From Monocercomonoides exilis PA203 (lineage: Eukaryota; Protista; Preaxostyla): 64,000 nucleotides of DNA. Below the pieces are notes generated by a model. It was given only the letters and a program-made list of their open reading frames with translations, was not told the origin of the DNA and made no database searches. Where the stretch lies: NCBI GenBank assembly GCA_001643675.2, contig LSRY02000051.1:558001-622000 (forward strand). Reading direction: 5' to 3'. Made by a program: the position numbers and the translations under genes. This document shows positions 1 through 64,000 of this stretch, piece by piece (positions within the stretch are counted from its first letter, which is position 1; every line of letters starts with the position of its first letter).

Positions 1-329
1 TGCATTTTTCATTTCATATAACCTCACTTCATTTTTTTTTAAATTTTTTATAATTATCACTTTTTTAAAAAGTTGAAAATGAATGTTTCCCAATTTTCGA
101 CATTTGCCAATTTTTCTAAGTGGAAAAGTTAATTTTGCTTATCTGTGTATATGTGTTATGAGTTTGTTAACGTGCTGGCTGATTCCTTTCGAAAACAGCC
201 ATTTGAAGTGAGAGAGAAAAACATAAAATCTAATGTGCCGAACAGCAAAAATCTGAAAATAGATAAAAAGAAACAAATGACACATTTGACGTGAATGCAT
301 TGGATCTCACATCAACTATTCTCAGTTGT

Positions 330-3300
330 TCAATTTCTTGATACAATTGACGAATAACCAGTGGTGGATTGGTCATTGCCTTCTCTTGATTCCTCCAAGT
401 CTATTGCATCAGACATTGTGAGCACAGCAGCTCCTGGAGGGAAAAGTTGAATGAACTCTCTTTTGAAATGTGTCAAAGTCGGTCTATCTTCTCCGTTTTG
501 TGCAAAACAAGCTTGTATTAACTGAAGAAGTTTTGATTCTTCAGCCTTTCTGAAATTCGGTCTTTCTCCGTTCACTATTTTCTGCCCTGCCACCACACCC
601 TCATACTCCCCAAACGGGATCTCCAGCGTCACACACTCCCACAGCATCATCCCAATCGAGAATGACACTGATTCCTTTGTTGCCCCCATCTTCTTGTTCA
701 TCAGCAGTTCTGGTGCCTTCCATCTCAGACACTCTTTTCTTATCTCGTCTTCGTCTTCAAAAGCAGATGAAGGAGGTGGTGAGTCTGTGAATCTCTCGCT
801 CATCACTGAAATATTGGACGATGAAGATACAACAGTTAATGAAGAGATCGATGAGGAATCTGAACTATCATCAGAAGAAAGGAAGTCTGAATGCATGACA
901 ATGCAGATCACCATGTGTTCAGAAAACAACACAATATGTGGACTCAGGCTGGCCAATGACTGAAGTGGGTTCTCCATTTCATCAAATGAGTGGAGAGCTC
1001 CATTCGCCACCCAGAACAGGATTTGGGCTGCTGTTTGTTCTCTCTCCTGAAGAGTGCCTATTGCCATCTCTTTTGTCTTATTCCTTCCATGCAACAACAT
1101 GAACAGAGAATCCCTCAAGTCCACAATCAGCTTTTCATGAGGGCGAGGAACAGGCCATTGCATCCACCAGATTCGACATCGACGAGGTGGTTGGACACAG
1201 ACTCTCCGATCGAACAAAAGTTGAATCTGTGTCTGAAGTGTCTGTTGTTGAAGTGGATGAAATGGAAGGTGATGGAGTCTGCTTTCTTATTTCCTCTTCC
1301 TCAACCTTCTCCAATGCCCACTGAGGAATCTTGTCTGAACCCTTTCCCAAAATATATTCAGTGGAGCCACTCTCGCTCAACAAATGCTCTGATGACTCAG
1401 AATGTCCCAGACTTTTTGTATACACCCTCTTCTTGATCCTCTCTTCGTTCTTCTTCTCTGCCTCCCTCTCTGCTCTCCTCCACTGTTCCTCAGGCGACAT
1501 CTCCATTGTTACCATCTCAAACGCTTTCGGATCCTTTTTGATATTGTCTTCCACAATCACTTCCAGCTCTTCTGTTCTTCTCTTTTGCTTTCTCCAGCGA
1601 ACAGTCAAAACAACAATAATTGCCAGCAACACAATGAAAACTGCAGAGGCAATTACAATAATAACCCACCACGACTTCTTCTCATTTCCACCTTCAACGA
1701 TCCTTTCATCTCCTTTTGCCTTTTGTCTCACTTCTATTCTTCAGAATGAATGACTGGGTTGATGAAGGAGAATCGGCATTCCCAAACAGAAGACATACAC
1801 TCACCTCTTCTGATTCTTCTTCTGCTTCTGCCTCGGGCTCAATCTCTGAGGATGAAACGGCACACCAGGCCTCGTGCTCATCCACAAACCCATCCTCCCC
1901 AAACTCATGCCTCTCAATGTGCTGCTCAGAGCGGAGTGAGCGCACCAGCTGGCAGGAGAGGTTGCAGGGGAGCAAGAGCTCACCCACAAACCTGAGCTTG
2001 GCCTGTGTGCCTTCCACTTCCATCTGCACCTCGCGCAGCTCAGGGACAAACAAAGCCGATGGTCGATCTGAGGCCAAACCCTTCAGAGTGCACCCCTCGT
2101 TCAGAATCCACAGCGATGAATTGTCTTTCCACCCGTCGCCTCCCTTCAGACTCACCACATCCACCACAGCAGTGCCTGTGCAAACAACATTTCTTCGAGC
2201 CGATGGATATTGCGGAAGAGAAGGCGTGTTGTTCACAAACATTCCCATGGTGATGTCAACATTCCCACGATCAATTGATATGCCCCCTTCTGCAGAGTTT
2301 GTGATGATTGTGTCCTTCAAATGGCTAGTGCTGTTGAAAAGATAAATCAACGATCCATTCCAATGGCATGCATCTTCAATTGCTGAATAATCGATGATAT
2401 TGGTATCATTTTGATATCCTTCAAAAACGAAGATTCGATGGAAACATTATTGGACATATCAATTATCTGTGCATTTGTGGAAGATGATGTCTGATTAACA
2501 AATGAACAGTTTGATATTCGACAGAGAGTTGGAATGGAAGAAGATGATGACAACAAGCATGTGCCTGGTGTCATTCGTTTGATCCCAGAGACATTCGAGT
2601 GAATTATCATAATAGAACTTTCAAGATTCTCCTCGTTCATTTTCGAAATGCTTCGCTCTTTTATTGAAATTAGAGAACTGTTTTTAACAGTGATATCTGA
2701 TGTGTTTATTTCTTTAATGATGAGATTTGAGCCTTCACAAGCATCGATCAGTGAGCTTCCAAATGCCAATCCGCCAAACTCAACGGCTTGCAGCTGAGCA
2801 AAACAAGAACTCCTCAGCTCAAACAACGGCCTTGAAGTGATCATGTGTTTCACGCTTGTTCTGCTCATATCAAATGATCCTGAAGCAATTGAAAACAACG
2901 ATTGATTGATGCAAATGCTCTGATCAGTACTGGAGAATAAGCAGGATGCTACAACCAATGATCCATTCATTTGAATGAATATGCTTTTGCACGTTGAGAC
3001 AAATCCATGTTGAAATAAAAATGAAACACATTCAAATTTCACGGTCTCAGCACTTTCCAAAATACACTCTGATCTTTGCGATTTTGAAACCTCCGTTTTC
3101 AGATGCACAACAGCATGCGTTGCTGGATTCAGACTCTTAACTGTCACACTGTTTGCAGTGCAAGTTTGTGATATGTCACATTCTCGATCTATCAGAAGCT
3201 GACTGTATGCTGAAGATATAATATGAGACAACCCATAGCTCAAGGATTTGCATGGTGTTGTTGAGTTCCCACATGGCTTCACATCATTCCCCTCATCATT

Positions 3301-6300
3301 CACTCCACACACAAAAATCAGCTCGCTGCGATGCACAACAATAAGAGGAATGAGATCCACATCTTCAATTGGAAGTGTTTCATCCACACCCCAGATCGCA
3401 TTAAACCTGTCATACGGTGGCTCACGAAAGTCTAAATCAAATTGTTCTTCGCTGATTTGTTTGGAAATTGAAAAGCACTTCACAAACACGTCTCTTCCTA
3501 TCCTCGCCTTGTTGTTTGAAAACGTTATGTTTTTGAAATGGAATGGAATCATCTTGTTTTCCTGAGAAAGGCAATTCAAAAACACTCCACCTCCTTTTCC
3601 TGCAATGGCAGAGCATGAAGAAATCTTTGTATTGTATATCTCAAATCTTCCTCCCTCCTCCATCTTCACATGCAACGCTCCTCCGCAATCACTAGTATCA
3701 GCTGCGCACACAGTAAATGATGAATTTGATAGCATAGCATTTGCATCATTGACCATAGTTGTTATCAAAATACAGGCGCTGTTGATGCTTTGGGTTACAC
3801 TTCCAAATAAACAATGTTCAATCGTCAATGTCCCACCAGTTGAATCCGAAGACTGATAAAATTCAATAAAAGGCTTTGATATTTGAAGTATTTCAAATGA
3901 GCATGAATAAAGATTCAAATCTCCATTTTTGACTGACAAAAGAATGAAGGACAATATTCCCTCGCTTTGGAGATTGAATGAACATTCAGAAATGCTCAAG
4001 CACGATTCACTGTCCAATGTTTCCATAAGAGCTTTCTGCAAATTGGTGAAAATTGGCGGCAACGAAAAGTTGATTGATGAAAATGATACAAGGCTTGCAG
4101 ATATTGCAACTCCAACAGAATTAGCCAATGTTTTATTCACAACCAATCTTGATGATGAGTTTTCCTGCTCTGATTTAACAGTGACATTGTCCATCAGCAC
4201 TTCTTCAAGAAGTGAGCTTCCCCCTGATATGAGAATATTTTTTGTTCCCTCACCCTGTATTCTGTTCAATCCAAAGTTCAACGAATTACATGGAAAGTTT
4301 GGCTTTCCACAGGCGATACTATTTATTCCTCTTTCCCCATCGACGTGAATAGTTTCATTGAAATATCCTGAAATGAAAATAAAAAGATCTTCAGCTTTGG
4401 CAAAATGAGTCCTATCAAAACCCATCAGTGAATTTGCTCGTTTGGAATGTTCAATATCCATGGCAAAGCTGAATGAGGTTGAATTGACCAATTCTGTGAG
4501 ATCGCTGCAAACAATGAACATGTCTTTACCAATCGCTGCCATGTTATTGGTAAAATGCAAATCCTCAAATTTTATCATATTTGCATTGTCCACACAGTTT
4601 AGAAAAAGGAACCCACCTCTTCCCGATGCATCACTTTCACATTCGCATCTGCTTGTTTCTGTTTTGTTTACTGTGAGTGCACCTTTCTCTTGAATGGATA
4701 TTCCCACAGCTCCTCCATCATTACTGTCTTTTGATGAAATAGTCATTAATGAGCTCTGATCAATTAAAACTGGAGCATTGATTATTGATGATAAAATGCA
4801 AGCCATATTTGAACTGGAAGAGGTTATTCCTTCAAAGGAACAGGAACTCAATGTTAGTGATTGAACTTCCTCATTTCTGCTTATGCGTTTGTCGCTTGGC
4901 TCTTCAGAAACAATTGAGACTAATGGGCAACTTGTGAGTTCCACAGAGGAAATAGTGAGCATTCCAAGAACGACAAGTGCTTTGCTTGAAACAATCACAG
5001 GGCTTGAATTAAAAGCCATCTGAGATACTGTGCATTGTTCGACTCGAAGAGTTCCTCCAAGAACAAGAAGAAGAGAAAATGTGATGGAATCCTTGGTTTT
5101 GTTTTCAAATGAGCACTTCTTCAAAACAAGGTTCGAGTTTTCCTTGTCTGAGGAAGAAATTAGAGAAGATATCGAGATTATAAAACTTGATGGAATGTTG
5201 AAGCAGATTCTGTCAAACTCCAAATTATTCTCATTCAACAGCATCACATCTGAACTTCCTGTCTCCACAATGGACTGAAATTCCAATTTCGCTGTTTCTT
5301 CGCCCTGTTTCGAGCGTATCATCAAACAAGACAAAATGAACTGGTCTTGAATAACAGTCGATCCATCAATCCTCAATTCCTTTTTTTCGTTTGTGGCATC
5401 AATTGCCAAGTTTTTGAATCCTCTCCAAAACGAATTGCAGGGAAATACATCATCTCCACATCCAGAATAATCCTTTCCAGACTGACTTATTTCGATTTCT
5501 AACGATTGCCTGTGCAAGAAAAAATAGGACAGATTCACTGGAGCATCTAGAAATACTGTGCTGTCAATCCCAAAGAAATCCAAATTGTCGCCATCATCGT
5601 TTTTAATATTCACAATCCGACTTGTTGTCACTGATCCATTCAAGTCAACACATTGAACAAACATATCTTTTCCCCATTTTGCATCATTTCCTGACACATT
5701 CACAGAATCTAATTGATAATTACTTGTTGAATTTTCGCACAGAACCAAATAGATTCCCCCGCCCTTTTCATTTGTTGTTCCCACCTTGCATTGCTTCAAC
5801 GACACATTTTTTACGATATATTCTGCATCATCCACCAATATCACTTCCATAGCACCCCCATTCCCGGACTGCCGAGTCATTGTTGAGATGCACGTATCAT
5901 TCACAACAAGATTTCCACATTGCTTTGTGATGAATGCATTCAAAGACTGGCAGCCCTCAATATGGCACAAATCAAGTGTCACTTTGCCATTCTCTGAACT
6001 TATAAGAGGCTTTGAAAAGGACTGTTCTACAGATGAAGTTTCGCAAGTTATTTGGCAAGAAGAAAGAACAAGAAGCCCAGAACTTTCGCTCATCAGAAAC
6101 AGCGATGAACTTCTGCAGTGTTCATTCGAACCATCGTGAATAAACTTCATTTCCGATGCTTGAAGTTTTCCAGAACTTATTCTGAAAAGTGCTTCTTCTC
6201 CACTTTTCATCTCTGACTTTATGCTTGTCATCGATGCTCCAGATCCGCTTCCAATAACATTTGAAGATCCAATATCAATTTGGCCTGAAGGAAACAGTCC

Positions 6301-7989
6301 TTCTTTTATCTCAAAACTCATCGATTCTATCTTGGCTCTTTCTATTCCTTTTTTCATTGTCAGACAATTGAATTCGTCAAAGTCACTTCGCCCACAATTA
6401 TCCCAATCGTAGCCATTTGTTGTAATCATAATCTTATTCTGGCTGTTTGGCGGATCGATCACATAATGTGAGGTCTCCTCTGCAGTTGCCCAGGCAAATA
6501 TCGTTCTGGGTTGATTGCTTGTGGAAAACAACCTTGATGCAACAAGATTCAATTTTCCAGTCCATGTTTCATGTGCATAAATATCATTTCCTTCATTTGC
6601 TGTATTGTTTATGAAAATGCAATCAGATAGTGTTGCAGTGATACTGTAAACTTGACTGTGATCAAATCTGATTGCCCCTGCATTTGTTTTGGCGCTATTT
6701 GACTTGAAAAAGCAAGAAACAACTGAAAAATCATGCTCCATAGCGAAGCAGTTTAAAGCACCTGTATATCTGGATTCAACTTTATTGAATTGAAAATTAC
6801 ATTCTGTGATGAAGCAAGTCAAGCATCTACTAATCTCACCAGCTCCAAGACAATCCTCTGTGTGGCAAAAAGAAAAATTATTCAAACTCATGACAAGTTC
6901 ACCTGTATTTCTTGAATCAAAGGCTCCGCTTGCAAACTTTGCGAAATTATTCTGAAATGTGTTATTTTGGCAACTCCACTCTCCTGATCCTTCATTTCGA
7001 ACTGCAGCTGCTCTGGAACCAGACTTGGTGAGAGAACAGTTTTCAAACAAACATCTTGCAGTTGTGAGAGATGCATCCCCTGTCAGACAAATTGCTCCAC
7101 CATTTAGTATTTCTGCACTTTTGAACGAAAAAGATGTGTCATTGAACTCCTTGAATCCTGTGCTGAAATTCGTTCTGGTTGTAACTGCCTCACAGCTCAA
7201 AAATGACGAATTGCAGCAGATGAATACACTTGTTGCTCCATCAACGATACACCCCAGATATGGATTCTGAACAGAAATGCAATTCACTGAATCCATTACA
7301 CATCTCTTATCTGGATTCATATAAGAAAAAGGCAGGCAAGTTTTCACGTTGACTTTTTTCTGTGAAACATTAAAAAAGGAGCATTCGCTGATTGTGATGG
7401 AAGTCAAGGGTGACAGTTGAACAAACGGTGTTGGTCCTTGAACAAAGGATAAGAATTCTGAATCACGCACCTCTGCATTAATATCATCAATCCAGTTTAA
7501 ATTTTTCATAGGTACTTCAACAAGGCTTGACATTGTCTTCACATTCTTTGAAAAGTGAAGCGAAATATTCCAAAACGAAAGCGAACCACAACCTCCAAAG
7601 AACAAACCATCCTTTTCGCTTCCTGCAAACTTTAGCAAGCATGAACATATTTGAAGCGAAGAGTTGAACTTTGAAGAAACCAAATAGCAGCCCTCTTTCT
7701 GCAGAAGCACAAGTTGTCGAATGCAAATTGATGTGTTTGAAGTTATTAATTCGGCTTTGAGAAGACTCTTCAAATCGTTTTTTGACTCTGTATTTTCAGA
7801 TATTGCAAATTGCGCGTCTTGAAAAGATGGATTTATATTTGATGTTGGAATTCGAAATGAACAATCGGGATGCATCTCTCTGATATGACTATGCAAAAAG
7901 TTCTCTTCTCCACAAGAAAATTGATGAATTGCAATTATGAACAATTGAACCGTGGAAATCAAAAATGTTGATGCACTGAGCATTTGCAT
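330..7989 (-). pseudogene. Giant single-pass receptor-like protein (beta-helix/pectin-lyase-like ectodomain, TM helix, degenerate TKL-like kinase C-lobe), split by three 1-nt frameshifts (pseudogene or assembly errors)
   Basis: ORFs 2347-7989, 1706-2350, 1135-1731 and 330-1217 join into one protein collinear with the intact paralog at 46312-55356. Frameshifts lie in an A5 run (2423-2427), a T4 run (1721-1724) and a G3 run (1141-1143). TM segment WWVIIVIASAVFIVLLAIIVVLTV; LRWKAPELL and FSIGMMLWEC kinase-like motifs. Confidence 0.85.
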
Positions 7990-9752
7990 CAGTAGAAAAA
8001 GAAAACTGAAATTCTTCTTCTGAACCCTTAATAAAAAAACAAGAAGTGAACATTTTTAGCCCATAACTTTGGATTCGTTAATGGAAAAACATGATTCTTG
8101 TTCTTTCCAATCAGGAAATGCTGCAGCCACACCATTCTGAATATTATGAAAATCGTTGAATCTTCAGAAAAATCAATCAATATTCATAAATGGAGAACAA
8201 GAATAATTCAAGCCTTTCAAAAAATTTTTTTGGAAAAATCACATAACAAAAATGTGCTTGTAAACAACCGCATATGAATAAATCAACTGTCATTGAAAAC
8301 GAAAGAATGATGAAAATGCATGAATTAATGGTTGAAAATTGTGTGAAATAAAGAACAAATATAACTTTTTCAAAACGTGTGAATTTTATGAGACAAACGA
8401 TCTTTCACATTATTTCATCAAGATTTTTGTTCAAAAGCTCGCATATGAAACGAAGGAAAGAAAAGAACGAAGATCTGTTGCATCTTGGAGAAAATCTGTT
8501 TCTGAAATTTTTCTAATTTTCTCCACTTTTTTCCTCTTTTATTGATGTTTTGCCTTTTAACTTTTTGATCCATTTTCCGTAAAATTCTGAAAAGGATGAA
8601 AAAAAGTTAATATTTTTCCATTGATGATTCGTTTGACCAACTGATGCAAATATCATTTGAAGGAAAGGTCCACTAACTATTCATTATGATGGTAAATTTT
8701 GAAGCAAAGAACATGTTGATCGATTGGCTTATTGTTCAAAACACTCATTTGATAAAATTTATCAAATAAATATGTTGTTGATGATGTATTTTCTTCCCGC
8801 ATCCAAAAAGACACTTGATATTAAAATTTCCACAAATGTTTTTGGGCAACGTTTCCAAAACAAAATTTCAAAAGAGTGATTTCTTTTTTATAAGTGTTGA
8901 AAATAAACACCTTGAATTTTTCTTCATTTGTTCTTTAAACGATAGTGTGAGGTAAAGGATATCTATAATTTCAAAAAGATTTAGTAGTGCCTTCATGAAA
9001 TAGGAAAAAATGCAAAACTGAAGTAATCAAAGTAATATCAGATGAATTTTCACAAATGTTCTCCATATTACATGCAAAAATTTCAATTACTTCCCTGACA
9101 TTAACGTCAATTTTCAATTCTCTTTCTGCTTTGCAATGTGTAATCGTCATAAAAGCAAATACCAAGAAAGCATTGTTTTATTATATAAAAGCCTTTCTCC
9201 CGAAAAATCATAGTTTTTTAATAATGAATAAATAATAAAGGTTTAATCGTTTTTTTTTATATATTCATTGAATATTTTTGGAAGTGATGAAAATTTAAAT
9301 TTCTTCGAATTTGAAATTGGCCAAATGCTCTTTTCATTTAGAAAGTTGTCTTTCAACTTTTAAAATTGAAAATGAATTTTCTCATCAATTTGCATTTATC
9401 TCTTTTATTTTCGATTTAAAATTTTTCGATTACAAACTTTTCGATGGATAAATAAAGTGAACAAATCAATGAGCAAAACGCAATATGATAGTTGAGAAGG
9501 TAACGCATATTCTTTTGCATCAGCACAATACTTTTTAAATGCTATTAATACAAATAAGAGAGTGCGTCAAAAAGAAAGGGATAAAAGGAAGAAATACTTT
9601 TTCATAAAACAAAAACTTAAAATCTAATTCATAAAGTGCATAAACAAACATGAATTTTAACGAAACATAAAGAAAAGAAAGACAATAGATCTGCTACAAA
9701 ATAGACAAAAAAATGAAGAAAATCAAGTTCTTCTCCTGTTTCATCTTCAGCT

Positions 9753-12564
9753 TCATAGCATTTGAGTTAAAAGATGAATCGTTTTCTCAAGATTTCCGCG
9801 CGACTGATGCAGAGCATAAATAGCTTCTCGCTTTCCAAATCCCATTTCTGTCAGCGTTTCCACAAACGGGGAAGACTGATACGGCGACGACGATACAGAA
9901 AATGAGCTGGATGCGTCTTTCAAGCTTGAATTGGCTAGCAGCGAAGTTGCCGTGCGGATGTGAGGCGGAGAAGGCGATGGCGGCACAAGAGGACTCGGAG
10001 CAGGCGAAAGAAGAGGCGATGCCTCAGGATCAGACCGGTTGTGATGGCGGTGGTGGTGGCGGTCTGAGCGAGGATCGTCTTTCGGAGGAGAGGCAGAGAC
10101 AGGCGAAGCTGCATGCGTCGGGCCGTGATAAGAAGAAGGGCGAAGTGCAGAGGAGTGAGAGTGTGTGTGATGTGGGCGTGAATGCGAATGTGAATGTGAA
10201 TGTGCATCTCCAAGCAAGCGTGGCTTCAGTGCCCGAGGAACAGCTATTCGAGGGCTGCCTGCTGAGCCAGACAGATTCAGCTGCAGGAGCAGCCGGCGAT
10301 GGCCAGAGCCTGAATGGACGCCAAGGCGTGTGGATGGGTTGATTGGCGGGTACGGATTCTTTGCACGCTGCGGCTGGCTCGACGCCACGATATTCGGAGC
10401 TGTCTGTGGCTGAGCGTATGAAGAAGCAGACGGAAGGCGCTTTTTGTGCTGCGGATGAGAAACATCGCAGTTGTTGAGGTGGTCAGACATCACAGTGATG
10501 TCTGAGGCGATGGAAGGCGCCTGGCAGAGAGAGGAAGCATCAGAAGAGTCAGATGCAACAGAGGAGTTTTCGTTTCCTGCAGCTTGGCGCAGAGGAGAAG
10601 GCTGGGCAGGTGCAGCATTTTTGGGAGGATGGATCACAATGGCAGGAAATGAAGGGCTGGAAGGAGATTCAGTGGATGATTTGTCTTGAATGGAGAGTTC
10701 AACTGAAGGAGAAGCTGTTTGGGATGAAATGGATGAAGTGGATGAGGTGGAAGCAAAAGAGCTGGAAAGCAGTGGAGTTTGTGCTTCATCGTCTTGGTGA
10801 AATGTGCTGCCATTTTTAGTTGTTTTCTAAGAAAGAATCGATAAAAACGGAGGCAAAGTTGCGTTAAAAAGATCTTCCTGTGAAGATGCTGATGATTGTG
10901 TGTGTGAGACATCATCAAAATGCCTCAGCTCGTCTTCTGTGAGGAAATTGCACTTGTAAGGGCCTATAGTCATTGAATTGTCAATCAAATCGATTTTGCA
11001 CTTCGTCAGAAAAACAGACAAAGCAGAGTAAAAATATTTGAATTAAAAAATGAATTGTGAAAGTTCAATGATAAATGCAAATAATACAAGAGTTCTGCAA
11101 TTACAAACTCGAAATTTTCGCAAATTGTCTGCTCCAAGTGAGACATCAAATACGCCCCCTTCTAACACAAACATTGGAGTGGAGACAAGCATTCCTTCAA
11201 TCTGTTCGCGTAACATCATTGCAAAAACATATCATTTGGGATGATTATTGCAATAAAAAAATGATTAAACAATAAATATAAATTTGAGTCTCCAAAAGAA
11301 GAAGAAGAAGAAGAAGAAACCATCAAATCAACTGAATGAGATATAGCCCATGATGACCCCAGTTCCAACTCCAACAGCTGTGCCGTGGGTCGTCTGGTCA
11401 ATCACTTCTTCTAATCTGAAAATGAGTTATTTGAAGTGGGGGAGGATTATATTAATTGTATTGTTTATACGAGTATTGTGATAGAATATATAGCAATCGA
11501 ATATCGATAAATCAAAGATAAGCTTTTTCATTAAGTTAAAGAAAAGAGCATACCCGCATTTGATTGCACATTGCAGTGTGATAAACGTTCTTGCAGCTCC
11601 TGAGTCAACAAGGATAGCCACACGCACATCGTTGATAAAGCCTGCACAAAACAAACTTGTTTGAACATGAAAAGATTTCGATTATATTCAAAATAAGCAA
11701 ATAAAGAATCAATAGGAGATGTAGCATACATCTGGCAATAGCTAAAGTGCCTTCTTCCAATTTCCTTCAACTGCAAATTTCTTCTGAGCTTTTGAAAGCT
11801 CTTCTTTTGCATCTGGGGCATAAGGAAAAATTGTTACATATTTCTAAATCACAAAAATATTCATTTACATAAAATTTGCATAAGAGAAAAGCGTACTTCC
11901 TTGTGCTTATGAACAATATAGGCTTTCATCTCTGTTCGAAAACGCTCCAACAATATCTTGTTAACAAGCTCCAGACTCCCTGTTTCGATTGCATCAGCGA
12001 GAAGCGGTGTTTGAATCCTGAGTAAATCTCTTACTCGTTGATCCATACTGTAGCTCTGCATCAAAAGTTCTCCATCTTTCAGTTTTGGATATTTAATATC
12101 TGTTCCCACGGGTAAATCTGGAAGTCTATTAAATGTTGTTCCCGTTTGATGTGGCCTTTTCTCTTTAAAAGAAGACCAAGCGCTTTGATGTATACCATCG
12201 CTGTTGTGTTCAAATTAATATTAATGGAAAAAAAGTGCTTGATTCATACCGAAGAATGATTCTAAACTGCAATGGACGTGATAAATCCAATCCTCATCGA
12301 TGAGAATCAATTAATAATAAATCATGTTTTGTTTGCAGGATAAGATACAGTTTTAATTATTATAAACAAAATATTAAAAACACATAAAATACTTACCATT
12401 GAGAATGACATTGTCAACTAAAGATTTTCCTTTATGAACTAAAACAACATTTTCTCTATCAGTAAAAAGATCATCAGCAATCAATGTTCTCAACTCTCCA
12501 GCTGTCACCTCGAGTCGTAGCCTGTATAAAAGTTTTAATCCTGTCTCATTTATATGAGCTTCAT
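9753..12564 (-). CDS. DDI1: DNA-damage-inducible 1 (UBL - retroviral-type aspartyl protease - UBA), multi-exon, with several lesions (possible pseudogene or sequence errors)
   Basis: Protease motif ILVDSGAARTFIT, GTAVGVGTG flap, DVSLGADNL; C-terminal UBA (VETLTEMGFGKREAIYALHQSRGNLEKTIHLL); UBL-like first exon (VTAGELRTLIADDLF...LVHKGKSL). Start codon uncertain; in-frame TAGs at 11742-11744 and 10827-10829. Confidence 0.85.
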
Positions 12565-12775
12565 TTGAATACTCAACGATATCTCCAAATTCTCTTATTT
12601 ATTTTCTCACTTTTGTTTGCCTTTTTTTGGAAGTGGGTCGATCAGAAAAAAACTTAAATGCTTGGCTATAATTTAATACAAACAACAAATCACAAGAATG
12701 TTGATTAATAAATAAAAAATGATTTGAACAATAGTGAAATGAAAGATATGTGTTTTTGAATTGATATGAAATGAA

Positions 12776-13488
12776 TCACAAAAGCTTGAGAGCTTCAACT
12801 CGTTCTTGAAATAGCTTGCACATATCTGTAGCTATTGTGTCAAAAGGAGATAGCACATCTACGCTCTCGCTTGCGCTGCATTCAACAAATGAAAGCCCAT
12901 GAAGACGAGCAAATTCAGAAGCTTTGAGAGGATCGACAATTCCCACAGAACGCAAGTCAACTTTATTTCCAACAACCACTCCAGGAAGATTTCTTCCGGC
13001 TGCCTCTTCGACTTCTTTGTACCATTTTTGAAGCGATAGAAATGATTCTTCATTTGTAATATCATAAACATATAAAACTGCAGAAATGTTTGTCAACTTT
13101 CAAAAAAAGAAAATAAATAATGCATTAAGATGTATTGAAAAATTTTAAACATATTCTTTGCGAAGCGTGCTGAATAATTGCTGGCCTCCAACATCAGCAA
13201 TAAGAAATTCGACAGTTGTGTTGTAATCCTTTACAAAATATTGCTTAAATTCCAGGTCGCATCCAGGAGTCTGTTTTATTATGTTTGAATAATAAGAAGG
13301 AAAGACAAAACTGAATTTTTTTTTACAACATGGAAAATATATACCAATGTGTAAGCTGGGTTAAATCCAGAATCAGAACTGATGAATCGTTGTACAATAC
13401 TCGACTTTCCAACAGCTCCATCACCAACAACAGCAAGTTTGCATCGCAAAAGGCTTGTTGCTCCTACAGAGCCCTCTGAAGAACTCAT
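12776..13488 (-). CDS. IFT27: Intraflagellar transport small GTPase IFT27 / RABL4 (3 exons)
   Basis: LRCKLAVVGDGAVGKS P-loop, FNPAYTL/TPGCD, ADVGGQ, GNKVD, ECSA; no C-terminal prenylation Cys; two GT-AG introns keep the frame. Confidence 0.8.
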
Positions 13489-13645
13489 CGAACGGTCAAA
13501 TAAAAATATTATTCAAATTTTTGATCAATTTTCTTAAAATAAAAGCTTTCGCGTAGTTCGATTTAAAAAAATATATTTATTAATTGTTTCTTTAAAGCAT
13601 TTCTAAAGAGCCAAAAAATTTTTAAATAACAATCAAAAAATAAAA

Positions 13646-15458
13646 CTAATCATCGTTCGAAAACTTTACTTTTAGTCGAAGGAACATTCCCTGTGGAAAC
13701 ACAGGATCTGTCACAGCCAATTCTGTGTCCGACTCAAAAAGATCTCCAACTGGTTTCTGTAAATTATCGTGCGTTTGAGCAAGTGCACGCATGTATAATG
13801 GAATTCCTCCAGGTAGTTGAATGGAAGGGTTTTTCATTTGACTGTAAAAATAATTTGTTTGAAAATAAAAAAAACACAATCATGAATAAATTAAAAAAGA
13901 AGTTTGTAGAAAAGTAAATGTTCACACTATTCTGGATTCTCTTTCAATTTTGTCATTATTTCATCGAATGGAGCATCTTTGCGAACTTCAATCTCGGATG
14001 AGATGTCTGCACAGACAAGGCAGGTCTCGTTCTTAGAAAATTCAAATGTGTTGGTGTATGGTTGCTGTTATTTCAACATTTTCAATTGAGGAAGGCAAAA
14101 CACAATAATTGTATTATTAATGAAAATTCAAAAGAGAAAGGAAAAAACGAAGAAATTTATGAAAGATCGAAAAGAGAATCAACATTACCTCAGCACCAGA
14201 GTACTGGCAGTAGTTATCCAAGCTAAGGGCATTCATTGCAATCTTCATTGCCTCGTTCACACACATCGCTGCAATGATGGAGTTTGTGGATGCAATAGCT
14301 GGGATAACGTGTTTAATCACACCAAGTGTGAGCTTGAAGTCAACACCTTCAATTTTGTACTTTTCAGCTCTTTCGCTTGCACATTTCAAACACCACAACA
14401 CATCTTCTTCTTTGTCGCCGTCTGGCTTTCTTCCATCTGAGTGAAGATGAAAAAACAAAAATCAATAAGAGCCAATAAAAAAAAATAAGTCAATGAAAAA
14501 TATTCATCAAAATTCAAACCATGTGCCTTTGGGAATTCGAGCAAAGACCACTCAACACAATGCTCGGGAACACGAGGATTTGAAGCAATTGTGCACATAG
14601 GAAATGTAACAGGCGGTGGGATCAAGATCATTCCGCATTCATAACATGCATTTACAGTTGGCAGAATCACACGAACTTGTCCAGAGAATCCTTCAGAGCC
14701 TCCATCAATGAAAGGAATAATCTGTCCATCTCGAGCAATATCCACAAGTGTCGCGTTCATCCAACGACGGGCATCAACAGAATCCAACCCAGAAATCACC
14801 ATATCAAACTGGTGATAAAACGTTATAGGCTTGTCTTTGATATTTCCAACATATCTAAATTTTTTAAAAAAAGAAATTATTTATTGTATTTTCAAAAGTT
14901 TTCTGCAAACGGAGTAACGTGACATCCTTCAACACGCTTGTTAACAAACTCGGCTGCAACTTCTGCTTTTGGCCTTCCTGTATCCTTTTCCTGGAGGAGA
15001 ATTCAATAGAAGCCCAGAAACAGTTATTCGACGATTCAAAAACAAAAGATTAAAGAGTCTCAAACCGTAAATAAAAATTGTCTATTTAAATTACTAATAT
15101 CAATTGTATCCAAATCAATGACGTGAATGTCTGTGAAGCCAGACAGCGCTAGGTCTTTCAATACTTCGCATCCAAGACCTCCTGCGCCAATCACAAGAAT
15201 TTTCATTGAATGCAAAAATGTCTTTAACTAAATGTCGCATATTACAATTTAATAAATGTGGCATAATATAGATTGTAAATTTTCATCATTAATTGATTGA
15301 AAGATTAAAAATAAGCTCAATGAAATCTAATTGACATTTTTTAATCAAACTTTTTCTGGCTCTTCTGTGCAGTCAGGAGTGAGCATGGATGGATGCTCCA
15401 TCAATTTATATATGCCTTCCCAACGTTCCTGGTCAAGTAAAGTGGTTTGTTCAGTCAT
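13646..15458 (-). CDS. UBA3: NEDD8-activating enzyme E1 catalytic subunit (multi-exon)
   Basis: [39 protein letters not shown], catalytic [30 protein letters not shown]; exons splice in frame. Confidence 0.93.
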
Positions 15459-15599
15459 TGAAAAATTTTGGATTTCTTATGGGATTCTGTTATTTCGATA
15501 TGTTATTATTTGTTATACTCAAAAACCTTGTTTGTGAAACCAGAATGCTCAATTTTCCTTTTTCAATTGTTGATCAAAAATACATTTTATTATTTTAAA

Positions 15600-16086
15600 A
15601 TGTCAAAACAAACTGTTAGCATCATCCAGGCTTCACGGTCAAAAAAGGCAATCAATGAAATTGAAACGTCCATAACTCAAGATCTTGAAAAATTAACTAA
15701 ATCTTTTGAAACTTTGATATCTTTCGAAAGTTTGTGTGAATTAATAATGAATTTCTCTGAGTTTATTTTTCTTTCATGATGTTTGCTTATTTTTCAGCTC
15801 CAAGAGAAAGTCTTATCTACTGCAGATGAAGTTGTTTTTGAAGCAGAGTCCGAGAGCTTAATTTCAACAATTGAATCATCACTAACATCGACTTCCCATT
15901 TGAAAGAAAATGTTTTGATGAACGATTACCAAGCAATACTTCAAAAGTTCTTGAACATAAACGAAAGCTGCAGCAACTTGCGACAAATCTCAAGTAGTTC
16001 TATCTACAGCGGGAAAAGATCTCACAAAATCATTTGTGGAACTTGAAGAATGTAGAAGTAATGTTTCTTCTTCAAAAACTGTTTGA
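15600..16086 (+). CDS. MED22: Mediator subunit 22 (SURF5-like); needs two 1-nt insertions to restore the C-terminus
   Basis: ESLISTIESSLTSTSHLKENVLMNDY resembles the MED22 LK..L.LNDF motif. Restoring one A at 15943-15946 and one at 15985-15987 gives NDYQAILQKVLEHKRKLQQLATKSQVVLSTAGKDLTKSFVELEE, matching the MED22 C-terminal helix. One GTTTG intron. Confidence 0.65.
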
Positions 16087-16383
16087 AATGTCAAGGATCA
16101 ATGAACTACTTTAAAGCTGTAACAAGTTTTGGTCTTTTGATTACAAAAATGCAACTCGTGTTGAAGAAATGATAAATATTAATCAATGCGACAGTTGAAC
16201 TATACTGAGGTTTCGCGATCCGATTTATCAATCCGGAAATTGAAGATTAATTATCACTTGATTAACGTTGATGCTTTATTCGTTTGGTTATTGAATATTT
16301 CATTGCTTTGACTGTTTCGTCGTGAATGTTATTATTTGAGAAAAGAGTCAGAAACATTTGAAAAACAACAATTGGATAATATC

Positions 16384-17755
16384 TCAAAGTTTTTTGTCCA
16401 TATGTTCAATTCTCTTTTCTCGATCATTTGTCTCCAATCGATGAAGTGCAAGCATGTTTGCTTTTGCCCTTTCTGCGTCTTTGATTTTTTCTTCTTTTCT
16501 AAGCTGATCAATATGGTCTAATTCGTCCAGTGCTTCGTTCCAAGTTATTTTTCCCCTCTGAAGATGAAGACAGACAGTTTTATCTCTCATGTCAATATCA
16601 TCTATGTATGGTAATCCAACCTGATCTGCAATGTATCTTCCAACATTTGATGTATATAATTGTGGATCTGCTTTTTCAGCTTCAGATGGGTTATACACAT
16701 CAAATATTTCCAATTCGAAAGAGCAGTAAAATTGTGTAAGTATGTTCCACATCAAAGGAAAGGCATCAACTGAATCGTAATTGATGGAAGAAAATTTGTA
16801 TGGATAGTGAACAGCAAATGGGCGGACTGGCACTCCTGCAATAAATACTCCTTTACTAAAGCGAGTGATGCAAGTGCCATTCCCAGTAGTTCCCTCTGCA
16901 AAAATGTGTGGAGTGTATTCATCTGTTGGAATCAATAATTTTTATTTTCATGAAAAGAAGTCTAAAAAACATAAAGGCTACAAACTTGGTTGTGGATATG
17001 AAATACGTTCCACTATTAATCCAGCAGAAGATGAATGTGAATTGCCTGTTTTAGCTTTTTCGACTTCCCTTTCAACAAGAATGCACCGATAGGCTTTTAA
17101 TAAGAATGATACAATTGGAACATTTTTCATGGTTGCCTTTGCAACAAATGATGGGGTGCCAACATATCCTCCAACGGATATGATATCGAAAAGCGACATA
17201 TGTGGACCTACAAGTGGATAAGGTTCATTCCACTTGAATTTAGGCAAATCTTTTGGTTGCCGAGATACTGGTCGTTTTTTTGTGTGATCAATGTACTTGA
17301 TGTGAAAGAACCCTGCGCAAACCATCACAACAATACACCAAAATCTCATAACATATTGTGAAGCAACTCGACGCCATTTTGGAGCGGGTTTTTCCCAATC
17401 CTATCGGAAATTTTTACAAGAATATTTATATAAAAATGAATGAATGAATAGGACTCAAACATTATATCCAATAAATACAATCCTTTGGCAGACGTAGTGA
17501 AGGAAAACGTAAACACCACGAGTACTCCTTTTATCAATGCCAAAATCGGACCTGGAAAAATATAAATTTTAAATCTCTTATAAAGTGTCTAAAGAAATGA
17601 AAAATCAATAAAAATAACAAATAATTCTTAATTCCAAATGGGAACATAAAAATAAAAATATTTATAACCATTGGCTTGTAATCATGTAGAATATGCTTAA
17701 ACTTTGGAGGCATTTGCATTTTTTTCATCAAATCTTCGTCTACCTTTGGATGCAT
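16384..17755 (-). CDS. Lysophospholipid acyltransferase (LPCAT/LPEAT-like, PlsC family); one apparent 1-nt frameshift near 17504-17507
   Basis: HxxxxD motif PHMSLFD, CILVER, IFAEGTTGNG, FSKGVFIAGVPVRP; N-terminal hydrophobic helix; three introns. Confidence 0.85.
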
Positions 17756-18016
17756 CTTTAATGAAAATATCTTAATTAACCGCACAAAAAACGCTTGTTA
17801 GAAAGCATTCAAACTTGATTTTTTAACTTTTATATTGCGAGATGAAAAAAATAAGATAATATGATCAAATGAGAATCGAGCTTCTCAAAAAGAAAATGTA
17901 TACAATCAACTTAACAATTTTCAAACAAAATTTCATTTAACAGACAATTGGTGGTGACAAATTGTTTTGATCATATCAACCACGAATAATATTTGTAACA
18001 ATCATTTAAATTATAA

Positions 18017-18578
18017 ATGGCTGCAGTTTTACCAACAGAAGCTAAAAAGACTGGTTTTATTTTTAAAACTGATACTGCTATGCAAGATGCAGATATATTA
18101 GCAAAAATTAAAGGAGAAGGAATTCCATTAGTGCATTTTGAGTTTGTTTCTTCATATCTTTGGATATTTTCATTTCACATTAACATAAAACTGTTCTCAT
18201 AGCGCAACAGAATGGTCGGATGCTAGTAAAATGGAAGCAGCTTTTAAAGCATCTTTTCCAAATCAAGAAACACGTATGAACAAACAGTAAATAATTATTT
18301 ATTCAATTTTTATCCTATTATTTAAAGCATTTTTGGCAGGTAAATTCAAGCAAGACGGACAAATTATTGTTGTTTCTGGAATTTCACCATCAAATATGGA
18401 TTCAATCACATTTTTAGTAATTACTTTGTCACATATCTTTACACAAATGGAAGAATCAGAAACAAATCCACGTCAAAAGCCGTGTGCCATTGTTTTAAAA
18501 GGATGGCCAATCGATTTCATTGGAATGGCGTTAGAGTCGGGAGCTGAACTTCGCTTTGCAGTGGAGCCTTTACCTTAA
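18017..18578 (+). CDS. Hypothetical protein of about 150 aa (3 exons)
   Basis: Two GT-AG introns join MAAVLPTEAKK...VHFD/ATEWSDASKMEAAF...ETP/FLAGKFKQ...AVEPLP in one frame; no family recognised. Confidence 0.6.
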
Positions 18579-18992
18579 ATTTCGATATGAAAACAAGTAA
18601 TTATTTTTTTGATTAATTTTTTGGATGATACAGATATGATGCTGTGAAGTTGTTCGATTTTCTCCATTTTTTTGCACTTCATAAGTTTTGCAGCATTATT
18701 ATGTATCCTCGTAACCAGGAAAAAATCAATCATTTTTTGTTGGCATTTTTCTTGATGTTTTTCAAAAACAAATTTTAACAACAATAAAAGAGTGTTTTTT
18801 CTTCCCCAATTTGTTATTTTTCGTGATTATTATATGCACTCAAGTTTAAATGGATTATTTTTCATTTATCAAACGTATATTATATTCGAAATATTCTTTA
18901 GCAGAATAATATAATTTTATTCATATCTATAAAGTATAATGGTGCATTTCAGTTTCTTTTTTTATTTTTTCAGTCAAGTTTAGCATCTATTG

Positions 18993-20483
18993 ATGGCTAC
19001 TCCATCAGATTCTGGACCTTATGAATATGATTTAATTGTGATTGGAGGAGGTAGCGGAGGAGTTGCTTGCGCTAAGGCTGCTGGTGATGCAGGAGCAAAA
19101 GTTCTTTGTTTTGATTATGTGACTCCCTCTCCACGTGGTACATCTTGGGGATTGGGAGGAACATGTGTTAATGTTGGCTGCATTCCCAAGAAGCTGATGC
19201 ACAGAGCCGCAGCAATCGGTGGAGATATTGCAGATGCACCTTCTTTTGGATGGGAAGGTGTTGACCGTAAAGCAGCAAAAATTAACTGGTCAGAGCTCGT
19301 ACAACGTGTGCAAAACCATGTTCGCAGATTGAGTTTTGGCTATAGAGGAGAACTTAGGTCCAAAGGTGTAACATATATTCCAGCCATTGCATCATTCAAA
19401 GATCCTCACACTATTGCTTATAAACAAAGAGGTGAAGAGAAAACAGTTACAGGGAAATACATTGTCATCGCATGCGGTGGACGACCAACATATCCTGATG
19501 TTCCTGGAGCAAAAGAATACTGTATTACGTCTGATGATCTGTTTTCATTATCCACAGAACCAGGGAAAGTTTTATGTGTTGGAGCTTCATACGTTTCATT
19601 GGAATGTGCAGGATTTCTCACTGAACTCGGATTCGATACAACTGTGATGGTACGATCGATTTTGTTGAGAGGATTCGATCAGGAGATAGCAGAGAAAGTT
19701 GGAGCATATATGGAAGAGCACGGAACAAAATTCCAGAAAGAGCAGACACCAGTTGCATTTGCTAAGAAAGAAGATGGAAAAATTATTGTAAAATCAACAG
19801 GAAAACTTGGAGACAAAGAGGAAGAATTTGACACAGTGCTTCTTGCAACTGGAAGAACACCTGTTTCTGAAGCACTGAATCTTGAAGCTGCTGGAGTGAA
19901 AATGGACGCACGAACAAAGAAAATACCAGTTGATAAAACGGCAGCAACAAATGTGCCGTTCATCTACTGCATTGGTGATGCTCAGCTAGGAGCACCAGAG
20001 CTGACACCAACTGCAATTCTGAGTGGAAAGATTCTTGCGAAGCGTTTGTTTGGAGGAAGCCTGGAGGAGATGGTATACACAAATGTTCCAACAGCAGTAT
20101 TTACACCACTCGAATACGGGTCAATTGGCTTGCCCGAAGAGAATGCGAAGGCCATTGTGGGTGAAAGCAACGTGGTTGTCTATCACGGCTCGTTCACTCC
20201 GCTTGAGTGGGCAATCAGCGACGAGCGGAGCCATGAGGGAGAAGGATATGTGAAGGTTATATGCGACAAGACCCGCGAAGAGACTGTCATGGGACTGCAC
20301 TATTTGGGTCCAAATGCAGCTGAGGTGATCAACGGCTGGGCTCCATCGCTGCGGCTTGGCGTGAGGAAGAGAGATTTGGAGCGTGTGGTGGGGATCCATC
20401 CGTGCTGTGCTGAAGAAATAAACAATGTCTCTGTGATAAAGGGATCTGGCGTTTCAGAGGCAAAAGGTGGCTGCTGAGGATAA
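18993..20483 (+). CDS. TXNRD: High-molecular-weight thioredoxin reductase, selenoprotein (C-terminal Gly-Cys-Sec-Gly)
   Basis: GGGSGG FAD motif, CVNVGC redox centre, GASYVSLECAGFL, GIHPCCAEE; 3' end GGC TGC TGA GGA TAA with TGA at 20475-20477. Confidence 0.95.
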
Positions 20484-20484
20484 A

Positions 20485-20674
20485 GGCGCGAGGTTAACAC
20501 TTCTGAAGAGGAGAGAGGAGGAGAGTAAGAAAGAGTGTGTGTAGAGTTAGATGGACTTAGAAAGACAGAGGAATCTTAAAGAATTGGTGGGGAAAATCGT
20601 TTCCGTTGATTCACTGATTTCTTTGTTTTTCTATGTTCTGGTGATTGGAGAGATTGACAGAAGTACCTCGCGCC
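20485..20674 (+). promoter_or_regulatory. Long RNA hairpin starting 2 nt after the TrxR stop codon (structured 3' UTR, candidate Sec-recoding element)
   Basis: 20485-20494 pairs with 20665-20674 (10 bp WC); 20499-20505 with 20658-20664 (7 bp); 20558-20575 with 20616-20633 (18 bp, 3 G-U); 20581-20593 with 20600-20612 (13 bp, AAAUCG loop). Confidence 0.65.
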
Positions 20675-21472
20675 CGATGACCTATTTACAAATTGATGCT
20701 GCTGTGATCTTTTTCGGACAAAATAAATCTTTTTTTATCTTTCTGATAGAATATTTGCGCATTGCATCTCAGCATTTCTGATGAGGATGGCCTAAACACA
20801 ATTTTTGGTGCGACCAATGCAGCGTGGAGACTCAACAAAAGTCACATGCTGTTCCTCTGATTCTCTTCCTCTGCGTTCCACTGCCCTGCTCCTCAGCCAC
20901 GTGCAATTCCTCTCACAGCAGCAGTGGCGGCAGGCGTGTTATGCAGACAGAGTGCGTTGCATTGAATAACTTGAATTGTTGTGTGCAATTGATAAAAGAA
21001 CGGAATCGTGAAAAGAGGTGGAATGTACTTGTCACATTTACTTTATTCTTTTTTCCGTAGTTTTTTTATCATTCTGGAGGAAATGAGCATTTGCATGCTT
21101 TTCTTCATTTCCAGAATTGCATTCAGCATTCATTCATGCTTTCGCAGCAGAGACGTTGCGTAATTGTTTTATCAGATTTGTAGATCGTCTTTATTTCAAT
21201 TATATTTTATCATTTGTTCAATTTGCTTTTCAATAACGAAATCGTTCAACTTTCCACAATTAACAAGAATCATTTTTATTTTTTTTTTTCATATTTTGGT
21301 TTATGAAGGAGTAAATTATAAATGGCTGCAAAACTAATAAGTTATTCCTAAAATTGAAAATTTTTATTTGTATATAAATGAACATTCGAATATCAATTAA
21401 AAAAAGGTAGTCAAAACGAAATAACAAAGAAATGAAAATATGAATATTTCATTATAAGTTCAGATCAGATCA

Positions 21473-22252
21473 ATGAGCAAACAAATCGCCAAAGATTCTC
21501 AAGAAGCCGTTCTTATCAAAAGTCACAACTGGAAAAAATTGATTGAATTATGTATCGATAAACAAGTTGATGTTTGCTTGTATTTTTTGAGATTTATTTT
21601 AATGGTCAATTTATGCATTTGAAAATTTCATTTTCATTGAATCAACAAACTTTCAATTTTTCTATATTAATATATTGAATATAAAATACAACAGGGAGAA
21701 AATATTGAATATTGGTTGATAATACAATATTTCTGTCACCTCATTCAAGGCGAAGGAGATGAAGCGCGTGTTCTTTCTTCCAGAGCCGATTACGCGTGTC
21801 CAAAATCCCCGTATCTGGAACAATTGAAGATGATCACTTTAGCATTTAACAATAGAGATTTCTCAACATATTTCTCATTGTTTGGAAATTTGCCAAAAAA
21901 TGACTCGTTTGCAGAGCTGGCCATTATCGCCCAACAGTCCGTAAGAGAAAGGAACGCAGCACTTCTTGAAATGAATTGTGCAACTATTTCTCTTGCCGTC
22001 ACTTCAGAATATTGCGGTCTACCTTCGGAGGAAGTTTTTAAATGTTTGACTTTTTTCAAAAACAATATTTATCAATTTTTTCTTTTATCATTAGATGTGA
22101 AAGCAAGAGGATGGACTTATGATTATTCTACTAAATTTTTTACTATACCGCGTGAAATCCAGACACAAGCACGTCTTCAATCCACAAAATCCACTATTGA
22201 TGAGTCAGCCTTCATGTCGGCGTTAACTTCCATTCTAGCTTCAAGCAAATAA
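21473..22252 (+). CDS. COPS8: COP9 signalosome subunit 8 (CSN8/PSMD8/eIF3k PCI family), 3 exons
   Basis: HLIQGEGDEARVL, AFNNRDF, SVRERNAALLEMNCATIS...YCGLP...ARGW pattern typical of CSN8. Confidence 0.7.
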
Positions 22253-22513
22253 TTCGTTTTTATCAAATTTTTATTTCTTAAATTTTTATATTAATGTGAC
22301 AGAACGAAATTGTGTTTTTTTTTTAACTGTTACAAATTAAATTAGAAAAAAAATCGAAAATTCACAACTTTCCACAAAAAGATCAAATTATATCATTCTT
22401 ATGTTTGTTTTCGTATCATGTGCATTCTCTTCAATTCATAAAAAACCATACTATTTTTTGTTTGCTTGCTTTTGAGTTCTCATTTAAAAGAGAAAAGAAA
22501 AAATTAGTCGTAA

Positions 22514-25390
22514 ATGTGGGAAGGAAATTTTCGTATTTTGTCATCATCGATTGACGCGCTAATAGAAAGGAATGCTTCACTGGAAACCATTCTTGATGAA
22601 GAAGATATAATTGATGAATTTACAATTGAAAATGAAAAACTTTTAGAATAGTTTGAAATTTATTTAATCAAAAAACGACTTTCCTTCTATGATTTTGCAT
22701 TTTCTGATGCGATTTTTCATTTATAGTTTGGGGAAACCAGAAATTATTGAACAATTGTTTCATTTTCTGACTCAAGAAATAACAGTGTATGATGAAAAAA
22801 AGAGATTTCGATTACCATATCTAGCTGGAGAAATTATATCTTCTCCGAAACAAGCAATTCACGAAGCACTGAAATCAGAGAAAGTTCTTGACACAGTTAT
22901 TGAATGGCTGAAAGACCCCAGACTTCCTCAAGCTGTCTATGCAACGAACATGAAGAAACCTGTTATAAATGTAATACTTAGCAATAACGATGCAGTTTGA
23001 ATTACATTTTTGTTTTATTTTCTTTGCTTTGTCAAATCAAATTTTGAGTAGTTTTTCAAAAGATGGAAGGAAGAAGCTATTTGTGATTGCATGCTCAAAA
23101 AAGTTACTGTTTTTCCAATAGCCGAATTATTGATTGATATCTTTGAAATTATCTATACTCTTTTTGGACCGAAAGATCTTGAAAATGTTTGCACTCACTT
23201 TTTTTTCAATTTTTTAAATCAATATGTTTTTGCATGCATATATAATTATTGTAGATACTTATAGAAACTGATTTTGTTTCGTCATGCGTTATCGCATTAA
23301 AAGCCCCAAAGCAGTCAATTTCAAATTGCTTTAACATTATTCATATTTTGAATAATGTTCTTGGGCTGTTTATTCCAGATCCAATATTGGATGGTGTTTT
23401 TGGGTCTGACCCAGAGGAAGATATGAATAATCAATCAGAGGAAGATGGAATAGGATCTTCTTCTGTGAATCAATTATCTCGTTATCCACTTTCGCCTTCT
23501 TCTGTTGTTGATGTGCTGAAAAAATCATCTCATTTTAATGATTTAATTGATTTATGCTTCCCTCAACCAATCTCATTTGTTGCAGCCCCAAACAACTTAA
23601 GACCATCTTTATCACTATTTTTATTTCTTCTTACACTCCAAGTCCCAAACAATCCTTCGCAACAAGCAATATCTGACGAAGAAGGGACTAACAATGAATC
23701 TGCAGCCAGCTGCAACGTTATCACATCTTTTGTGTTTGAAACTGTTGTTCCTCGGCTTCCTCTTCTTATTCCATGGCTTTCATTCACTCAAACTACTTCA
23801 GATGATAAATCTGACGTTCAATCATCATCTTTTTCATCGTCGTCCACTTCACCCACTTCATCAACAACTTCTGTTCTCCCACAAAATTTGAATGACAATC
23901 AAAAAAACAACCTTCTTTCACTTCGCACAAAGATTGCTGAATTGGTAGCAACACTTGTTGTAGTTGCACCAAGCGAGCATCTTTTAAACACTTTTCTTGT
24001 TCCATATTCAGAGGCATGTCGCACATCACATGGAGATCAGATGGCTCAAAGTACTCTTCTCACTTCGGCTGTAGATGAATATGGATTCCGCACACTTTTA
24101 GATTCATTTCTATATCTTTTCAGCAATTATCCATCATGTTCTATACTTCTTTCTAGTATTTCTCAGATCTTTCAGCATATTCTTTCCTTGCCTGCCAATC
24201 AGGAATCTTCTGAGAGCAACATTTTAACTCAGAAACTGTTAGAAGCACTTCTCTGGGGCAAAGAAGAAGAGCAAGAGAATGACAAAAACAAAGAATCGAT
24301 TACAAATTCCAAGGGACTTGCAGAGATTATGATAGAAGGATTTGAGAATGAGAAAATAGAAAGAGCGAAAAGGATGAAAGAAAGAGAAGAGAAGAAGCTA
24401 AAACAAAATGAAATCAACAAACGAAAATTGGAGCGGATCCAAAGGATATCTGAAGCATCTGAGCAAGACATCGAACACATCCTCAGAGAATACGACGAAC
24501 GACGAGAAAAACGAGAGGAAGAACAAAAACGAATTGAAGTGGAAGAAAAAGAAAAGGGAATTGTTAGAAGCGTGCTTTCAACACCGTTCATTGCGCATTC
24601 TATTCGTTTCTGCTCAATTCTATTCGATCCTGATTTTCCTTTGTCATCTTCATCTTGTGCATCCTCCGACAAGCACAAGAGTCTTCTTTCTCATTTACAA
24701 ATTTTATATCAAGAAAGAGGTGCAAATGTGATAGAAAAACAGAACCGTCCAGCCAAAGTGCCTGTTGGAGAGCAGAAGTCGCTCTATGCTCCTCTTATAG
24801 CATCGCTCAAGAAGAGCAACAATGCACAGGATAGACAGCTTGTGCAGGCGCTTATGTCATTTGCACAAGAGAGCGAGCAGCTCGGGATGGAGGACGGGAT
24901 GAAGGAAGGAGAGAATGCTGGGGAGGCAGATGATGGAAGCGAGTTGAGACTGATAAAAGAAATGGAAGAGAGAATACAGAGCGAAGAAGACAGAGAAAGA
25001 GAAGATTGGGCGAGAAGCGAGAAATTGGGCCTTCCAACAGGAGATGCACTGAAACAGGGAGTCGATGGGAACTTCCAAAATGGCAAAGCAGAAAAAGAGG
25101 AGATTCAAGGAGAGTGTTCAAAAGAAGGAAATTCAACTGACGAGGAAGCAAGCGACTCATCAGATTTGTCAAAAACTGTACGAATGAATGGCAGCCAATG
25201 GTTGCTTATGAAGGACTTTAATCGAAACATAAGGAGAGAAGATGCTTCTTCTTCGAATGTACCTGAAGTGCCCACTCCTCCAACGTTGGAATCTATCATG
25301 GCAGAGCCAGATGAAGAGGATTTTGAAGAGACAATTACTCTTGAAGAGATTATGAATGAAAAAGACGAAATTGACGAATTGTTGAATTGA
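22514..25390 (+). CDS. SIT4/PP6 phosphatase-associated (SAPS-domain) regulatory subunit, 4 exons
   Basis: N-terminus MW...SSSIDALIERNASLETILDEEDIIDEF..ENEKLLEYL and RFRLPYLAGEII are SAPS hallmarks; acidic tail; three GTTTG introns in frame. Confidence 0.8.
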
Positions 25391-25523
25391 GCAAAGTATT
25401 TCAATAACTTTTGTTTTGTTTTGTTATAATTTTAGTATCATTTCTTTATGTTTAAAGACATTTTTGTGAAAAACAATGTTTGAAAAGTATTGATCTTTTC
25501 CATACTGGAACTTGCGTGTTTGC

Positions 25524-27480
25524 ATGCAAAGAGAATTTCCTCTTGTTTTTGTACCAGAATGCGCTAAGAACCAGCAACATTTCGTTATTCAATTTAACCC
25601 TCACAAATTTGAGAGGTCTGATATGCGTGATCCAACAGCAATTGAGGTGACCCAAGTGTCAAGGGGTTCATTAAAACAGTTTTCTATTCACACGCAGCGA
25701 GGTTCTCATAATAGTCAGCCTGCAGGGGATGAAAGCACATGTTATGCCTTTTTGCAGAGAACGGTATCTGTTTTTTATATTTGCTAATTTCTCGAAATAA
25801 TACAATATTTGCTTTGAACGTTTAGAGAGAGGGATATCAATTGTGTCCATGCGAATCGTGGTTCCAAATGGCACCTGCAATCACTTATTCGACTCCTTCA
25901 ATTGAGGAAGCCGAAGAGAGTGTTTGCATATTTTTGATGAATTTATTTTTGTTGCCAATATCTTTTTTGTATCTGTATAAAGATCAAAGAAGGCTTGCTT
26001 ACTGTCCCCTTAAAATGGAAAGACAAACTACAGCCAAAGATTGTCGAAGAACAAACACCTGGTGTGAGCTCTTTTCTGAAAAAGGGTTGTTGAATTTGTT
26101 GTTTTGAAACATTTCATTGCTAATGCTTCAAAATGTGCGTGCTGCACATGATCACGGTTCATTTAACTTCAAGATGAAGGCGAGATGCCTTCTTCATCGT
26201 CTTCAAAAAAATATAAACCATCAGCTGCTTCTTCCAAGACTCAAAGCTGTATGTCTTTTTTTAACAAGCATGTTTTTTGTACAAAGCGAATAACTTGAAT
26301 TTACATTTAAATTTTAACAGATCAGTTTCATTCACTTGAATCAGATGTCTTCCGTAGCTTGAAAACTGGAGAGCAGCGAAAAGATGAAGAAGAGGACGAT
26401 CCAGACATGGAGGTGGAAATACCTGATGATGACGAAGGCAATGTCGATCTGCTGTCGTCTGCTGCAGAAGCACCAAAAGAAGACAAAAAAGCGAAGCGGC
26501 GAACGTCAACGAGGAGAGGTAGGCGTACTGGTGCGATGGACGAAGAGGAAGAGGATGAAGAAGAAGATGACGATGAAGAAAACGAAAGGTTGCTTTCACT
26601 GAAGAAGAAAGCAGTGGAGAAAGGGTTTGAGGAAAAAGAAGGCGAAATGGAAAAGGAAGAGAAGGAGATTTTGGAAGTGAAAGAGAGGTTGGAAGATGAC
26701 TTTGACTCGGATGAGAATGATGAAGACGAAGATGACGACGACGACGATGATGATGGAGAAGTTTGCTTTTTATTTATTTGATGAATGTTATTGACGAAGT
26801 GATACATTTAATGAAATCATTCTTTTTTATTGAACTTATTCTGCTTTTTTATCTTGATTGGACTTTTTGGCATTTCCAGTCTGATGAGGCGATTGACAAG
26901 CAGATGTCGCGGAGGATTGGCAGAATTGGCGATGAGATCTCTCCTTCCTCTTCAAAAGAGAAAAAGGCACGTGCAAGCAGAAATGCAAGGTATGCTTTTC
27001 TTATTTAATAATAATTAATTCGTTTCTATTTTGAAATCGTATTGACTTATATTTCTGTTATTGTGTCTTGCTGAATGACGAATGCTTCCACATCTCAGAC
27101 CATCACCAGGCGAAGGGAGAAAACTGAAAAGTCGCTCTGCTTCACCATCATCTGCCACCACGCCCACTTCATCTCCTACTCCTTCATCTTCTTCTTCCTC
27201 CTCTTCTTCTTCTATCTCTTCTTCTCGGAATCGTGCTGCAGACACACGAGCGCAGCCAATGGCGATGGCCACATCTTCGTCTTCTTCGTCAGGCATCACC
27301 CGAATCACCGATGAAGAATTTGTGATGACACTCACACGCCACCAGCCCATCACCCTGCGCGCACTCACACTCATCTTCTCGTCCAGACTGAAGGCACCAG
27401 AGCAGAAGGAACGATACAAACAGCTCATCAGAACATACGCAAAGAAGACACCAGATGATAAGCTTGTGCTGAGAAAGTGA
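25524..27480 (+). CDS. GTF2F1: General transcription factor IIF large subunit (RAP74/Tfg1), multi-exon
   Basis: YAFLQR...CPCESWFQMAPAITYSTPSIEEAEE resembles the RAP74 N-domain WY.F...TLT.EEAEE; acidic/Ser linker; C-terminal winged helix ITDEEFVMTLTRHQPITLRALTLIF. Confidence 0.7.
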
Positions 27481-27829
27481 GTGTGTTGATGTTCCACATT
27501 CTGTATGAGATTTGATTGATTGCTTAATCAGAAAAATCATCTCACTTCACAAAAAAACTATTCATTTTATTTTTTTTTTCAGAAAGAAAGCAAAGTTTCA
27601 CTTCACCTGGCGTGTTGTTCTTTCGAAAAGAAAAGCAAAATAAAATAAAAAAACAGCACGTTGGGAAACAAACAAAAAAAATGAGAGTGATGAAAGAAGA
27701 ATAAACTTATAAAAGATTTGCAATCAATTAAAATCTAGTTAAAAACAAAATATCGGATGAGTTGAGTAAAGATGAATGAAACGACTTGAAGCTGACGAAG
27801 TGCGAGAGACGTGAAGAAAATACCAACAA

Positions 27830-29803
27830 TCAAGCGCGTTCAGCCACTCTTTCTGCCTGCCTTGACGCAGCAGTGGTGGATGAGACTGAGATTGTGGCTG
27901 GCCTGACCATCAGCAGTGGGTTGTCAGGGGATGTGATTGAGTCAGTCACTTTCATCGAGTCCAGATACTCCACCACAATCTGCTGCAGTGCTGCATTCTC
28001 TGCCTTCATCCGCTCGTACTCGTGCTCAATGGCCATCTTGTCCAGCAGCACTTTGTTCGCTTTCTTGAAGAACTGGTTCAGCTGCGACCAGTCTGTCGCC
28101 ATTGAGTCTCCTCTTGCCTCTGCGTCTTCGCCTTCTCCAGTTGGGCTGGCTGAGACAGAAGAAGAAGAAGAAGATACATTTGCAGAAGACGACGGTGCGA
28201 GTGAAATGCCCATTGCCGCCTCCATCTCCTCGTCCATGCGTGCGAGCCTCTCCTGTATTTCCGGGTCAGTCTCTGCGAGGATGGGGAAGAATGGGGTGAC
28301 CTTCTCCCTCTCTGTCTCGAGGTGCCTATTCAGCTCAGCCACCATAATCAGATGGTCAGCCAGGTCGATCCGCTCCTGCAGCCGCCGCGTCACCTCGCGC
28401 GACTGCATCGTCAGCTCCTTCAGGCGCTCCTGCTGGCTCTCGTGGAACAGCGCCATCTTCTGCTTCAGCTCGTGGTAGTGCTTGCTGATCGCATCCCGCT
28501 CCCGCGCCAGCGCCTCGTTCCTTTCTGTATACTCCTTCACTGTGTTCTGGATCTTCTTCTTCACCCGCTGGAACTGCTCCTGGTTGCGACGGATCTGCCG
28601 GATCAGCGCTGCAATCTCTTCAGCATCAATCTGAAGATGGTTGTGAATAATAGCAAAGCAATAAATTTTTAATTTAATAAGAAGAATTGTCGATTGTTTT
28701 TATTATAATAATTATTATACCTGCTCTTTCTTTGCGTATAGTCTGAATTCCTGCGTTTGCTTTTCTGTGTTTGAAATATATTTTTTGTGAAGCTAATAAA
28801 TAGATTTAAATGTGAATAAGAATCAGAAAATAAATGGAATATTTAAAAGTGATAAAACAAAAAATATTTAACAACCTCCGACAAGGCATTTGTCAAGATA
28901 TCAATCGTTCTTGTTAAATCAGACTTGCTCCTCATAAGATCGTTCCTTTGTTGTTCTTCAAGCGCTTTTTTCTCTTCTTCAAATGCCTTCTTGTCCTCTG
29001 CCATTTCTTCGTTAAATCGTTGATCCATCATTTGCAGAATTTTCAGCAATTCCTCTTTTTGAGCTTCATGACGCTTCATGATAACAACTCTACATATATT
29101 AAGAACATTGAAAATAATAGAGTAATTACCCCAAGACTAAGTACTTTGTTATTATTATTTTATTACACCTTTCATCTTCATGGGCTTTAGTTATGTCTTC
29201 TGTATCTTCAAGCATCTCTGATTCAAGGACTTGAAATCGTTCTTGTTGGATTTGAATAAGGTTGTCAAGATTGCTTAGATGACTTCTCAATGCTTTTTGA
29301 TATCTTCATTTTAACAAAAAGATCATTACATGCAAAGATAAAAAATTCTTAACAAAGAATTCAAACTGTCGCTCGGCTTCTTCCAAATCTCTGAATAAAG
29401 ATTCGATAATAGCATCACGTTGATCAATCTAACAAAATAAACCGGAAGCGAACATGACTTATCTATATTTAATAAAATGAAACAAAATGTGTACTTTTCT
29501 CTCATATGTTTGGCTCACAATATCAGCTTCTTCTTCAAGTTCTTTCTTTTTCGCTTGTCTAGCCCGCTGTCTAACATCTGCTAATGTAAGTGCGGCATTT
29601 CTCTTTGCCACACTTTCTTCATCCTTCTGTTTTTTTAGTTGTGCTTTTCTTTCTTCCTCCTCCTTTCTTCTTCTTTCTTCTTCTTTCATCAGCATTTCAG
29701 CCTCCAATCTGGCACGTTTCTCTTCATCTGTCTCAACAATTCTTTTTCCCTTTCCCTTTTTTCCCTTTTTCCCTGCTCCTCCTTTTTTTGCTTTTTTTGC
29801 CAT
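27830..29803 (-). CDS. DRC2: Dynein regulatory complex subunit 2 (CCDC65), multi-exon
   Basis: Lys-rich N-terminus, ADIVSQTYERK/IDQRDAIIESLFRDLEEAERQ/YQKALRSHLSNLDNLIQIQ, LETEREKVTPF, FFKKANKVLLD. Confidence 0.85.
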
Positions 29804-29905
29804 TCAAAAGGATAAGGCAATTTTTATATGAACGGTACCCATCATAACTTTCTTCTCTCAAACAATTGATCAATACAACCCATGACATTTTTGGGTTTTT
29901 GATAA

Positions 29906-30602
29906 ATGATAAAATCTTCGGGTTCAGCTGTAGCTTCGTTTCTGCAGGATTATTTGAATATAGAAATTGTGAATCTGATTGTTCGCACGAGTGAAACACG
30001 TGATATGGCTCGTTCGAAACTTGAACGAATGGGGCAACAAATTGGAGAGAAATACACTGAATTGTTTGATAAAAACTTATTATCACATTTTGAGTTGATT
30101 GTTTTGAATTATTTTATTAATAGGTTCTTTTTAAAAACGCCACTTCCGGATTATCAACCAAATTTGAAAGGAGTTGAAGATTATTTTGTAAATGGTTTTT
30201 GGCCTGCTGTCTTCAAGGGAAGGTGTAATTCTAGTGGAATTGATGCTGTTTGAAGCATATATTAAACTTTCAAAGCATTAGAAAAAATAATTTGCAATTT
30301 CTTTCTTTTTTTTTCAAATGATTTTTTCGTAAACTTTCAGAAAAAGTGTCTTGTTCTTGAAGATACTCACTTTTCGTGGATATCAAAAATCTCCTTATGT
30401 GGTTCCCCGCCTGAGGAATTGAGCATATATCTTGCAATGCCATGCGGGATATTGAGAGGAGCTGTTAAGGCTCTTGGCTTTCGGTGCAAAGTTTCAGGAG
30501 AAACCGATTCAACAGCCGTTAAATGTATATTTGCTACTTTTATTCGCATTTATTCTTTTATCATTATTGTTTCTAGGTAAATTTGCAATTCAATTTGCAT
30601 GA
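29906..30602 (+). CDS. TRAPPC6: TRAPP complex subunit 6 (Trs33), 4 exons
   Basis: KLERMGQQIGEKYTE, FWPAVFKG, LVLEDTHFSWI, YLAMPCGILRGAVKALG. Confidence 0.85.
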
Positions 30603-30779
30603 GGGAAGGTAATTGTTACACTTCATCACTTCATTTGTGTTATTACAAAACGTAATTTTTGCTTGATCAACTTTTATTTTTGATATTCTATTTTTTCCGT
30701 ACAAATAACTCATAAGTGTTATTTTTCAAAACTTGTACTACCCTTAACATTTTTATTTCTTATTGCTTTTTTTTTAAAC

Positions 30780-33700
30780 ATGGATGTACAGTGCCCTCAT
30801 CTTTCTTCACTTTCAAGACCTGATTGGAATAATGTAAGGATTTATAAGGATGAATGTGCTTGTTGTTATGAAACTCCATATTCGAAAGATGGCCTGTTTG
30901 TTTGCTTATCTTGTTTCACTGGATTTTGTCCAATACATGCTGAAATACATAAAGCTAAAACGAATCACTGCATTTACGCACGACTTCAACAAAAAAAGTT
31001 TGCAAACAGTGAAGAACAGATGGGTATTATAATGAATGATGCTGGAGAAGTTAAGCAAGCATCCATTGTTTCAGGAGTGCATGCATCATCTCAGCTTTCA
31101 CAAACAAAAACAGAAACAAACATTATTTGCGTATGCTTACATTGCGCAGAATCAAATAAAAAGGATTTGTGTGAAATTGATCTTTCGTCAAATCAAGTAT
31201 ATGTTTTATTGTTTTAATACGTAAATATCAATTATTTTTTAATAACTTTTAATTTTTTCAAAAGATCCTTCAAGAGCTGTGTTCTCATGTAAAGTGCAGT
31301 CGTAGTGCTTTAGAAATGGATGATATTCGAGCATGGGAGGCAAAGACAGTTCCTTGTCCTCATATAAGCAAGTTTAAACCCCCGGCATATGCTCCTCTTT
31401 TTGGAAAAAACAGTTCGACGATATTTTAAAATTGATGATATTTTTTAAATCCTTGTGTTGTTTATCGATTCAACAGTCGTTTGCAAATGCTCAAATTGTT
31501 CAATTTCCAAAAACCTATGGTTATGTCTTAGCTGTGGGAATATTGGATGTTCACGTGAAAATTTCGATGGATCAGGTGGGAAAGGACATGGACTGGCACA
31601 TCATAAGGAAACAGGGCATCCATTGGCAGTTAAATTAGGAACTGTGTCCGCAAATGGATTTGGAGGTTTAATTGAACAAATGTATTTTCACTCAAATTCA
31701 TTTTTTTTTTTTTTTTAATATTTTTATTTTTCAAAATATCCAAAAATGTGACAGATGTGAACTGCTATCTGTGCGATGAAATTGTGTATGATGTCGACCT
31801 TCCTCTGCATCTCGCTGCGGTTGGGCTGGATTTGAACCATTGCGAGAAGACAGAAGTGTCGATGGCTGAACAAGAGCTCGAGCAAAACATGAACTTGTTC
31901 TCTTCATACGACCCTGTGTTCGAAGGCGGGTCCAATCTCGTGCCTTTGAAAGGGGCAGGCTTTCGGGGCCTGAAGAACTTGGGGAACAGCTGCTATATGA
32001 ACAGCTCACTGCAATGCCTTCTGGCAAACCCGCTTTTCCGGCAGAGGTATTTGTGCGGTTCTTCGTTCCATCTCACTCACTGCACCGCACCACAGGGACG
32101 ATGCAGAGAATGTCAGATGACGAAGCTGGCTGTTGCGTTGTTTGGGAGACAAAGGAAGACTGATTCAATGAAGAGTGAAGTTGACAGAACTGGCAATGAA
32201 AAAGAAGGTGAACGTTTTCAAATTGAGGCACCAATAACGATTGAAGAGGCTCTTGCAAATGCGAAGCGTTCAAAAGAGAAAGCAGAAGAAGAAGAAATAA
32301 AACGAGTGAGTGCACTGACTGATGAAGCACACAGCGCAGATGATTCTGAGTCAAAGAACAATTTGACAGAGGAGAATGAAGAAGACGCTAAAGACTGGTC
32401 TGTCTCACCGAAGATGTTCAAGTCCTCGTTCTGCGGAAGCAACCCAGAGTTTTCCTCTCTTTCGCAGCAAGACGCATTCAATTTTGTGCTGCATGTGATT
32501 AATACCATTCATCGAGACGAAGAAGATCTCAACATTCTTCGAATAAAGAATGAGGAACAGTCTTCAAATTCAGAGCAACCTTCTTCTTCTTCTTCTTCTT
32601 CTTCTTCTTCTTCTCCCTCATCCTCCTCCTCCTCTAAAAGCTCAAAAGCATGCACAACAGATCCTTCGAGTCTGTTTTCGTTTTCTATTCGACGCACAAT
32701 TGAGGTTTGGCTAAATTGTTTTTTTATCTTTTTTTTTAACTTCAGTTTTATTCATCTTTCTTTCTTTCTTTCTTTTTATCTGTTAAAGTGCAAAAACTGC
32801 CATGCAAAGCGACACTCTGTTCTTCCAGCGAGCGATCTCACCTGCCACCTCGATCTGAGCAAAGAAGAAACAGAAATTATGGTTTCTGTGCAAGTGATGC
32901 GCGATGCGCAGGCTGAAGAAAGGGCAAGGCAGAAGGCTGAGGAGAAGAAGAAGATGGAAGACGTCGAAGGATTCCTTGAGAATGAAAAGAAGGAGCAGGA
33001 AGAGGCAGACTTGGCGCTGGCTATGTCGCTTGCTGAAGCTGATGGGGCAGTTCCTGAGGCAGCTGCATTTGACAGCGCAGCGCCTGTGGAAGGACGGATG
33101 AAGAGAGAGGAAGAAAGCACGCCTCGTCCGCAGCCTCCACAAAGTTCACAAGACACACAAAACACACAAAATACACAAAATACACAAAATACACAAAATA
33201 CACAAAATACACAAAATACACAAAATACACATAATACACAGGAATCTCAAAGCAGCCAGAATGCAAGTGCTGCTATTGAAGAAAAAATGGCTGAGCCTCA
33301 CGAAGACAACAACGAAATAGCAATCACAAGAACACTCGAAGACCTGCTGCAGTCGATTTTTTCACCTGAGGAGATTGATGCGAGATGTGAAGTGTGTGGG
33401 CATGTTGGGTGTATCAGCACACAAACGCTGGAGACTACGCCATCCACACTGATTGTGAAGATCAACAGAACTGTGTATCACAACTGGCAGCCGAGGAAAC
33501 TCGAAGTGCCTGTTGCTGTTTCCCTTGAAGACAATCTCGATTTAAGACAGTATTCAATCAGCCCATCAGAAACTGTGAAGGATGATGAGATTTCGGAGGA
33601 AAAGAAAATGACCGATGACAGTTCAACTGGATCGGAGAAAGAGGAGCTTCCAAAACAAGATTCAAAGTCTTCAAGCGAAAAGCAACTTTCAATTGATGTA

Positions 33701-34672
33701 TCATCAGCTACAACACCACAAGCATCATCTTCATCTTTATCATCGTCATCTTCTTCTTCAGAAGCAGAGAAATCAATACAAACTCAACAAAACGTCGAAG
33801 GAGAAACGACTCAAAAACCAGATGTACCAAACACTTCCCCAGTTGATGAAATGGAAGCATTTATGATTTCTCAGCTGACATCGATGGGTTTCTCTGAAGC
33901 AAGAATCAAGCACGCCTACCAAAAAGGCAAGAGAACGCCCGACGAGGCAATTGAATGGATTATATCCACGTTGGACGACCCTTCATTTGATATCCCACCA
34001 ACCACAGCGTCTTCCAACTCACAGCCATCTGCTCCTCTGAAGGTTGATCAGCCTCCAGCGGAAAAGCAGGAAGCAAAAGAGGAAGTTCCAAAGGAAATCA
34101 TGGAAAGTTTGTTTGAGATGGGATTCACGCAGAATCAGATAATCAACTCGTTCAGAGAAAAACAAGGAAATGTGGAGGAGATGGTCATGTGGATAATGAC
34201 ATATCCACAGGAAGCAGAAAAGGATCCATCAGAGCGGCATTCCGCTGCAAATCAGGCTCTTCAGTCTACATCGCAGTCTTCTTCCTCCTCTTCCTCTTCC
34301 TCTTCCTCTTCTTCAGCTGCAGACGCAGATGATGCGTATTTGTATGGATTTGAAGAGAGGAGTGCTGCGTGTAGCGACTGCACTGCTAGTCCCTCTCTTC
34401 CGCTTCCCCAGTCTCTCTGCATCGATTATGCTGCTCACGAAAAGCTCAACAAAGCGCGTCCAGCTGTCTATCGCCTCTCCTCTTTCATCACACACAGAGG
34501 CCTCAGCGTTCACTCGGGGCATTACATCTGCTTTGTGAAGCACGCAGACACATCTGCAGATGCATCTAACAATCAAACATCAAAGTGGGTCGTTTATAAC
34601 GACGAAAAGGTCAGTATTGCAAAGGAGGTTCCAGTTGATCAAGCATATGTTCTCTTTTTTGAAAAAGTATGA
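30780..34672 (+). CDS. USP5: Ubiquitin carboxyl-terminal hydrolase 5/13 (Ubp14/isopeptidase T): nUBP, ZnF-UBP, USP domain, two UBA domains
   Basis: IYKDECACC, NLWLCLSCGNIGCSR, HPLAVKLGT, Cys-box GLKNLGNSCYMNS, QQDA, two MGF UBA domains, His-box HRGLSVHSGHY, WVVYNDEKV. Confidence 0.93.
33155..33241 (+). repeat. Coding 9-bp tandem repeat (ACACAAAAT) encoding (TQN)8-THN-TQ inside USP5
   Basis: Directly visible near-perfect repeat of about 10 units. Confidence 0.95.
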
Positions 34673-34920
34673 TGAATGATCAAGAGTTAGATGGAAATTC
34701 TTTTCAAAATTCTTTTTAAAATTTCTTTTTGAGGTAGAAAATTTTTGATCCCTTTTTAAATATTGTTGTTTTCGTTTGACAAATGTCAATATTCGCACAA
34801 ACCCTTCAAAACAATAATATTTGCTAAAAAAACATCTACAAAAAAATTAGACAATAAATTTAAAGTGTTATTTCTTCTGTTAAAAATCCATGCTTGGGAA
34901 GTGATAGTGATTGAGTATAA

Positions 34921-35642
34921 TTAAAACTTGCTGAATTGTTTCTTCGAGTCAGAGCGAGGAATAACACGAATAACGTTGAATTTCACAGTTTTCGATAATG
35001 GTCTAAAAATGAACAGAAATTAATTTAAACAAATGTGCGAAACAAAAATACAAAATTTAAAATGAATAATCAAAAAAACAATATTCAAGCCTGCATTGTC
35101 CAACGATAACCATATCACCGTTGTGCACTTCAAAGCATGGGGAACAATGAACTGAAAGAGTCTTATGACGTTTTTCGTATCTGTTGTATTTTGGGATAAA
35201 GTGAAGATAATCGCGACGAATAACAATTGTTCTCTTCATTGCTGTGCTTTTGACAACACCACGAAGAATATGGCCACGAATGCTCACATTACCTGTGAAT
35301 GGGCATTTTTTATCAACGTATGTTCCTTCGATGGCTTCACGTGGAGTCTTGAAGCCAAGACCCACGCTGTGGTAATAGCGAAGGCTCTTCTTGTGCTTTT
35401 TCCCAAGCTGATGTGTGCGTCCCAAGAATACCGTTTCCTGTTTTTGGAATGCTCTTTCGGTCTGAATTAATTAAGTGTGATCATTTTGTTTCACAAAAAA
35501 AGCCAATTAATAATATGTGTTTTCAGAGTTCATCAAAAAATGTAGCATATGAGATAATTTTTTTAAAAAGTTAAATATAAAAAATATTTAGACATGAATT
35601 ACATAAATATTAGTTTGTAAATGCTTCTCAAACTTGTTCCAT
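34921..35642 (-). CDS. RPS11: 40S ribosomal protein S11 (uS17), 3 exons; second intron is GC-AG
   Basis: [57 protein letters not shown]...KQFSKF-TAA. Confidence 0.97.
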
Positions 35643-35685
35643 TGATAAAAAGAGATTTGCGTTTATTCCTTTATTGGACAGATCA

Positions 35686-35870
35686 ATGACAACTATATAT
35701 ATTGGTATTTCGATCAAAATTAATGTGTTAACTCTGAAGAATTATTTAAATGTATTTACTTGCAAATTTTTACCTAAAGCTGATCTTAATGGATTAGCAG
35801 ATCCTCATTTGATTATTCACCAACAGAATTTGTGTTGGCAAACAAAAAAAATGCAGAATTCATTGAATAC
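35686..35870 (+). pseudogene. C2-domain gene remnant, head-to-head with RPS11, ending before the MITE cluster
   Basis: VFTCKFLPKADLNGLADPH...QTKKMQNSLN matches the C2 LxxxDxxGxxDPY...TKxxxxxLNP pattern; no continuation found. Confidence 0.55.
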
Positions 35871-35998
35871 TTTTTTAATTCATGTTTGTCATTTCAAATA
35901 AATGTAATGCAGTGAAGTTCGATTAGTATCACCTCAGTTATATTGAAAACTGCGAATAATCACAATTAAAAAAAAGAAGATGTGTATTTTTTACTGTA

Positions 35999-36448
35999 CA
36001 GTCAAAACCGGATATAATCACATCGAATACAATCACATTTGTTTATAATCACATTTTTCCATGCACCGACATTTTTAGTTCATTTTTCATTCATTTTCCA
36101 TCGAATATAATCACAGGGATGAAAATATATAATCACATTTTTTATTATTATGGGTGCTTTTTTCAATGAAAAATCGATTTTTTGATCAAAAATTTCAATT
36201 TTTCGCTTTTTCAAAATATTGTTTAAATAAGTCTGAATAACATAATAAAACAATAAAAATTGTTATTTCTATTGAAAAATGTGTATTTGTGTAGAATTTC
36301 CAAAAATTAAAAAATCGACCCAAAATTAATTAATAAATAATTTTGTTTTTATTTTTTTCTGTGTTTAATCACATCGCTTATAATCACAATCGGATATAGT
36401 CACAAAAAGTCGTGCAAAAACTGGTGTGATTATATCCGGTTTTGACTG
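35999..36448. mobile_element. MITE copy 1 (450 bp), Tc1/mariner-type, 24-bp TIRs, TA target-site duplication
   Basis: TA-CAGTCAAAACCGGATATAATCACA ... TGTGATTATATCCGGTTTTGACTG-TA; no ORF; internal ATAATCAC repeats. Confidence 0.9.
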
Positions 36449-36862
36449 TATATAGTTTGTGTTAATAATGGTGGACACTTTCAATAACTGTGGACAGTTG
36501 CATTATCTCAACAACTGTTGATCGTTGCATTTTAACAATAAACCCAATTATTCCCTCAATGAATATGAACTTATAAAACATGCAGAAATGAAACAACTTT
36601 CTCTGCAGAATTTTGAAAAACACTTTTTTAATTTTCGGAGAAACTATGTGAATTTTATTTCTTAGGGTTTCTCCGAAAATTAAAAAAGTGTTTTTCAAAA
36701 TTCTGCAGAGAAAGTTGTTTCATTTCTGCATGTTTTATAAGTTCATATTCATTGAGGGAATAATTGGGTTTATTGTTAAAATGCAACGATCAACAGTTGT
36801 TGAGATAATGCAACTGTCCACAGTTATTGAAAGTGTCCACCATTATTAACACAAACTATATA
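36449..36862. mobile_element. Perfect long inverted repeat (196-bp arms, 22-nt spacer); probable foldback/MITE-like element flanked by TA
   Basis: 36449-36644 is the exact reverse complement of 36667-36862; ends TATATAGTTTGTG...CACAAACTATATA. Confidence 0.8.
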
Positions 36863-37566
36863 AGAATAAAAATAAAAAAATAAAAATGAAAAAAAAATAA
36901 AAATAAAAATAAGAATTAAGACTTATTTTTCCTGTCCTCCTTCTGTTTCAATATCTGTTATTCTAATGTATTCAAACATAACTCGATTTGACCGCACTAT
37001 AAATAATATCAATCGGACATTGTCACAAAAAAATTGTGGAAAACTTGATGTGAATATTTCCAATATTTACTGAATTTTCATCAAATTTCTGTTTCCATTC
37101 ACTAATAATTGCAATTATGCAAACACAGAAAAAAATATATATTGTCATATCGGATTTTGCACAATTTTTTGTGATTTTTTCTGGCTGCAATAATCATCGA
37201 TGGAACTATTCATTTTTTAAATTGAAAATACTTTTTATTTCCATTAATCAATATTGGGTTGTTATTTGCACTTTTGTAATTTCTTCATTAACACTCAATT
37301 TTCAATCTCAATTTATATCTTTATTGTATTTATACGTTTTTAAAGACTTATATGAACACATTTTTGAATTGTCGAAAAAACAAAATATTTGATCAAAAGA
37401 TTAACGTGGCTGATCTTTTCTGAAATCCTTTTTCGTCAGAGCTTTGATCAGATGTGTAATCTCAATTGGACATTCGAATGAATTTTATTTCCTTTCATGC
37501 AGCATAATAAGCTTAATAAATAAACCGTTGTCGTTCATTTGTTTTTAATCCCATTGAAATTAAATA

Positions 37567-38014
37567 CAGTCTAAACCGGATATAATCACGTCGAATATTA
37601 TCACATTCGTTTAAAGTCACATTTTCCATGCACCGACATTTTTTGTTTGTTTTTCATTCATTTTTCATCGCATATAATCACAGGGCTGATAATGTATAAT
37701 CACAATTTTTATTATTATGAGTGATTTTTCAATTGAAAATCGATTTTATGATCAATAATTTCAATTTTTTCTTTTTCAAAAATGTGCTCAAATAAGTCAA
37801 AATAATGTATATTTATTATCAAAATTGTTCAAGCAAGTGAAAAATGTGTATTTGTGAAGACTTTCCAAAAATAAAAAAATCAACCCAAAACAAATTATTT
37901 CAAAAATATTATTTTTTTTTTCTTCTGTGTGAAGTATCATCATGTATAATCACAATCGGATACAGTCACAAAAAGTTGTGCAAAAACCGATGTGATTATA
38001 TCCGGTTTAGACTG
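37567..38014. mobile_element. MITE copy 2 (448 bp), same family, 23-bp TIRs, TA target-site duplication
   Basis: TA-CAGTCTAAACCGGATATAATCAC ... GTGATTATATCCGGTTTAGACTG-TA; interior aligns with copy 1. Confidence 0.9.
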
Positions 38015-38064
38015 TATATATCTCTTATCTCAAAAGAAAGTGTGAATTTATACAGAGTTTGTTA

Positions 38065-38215
38065 AATTTCAATGAAAAAGTCACCTATTGGTATCAAAAA
38101 TGTGATTGCTCATGATGAAAAATGAATGAAAAGTGCAAAAATTGTTTGTGCATCGAAAAAAGCGATTTCAACTGAAGTTGATTAAATAAGACGTGATTAT
38201 ATCTGGTTTTGACTG
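38065..38215 (-). mobile_element. Truncated, inverted and diverged third MITE copy (one TIR)
   Basis: GTGATTATATCTGGTTTTGACTG-TA at 38193-38217; the adjacent sequence is the reverse complement of the MITE left interior (TTTTCATTCATTTTTC). Confidence 0.75.
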
Positions 38216-38841
38216 TATTAACGGAGTCTTGTGTTTGTTTCCAAGATGATGAAATAAGTCGAATTTGAAATTTAATGTTGGTATTATATTGACATTTCTA
38301 CATCAAAAATTATTCAAAATCGAAAAACTTTCAACCAAAGTCGAAAGTTCGAAAAACTTCAAATTTTCAAAAAGATGACAAAAATTAATACAAGTCAAAA
38401 AACATTGTTTTTGTTGAAATATCAATCACATTTGTAATTATAATGATTTTTCATCTTTTTTCCGGTGTTATTCTTTGCTTTCTTTTGACCAATTACAAAT
38501 TTAAAATTATGAGAGAAATTTTGACATATTTTTATCTCATTTCAGTTGAAAGTAACCTTCTTCACAGAAAATTTACCATAGACAATTTTTATTTTTTTTC
38601 CTATTTTATGTAGAATGAAGATTACATTATTGACTCTCTTATTTAATGTTTTTTCATCACAAACAACTCATTTCTTATTGAAAAAAACAAATGTTCTAAG
38701 ATGTGTTTTGAGTTTATTTTTGAAATAATTTTGGTTCGAAATCTTCATTATTTGCAGAAATCTACAACGCAAACATTGCTGATAATATTTCCAAAAACAA
38801 CAGAATATTTTTATCTTTTGTGGAATACTTTTTATTTCACG

Positions 38842-38842
38842 T

Positions 38843-38879
<37 letters not shown>

Positions 38880-38904
38880 TTTTTTTTTTTTTTTTTTTTT
38901 TTTT
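38842..38904 (+). repeat. (TTTA)n microsatellite followed by a long poly-T tract
   Basis: Directly visible. Confidence 0.9.
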
Positions 38905-38912
38905 CAGTGAAA

Positions 38913-39026
38913 TTTTCGATTTCGATTGAAAGTTTTTCGATTTCGTTTACAACTTTTTCGACTTTGAATGAAAGTTTTCCGACTTTGAATAATAATTTTC
39001 GATTTTGATTGAAAGTTTTTCGACTT
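38913..39026 (+). repeat. About 5.5 copies of a 21-bp minisatellite (TTTTCGAYTTYGAWTGAAAGT-like), with an inverted partial copy near 38316-38347
   Basis: Units start at 38913, 38934, 38955, 38976, about 38997 and about 39017; AAAATCGAAAAACTTTCAACCAAAGTCGAAAG is the reverse complement of the unit. Confidence 0.75.
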
Positions 39027-40167
39027 AGAATTATTTTTGGTGTATCTGGAAATAAAATAATTAGAACTAATAATTAATATTTTGCTAATATTGTGATTAT
39101 TTTTGAAATCATAACTTTTTTCGGGTTGCAGATTTTTCAAACGATGCTTGTCATTGGGAAGAGCTTTCGAAATAAGATGCTAAATTTATCGCAACTGTTA
39201 AAAATATAAATGATTCATCTGAAATAAAGAAAAAAAGTTTCTTTATAGTGCTTTTTCACTTTTCAGTGATCATTAATCCATATGGCTAAATTTTTTTGAA
39301 AAGTGACATCAGATCAAAAATTTGACCCATGGAAGTTATTTTATTATCATTCCGTTTCCATAATTCTAATTAACAAAACAAACTTTCATAACAATGTTTG
39401 TTGGCTTATTGCAAACTTCTAAATGAGAAAAAATATTTTGAATCAAAAAATCATATATTCTGTTTTGTGATCAAAATTCAAATAGCTAATAAACAATGAA
39501 TATGATTTAACTTCTCTTAGTCCATATTGGAATCACTGAGTTCAAAAATGCTCAAGGTATGTTATAATTCAATTTTTACAGAAATTAAAGTTTTCTGTTG
39601 ATGTTTCTAATTTAAATTCGAACTGAAATTTGCATTGCCCAGACAAATAATTACATTTCATTCTCCAATTATTGCTTACGCATGTTAAAGGAAGCAATGA
39701 ATATATAAAGTTGAATGGTTTGCTGTTTTATTTAGAGTTGTGTTATTTATTCTTTATTTTTCAATTTTAACTTTCTGTATGGATGCATAATTTGCAATAG
39801 AGCACCATTTCAGAGATGCAAAATGATAAAAGATTATGGAGATATGAATTCGAATCCATTTGAAGGATGAGTGAGCAGTTTTAGGGAACGGAGAATAATC
39901 AATTGACGATAAATGGGAATTAGGATACTTACCAAATGCTTGCGATTCAACATCTCACTCAACTTCAGGATCAAGCAATCATATTGGTTCTTCATCTGTC
40001 CGTGTACTTTCTTCAATCTTTCCTTTCATGAACATTATTACAGTCAATGAATCAACGAAACACTTTTTAAAGAATATCATCTTTCGAAAAACGTTCCATA
40101 CAAGAAAAAGAATGGAATCAAAGTTTCAGTCAAAAAATGCTTGATAATGTGAGAGAGGTTCAACAGA

Positions 40168-42270
40168 ATGACCAATAAGGAAGAAAACGGCACTCACTTC
40201 AAAAAGAAATTAGTAGAAGACGAAAAGAACAGCTCAACCAAGAAAAAGGGACCAAAACTTGCAGACATCGGAGAGTCTGGTAGTGCAGACACGGATGAAG
40301 AAGCAGAAAAATCGGATGGAATTGTCAAAGCGAATTGGACAGCAAACGATGAGAGCGCATCTTTGAATGCATGTGCACTTTCCAAGTTCAGTCTGGTGAA
40401 GTCGTTTAAGTCGTAGCAATGGATTGCTCAGTCACAAAACCCAGCTTACCAGTCTGATGCATTTTCATAGACAGTTCTTTCACTCTAGTGTGGCAATTCG
40501 ATCAGCAGTTATATAACATCCATCGTGGGCACTCTGAGGACGTTGTCACCTTATGCCTCTGAGACGTCGCTGAGTCAGATTATGAATGCACTTCAGCAGA
40601 AATCAATCTCGCGCTTCATCTTCGCACTGACTGTGCTGTAGAACGAACAACTGCAGACTCTTCTCACACTGCGGCAGATGAGCGCCTTTCGAAAGTTTCC
40701 ACATGCTTTTTCGTGGCAGCGGAGGCGGATGGTGCTGGAGGAGTCGTACAAAAGCTACAAATCGTCCCGCGGAGAGATCAGAGAAATTGTCTCATCGAAA
40801 TCGTAGAGCAGCAAAAGAAAGTGCACCAAAATCTGATCAGAGGACATTCTGGCGCCGAGTGAACAAAAAGACACTCTCCCGCAGCTGTTCAACACGATCC
40901 ACGAGCTGTTCACTCCGCTTCTGTCTCTTCTAAAAGGCATCATCTGCTTTGAATCAGACGAACTCCCATTCGCCGAAAGAGCACCAAATGCGCCTGTCTC
41001 TCGTGTGCCTTCAGACATCCCTCACCCGCCGTCTATGAGTCTGCTTGTTCCCCTTTTTCAACATCTCTTCGATGCACACTTTTTCTGATCAATATCCAGG
41101 CAGACACTATTTAGAAATGCATGTTGGGATGTGCCCGCTTCTGAAGCGCTATCTTCTTTCGTATTTGTCAGTACTGCTTCTTCGGGCGTCTCAAGCGAAA
41201 CAGGAAATATTGAAGATATTTGCATTGTATTGCGCAATGAAACAGGAGCTTTTAAGCAAAGAAGCGATTTCTGTTGCAGCAGACGTTGCGCAGTTTTTGA
41301 TGATGTGTACGCATCCGATTGAGAAGGAGCTGATAGTCCCCCAAATGAAGAAGCTGAAGAGATTATTAGATGAAAGAAAGATGAACAAAACGAATGAAAA
41401 CGAAAAGACAATCGAAGACGAAGACAAAACGAAAAGCACATCAAAGAAAAAGGCAAAGAAAAACAAAAAGATAAAAGACGAATAAAATGCAGCAGTCACA
41501 GAAGAAGAAGAAGCAGAGGATGATCAGCCATATGTGCCGCTCAAGTCATTTTCGATACAAACTGTGCTGTGTTTGCAAAAGGAACATCAAACACATTCAC
41601 AAGATGCTTCGTCTTCAGAGGAAGAAAAAGGAATGAAAAATGACTCAAATGAAAAGAATGAAGCCATTTTTCCTGCACGTTCAAATTGGATAGCTGCCTT
41701 CATTGCATTATCAGAAATAATATTACAATGCACAGATGACAAAACAAAGAAAGCTTAAAGTGTCAATGAAGAATCAAAACATTTAGCTCATTCTTATGAA
41801 ATGTTCTCAAATGACTGAACTTTTTCTGATCTGGTTATGAATTTTGCAGGAAAATAAGCAAAAGAGTTGCCTGTTTTCAATCAGCTCTTTTTGATGAATA
41901 AAAAAGTGAGCAGAATTGAAGATGACGATTCATTCAATGATAATCCATTTGAACATTCTAATACATTTGAACGGATATCTTCTTCATCATCCTCTTTATC
42001 CTCCTCTTATTCCGAATCCTTTATCCTCCAACTTTTTCTTTTTCCTCCTCTGTCTTTTTGTTTTCAACGAAACCTTTCAACGAACTCAAATGCCGTTCCT
42101 CTTCATTAGGCTTCACCGCAAACATATGCAAACAGCAAATATCGTCCTGAAGAATCTCCAAGCGAAACAGCGTTCTGACAAGCGAATAAATCGCTGCTCT
42201 GTTCATCGCAATCATAAAGTCTAAAAATATCTCTGTGAAGAAAGGCAGCATGCACGGGTGATCACACATA
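40168..42270 (+). pseudogene. Degraded protein-coding sequence of unknown family with many in-frame stops
   Basis: Coding-like composition continues through in-frame TAGs at 40414, 40468, 40486, 40639 and 40804, then in a second frame through stops at 41483, 41756, 41816, 41855 and 42107. Confidence 0.65.
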
Positions 42271-43199
42271 ATGGAAACAAATTCTCCACTCTGGGAGCCT
42301 CCAATGGAATGAACCTCTTCCCCACCTTTCAGTTAGAATTTCTTCCCTAACCAGGAAAACAGAGAGTCTGGAAGATCCATATAATTTCTATGGAACTCTG
42401 CCAGCGAAGTCTTCTGCAGCGCAGCTGGAGCGGACGAGGTCAGAAGAGTGGAAGAAGCAAAAGAGAGCTTTAACAGGTGAACACTTGTTGAATGCAGCTC
42501 CGATGGTCAAACGCCAAGGAGCTGCTCACGTCATGGAATTGTGTATTGAAGACTGCAATGGAGTGCATTAAAAGCTGTGAAGTATTGTGAGAAGGAGGCT
42601 TCTCGGAAGCTGCTTTGCTTTGACCTTTTGACTTGGATGAATGAGAAATTCGGAGCGAAGGGATGTGCAGGTACAAAAGACTGCGGATTTGCTGGAAAAA
42701 TGAGCACACTTGCGAGAGGATGGCAGTGACGGACTGACCTGTTGAAACTGACCTGTCAGTGGAGCTGTCCTGAAGCTGAAAAGGAACAAATGTGTGTGTT
42801 CTGAATGATCGTTCGTTGATTAGCATTCTCCTGATTTTTTAGGATGCGCTTCTTCAGCCTCTCCTGTCATCTTCATTATCGCACTCAACTTTATCATCAT
42901 ATTCTTCTTCCTCTTCTTCCTCTTCTTCCTTCTCCAAATCAATGATCTGCCCTCTCTCCCTGGCTCCTCATTCATCCCCAAATCATTCGTAGACATTTCC
43001 ACCTGTTCCACATCTTTTTCCACTTCCTCTGAACTTCTATCTGAAGTTATACCCAAATACCCATCTGCTTCTTCTTCTTCTTCTTCTGATCTCCTGTTCT
43101 CCTGTTGAATGCCATTGGATGGAGAAGAACTGCACACTTCAGATTTCATTGAATGCTGATTGTCTGCACCCTCCTCAACCTCAGCTTCTGCCCCCGCCT

Positions 43200-43930
43200 T
43201 CATTAACCTCAGCCGACTCAGCTCAAGCGCCTCCACAACCAGCAGCTCCATCGCTTCTTCCAGCTTTGCCTGCATCTTTTTTATTCTTTTCACAAACTTT
43301 CGGTGCGCTATCAGATACCAGCCTTTCACTCCATTTTCTTTTTCCTCCCTCTTCCTCTTCGCGCTCCTCCGGCACCGCAAGCGCAATCGCCGCTGGAGAC
43401 AGAACCACATCCTCCGTCCTCAGCCCCACCTCTGACAGCCCCTTCTTCACAATCTCCCCCACTTCACACACTGCGACCCCTCACCCCATCATTTCCTTGT
43501 CAAACTTCATCATCACATGTCACGACTGCAGTAATCGCCATATCTGCAGTGGAGAGTCAAGCAGATCGTACATCAGCAGGAGCACATTCACATCTTCCTC
43601 TGCAAAGATCCGCTTGCTCACCGACTTCGTTCCCATCAAAGATGAAAGCAACGGAAGCTGCCCCACCAGCGGAACCGAAAGCATCGCTGAAAGCTCCACA
43701 TCGTATGCACACACAACACCCCCATGCAGCACCGCCCGCCGAGCCACAACATATCCCAGCAGCGTCTGCAGCGCCCGTGGCTACAGCAGCAGCAGCAGCG
43801 ACAGCGGCATGTGCCGCCCATACACCCCAGCTGCCTCTGGCACCACAATCCGAAGCCGCCTCTTGAAGTCGTCCATCGCTCCTGCTGGTGCGTATGATGC
43901 TGCCACCATCACCGAGGCATTCGATGGATA
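43200..43930 (-). pseudogene. IQCH (IQ motif-containing H)-like gene fragment with nonsense codons
   Basis: RLRIVVPE...HMPLSLLLLL*PRALQTL...GGVVCAYDVELSAMLSVPLVG...LMGTKSVSKRIF...MMKFDKEMMG*GVAVCEV follows the IQCH pattern (recalled, not searched). Confidence 0.6.
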
Positions 43931-46311
43931 AATCGCAGGCGCTGATGAAGATACGGATGATTTATTACCCCTTTGGCATTCTTCTCTTTTCTTCCCGACA
44001 TCTAGATTGCAGAGCCAAATTAGAGTTATGCTCCAGTTGGAGAAGAAGATGAGGATAGAGAAAGTGATAAAGGAACTGAGCGAAGCTTTAACTGCAGTGA
44101 ATGATCATCCTCCATAAGTTTTTCAGTTACCCCCACAACGTCTGTCGATAGCTCTTCCTAAACAGAAACACAGCATCCCCGTCAGGATCAGAAATATAGA
44201 TAATCGGACAATGCTCACCGTTTTCGTGCGATAAGAACTTTTAAACCATTTCTTCTCCTTGTAATGAATGAAAGTGAAAAGAAAAAGATAAGAAAAAAGC
44301 AAAAGAGAAAATTTCCTCCACAAAAGATGTGATTCGTCATTTGATTCAAAAAATGATTAATATCATTTTGAATTTTTGATTTCAAACCTTTTGATATTTT
44401 AATTGCAGATTTTATTCAATTTTAATTAAACATATGTAATCGATAAATATATTCAAATTCTTGAATTTTATTTTTCAATCATGAGCATTGAAACGTTAAA
44501 ATTTTCATGATCATTAACTTTCAAAAATATAACACAAAATATACAACTTTTCACTTTTTCGTTTTTTCAACTCATTGAAATGTTCAAATGGTTATAATTA
44601 TTCAAAAAATCAAAATGTCTATTTGAATAAACGAAACAAAAAAGGTCTATATTTGTGGAAATAATTGTTTACCACAAGTTACAACTGACTGTTTATTATT
44701 TAAATAAAAAATGAAAAGTTAGTAAAAAGATTATATGAAATAGATGAATTTGAAGCTTCATATTTTATAATGCCTTTTAAAAAAATACAATAAGAAATGA
44801 TAAACAATATATGATGGGATAGGAATGATCGATATTTTTTGATCAATTGTGATCTTTTGTGGGACAACATTAAAGAAGAGGAACTTTTCAAAAAAATTTT
44901 GCCATATTTTAGCAGAAATTTTAGAACCGAAATTTCTGAAATGAAAGAAAATGATTTCAAAAATAATTTCCCATTTGCAAACGAATTTAAAAAATTTTCA
45001 AACAAAATAGTAATTTTTGCATACGAATTAATAATAACTTAAAACCTATCAAAATTTTCTTTTCTCTCTCATGATATTTTGTGATGGTCAGTTTTTCACT
45101 TTGGAAACGGAAATTATTTTGTGTTTTTATGATTTTCATGTGTATGAGAAATTTTTATGATATAATTCATTTTTTCCTGAAAATTATTATTATATCAAAT
45201 AATTTTAATTCCTATGAAAACAGAAGATATTTTCATTTTGAATTCAAAAATTTTTATTTCGTTTGAAAATTTTCCATTTCAAACACAAAAATTATAAATT
45301 GGAATGCAAAATTATTTTGTTAGAAAAATTTTTAACTCGTTTGCAAAATTGTTAATTGGTTTGCAAAAATTCTCATTTTGAATAATTTTTGGTGTATTAA
45401 TAAAAAAAGGTAAAAAAGCATGATAATTGTTATTCAAAACAAATGTTTCAGCTGAATAATAGACAACAATTTCTTTTATTCGCCTTTTTGCTTTTCTATT
45501 TTCATTTGATTTTATTCGAGAGAAATGTTCGAATCGTCATTTTTGTGTGAAAAAACATGATTTCAGAAATAATCATACAAGTGTCAAACGTAATTAAAAG
45601 AAATTGAACGATATAATTATTTTGGCTCTTTTTTGTGTCACCTTTTCGTTTTTTTGACTAATTATCAAACAGAAATATATGATGCAAAAAACATGTATTT
45701 GTATGTGATGACCCGATCAAATAAAACAAAAATAGCATCCCAATACCAAAAATGTAAATGAATAATCACACATTTATTTACAAGCTTCATATTTTTATAA
45801 AATTTTGAGAAAAGGAGGCATTTTAAAATATCAATAAGAAATATGCATTTTGAAATTTTTTTAAAATTGAAAAAACAGCTCGAAGCATATGAAATGATGG
45901 CTATTGATATGTTTGAAACTGCACATAGCAGTTAAAAACTTATCTGTCCGAGCTATTTCTTCTTCTTCTTCTTCTTCTTCCGAAAATTATAATAAAAGAG
46001 AACCAATAAAATTTGTGGCCATTCTGCAATTGTATGGATCAAAGGAGCAACACCACTATCCATTTCATCCGGCCAAATAAAAACTTTTCCCCACACAACA
46101 CGCATATCCCCAATTCATTTAAAGAAATCCAATCTCTTTCTCCGTTTGGTGTTCAAAGCAGGCAAGGTTTGTTACTGACAGGTGTGCGTAATACTGGTTC
46201 CAACAACTCCAATGCAACATGCTCCATTTATTAACAGACCACAGCTTGGGCTTTTGGCTGTCAAAGCGACCATTTCTCTTTATTGGCTTCGAGCTTGTAA
46301 CTTCTTCTTTT

Positions 46312-49300
46312 TCATCGATCTCGAATGGTTGTTGGTTCAGTCGTCCAGCCTTCTGTTTCACTTTCTGTTTCACTTTCTGCTCCGCTTCTCGCATTGTTCG
46401 GGTTCTCGGTGAATAGTGCATCTGCAATCGTGAATATGAACGCATCTTTCGGGAGATGTTGCACAAACACTTTCTTCAAATCCACAAGCGAAGGCCGCTC
46501 GCTCTCTTCGCTCGACAAGCAGCCTCTTGCCACATAGCAGAATTCACTTCCCTCTACATGCTTCATATTCGGCCTCTCCTCATTTAAGATTTTCTGCCCA
46601 GCCACTTCTGCCTCATAATCACCAAACGGAATCTGCAGCGTCAAACACTCCCACAGCATCATTCCTATCGAAAACACAACTGATTCCTTTGTTGCTCCCA
46701 TCTTCTTGTTGATCAGCAGCTCAGGCGCCTTCCACCTCAGGCACTCTTTTTTGAAACTATCTTCATCCTCAAAGGCAGATGAGGGCAGAGAGTCTTCATC
46801 ATCATCATTGCCACTGGCAGATGTTACAACTGTTGATGATGAGATGGAAGAAGAGTCTGAATCATCGGATGAAAGGAAATCGGAATGCATCACAATGCAG
46901 ATCACCATGTGTTCAGAAAACAACACAATGTGAGGACTGAGATTGGCCAATGACTGAAGCTTGTTTTCCATTTCATCAAATGAGTGAAGAGCGAGATTAG
47001 CCACCCAGAACAGGATTTGAGCAGCTGTTTGCTCTCTTTCTTTCAAGGAGCCAATCGGCATCTCCTTTGTCTTGTTGCTCCCATGCAGCAGCATGAACAA
47101 AGAATCCCTCAGATCCACAATCAGCTTCTCATGAGGCGATGAACAGGCCATTGCATCCACCAGATTCGACATTGATGAAGTGGTTGGGCACATACTCTCC
47201 GATCGAACAAATGTTGAATCTGAATCAGTTGTCGAAGTGGTGGAAGTGGATGAAATGGATGGAGAAGGAGATCTCTTTCTCACCTCTTCCTCATCTTCCT
47301 TCTCCAATGCCCATTCTGGAATCTTGTCTGAATCCTTTCCAAGGATATATTCAGTGGAACCACTCTCACTCAACAAATGCTCCGATGACTCTGAATGTTG
47401 CATATTCGTCTCATACACCCTCTTCTTCATCCTCTCATCATTCTTCTTCTCTGCCTCCCTCTCTGCTCTCCTCCATTGCTCTTCAGGTGACATCTCCATC
47501 GTCACCATCTCAATCAGCTTTGGATCTTTTCTGATATTATCATTCACAATCTCTCTCAGATCTTCGGCTTCATTCTTCACTTTTCTCCAACGAACAGTAG
47601 AAATCACAGCAATCATCAAAACAACAAAAAGAACAATTGCCATAACAATTACAACCAGAATCCACCACGACTTCTTCTCATTTCCACCTTCAACGATCCT
47701 TTCATCTCCTTTTTGTTCCGGCTCACTTCTATTCTTCAGAATGAATGACTGGGTTGATGAGGGAGAATCGGCATTCCCAAACAGAACGCATAAACTAACT
47801 TCAGTCTCTTCTCTCACATTCTCCAATTGTGAAGATGTTGCGACTGTTTGTATTTCATTTTCTGAAGAAAATCCATCTTTGTTTATCTCGTGGAGTTCAA
47901 TGAATTCCTCGTCTCCACTTGTGAAGCACAATTTCAAGGTCAGGTTGCAAGGAAGAAGAAGCTCCCCAAACAGGGTCAGATTTGTTGCACCAGAGGATAT
48001 TGGTGAGCTCTTCACTTCATGCAGCACAGGGATAAACAGTGCCGATGGTCTCTCGCTGGCTATTCCGCTCAGCTCACATCCGTCATTCAAGATCCACAAT
48101 GAGGAATCTGGCAAAACTCCATCCCCTGCTTTCACACTTGCCATATCGAGCTTGGTCGAATCAGAGCACAAAATATTTCTTCGAGCTGAAGGATACAGCT
48201 CAATCGCTGGATTGTTGTTCACAAACTCGCCTTTCTCGATTCTCATTGTTCCCCCTCTTGCTGAAAGGCCACCATCATCAGAGTTTGTGAAAGTCGTGTC
48301 ACTTATCACTGATTTGCTTTGAACCACATCCACAAGCGATCCGTTCCATTCGCAAATGAAGGGATCGACATTGCTCATGTGCGGCCCATCTGTTTCTATT
48401 TGCTTTTCTCCATCAAACAGGCATCCTTTAATCTCTATATCTTTGCAAAACGACAAAGAAGCAATGCTTCCCGTTGTTTTGCGTGTTTGGCATCTTGCAA
48501 ACGAGCAATTGGACAATTTCGCAATGGAGTCAAATCGTTCAATTCCAATTACGCTTGCATCCTCTCCCACACATGTGATATTCTCAATGAAAGAAAGCGA
48601 CAAAGAAAATGAAGCTGATGAAGTCTCTTCATTCAAACTCTTGCTCTCGCCTCCATTGACTGCAATAAAGCATCCACTGCGCACTTCCACTCCATTTACA
48701 TCCAAATTCTCCATCTTCACTGATGCATTTCCACTGATCTGCACAAAATCCTTTTCAACTTCCACATTTTTGACAACAAGATTGTTGACTTCCGTCGACT
48801 TCTTGATACAGACGGCAGCGTCGCATTCAAACGAAAGCGAAGAAATGTTCACCTTGTTCAGGAAACATTCGCCTCCATCGATTGAGAGCAGACAAAATGG
48901 AAGAGATCTTTTTGATCCTCCAAGCAAGTTTCCTGCCTCGAATGAACATGCATTTAGTGTTGCCTTGCCAGAGTCAACCTTCAAGAAAGAAGTGCGCTCT
49001 GTTTGCAACACAATCTCAAATACGAACAGAAGGGATTGTAGCTGCACATTGCCACTTGTGCGAACCACGAAATCCTCAGATCCCTTTATTTCTCCTTTCA
49101 CAGTCACAATGCTGCCATTCTCCTGCAATCCCCTTAGCGTCAATGTCTCGAGCACAACTTCTTCGTCCACAATTGACTCCTCATCGACAAACAGCTGACT
49201 GAAAAAATCATGAGTCAGATGCCGCAGCCCAAACCCGATTGTGGCACATGGCAGCTTCGGTTTTCCACACTGCTGCTCATTGCTCCCTCCGTTCCCTTCT

Positions 49301-52300
49301 TTGCTCGATACCACAATGGTGTCAGATTGATACTTCACAATCAGACTCATCAGATCCAGCGCCTTCTCCTTGTAATCAACCTCGTCCATCCCGAATATTG
49401 AATTTTGTTTGATGAATTCTTCATCGCGGAAGTCGAGGTTGAACTGCGTTTCGTTGATCTGGCTTTCAATGTGGTGGCACTCGATGAACACGTCATTTCC
49501 AACTTTCGCTGTGTTTCTTCTGAAAGTCACGTTATCAAACACAAACTTCAGTTCTCCATTCAGTCTGGTGGAAAGATACACGCCTCCTCCTTTTCCCTCG
49601 CTCGCTGAGCATCCACATAGCCTGACACTTGCATTCTTCAGCTTGAATGATCCTTCTTCATTCAGCGCGAATAGAATTGCACCTCCCTTTGTGCTTCCAC
49701 CTGCGCAACACTCTTCCAGCGCAGACGATTCAATATTAACTTTCACTCCACAAGTGCATGTGCTGCATATCAAACTTGCATCTGTGTCTTTCACATTCAC
49801 TGAGGAGAAAGTGCAATTCTTTGCAACAACTTCGCCCACATCATTTCTTTCGTTGTTTTTGTGGTCTCTGCTTTCATCTTGCACCTTCACCAGACTTCCA
49901 CATTCAGCTTTTGTTTGTGAAACACTGCATTCATCAAACAAGCTCTGGACTCCCGAAAGAATCACAAAAACACTTTGCTTCGCTTCAAACGATGTGATCA
50001 TGCACTTCCATAAACGCAAAATTCCCTTTTTCGCAAAGCATAGAGCAGCATTATCCATTTCATCTTCGATTCCATTGGTTGACAGTGAGCAATCGTCAAA
50101 TTCAAGCATTTCACCATCGCTTTCGAATATGCCTGTTTTTCCATTTGGCTGCAAGCGATATGTGCAAACGTCAAGTGCTCTCAGTGAAAGAGTTATGCTG
50201 TTGCTTATCCATACAGACACTATTCTTTCTTCTTTGCTCCCAATTTCAAGAGCAGAACGCACAACTTCATCTCCTCCTGAACCTTGGGGCTCAACAACCA
50301 GCCCAGACAAATCGCATGAACCTTCCACGCTTGCCTTTTCTTTGATTTCCACAGTCTTGCTGCTTGCATCTCCGACAATATGCTTCAGCCCCATCCACAT
50401 CGACTTGCAAGGATCTTCATCGCTTCCACATCTCGCAACATCGTCTCCTTCTTCCCACACAACCACAACTGAATTGCTGTATTCAATCAGAAATCTGAGG
50501 AGATCCGTGTTGTTCCGCTTCTCATCAGTTCCCACAAACAAATTCGAGTTGTCGTTCAACCCATCAACGCTGAATGCAAATGTCTGATTTGTCACCGATT
50601 CATTCAGATCGTTGCTGAGGATAAATATGTTTTTGCCAAGAAATGCGTCATTGCCTTCGAAATTAACATTTGTAAACATAAAAGAAAGATCAGAAGCTGC
50701 CTGTTTGTTGTTCAAGAAGAGGCAACCTCCCTTGCCAGAATTGCTCGTTTCAGCAGCACATCCTTTTATCTCACAACTACTCACTTCAAACAAACAACTT
50801 CCAGATAGGTTAATGTTTATCGCTCCACCTGTGTTGCTTGCAATTGACTTCACATTCGTCATATTACACTGTTCCATCTCAATTGCATTTTTTGCATCTT
50901 CGCTGAAAAGAACTGCGCAATCTGTATTTGCATTGGACAAATCTGCAAATGTGCAGTTGCTGAAGCTAACTATTGGATCGTGGGATTCTTCATTTTCAGC
51001 TCCAAGAAGTGACAATTCCAACACAGGCTTTGCTGTTCTTATGTTGTGAATGGTTGTCCAATTCATAATCAGTGTTGCTCCACTGCATCGCATTATGGAG
51101 TATTGAATCTCTTCGCTCGACTCTTCCTGCATTTCAAAGATGCATTTCTGAACTTCCAATACTCCGTTTTGTGATGTTGAACTGATCAAAGTGTGCTTTG
51201 TTTCATCAAAGCGTTTTGGAAACTGAAGAACTGTGTTCATTATCAGAGTGTTTCCCTCAGAAATAATAACGCTGTCTGACTCTCCTCCAATTATTGACTT
51301 TATTATCACAATGATTTGGCTATTTGCTTTTGTTTCGACACTCATACCTGTCAGATCGGTCTCCTGCTCTATTGCTGAGCGTCCAGAGAGTGTTATTCGT
51401 TTCTCATCACCTGCAAGTCTGCGAACTCCATAATCCACACTTGCACATGGGCACACTTCCATGCCACACCATATTCCATTATCTCCTGTCAGCCCATCCA
51501 CTTCAATGACCAACGAGCTGTAACCTTCGAGGAAGATGAGAAGATCAACATCATTTTCGAACTTTGATCTGTCTTTCCCCATCAGCGAGTTGTTCCTCTC
51601 AGTGATCTTTGCGTAAAATGAAAACGTTGATGCTGTCACAGTCTTTCTCAAGTCTTGGCAGACAAGATACACATCTCTCCCACATCTTGCTTCATTCCCT
51701 TCCACATTCATTCCGGCCAAATCAAATCTCGATGATTCACCCTCAAATCCCAGCCAGAGTCCTCCTCCATGTCCACTTCCATCTCCTTGCTCCGTTCTTC
51801 CAGCAATGCATCTCTTTATTGATGTGGCATCGCTTGTTAAACTGATTCTTAATTCGGCGCTGCCTCTCATATTCAGCTTCAATCCTCCTCCATTCCCTCT
51901 TTCTGCAACACAGTCTTCAATGGTTGTGTTTTCCACAACAACTCCACCATAAGCAATCACTCCACCAATCAACCCTCCATCTCCTGTTTCCAAATTGATT
52001 CCGCTTCCATTGCAATTAATCACATGAATTTCATTTGCCTCGCTTGCCTTTATCAGCCCAGAATCTGTGAATTGACAAGTACTCCAATTACACATGCTCA
52101 ATCTCAGAACACAACTGCTTCCTGCATAAATCAAGCTGCATCCTTCCGTGCTGCATTCGTTGGCATTCATTTCATTTACAATGAATGATCCTCCATTTGC
52201 AATCTCAATAAATCCATTTTCACGGGATAATGAGATATTTCTCAGATCGACATTTTCAATCACAAATTGAGATGCGTCTCCGCTTGCAGTGAACCCAGAT

Positions 52301-55300
52301 TTCATAAATTTCATTGAGTCCAATTCCAGTGATGACACTTTCACTGTTCCTCTTTCCACAGCAAACAACGAGTATTGTATCGCATTCACACCAGTCGAAA
52401 ATTGAAATCCACACTGATTGAATTCCAACGTGTCTTTTTTCAAGTGAAACAGCGTTTCATGATACTGCAGAACTGAGGGCAAGCTCAACACAAGATTTCT
52501 CATTGTTGTTTTGTTCGAAACATCAAACAATCCCTTGCAGCTCTCTTCTGCACACGATGCTTCTCCGTGGATCACAAGCAACCCCCCATCTTCGGCTGCA
52601 TCAACATCTGTCTGTGTTTTGGAAAAGACAACAGTTTCACCAACATCCACTGTGCTCTTAACAATAATGCTTATCGGAGAGCCATTCGCTCTATTCACCG
52701 TGAAGCTCAGCGTTCTGCATTTGAAAAACGAAAAACCACAACGAGGATGATCGTCACCAGAAGCAGACACTTGAATCCCACTTTGAGGCACATCTTGAGT
52801 GTAGCAAAGAATGGGGACGATGAGTGAAGTGTTGCTGGCATCGCCTATCCCTTCTGCATCACTCGCATCTTCATTCATTTGCAAGACAAATGCGAATCTC
52901 TCAACTGGGATCAACTCCAGATGATTTGATGCAATAAACACGTTCCTCCCATGTTCTGCATGATTTCCGTTGAACACCACATTCACAATCTCAAACGCAT
53001 CACTTGATGAAGACAACGCCAGAAATAATCCTCCTCCTCTTCCAGTGTCACTCACTCCGCTTGGATTTCCATTCCCGTTCTCAGCCCCGCAATCATGAAT
53101 CTCTGTTGCAGTGTTGCTTTGCCCAATCTTGAATGATCCTCCCTGCATCAGACTCCAATCGATACATCCTCCGTTTCCTTCACTGCATGAGCAGTTTTTG
53201 AACGTCACATTTTTTATCCAAATTGGATCGCTTCTTCCTCTTGATGCCGAGAATATTCCACCATTTCCCTCTCCTTTTGAAATGTTGCAAAATGTCACAT
53301 TCATCAGCATGCTTTCTTCCGCTCCACTCTCAACATATTCTTCAAAGAGCGAGCAACTTGACAAGGCAATATGCTCAACCAAGCAGTTGTCCATTTGAAA
53401 CTTGGAAAATATGACGCGAAACAGAGGATTGCTCCAAATTCTTTCAGCTGTTTCGTCAAGCCCGGAAATGGTTACGCTTTTCAATGAAAGCATCTGTGAA
53501 GCAGAACCCATCGCAAACAGTGAAGCAGAAAAATCAGCGGAGTTGTGACGAATGGTAACAAGCGATATTTTCATCGATCCTGAAGTCAAAGTGAACAAGA
53601 ATGATGAAGGATCCAGCGAGGATGTGTTAATGATGCAATTATCAGCACTTTCACCTTCAAATGAGGCTTCTCCCCCATCGATGATCATTGCCAACGGGGA
53701 ATATATCGAATTCAAAATGTGAACGGTCACTTTTGCACCCCTTTCCAAGGTGTTGAATGCTTTTTCAATTGTTCCACACGGTTCGTTTAACGACAACCCA
53801 CATATTGTTCCCGAGATCACATTCGCTCTGCAATATGTTGTGCGAATTGTTGGAAGCCAACAATCAAATGCAGTTCCACTATCATTGTAATGCACTCGAT
53901 TTTCTGGTGTTGTGGAATATGATGATTCAAACGGATTGACATTGATTAATGAATTTGAGATTTTTATATCGTGTCCCTCGTTGCATCTGGCTTTGTTTTC
54001 AATGAAAAGACAAAAAGAGAATATGACAGGAGGAGGATCGTTATTCATCCATCCAGTTGAAGAGAGTGATATTCCTCCACCTCCACGGTCATTTGCTTCT
54101 CCTGTTCCATTTGCAATATTGTTCGAAAACAAGCAATCAGATAATTCATATGAAAACGAATGGTGCTCACAAAAAATTCCTCCTCCAAAAGATCCAGCTT
54201 CATTGCTCTCAAATTTGCATTCATGAATCACTCCTTTCTCGGTTCCATGACTTTGATGCAAGCGTAATCCTCCTCCATAATTTTGAGTTGCAACGCATCT
54301 GTGAAAAACGCATTTTGATAAATGATAGTTTCCATTCAAACCATAAAGAATCATTCCTCCTGCAGTTGATAAAGATTCACATTTTGTGAAATTGCATTCT
54401 GTCATATTTACGCCCAATCCAAATTGAACATCAACAGCTCCATCATTTTGTTGACTCATATTGCGAAAGCTACATCTTGTGCATTCAAGAGTCGAGCCAC
54501 CCGTCAAATAGATTGAACTTCCAACACCTCCAACGTAAATGTCATGCCATTCGCAATCAGTGAAAGTATTCGAATCATTTGAATCAAGTCTCTGCTGTGT
54601 CATATGTTTGTTATTTGATACAGCTATGTTTTCTTGACGGATACAGCTTTCGAAGGTGATGTTGAGTGCTGCAAGTGAAGAAGATGGACGGTTCACTGAT
54701 CTTGTAATTCCCCCATCAATAACATCACTGACTCTATGAAAAATACAACCATCGAGCGTTGTCCAAGTTGCAACTGATATCGTTGGGGATACAGACCGAA
54801 CCGGAAATGTTGATGTGATGTTGTGCATTAAAAGGCAGGTGGCAGAAACTGAACAACAAATATCTGCTGCCAGGAGTGGAGTTTTTGACATCTCAAATGA
54901 TGAAAGCAACGAATCGGAAAGAGAAATGAATGCTTCTTTGTGAAATGACATTGCATCGGATGATGAACAGAATAAGCCTGGAATTGGTGCGAATGAGCGA
55001 ATCGAGGAAATTGAAAGATTTTTAGCATCTGTCACTCCTCCATCAATCACAAAAAAACTGTATTCAGAAGAAGAAATTGCAGCACAGCTCATGAGGAAAA
55101 GAATTGATTGCTCATTGATTCGAAAGAAAGATTTATTATTTGATGTTTTGAGAATGACACATGAGCATTCAAATGTTGTGTTTTGAACATTAAAAGATCC
55201 AATAATTATTCCTCTTTCAGCTCTTTCTCGAGCAGAAAGTGATAAAGTCTGATCTAGCTCACAATCATTATTTTTCCAGTTTATTTTATCTTTCCATTTC

Positions 55301-55356
55301 ACGGCAGAAAAGTTTTCTTGCATGCAAGCCAATAGAAGAATAGATAATATTTTCAT
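46312..55356 (-). CDS. Intact intronless 3014-aa receptor-like protein: signal peptide, repetitive beta-helix-like ectodomain, TM helix, degenerate kinase C-lobe
   Basis: MKILSILLLAC N-terminus; recurring GG.I / GGGL.L, F.GN.A..G.DVF and G.D...CG....PC modules; TM WWILVVIVMAIVLFVVLMIAVISTV-RWRK; LRWKAPELL, FSIGMMLWECLT, ERPSL. Confidence 0.9.
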   Translation of the reverse strand: MKILSILLLACMQENFSAVKWKDKINWKNNDCELDQTLSLSARERAERGIIIGSFNVQNTTFECSCVILKTSNNKSFFRINEQSILFLMSCAAISSSEYSFFVIDGGVTDAKNLSISSIRSFAPIPGLFCSSSDAMSFHKEAFISLSDSLLSSFEMSKTPLLAADICCSVSATCLLMHNITSTFPVRSVSPTISVATWTTLDGCIFHRVSDVIDGGITRSVNRPSSSLAALNITFESCIRQENIAVSNNKHMTQQRLDSNDSNTFTDCEWHDIYVGGVGSSIYLTGGSTLECTRCSFRNMSQQNDGAVDVQFGLGVNMTECNFTKCESLSTAGGMILYGLNGNYHLSKCVFHRCVATQNYGGGLRLHQSHGTEKGVIHECKFESNEAGSFGGGIFCEHHSFSYELSDCLFSNNIANGTGEANDRGGGGISLSSTGWMNNDPPPVIFSFCLFIENKARCNEGHDIKISNSLINVNPFESSYSTTPENRVHYNDSGTAFDCWLPTIRTTYCRANVISGTICGLSLNEPCGTIEKAFNTLERGAKVTVHILNSIYSPLAMIIDGGEASFEGESADNCIINTSSLDPSSFLFTLTSGSMKISLVTIRHNSADFSASLFAMGSASQMLSLKSVTISGLDETAERIWSNPLFRVIFSKFQMDNCLVEHIALSSCSLFEEYVESGAEESMLMNVTFCNISKGEGNGGIFSASRGRSDPIWIKNVTFKNCSCSEGNGGCIDWSLMQGGSFKIGQSNTATEIHDCGAENGNGNPSGVSDTGRGGGLFLALSSSSDAFEIVNVVFNGNHAEHGRNVFIASNHLELIPVERFAFVLQMNEDASDAEGIGDASNTSLIVPILCYTQDVPQSGIQVSASGDDHPRCGFSFFKCRTLSFTVNRANGSPISIIVKSTVDVGETVVFSKTQTDVDAAEDGGLLVIHGEASCAEESCKGLFDVSNKTTMRNLVLSLPSVLQYHETLFHLKKDTLEFNQCGFQFSTGVNAIQYSLFAVERGTVKVSSLELDSMKFMKSGFTASGDASQFVIENVDLRNISLSRENGFIEIANGGSFIVNEMNANECSTEGCSLIYAGSSCVLRLSMCNWSTCQFTDSGLIKASEANEIHVINCNGSGINLETGDGGLIGGVIAYGGVVVENTTIEDCVAERGNGGGLKLNMRGSAELRISLTSDATSIKRCIAGRTEQGDGSGHGGGLWLGFEGESSRFDLAGMNVEGNEARCGRDVYLVCQDLRKTVTASTFSFYAKITERNNSLMGKDRSKFENDVDLLIFLEGYSSLVIEVDGLTGDNGIWCGMEVCPCASVDYGVRRLAGDEKRITLSGRSAIEQETDLTGMSVETKANSQIIVIIKSIIGGESDSVIISEGNTLIMNTVLQFPKRFDETKHTLISSTSQNGVLEVQKCIFEMQEESSEEIQYSIMRCSGATLIMNWTTIHNIRTAKPVLELSLLGAENEESHDPIVSFSNCTFADLSNANTDCAVLFSEDAKNAIEMEQCNMTNVKSIASNTGGAININLSGSCLFEVSSCEIKGCAAETSNSGKGGCLFLNNKQAASDLSFMFTNVNFEGNDAFLGKNIFILSNDLNESVTNQTFAFSVDGLNDNSNLFVGTDEKRNNTDLLRFLIEYSNSVVVVWEEGDDVARCGSDEDPCKSMWMGLKHIVGDASSKTVEIKEKASVEGSCDLSGLVVEPQGSGGDEVVRSALEIGSKEERIVSVWISNSITLSLRALDVCTYRLQPNGKTGIFESDGEMLEFDDCSLSTNGIEDEMDNAALCFAKKGILRLWKCMITSFEAKQSVFVILSGVQSLFDECSVSQTKAECGSLVKVQDESRDHKNNERNDVGEVVAKNCTFSSVNVKDTDASLICSTCTCGVKVNIESSALEECCAGGSTKGGAILFALNEEGSFKLKNASVRLCGCSASEGKGGGVYLSTRLNGELKFVFDNVTFRRNTAKVGNDVFIECHHIESQINETQFNLDFRDEEFIKQNSIFGMDEVDYKEKALDLMSLIVKYQSDTIVVSSKEGNGGSNEQQCGKPKLPCATIGFGLRHLTHDFFSQLFVDEESIVDEEVVLETLTLRGLQENGSIVTVKGEIKGSEDFVVRTSGNVQLQSLLFVFEIVLQTERTSFLKVDSGKATLNACSFEAGNLLGGSKRSLPFCLLSIDGGECFLNKVNISSLSFECDAAVCIKKSTEVNNLVVKNVEVEKDFVQISGNASVKMENLDVNGVEVRSGCFIAVNGGESKSLNEETSSASFSLSLSFIENITCVGEDASVIGIERFDSIAKLSNCSFARCQTRKTTGSIASLSFCKDIEIKGCLFDGEKQIETDGPHMSNVDPFICEWNGSLVDVVQSKSVISDTTFTNSDDGGLSARGGTMRIEKGEFVNNNPAIELYPSARRNILCSDSTKLDMASVKAGDGVLPDSSLWILNDGCELSGIASERPSALFIPVLHEVKSSPISSGATNLTLFGELLLPCNLTLKLCFTSGDEEFIELHEINKDGFSSENEIQTVATSSQLENVREETEVSLCVLFGNADSPSSTQSFILKNRSEPEQKGDERIVEGGNEKKSWWILVVIVMAIVLFVVLMIAVISTVRWRKVKNEAEDLREIVNDNIRKDPKLIEMVTMEMSPEEQWRRAEREAEKKNDERMKKRVYETNMQHSESSEHLLSESGSTEYILGKDSDKIPEWALEKEDEEEVRKRSPSPSISSTSTTSTTDSDSTFVRSESMCPTTSSMSNLVDAMACSSPHEKLIVDLRDSLFMLLHGSNKTKEMPIGSLKEREQTAAQILFWVANLALHSFDEMENKLQSLANLSPHIVLFSEHMVICIVMHSDFLSSDDSDSSSISSSTVVTSASGNDDDEDSLPSSAFEDEDSFKKECLRWKAPELLINKKMGATKESVVFSIGMMLWECLTLQIPFGDYEAEVAGQKILNEERPNMKHVEGSEFCYVARGCLSSEESERPSLVDLKKVFVQHLPKDAFIFTIADALFTENPNNARSGAESETESETEGWTTEPTTIRDR

Positions 55357-56335
55357 TGAAGCCTGATGGAAAAATTGTGCGCTATCCCCCTTTCAAAAAC
55401 GGAAAAGAGCAAAAACAAATTTCACAGATTTGATCTTAATCATATTATAATCAAAGTTGATTTTTCGATATGAAAAATTTGAGTTGATTTTTCTGTAACA
55501 TATTTTTTTTATTTAATAAGAATATATTATTATTTGTTTATTGATGATACTGAATTTTTATGAAACACTTTTTTCTAAATATTATTAAAGATTTGATAAA
55601 ACTAATTTAATATTTTTTCCTTCCCACCCACTTCCCCAATTGGAAGAGAAGTTTTATTTTATTTTGTTGTAGTTAAATTATTGTTTCAATATAACAGAAT
55701 TTTTGAAATGAAAAAGATTTAATGATTTATTCCAAACTTTTTCTACAATCGAATAATTGTAATTCTGAAATTCTTGGGCAATATAAATTTAGAAATATAA
55801 AAAAGTTGAGAAAAATCTTTGAAGCAATGATAGGAACAAAACACATGAAGCAAATAATTTCGTACCAATTGTCTTTTCGTTTGATTGTTAAAAATTTTCT
55901 GTTGATTTTTTTGCTTGATAAATGATATCTGTTTTTTTTTTCCAATTGTTTTAAAATGGAGAAAATGAAGTGTTCGTTATGCATGTTTTTCATAAATATC
56001 AATTCCATTTCTTCACAATGATATTCACAATTAAGATATTACTCTCATAAATGAAGATTATATGAAAGATAATCTTTGAAATCTTGTTGGTTATTCTGTT
56101 GTGAGGAAGTTCTATTTCAAATTAGCTGTTTATAAAGGCCATAGAAGTTTATGGTAAATGCGTTTCCAATGTTCAAAATTGCAAATAATTAGAAAAATTA
56201 TATGATTTGAAAAAACAAGCCAAACATTTAGACAAAACAAACAATTTATTCTGTACAATCAAACTAGAACAACAAAATGTCGAACAACATAAAATACAAC
56301 AATGAAATAAAAAACATAAGAGAAACAATCTAATT

Positions 56336-59300
56336 TTACATCCATTTTTTGCTCTTTTGGAATCTTTCTTTCTCTCTCTCTTCTTCCATCCATTCTTCTT
56401 CCACCGGTCCGTTATGCTGATAACCCCACAGATAAAATCGTGTATACACAGAAAGATCGTAATATGAAATAGCTCGTTCTCCAGTTGCTCGAAGGAAAAG
56501 ACTCATCTGCTGCAGAACTTCCTGGTCTGACCGCAGCATGTTGAATCCCAGACACTCCGCCACACTCAGCTCCACATCGATCATCTGAGAGACAGACACT
56601 TTGAATGCATGTGCAATTGGCTGTGTTGCAGCAATCACTGCACTTTTCGTGCCTTCATTGAACTTGGCTGCCAGAAACACACAGGCAGCAGCAGCCTGCT
56701 TCACATTCTTGTTGTTCACATACGACGGAAGAATCGGCCACACAAGTGAGAAAGGAGGGTTGAGAGTGGCAAGTGTAGATGGAGAACTAGTTTTCCCATC
56801 TGAAGGATTCAAAAAGACATGCATTGAAGAAGAACCTTCAACTGGAGAAGTGACTGAGTGTGAAGAAGGGAATCGGAGAGGAGAAAAGCTGGTGATGCTC
56901 TCCAGCTGTCTGGTTGGTATGCCAAAACGAGGCTCAATCAATGACTCAAAGTAGACAAGTGCTAGAGACAGTGTGGAAATGTCAAGAACAGACGTAAGCT
57001 TCAATATTTTTTCTTTCATCTTTGCTATTTTATGCGCAGTCAAGGATTGAGGAAGATGAGGAAAGCGAGAATGCATTAGTTTGTTGTGCTTTTCTTTTCC
57101 AGCGTGCGGAAGGATCGAAAGCGAGCTGGATTCAAATTGGAACTGCTGAGGAAGAACAGAAGCACAATCACAATGCATCGAAGGCTCTACACCACAGAAC
57201 GAAGGAGGAAGCGGAGCAAAACCACCAGAAAAGGCAGAGTCATATGCGAATGGAGAATCAATTGGTGTGAATCCTCTGTATGATAACAGCTCGCTGCCAG
57301 AAGAATATCTTTCATCTGCATAAAATGAGGAGGAAAATTGCGACGGCGATTCAAATGGATAAAACATTTGTGACCTTTCCTTATTCTGTTGCTGCCTCAG
57401 TGACATCTTCATTGAAGACTCCATCTCAGTTGCAGCAACAACAGCACTGTTTCTTGTGAACACAGGTGCAATCAGCAGAAGAGCATAGCTCACACCTCCT
57501 CTGCTCAGCATCTTCCTCATCCATTGCTTGCTGGAGGCTGATGCAATGCGCATGTGTGATGGGTTGTATGGATTCACCATTGTCTTTTGGTGCTCTGGAG
57601 ACATCATAAACTCAAACCACGACTTGTTCCAGCTGACAAGAGGAAGCGTGGGAGAAGGATTTGAATAAGCAGGTGAAAAAAGAGGGTGCAAAGGATCGCT
57701 GATGGTCGGCAGCAAAGAAGGATGAAAAGTCGAAACAGTCAGAGGATATGTGCCTTTGGAGAATGAGACATTCAAAGAAGCTGGCTGATTCATTTGATGA
57801 GCAAAAGGAGAATAGAATCTGCCAGGGCCACTCATCATTGGGTAACCTGTTTGATTATATCTCTTATCTTGTCTCACCCAGTTCATTTCTCTTCCTCCAA
57901 AATAGCCATTGGCTGTCAAATTAAAGTTCATTGCTCTTCCATATGGATCATATCTCAACCCTCCTCTCCTCTTTCTTTGATATCTTCCTCTACCTTTTCC
58001 TTCTTTTGATCGATCTTGTTGAGTACCTCTTTCATTCTCTTGGTCTCTTTCTCTATCTTTAGATGTCTCTTTTGCTTTCTCTTTGTCTGTTTTATCATTT
58101 CGCTTCCACAACCTCTCCACCTGCGCCACATCATTTATTTCCTTTTCCAGCATTTCATTGATGATCCACATCTGCACCGATGCAGCCACCACATCGTTGT
58201 TCACTTTCATTGAGAATCGAAGAGCACTCTTTATTTGAGCAAACTCTCTGTTGCATCCATCTTCTTCATCCTCTTTCATCAGAGCCTCAAAAGACTCACT
58301 GCTCATTTCGTCTTCATTTGAATTCTCCACCTGACTCTCTTTTGTTCCAGGCGATGGATTGCTGATGATCCTTCGCTGAATATCGCTGTCAGAATTAAGC
58401 ATCACTCCATTCTCAAACTCCGCAGCATTATAAGCCCTCTGCTTCTTCTTCTGTGCCCTCAGCTTCTTTCTCTCTCTCTTCAAAGCTCTTCTTCTTTCTC
58501 TCTCAACTACTTTCCTTCTCCTCTCCATTTTCCTCAATCGCCTCTTCTCCTTTGTCAGCAGCCCTCCATCCTGAAATTCTGTGTCTGACCATCTGTGTGC
58601 CTGGTCTGTGCCTTCGCTCGTTGTGATGTCTGAGGAAGGCAGCTCAATTGTGCTCATGCTGATTTGCCCATCTGACTCAGCTGCTGCTGTTATTGATGAG
58701 TCAGATGCAGAGTCAGACGAGGAAGACAAATGAAGCGTAGATGAAGTCGATCTCCCCGAGTTATCTTCGCTTTGATCGCGATTCTTCTGAAAACTGTTAC
58801 TTCTTGACTTCAGTGCAGGAGCAATACTCTCAATTCCATCGTTGTATTTATCCTTGACACACCAACCAGGAATGAACTGCTCTCCATTCCATCTACCTGA
58901 AAGAGACGCTGATTCAGCAATTTCTTTGCTTGCCTTCTTTTTCTCTTCCAAAAGCACCGACCGCAACGCCTGCTCCATCAGCTCTTCTTCATCTACTCCA
59001 TCAAAATAGTCATCTTCTTCCTCCTCTGCATCTGTCTCAATCGTCCCATCAGCCTTCACAGAAGAGCTGCTGAAGTCATCCATTTGCTTCTGCGTGCTGT
59101 CTTCCTCTGTCTCTTCGACTTCTCTCTCATCCACATTCGAATCCCATTCCTCATTCTTTTGATCAGCACTCTCTGTTTTGTGATGGGCTTTATCTCTTTC
59201 TGTTGTAATCTTTTCATTCGACGATCTTTCACGTTGCTCATTCTGAATAGCCTTCTCCAATGAAAAGACAATCACACTTCCTTTTTTGTCTGAGGAAGAA

Positions 59301-62300
59301 GTGTTTGTCTGTGTCGATTTACGTGGTTCTTCAAAGACTTCCTCTTTCGCACTCTCGTTTGCATCAACCACAATTCTGATTGATTTCTTTCCTTCTTTCT
59401 CATCATCATCGGAATCTTCTTCTTTTGCGTTCCGACTATCATCTGAGTCATCATCATCTTTCACACTTTTTGAATAGCTTCTTCTCTCTCTGCTGTCTGA
59501 TGCATTTGAATGGCGTGTCTTGGCTGAAGTGTGCTTGTGCCTTCTTCGATGTGTTGAATGCTTGTTGGATCTCTTTTTCTTCTCTGAAGACTTCGAAGAA
59601 GAGGAAGATGAAGAGGATGCTGAAGAATCTGAGGAAGAAGAAGAAGAAGTCGACGATGATGAGGCCTCTCGTTCTTTCTTCTTCTTTCTTTTGTTTCTTC
59701 TTTTGTTACTTCCTTCCGTCGATGAGTATTTGTTTGAAGCAGATCTTGACTTGGACTTTTGCCTTGTCTTCGATTTTGAAGAAGAAGAAGAAGAAGATTC
59801 AGAATTTGTGGATGTTTGTGAGTCAGAGACAGACACAGTTGTCTCAATTTCACTTTCATCTTCTGTTTTCTTTTCTTTCTCTGTCTCGCTTTCCCTTTCT
59901 CTTTCGCTCTCTCTCTTTTCGCTTCTTCCTCTCGTTCTCTTCCTCTGATGTGCAGTTTCCCTGTGTTGCCGATGCTTCTTCTTCTCCTCTTTCTTCTCAT
60001 TTGAATGCGACCTCTTTCTCCTCTTTATGTTCGGCGAATTCACTCCAACCTGAAATTGCGTGTGAACTTTTGTGGCAAAATGCTGAGAAATAGAATAAGC
60101 TGCAATCGCCTCTTCTTCTCTTCTCTCTTCCCTCTCTCTTTCTCTCTCTCTTTCCCTGTCTCTTTCTTCTTCGTCTTCATTTTCTGAAGCAAACTTGTCT
60201 TCTCCTTTCTCTGCTCCTTTCTCTTCCTCCTTTCCTCTTTCATCATCATCCTTCTTTTCTGTCTCCAGCCTCACCACAACTGATGTTAGCAGCGCCGGAA
60301 ACAGTGCTGCCTCTTCATTCTGCAGTGATGAATACACATCAGACGAGTGTGAGAAAGGAGTAGGTGTGACAGGCGGTGACAGAGATGAAGAGAACATCGA
60401 GGCAGGCGAGCTGGCAGGCGACAGCATCGGCTGCACATGAACACCTGAGGGAGGAGAGGCAGGGGCGAGGAAGATGTCTGAGTGAGAATCAGAACTCTGT
60501 GGCAGCTGTGGTTGATTGGCGATTGTGGGGGAGGAGCTGGTGGAAGAGCCGAGGGAAGGCGTGGGGGACATGACAGAGTGGATGGAGGAGGAAGCGAAAC
60601 GAGAGCGGGAGGAAGTTGGAGAGTGTGATTCAGAGCTCGTTGAAGAGGAAGAAGAGCGGTGCCTGCGGAAGACGTGGGGCATCATGGGCGGTGTGGCTGA
60701 AGGGGAGACAGGGAACATCATTGAGCCGAATGAAGCACAGCTGGAGGAGTGGTGGGTGGTGGCACGGGAAGAGAAGGAGGAAGAGGAAGAGGAAGGAGAA
60801 GTTGAATGAGAGTGAGAGTGAGAGCGAGAACGGGAATGTGAATGGGAATGAGAACGTTTGGTGTTTGAGGGGGAGTTACTGCGAGAACGAGAATATTTGG
60901 AAGAGAAAGAAGAAGAATTAGAAGAGAAGGAAGGAGGAGAAGAAGAGGAAGAAGAGGATGAAGAAGTGGTAGAAGAATAAGAATTAGAGGCAGAATGGTA
61001 AGTAGTGCGAGATCTGTTGCTTCTGGAAGTAGATTGAGTATTGTGTCTGTGTCTGTGCACAGAAGAGTGACGATGGCGATGGCTGTGCTGAGAAGAGGAG
61101 CGAGCTCTGTCTGTTGAGTGGGAGACTGATAAATAAGAAGAGAAGGAACAAAGAGAAGAAGAAGAAGAAGAAGATGATGATGATGAGTGAGTGGAGGAAG
61201 AGGAAAGAGAGACAAGAGTGGAAGGAGAAGAAGGAGAAGATGCGTTATTGTTGTCATCGTTGTTGTTGTTGTTGTTGGAGGAGGAGGAGGAAAAAGAAGA
61301 AAGAGAGGCACTTTCATCAGACGAGGTGGATGAGAGTGTCAGTGTGGTTGTGTCAGAAGAGGAGTCATCGTCTTTCTTTGACGAAGAAACGGAGTTATGT
61401 TTTGATGAGGATGCTGAAGATGTTGAAACAGACACATTTCTCTTTGGAGATTCTGATTCCAAATGGCTTTTCTGTCTGTTTTTCGCTTTTCGATGCTTTC
61501 TTCTTCGTTTTCCTTTGAGCTCTTTCTTCTTCTGCTTCTGTTTTCTCTCTTGTTTCGTGCTGGCATGCGCAGTTGCTTCTTTGCTGTCTTCTTTTGAAGG
61601 TGAATTCGAACCAGAAAATGTTGCTTTGCCTTTTTCTTCTTCTTTTGCTCCTTCTTTTTCTCCTTCATCTTTATCATTCATTGCATTTCCCCCTTCGTCT
61701 TTCCCTTTCTTCGTTTTGTGGTGTTTCTTTCTTCTTCTCTGCCTTTCCATCTCTTTCTGTCTCTTTCTTATCTCTTTTCCTGTTCTCCTTTTCTTCTTCT
61801 TCTTCTTCTTCTTCCTTTTTGGTATATTTTCTTCTTCATTCGCTTTGTCTTCAGCTTCTTCTTTCACTTCGTCCTCTTTTTGATTAATTGACTTATTCTT
61901 CTTAGTTGACACGTCTTTGTCATTCTTTGCCTCTTTATTTGCTGATAAAACATTATCATTGCCAATGCTCTTCTCATTCACAGACACCCCTTCCTTTGCT
62001 TCAACTCCACTAACATCTTTCTCCCCTTCTTCTTTCCCCTTCAACATCTCATTCTTCTCATTCTTCTCTTTCTCTTCTCCTTCTTCTCTCTTCATCTGCT
62101 TTTCCTTCTCTTTTCCCCCAGCGGTGCAGGTGGTGACAGAAATAGAGGAGATGGCTGTGTTGCCTCCACCCACCGCCAGGGGACATGCTATAGAGCCATC
62201 CCCATCCTCAGCATCGCCTGCAGACTCTGCAGATGATGAAGGATGGGGCGCTGAAGATGATGATGAGGAAGAGGATGATGAAGAAGAAGAAATGACATTG

Positions 62301-64000
62301 TTAGTTGAATCTAATGAAGAAGGTGATGATGAAGCATTAGAATTGATAGAGATTTCTATATTCTTCTGTTGTATTCCATTTGTTCCGTTGTTTGCATTCG
62401 ATTTTCTGTTTTGAGCAGATTTTTCTGAACGAGGCGAAGAATGTACAGAACGAGGGTGATATTTGGATGGCAGAGAAGAAATCAAAGAATTAAAGTGATG
62501 CATCATCTGAGCAGTGGGTGTGTTATGTGAAGGTGTTTGATGAGAAGAAGAAGAAGAAGAAGGTGATGATGATGATGATGAATTTGAAGAAGAAGAAGAA
62601 GCAACAAATGGATTCACATTCGAAAGAGTAGCAGTGTGAGTGGAGTGAGTGTGGCGATGGCGATGAGCATCAGCCTGCGAATACGAGTGATGTGTGCGAT
62701 GATGATGAGGAAACGATGAGGAGGCAGAAGAACCAGAAGAATACGCAGAAGAGGAAGGAGAAGGAGAAGGAGAAAGAAAAGAGGTTGTTTGCAGAGGCTG
62801 ATGCAGTTGCTGACGTTGATTCTGATGCTGATGCTGATGCGAATGAGGAAGAGGGAAAAGAGATGAGTCAGAGGCGACAGCACGTGAGGGAGTGTTGACA
62901 AGTGGATGGAAGATGTTAGATGAGCTGCCTGTTTTTTCTATTTGTTGATTCTCATTCTGCTCACACACAGACATCGCCCTGCCAACAGACAGCACATCAG
63001 AAGAAGGGAGGAAAGGAGCATCTGAAGTGATGTTAGCAGAAGAGGCAGCGACTGAAGAGACAGAAACAGATTGTGTTCTGCGCACTCTGCGTGAGTGAGA
63101 GTGTGAATGTGAATGCGAATGAGGCTGGGTCTCTTTTGAATAGAGCGTGTTGCGGTGTTGGTGGCGGTGAGGGCGTCTGTTGTCTAACGTGACTGAAGCG
63201 GAAGGAGGTGGGTAGTCAGCAACAGAATGGCTGGAGGAGAAGGAAGAGGCAGGAGGTGACAGATGACAAAACTGGATGTTGGCAAAGTTCTCAATTGTCA
63301 TTCCTTTTGAAGCAGTTGAAGAAGAAGGAGAAGAAGCATCAGATGGTTTATTTGTCTGTGATGAGTGATGATTGTGATGCTCGTGTTTCCCTCTGCTGGA
63401 AGCATGTCCAGCTGTGTGTGAAGAGATGGGTTCGAAGTGCAGATTAAGTGACTGGTTGTTCGCGACAGATGGCAAATTGAATGTGAAAGGCGGAGAATGA
63501 GAAGAGATTGATGTGGAGTGCTTGCGAATTGTCGGGGGAAGAGGATGAGGAGGCGGAGAAGAAGAGCGGAGGAAGTTGTCAGCCTGCTGAGGAGGTGACA
63601 TGCAGTTCATCAACAGAGGAGAAATGGCCTTTGAGTGAGTGAAGGAGTGAGAAGAGGACAAGTTTGAATGGCCAGCAGGGACGACAGGGAGTGTCTGTGT
63701 CCTCAGAGTGGAAGGGGCAGAGGAAGGGAGATAGTCAAATGGCAGTTTGTGAGGGGAGCTGCCTGCCATCTGCTCATATTGTGCAAGTGGTGACAGACGA
63801 TGTGCTGAGGAAGACTTTAACTCGTTTGCAGGAGGAAGAAAGGGATTTCTTTCGCTTGCTGTTGAAATCGATGGGTCGCGGAAGATGGAGGCTGTCTCAG
63901 TGAGTGAGCGGGTGAGTGAGAAAGGAACGGTGACTAGCTTGTCTTTATCTTTGTCTTTTGATTCAGAAGAAGAAGAAGACGATGATGATGAAGCAGATGA
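56336..64000 (-). CDS. Very large low-complexity (Ser/His/Lys/Glu-rich) protein with a C-terminal CABLES-like cyclin box; 5' end lies beyond the window
   Basis: The frame stays open from 63769 to 64000. C-terminal RFPHLPQSLTAHKIAKMKEKI...STLSLALVYFESL...VNNKNVKQAAAACVFLAAKFNE matches the CABLES cyclin fold pattern. Confidence 0.75.
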   Translation of the reverse strand, partial: SSASSSSSSSSSESKDKDKDKLVTVPFSLTRSLTETASIFRDPSISTASERNPFLPPANELKSSSAHRLSPLAQYEQMAGSSPHKLPFDYLPSSAPSTLRTQTLPVVPAGHSNLSSSHSFTHSKAISPLLMNCMSPPQQADNFLRSSSPPPHPLPPTIRKHSTSISSHSPPFTFNLPSVANNQSLNLHFEPISSHTAGHASSRGKHEHHNHHSSQTNKPSDASSPSSSTASKGMTIENFANIQFCHLSPPASSFSSSHSVADYPPPSASVTLDNRRPHRHQHRNTLYSKETQPHSHSHSHSHSRRVRRTQSVSVSSVAASSANITSDAPFLPSSDVLSVGRAMSVCEQNENQQIEKTGSSSNIFHPLVNTPSRAVASDSSLFPLPHSHQHQHQNQRQQLHQPLQTTSFLSPSPSPSSSAYSSGSSASSSFPHHHRTHHSYSQADAHRHRHTHSTHTATLSNVNPFVASSSSSNSSSSSSPSSSSSSHQTPSHNTPTAQMMHHFNSLISSLPSKYHPRSVHSSPRSEKSAQNRKSNANNGTNGIQQKNIEISINSNASSSPSSLDSTNNVISSSSSSSSSSSSSAPHPSSSAESAGDAEDGDGSIACPLAVGGGNTAISSISVTTCTAGGKEKEKQMKREEGEEKEKNEKNEMLKGKEEGEKDVSGVEAKEGVSVNEKSIGNDNVLSANKEAKNDKDVSTKKNKSINQKEDEVKEEAEDKANEEENIPKRKKKKKKKKRRTGKEIRKRQKEMERQRRRKKHHKTKKGKDEGGNAMNDKDEGEKEGAKEEEKGKATFSGSNSPSKEDSKEATAHASTKQERKQKQKKKELKGKRRRKHRKAKNRQKSHLESESPKRNVSVSTSSASSSKHNSVSSSKKDDDSSSDTTTLTLSSTSSDESASLSSFSSSSSNNNNNNDDNNNASSPSSPSTLVSLSSSSTHSSSSSSSSSSSLCSFSSYLSVSHSTDRARSSSQHSHRHRHSSVHRHRHNTQSTSRSNRSRTTYHSASNSYSSTTSSSSSSSSSPPSFSSNSSSFSSKYSRSRSNSPSNTKRSHSHSHSRSRSHSHSHSTSPSSSSSSFSSRATTHHSSSCASFGSMMFPVSPSATPPMMPHVFRRHRSSSSSTSSESHSPTSSRSRFASSSIHSVMSPTPSLGSSTSSSPTIANQPQLPQSSDSHSDIFLAPASPPSGVHVQPMLSPASSPASMFSSSLSPPVTPTPFSHSSDVYSSLQNEEAALFPALLTSVVVRLETEKKDDDERGKEEEKGAEKGEDKFASENEDEEERDREREREREREERREEEAIAAYSISQHFATKVHTQFQVGVNSPNIKRRKRSHSNEKKEEKKKHRQHRETAHQRKRTRGRSEKRESERERESETEKEKKTEDESEIETTVSVSDSQTSTNSESSSSSSSKSKTRQKSKSRSASNKYSSTEGSNKRRNKRKKKKEREASSSSTSSSSSSDSSASSSSSSSSKSSEKKKRSNKHSTHRRRHKHTSAKTRHSNASDSRERRSYSKSVKDDDDSDDSRNAKEEDSDDDEKEGKKSIRIVVDANESAKEEVFEEPRKSTQTNTSSSDKKGSVIVFSLEKAIQNEQRERSSNEKITTERDKAHHKTESADQKNEEWDSNVDEREVEETEEDSTQKQMDDFSSSSVKADGTIETDAEEEEDDYFDGVDEEELMEQALRSVLLEEKKKASKEIAESASLSGRWNGEQFIPGWCVKDKYNDGIESIAPALKSRSNSFQKNRDQSEDNSGRSTSSTLHLSSSSDSASDSSITAAAESDGQISMSTIELPSSDITTSEGTDQAHRWSDTEFQDGGLLTKEKRRLRKMERRRKVVERERRRALKRERKKLRAQKKKQRAYNAAEFENGVMLNSDSDIQRRIISNPSPGTKESQVENSNEDEMSSESFEALMKEDEEDGCNREFAQIKSALRFSMKVNNDVVAASVQMWIINEMLEKEINDVAQVERLWKRNDKTDKEKAKETSKDRERDQENERGTQQDRSKEGKGRGRYQRKRRGGLRYDPYGRAMNFNLTANGYFGGREMNWVRQDKRYNQTGYPMMSGPGRFYSPFAHQMNQPASLNVSFSKGTYPLTVSTFHPSLLPTISDPLHPLFSPAYSNPSPTLPLVSWNKSWFEFMMSPEHQKTMVNPYNPSHMRIASASSKQWMRKMLSRGGVSYALLLIAPVFTRNSAVVAATEMESSMKMSLRQQQNKERSQMFYPFESPSQFSSSFYADERYSSGSELLSYRGFTPIDSPFAYDSAFSGGFAPLPPSFCGVEPSMHCDCASVLPQQFQFESSSLSILPHAGKEKHNKLMHSRFPHLPQSLTAHKIAKMKEKILKLTSVLDISTLSLALVYFESLIEPRFGIPTRQLESITSFSPLRFPSSHSVTSPVEGSSSMHVFLNPSDGKTSSPSTLATLNPPFSLVWPILPSYVNNKNVKQAAAACVFLAAKFNEGTKSAVIAATQPIAHAFKVSVSQMIDVELSVAECLGFNMLRSDQEVLQQMSLFLRATGERAISYYDLSVYTRFYLWGYQHNGPVEEEWMEEEREKERFQKSKKWM

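Follow-up and report, generated by a model that had tools for sequence, protein, structure and literature searches.

The 64-kb window (the whole stretch of DNA analysed, 64,000 nucleotides of the Monocercomonoides exilis PA203 genome) contains one of two expressed copies of a gene for a cytosolic, animal-type (high-Mr) thioredoxin reductase (TrxR), whose penultimate codon, an in-frame UGA, very probably encodes selenocysteine (Sec), so that the enzyme would end in Gly-Cys-Sec-Gly (Table 1). The Sec reading of this UGA is strongly supported by comparative sequence evidence: it draws on the conservation of UGA-Gly-stop, the alternation of Sec and Cys among orthologs, the Sec genes and the two SelW genes of the genome, and transcription of the gene with a long 3′UTR.

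Table 1. Features of the TrxR locus (positions within the window).
Feature	Position	Strand	Details
Thioredoxin reductase CDS	18993..20483	+	494 residues, then Sec, Gly and TAA, with the UGA read through
In-frame TGA, proposed Sec codon	20475..20477	+	residue 495 from the ATG; next codons GGA (Gly) and TAA
3′UTR, ~800 nt	20484..21290	+	RNA contigs from 4 runs; no joints (introns) reported
Post-stop (proximal) hairpin, 190 nt	20485..20674	+	folding and comparison with the paralog
Best SECIS candidate, non-canonical	20778..20860	+	top match of the custom scanner

An animal-type thioredoxin reductase with an in-frame TGA

The TrxR gene is intronless, and its open reading frame spans 18990..20477 on the forward strand (495 amino acids when counted from a TTG; the ATG is at 18993). 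The FAD and NADPH domains and the dimerisation domain of the pyridine nucleotide-disulfide oxidoreductase fold are all present (Pfam PF07992, Pyr_redox_2, 190.5 bits; PF00070; and PF02852, Pyr_redox_dim, 82.5 bits). The subfamily was assigned by the cut-off of the NCBIfam model TIGR01438 (TGR), together with a better score than for glutathione, trypanothione or lipoamide reductases: the product scores 631.7 bits with TIGR01438 (cut-off 475.85), and the runner-up family, glutathione reductase, reaches 403 bits, under its own cut-off. The top matches of a PDB search are all TrxR or TGR, with rat and human TrxR1 at E ~1e-157. Aligned to rat TrxR1, the translation has the N-terminal disulfide motif CVNVGC (GGTCVNVGCIPKK) and the His-Glu pair motif HPxxAE (as GIHPCCAEE), and the alignment runs to Cys497 of 499, which is matched by the last Cys of the translation. 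The TGA directly follows this Cys, at the position of Sec498 in the rat tail GCUG; the TIGR01438 match to the 494-aa product likewise stops two model positions before the end of the model. The C-terminal extension Gly-Cys-Sec/Cys-Gly is present as GGC TGC TGA GGA TAA. Judged by its sequence, the gene product is a high-Mr (animal-type) TrxR, and the C-terminal redox motif of this enzyme type, which the original prediction had recognised, is borne out by the family model and the rat alignment. Similar to mammalian TXNRD1 (rat 1H6V, human 2J3N/3QFA), it has the same domain architecture (~55% identity over 486 residues), the CVNVGC active site, and a C-terminal Gly-Cys-Sec-Gly from TGC TGA GGN stop; unlike TXNRD1, the M. 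exilis gene has no introns, and its 3′UTR has no SECIS that Rfam recognises.

The open reading frame closes with GGT (20466-68), GGC (20469-71), TGC (20472-74) and TGA (20475-77), and GGA (20478-80) and TAA (20481-83) follow in frame, which reads Gly-Gly-Cys-[TGA]-Gly-stop. The chance of finding a Gly codon and a stop codon directly past a terminator is ~0.3% (4/64 x 3/64). The original prediction started from this arrangement, and we recovered it from the sequence, from the paralog and from two relatives. The database protein P0001 (494 aa) is 100% identical to the translation over 494 aa and ends ...KGGC; thus, automated annotation removed two residues of TrxR, as had been anticipated.

The RNA evidence consists of assembled contigs from four metatranscriptome runs of one study, which tile 19018..21289 and stop there; the similarity between the two TrxR copies decays past ~21230. 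Both copies are expressed. A 34-nt intron in the UTR, considered as a candidate, is unsupported, since the assembled contigs (which are blind to a minor spliced form) cross it unspliced and without a joint. It is extremely unlikely that the TGA arose as an error of sequencing or assembly, or that this TrxR copy is a pseudogene. In favor of this, the assembly is probably built from long reads, and the gene is duplicated with copy boundaries that coincide with the transcript; but the same TGA stands in both copies, the independent RNA contigs that cover it list no difference there (the UGA is unedited) and carry the variants of both copies, and the frame is otherwise intact across 494 codons.

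Conservation of the UGA and the selenocysteine machinery

The second genomic copy (C23, L046) is 98% identical and also ends TGC TGA GGA TAA, and two relatives from other samples (L022 and L023) have TGC TGA GGG TAA; the Gly codon after the supposed stop thus varies synonymously. Three Cys-type orthologs (L048-L050) end in TGC TGC GGT TAA, TGC TGC GGA TAA and TGC TGT GGG TAA; these carriers of TGC/TGT at the Sec codon are Blattamonas nauphoetae and two further members of the oxymonad clade. TGA in some orthologs and TGC/TGT in others is a classical Sec/Cys pair; the comparison at this codon had been proposed along with the original prediction, and it came out in favor of recoding, with TGA in two relatives and TGC/TGT in three orthologs. 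In a quick tree, all six proteins fall in one clade (SH-aLRT 98), and within the oxymonad clade the Sec form is placed among Cys forms. The closest named relative is the B. nauphoetae TrxR (P0005), with 57% identity, the same clade in the quick tree and the same tail length; P0005 and the clade members P0002 and P0004 differ in having Cys (TGC/TGT) in place of the TGA, with the tail Ala-Cys-Cys-Gly. Metagenome TrxR loci were used as a broad comparison set, and a scan of the metagenomes revealed no additional TrxR of the oxymonad clade, every match having at most 53% identity.

These comparisons bear on whether the TGA is a true terminator, in which case the enzyme would end in Gly-Gly-Cys, and GGA TAA would be untranslated, its likeness to a Sec tail being accidental or inherited from an ancestor that used Sec. 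We consider this very unlikely, although TGA is an ordinary stop in the standard code of this genome (in a crude count over the window, it closes 11 of the 13 long open frames), the public protein model stops at it, and no canonical SECIS was detected in the TrxR 3′UTR. TGA-GGN-TAA is kept in four sequences, with the synonymous GGA/GGG difference, and the second Cys of the Cys-type relatives falls exactly at the TGA codon, which suggests that the position is needed. A high-Mr TrxR cannot form its C-terminal redox pair with a single-Cys tail, as a terminator here would leave it. In addition, the genome has kept the full set of Sec genes together with two further genes for selenoproteins.

The original prediction had supposed a UGA-recoding system in this protist and had suggested searching the genome for it; the search returned all six components (tRNA-Sec, PSTK, SepSecS, SelD, eEFSec and an SBP2-like protein). 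The tRNA-Sec(UCA), with anticodon loop CUUCAAA, was detected by the Rfam model at 69.9 bits (cut-off 47), whereas ARAGORN called no tRNA at this locus; the acceptor stem of this gene departs from Watson-Crick pairing at three positions. SepSecS, PSTK and SelD genes are present (the SelD active site is Cys-type), as is an eEFSec that includes domains III and IV, which are specific to eukaryotes. The SBP2-like gene encodes an L7Ae protein that, among proteins of solved structure, matches human SBP2 best (E 2.8e-4), and its predicted identity as SBP2 is the weakest assignment among the six Sec-machinery genes. The two SelW genes carry the CxxU motifs CTVU and CASU, each spanning an intron, and each gene has a textbook SECIS (AUGA...AAA...GA). 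The Sec machinery of M. exilis is already published (PMC6759080; PMC10703272), so UGA recoding in this organism is not new; the Sec pathway has been named for M. exilis, Paratrimastix and Trimastix, and not for the Cys-type oxymonads (PMC10703272).

A non-canonical SECIS candidate in the 3′UTR

Searches with the Rfam model SECIS_1 found no match in the TrxR 3′UTR, searched in short pieces, and none in the whole genome. On short pieces the model does detect one SelW SECIS, at only 15.5 bits, and over the two whole SelW loci (~6.4 kb) it missed this clear SECIS; the genome-wide null is therefore uninformative. A first, gap-free SECIS scanner gave nothing useful, and a custom scanner allowing bulges recovered both SelW SECIS elements. 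Two other routes from the SelW elements were abandoned: a MAFFT alignment of the two SECIS elements was misaligned, and a covariance model of a single element was too closely tied to its sequence, giving the second element 7.9 bits. The SelW apical loop AAAGCGUAAG preceded by ATGA occurs at only three sites in the genome, including both SelW genes, and the loop is not in the TrxR UTR; being rare and absent there, it is unusable as a probe.

The top match of the custom scanner, at 20778-20860, is the best candidate for the SECIS of the TrxR mRNA, although a non-canonical one. It begins 303 nt downstream of the TrxR UGA and has a CUGA core (20778-81), a helix II of 20783-91 with 20848-57 (one bulge), an unpaired AAA (20794-96), a 3′ UGA (20858-60), and an apical domain of ~50 nt. 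The length of helix II and the spacing of the AAA are correct; the departures are a C instead of A/G before the UGA (in contrast to the A/GUGA core of TXNRD1), the weakness of helix I and the unusually large size of the apical domain. Among 300 dinucleotide-shuffled versions of the UTR, 8 reached its score, which is modest support, the AAA is paired in an unconstrained fold of the region, and Rfam SECIS_1 gave no match to the candidate. The paralog has the same core and helix without any change, and a sequence similar to the 5′ arm stands at the truncated end of relative L023 (AUGA a GAGGUGGUC). The other relative, L022, carries a type-II SECIS of textbook form, with GUGA as its core. An overlapping ATGA (20781-84) was rejected as the core in favor of the CUGA: its register does not fit the 3′ GA, and it is lost in the paralog, where T20782C ruins the ATGA and keeps the CUGA. 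A further pair, ATGA 20677-80 and CUGA 20743-46 (box C/D-like, with weak matches to snoRNA models), was rejected as the SECIS: it has no helix II, and the paralog has a 75-nt insertion between the two motifs.

Among environmental TrxR loci, no SECIS was found in 20 at the Rfam gathering threshold, and the custom scanner found SECIS candidates with a canonical core in 36 of 65. The diplomonad Spironucleus is another anaerobic metamonad that has tRNA-Sec, SelB and SelD and where software found no canonical SECIS (PMC2874811). Spironucleus differs in that UGA is its only stop codon and its reported selenoprotein is SelW, not a high-Mr TrxR, and, in contrast, the SelW SECIS elements of M. exilis are clearly canonical by eye.

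A large hairpin directly after the stop codon

The 190-nt hairpin starts one base past the TAA (7 nt after the UGA, 10 nt from its U) and is closed by a perfect, GC-rich stem of 10 bp (20485-94 with 20665-74), with a long inner hairpin at ~20559-20632. Its minimum free energy is -65.4 kcal/mol (z -3.1; none of 200 shuffles folds as well), which places it in the bottom 1.7% of the window for 200-nt segments, and the paralog hairpin has a z of -3.9. Of 59 pairs compared with the paralog, 49 are unchanged, nine carry one-sided changes that preserve pairing, one is a double compensatory change, and none is broken. Analogous post-stop hairpins are found in relatives L022 and L023; these lack a UGA/GA core, which means that the hairpin is no SECIS in its own right, and the K-turn-like motifs inside it, judged by eye, were unconvincing. 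In environmental Sec-TrxR loci (n=67), the mean z is ~-3.1 at the UGA versus ~0 in coding-region control windows, which suggests that post-stop hairpins are widespread in Sec-type TrxR mRNAs. None of five Cys-type controls (90-nt windows) was below z -2, and the Cys-type orthologs P0005, P0002 and P0004 have short 3′UTRs with no significant post-stop structure. No significant hairpin follows the UGA in the SelW mRNAs (z -1.9 and -0.75).

The hairpin starts within ~10 nt of the UGA, and its structure is conserved without conservation of sequence, as in a proximal stem-loop (PSL); it is a structurally conserved element of this kind, separate from the SECIS. Cockman et al. (2019; PMC6844570) described PSLs in the mRNAs of SelS, SelK and TR1, and the post-stop hairpins found here extend the one that had been mentioned in passing for human TR1. 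The hairpin resembles these PSLs and the selenocysteine redefinition elements (SREs) of SELENON and SELENOT in being a stable stem-loop within a few nt of the UGA or stop, in belonging to a selenoprotein with a near-C-terminal Sec and in conserving structure rather than sequence. The human PSLs, however, are short (SelS UTR nt 3-36), with a function reported as unknown or indirect, whereas the protist one is predicted to be multi-branched at 190 nt, far larger than in TXNRD1. For human TR1, deletion of the PSL gave no increase in Sec insertion (PMC6844570).

A strong hairpin 7 nt past a UGA also raises the reading that the codon is decoded mainly as a standard amino acid (Cys on tRNA-Sec at low selenium, or near-cognate Trp, Cys or Arg), with the hairpin as a general stimulator of read-through. 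Structures next to stop codons do stimulate read-through, the SELENON SRE being a precedent that promotes it at other stops too (PMC8704476; PMC6844570), and the SECIS is non-canonical. Yet the Sec-specific eEFSec, the SBP2-like protein and the tRNA-Sec gene are all present, and the lineages reported without a Sec pathway (PMC10703272) switched the codon to Cys and did not keep TGA, which argues that the TGA genes depend on that pathway; we hold this reading to be highly improbable.

In the Sec reading, the electron path would be that of the family: NADPH would reduce FAD, and the electrons would go on to the N-terminal disulfide (CVNVGC), to the selenenylsulfide that Cys and Sec form on the partner subunit's flexible tail, and lastly to thioredoxin. 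Sec-tRNA(Sec) would be made by SerRS, PSTK and SepSecS, with selenophosphate from SelD, and delivered by eEFSec, which would be recruited by the SBP2-like protein on a kink-turn SECIS in the 3′UTR, for which we propose the candidate at 20778-20860. The putative role of the hairpin would most likely be to modulate termination versus Sec insertion at the near-terminal UGA, or to set the spacing of the SECIS. A broader proposal is tentative, and we rate it as rather doubtful: a stem-loop after UGA-Gly-stop may be an ancient element on which the penultimate Sec codon of TrxR depends across eukaryotes, kept with Sec and lost with Cys, and here grown to 190 nt and working with a CUGA-core SECIS that has a three-way apical domain. 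If true, TrxR mRNAs would hold a second signal for recoding, fixed in position, which would either suppress termination or place the SECIS complex.

A Sec TrxR in M. exilis was largely expected, its Sec machinery being published. The 3′UTR is of greater interest than the coding finding: it holds a candidate SECIS of non-canonical form that can be put to the test, and a post-stop hairpin that is very large and belongs to a class probably widespread in Sec-type TrxR mRNAs. The gene model is corrected, since the public protein lacks two residues of the catalytic tail, and concrete clients can now be named for the selenium machinery of M. exilis. M. exilis is a gut protist, an oxymonad and a microaerophile and, to our knowledge, the only known eukaryote without mitochondria; its main thiol-redox enzyme would depend on selenium, and the oxymonad clade offers a compact natural system for the replacement of Sec by Cys.

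Thioredoxin reductase gene and its in-frame TGA

On the + strand we found a frame of 495 uninterrupted codons (18990..20477) that ends in GGT GGC TGC TGA and continues in frame with GGA TAA, giving Gly-Gly-Cys-[TGA]-Gly-stop; sequence and translation place this tail exactly at 20466-20483, as the original prediction had it. The product contains the Pfam pyridine nucleotide-disulfide oxidoreductase and dimerisation domains, and both the CVNVGC active site and the HPxxAE motif were found in the translation and alignment. Among solved structures it is nearest to thioredoxin reductase 1 of rat and human (E about 1e-157), and the alignment, which extends from residue 10 through the final residue, sets the last Cys opposite Cys497 of the rat enzyme (499 residues, GCUG). 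The NCBIfam thioredoxin/glutathione reductase subfamily model gives 631.7 bits (cut-off 475.85) over model positions 1-483 of 485, with two positions missing at the model end. These domains, structures, score and motifs point to an animal-type, high-Mr thioredoxin reductase (TrxR), the class originally proposed for it, and every sequence criterion tested places the predicted protein in this family. Among named homologs, the TrxR of the oxymonad Blattamonas nauphoetae comes closest (57% identity).

A second copy of the gene (the paralog, on contig 23) is 98% identical and has the identical TGC TGA GGA TAA tail. The two closest TGA-type relatives (L022 and L023, GC-rich transcripts from two unrelated public runs) end in GGA GGA TGC TGA GGG TAA, where the codon after the TGA is again Gly with its third base changed (GGG vs GGA in the window gene); retention of Gly through a third-base change after a supposed stop is, at the codon level, the signature expected of a translated codon. 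The original prediction looked to orthologs for TGA or TGC at this position, and both occur: TGA in the paralog, L022 and L023, and Cys codons in three members of the clade (TGC TGC GGT TAA in Blattamonas, TGC TGC GGA TAA in L049, TGC TGT GGG TAA in L050). The six proteins form a single clade (SH-aLRT 98) in a quick maximum-likelihood tree, with the M. exilis TrxR nested among Cys forms and both GC-rich Sec forms outside them. Sec may have been replaced by Cys more than once, a reading we hold tentatively because the tree is a quick one with inner supports of 89-94. PMC10703272 reports the Sec synthesis pathway for M. exilis, Paratrimastix and Trimastix, which fits the Cys codon in Blattamonas.

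RNA contigs (four metatranscriptome runs, a single study) tile about 19018-21289 and end there, with no splice joints reported and no difference listed at 20475-77. Since they tile to 21289 without joints, the 3′UTR is about 800 nt long and unspliced as far as these contigs show, contigs giving no ends, strand or rare isoforms. Paralog-specific variants are seen among them, so both copies are expressed. Aligned with window positions 18920-21230, the paralog (G000:C23:565585-570066) is about 98% identical from about 70 nt 5′ of the ATG to near the poly(A) region; beyond this span the two copies are unalignable, and the gene is intronless. These boundaries and the lack of an intron would fit a retro-copy, or gene conversion confined to the transcribed part. 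A 75-nt indel (about window 20722-20734) separates the 3′UTRs of the two copies.

Selenocysteine machinery and SelW genes

The UGA-recoding system inferred in the original prediction is borne out by the genome, which holds a full Sec-decoding gene set (tRNA-Sec, PSTK, SepSecS, SelD, eEFSec and an SBP2-like protein) and two SelW genes with SECIS elements. The tRNA-Sec gene (L001:1501-1587; G000:C30:184971-185057) scores 69.9 bits (cut-off 47); its anticodon loop is CUUCAAA, its D-stem has 6 bp and its T-stem 4 bp, and the variable arm is long. A TATA-like motif precedes the gene by about 30 nt and a T-run terminator lies downstream; positions 5, 6 and 8 of its 9-bp acceptor stem are non-standard, the high model score notwithstanding. 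PSTK is one of three KTI12-family loci (E 1e-20 against NCBIfam selen_PSTK_euk), and its best solved relative is an archaeal L-seryl-tRNA(Sec) kinase. SelD has a Cys-type active site (GCACK) and so is not itself a selenoprotein, and eEFSec carries the eukaryote-specific third and fourth domains. The SBP2-like protein (614 residues) contains an L7Ae domain which, among solved structures, is closest to residues 661-738 of human SBP2 (E 2.8e-4); its gene occurs at two loci with equal scores and open-frame lengths, L038 (G000:C16:456366) and L039 (G000:C16:589675), in opposite orientation on one contig. Earlier papers had described the Sec enzymes and "SelB" of M. exilis (PMC6759080; PMC10703272), so a selenoprotein was expected; the main texts of these two papers name no selenoprotein, TrxR or SECIS, and our literature search found no paper naming TrxR as a selenoprotein of M. 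exilis.

Both SelW/Rdx genes (L040:1333-1705 and L041:1367-1680; motifs C-T-V-U and C-A-S-U) have an intron exactly before the TGA with which exon 2 opens, and the CxxU motif of each is assembled by splicing. Each gene then has AUGA, a 10-bp helix, AAA, a small GNRA-capped stem and UGA or CGA, which is a textbook type-II SECIS. Their apical loops have AAAGCGUAAG in common, with a GNRA-type GUAA tetraloop. Rfam SECIS_1 aligns end to end with one of the two elements (15.5 bits, element searched alone).

SECIS candidate in the TrxR 3′UTR

The same Rfam model gave no match in the TrxR 3′UTR, searched in one pass and also as three short pieces; a SelW-like element there should have been listed. We wrote a SECIS scanner (NUGA, helix II of 9-13 nt with at most two irregularities, unpaired AA, 3′ GA), which ranks both SelW elements top (scores 19 and 18) and gives its best match in the TrxR 3′UTR a score of 17, reached by 8 of 300 dinucleotide shuffles of this UTR.

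Parts of the SECIS candidate in the TrxR 3′UTR
Feature	Position	Strand	Source
CUGA core	20778-81	+	SECIS candidate, scanner
Helix II	20783-91 with 20848-57	+	SECIS candidate, scanner
AAA, 12 nt past core	20794-96	+	SECIS candidate, scanner
3′ UGA	20858-60	+	SECIS candidate, scanner

This candidate (20778-20860) is favoured because the paralog retains its core and helix (T20782 -> C abolishes an overlapping ATGA and leaves CUGA intact), because the truncated 3′ end of L023 has a similar arm (AUGA a GAGGUGGUC; CUGA u GAGGAUGGC in the window gene), and because L022, folded without constraint, gives a clean GUGA-core type-II SECIS (z -2.7) some 238 nt past its UGA, so that the clade uses a kink-turn SECIS at such a distance. 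It is disfavoured by the C before UGA, for which our literature search found no precedent in a SECIS core, by a poor helix I, by an apical domain of about 50 nt (probably branched), and by the AAA, which is paired in the unconstrained fold. We put the chances that it is the functional SECIS at about even. Late in the 3′UTR (21070-21117) there is also a perfect local hairpin (GGAAAUGA with UCAUUUCC), nearly unchanged in the paralog; the AUGA inside it is fully base-paired, and the hairpin is not SECIS-like.

Post-stop hairpin and its occurrence in other TrxR genes

A large hairpin (20485..20674) starts one base past the TAA and 10 nt from the U of UGA. Its closing stem is a perfect pairing of 20485-94 with 20665-74, and further helices lie inside. 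The 223-nt stretch folds at -65.4 kcal/mol (z -3.1; 0 of 200 shuffles fold as well), the paralog hairpin has z -3.9, and the 200 nt from 20478 are among the lowest 1.7% of folding energies (3190 windows, 64-kb region). Divergence between the copies is highest in the inner part: among 59 consensus pairs, 49 are unchanged, nine differ on one side and one on both sides while still paired, and none is broken, in a fold fitted to both copies, which favours zero broken pairs. At 20557-20636 there are 18 differences in 80 columns, with all pairs retained, while most other stretches of the 3′UTR have 0-4 per 40 columns. By far the most stable 200-nt fold of the window lies elsewhere, at ~36520-36800 (-135 kcal/mol on one strand, -129.5 on the other), presumably a long inverted repeat within very AT-rich sequence (GC 0.26).

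L022 and L023 have a strong stem from 9 and 11 nt past the U of UGA, in unrelated sequences; z is -3.9 to -4.2 in L022, and the L023 hairpin does not differ significantly from shuffles of that very GC-rich sequence. In contrast, post-stop folding of Cys-type orthologs is no better than that of shuffles (z +0.2 and +0.3). One of them (L049:1681-1733) has a 9-bp hairpin (GAAUGAAAG with CUUUCAUUC) about 13 nt past the stop, possibly the remnant of a post-stop element but not significant against shuffles.

We also surveyed 80 TrxR loci from a metagenome scan, all at most 53% identical and so from other eukaryotes; 69 have the C-U-G-stop motif. For 67 of these 69, z averages about -3.1 over the 90 nt from UGA (66-70% below -2), against a mean near 0 (3% below -2) in coding-region control windows 200 and 300 nt upstream, and means of -0.85 and -0.68 for windows that lie 100 and 200 nt downstream. 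Almost all post-stop segments are unlike one another (63 of 67 distinct at 80% identity), and canonical-core SECIS candidates, found in 36 of 65 loci at 92-457 nt past UGA (median 161), sit beyond the hairpin. Three environmental Cys-type genes have post-stop z of +0.66, -0.36 and -1.64, and in one group of four loci, whose tails are C-U-A or C-U-S, the fold is mostly not significant. The association of the hairpin with the Sec form is suggestive, given the small negative set and the phylogenetic non-independence of the loci. The TrxR genes of L089, L091, L110 and L127 end in Cys-TGA-Ala/Ser-TGA in place of Cys-TGA-Gly-stop, and three of these four (L089, L110, L127) have in common much post-tail sequence (TGA GCT TGA AC... 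GGC-ACTGGTTGA).

Sequence features, conservation, machinery genes and transcription were observed directly; by analogy with the family, electrons would pass from NADPH through FAD and the CVNVGC disulfide to the Cys-Sec tail of the partner subunit and on to thioredoxin, and eEFSec with Sec-tRNA(Sec) would insert Sec, recruited via the SBP2-like protein on a 3′UTR kink-turn element. More speculatively, the hairpin would meet the mRNA entry channel when UGA is in the ribosomal A site, and might there delay the ribosome or interfere with release-factor action; another possibility is that it just folds 190 nt away and brings the SECIS closer. By all criteria but an unambiguous SECIS and protein-level proof, TrxR is a predicted selenoprotein gene, and its 3′UTR is moderately interesting. 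Six of eight human C-terminal-Sec selenoproteins, including TR1, can form a stem-loop directly after the stop (Cockman et al. 2019, PMC6844570), with the function in TR1 and SelK reported there as unknown; the M. exilis hairpin belongs to this known kind of element. The present analysis broadens the observation to protists, sets Sec-type against Cys-type genes and describes an unusually large example in M. exilis.
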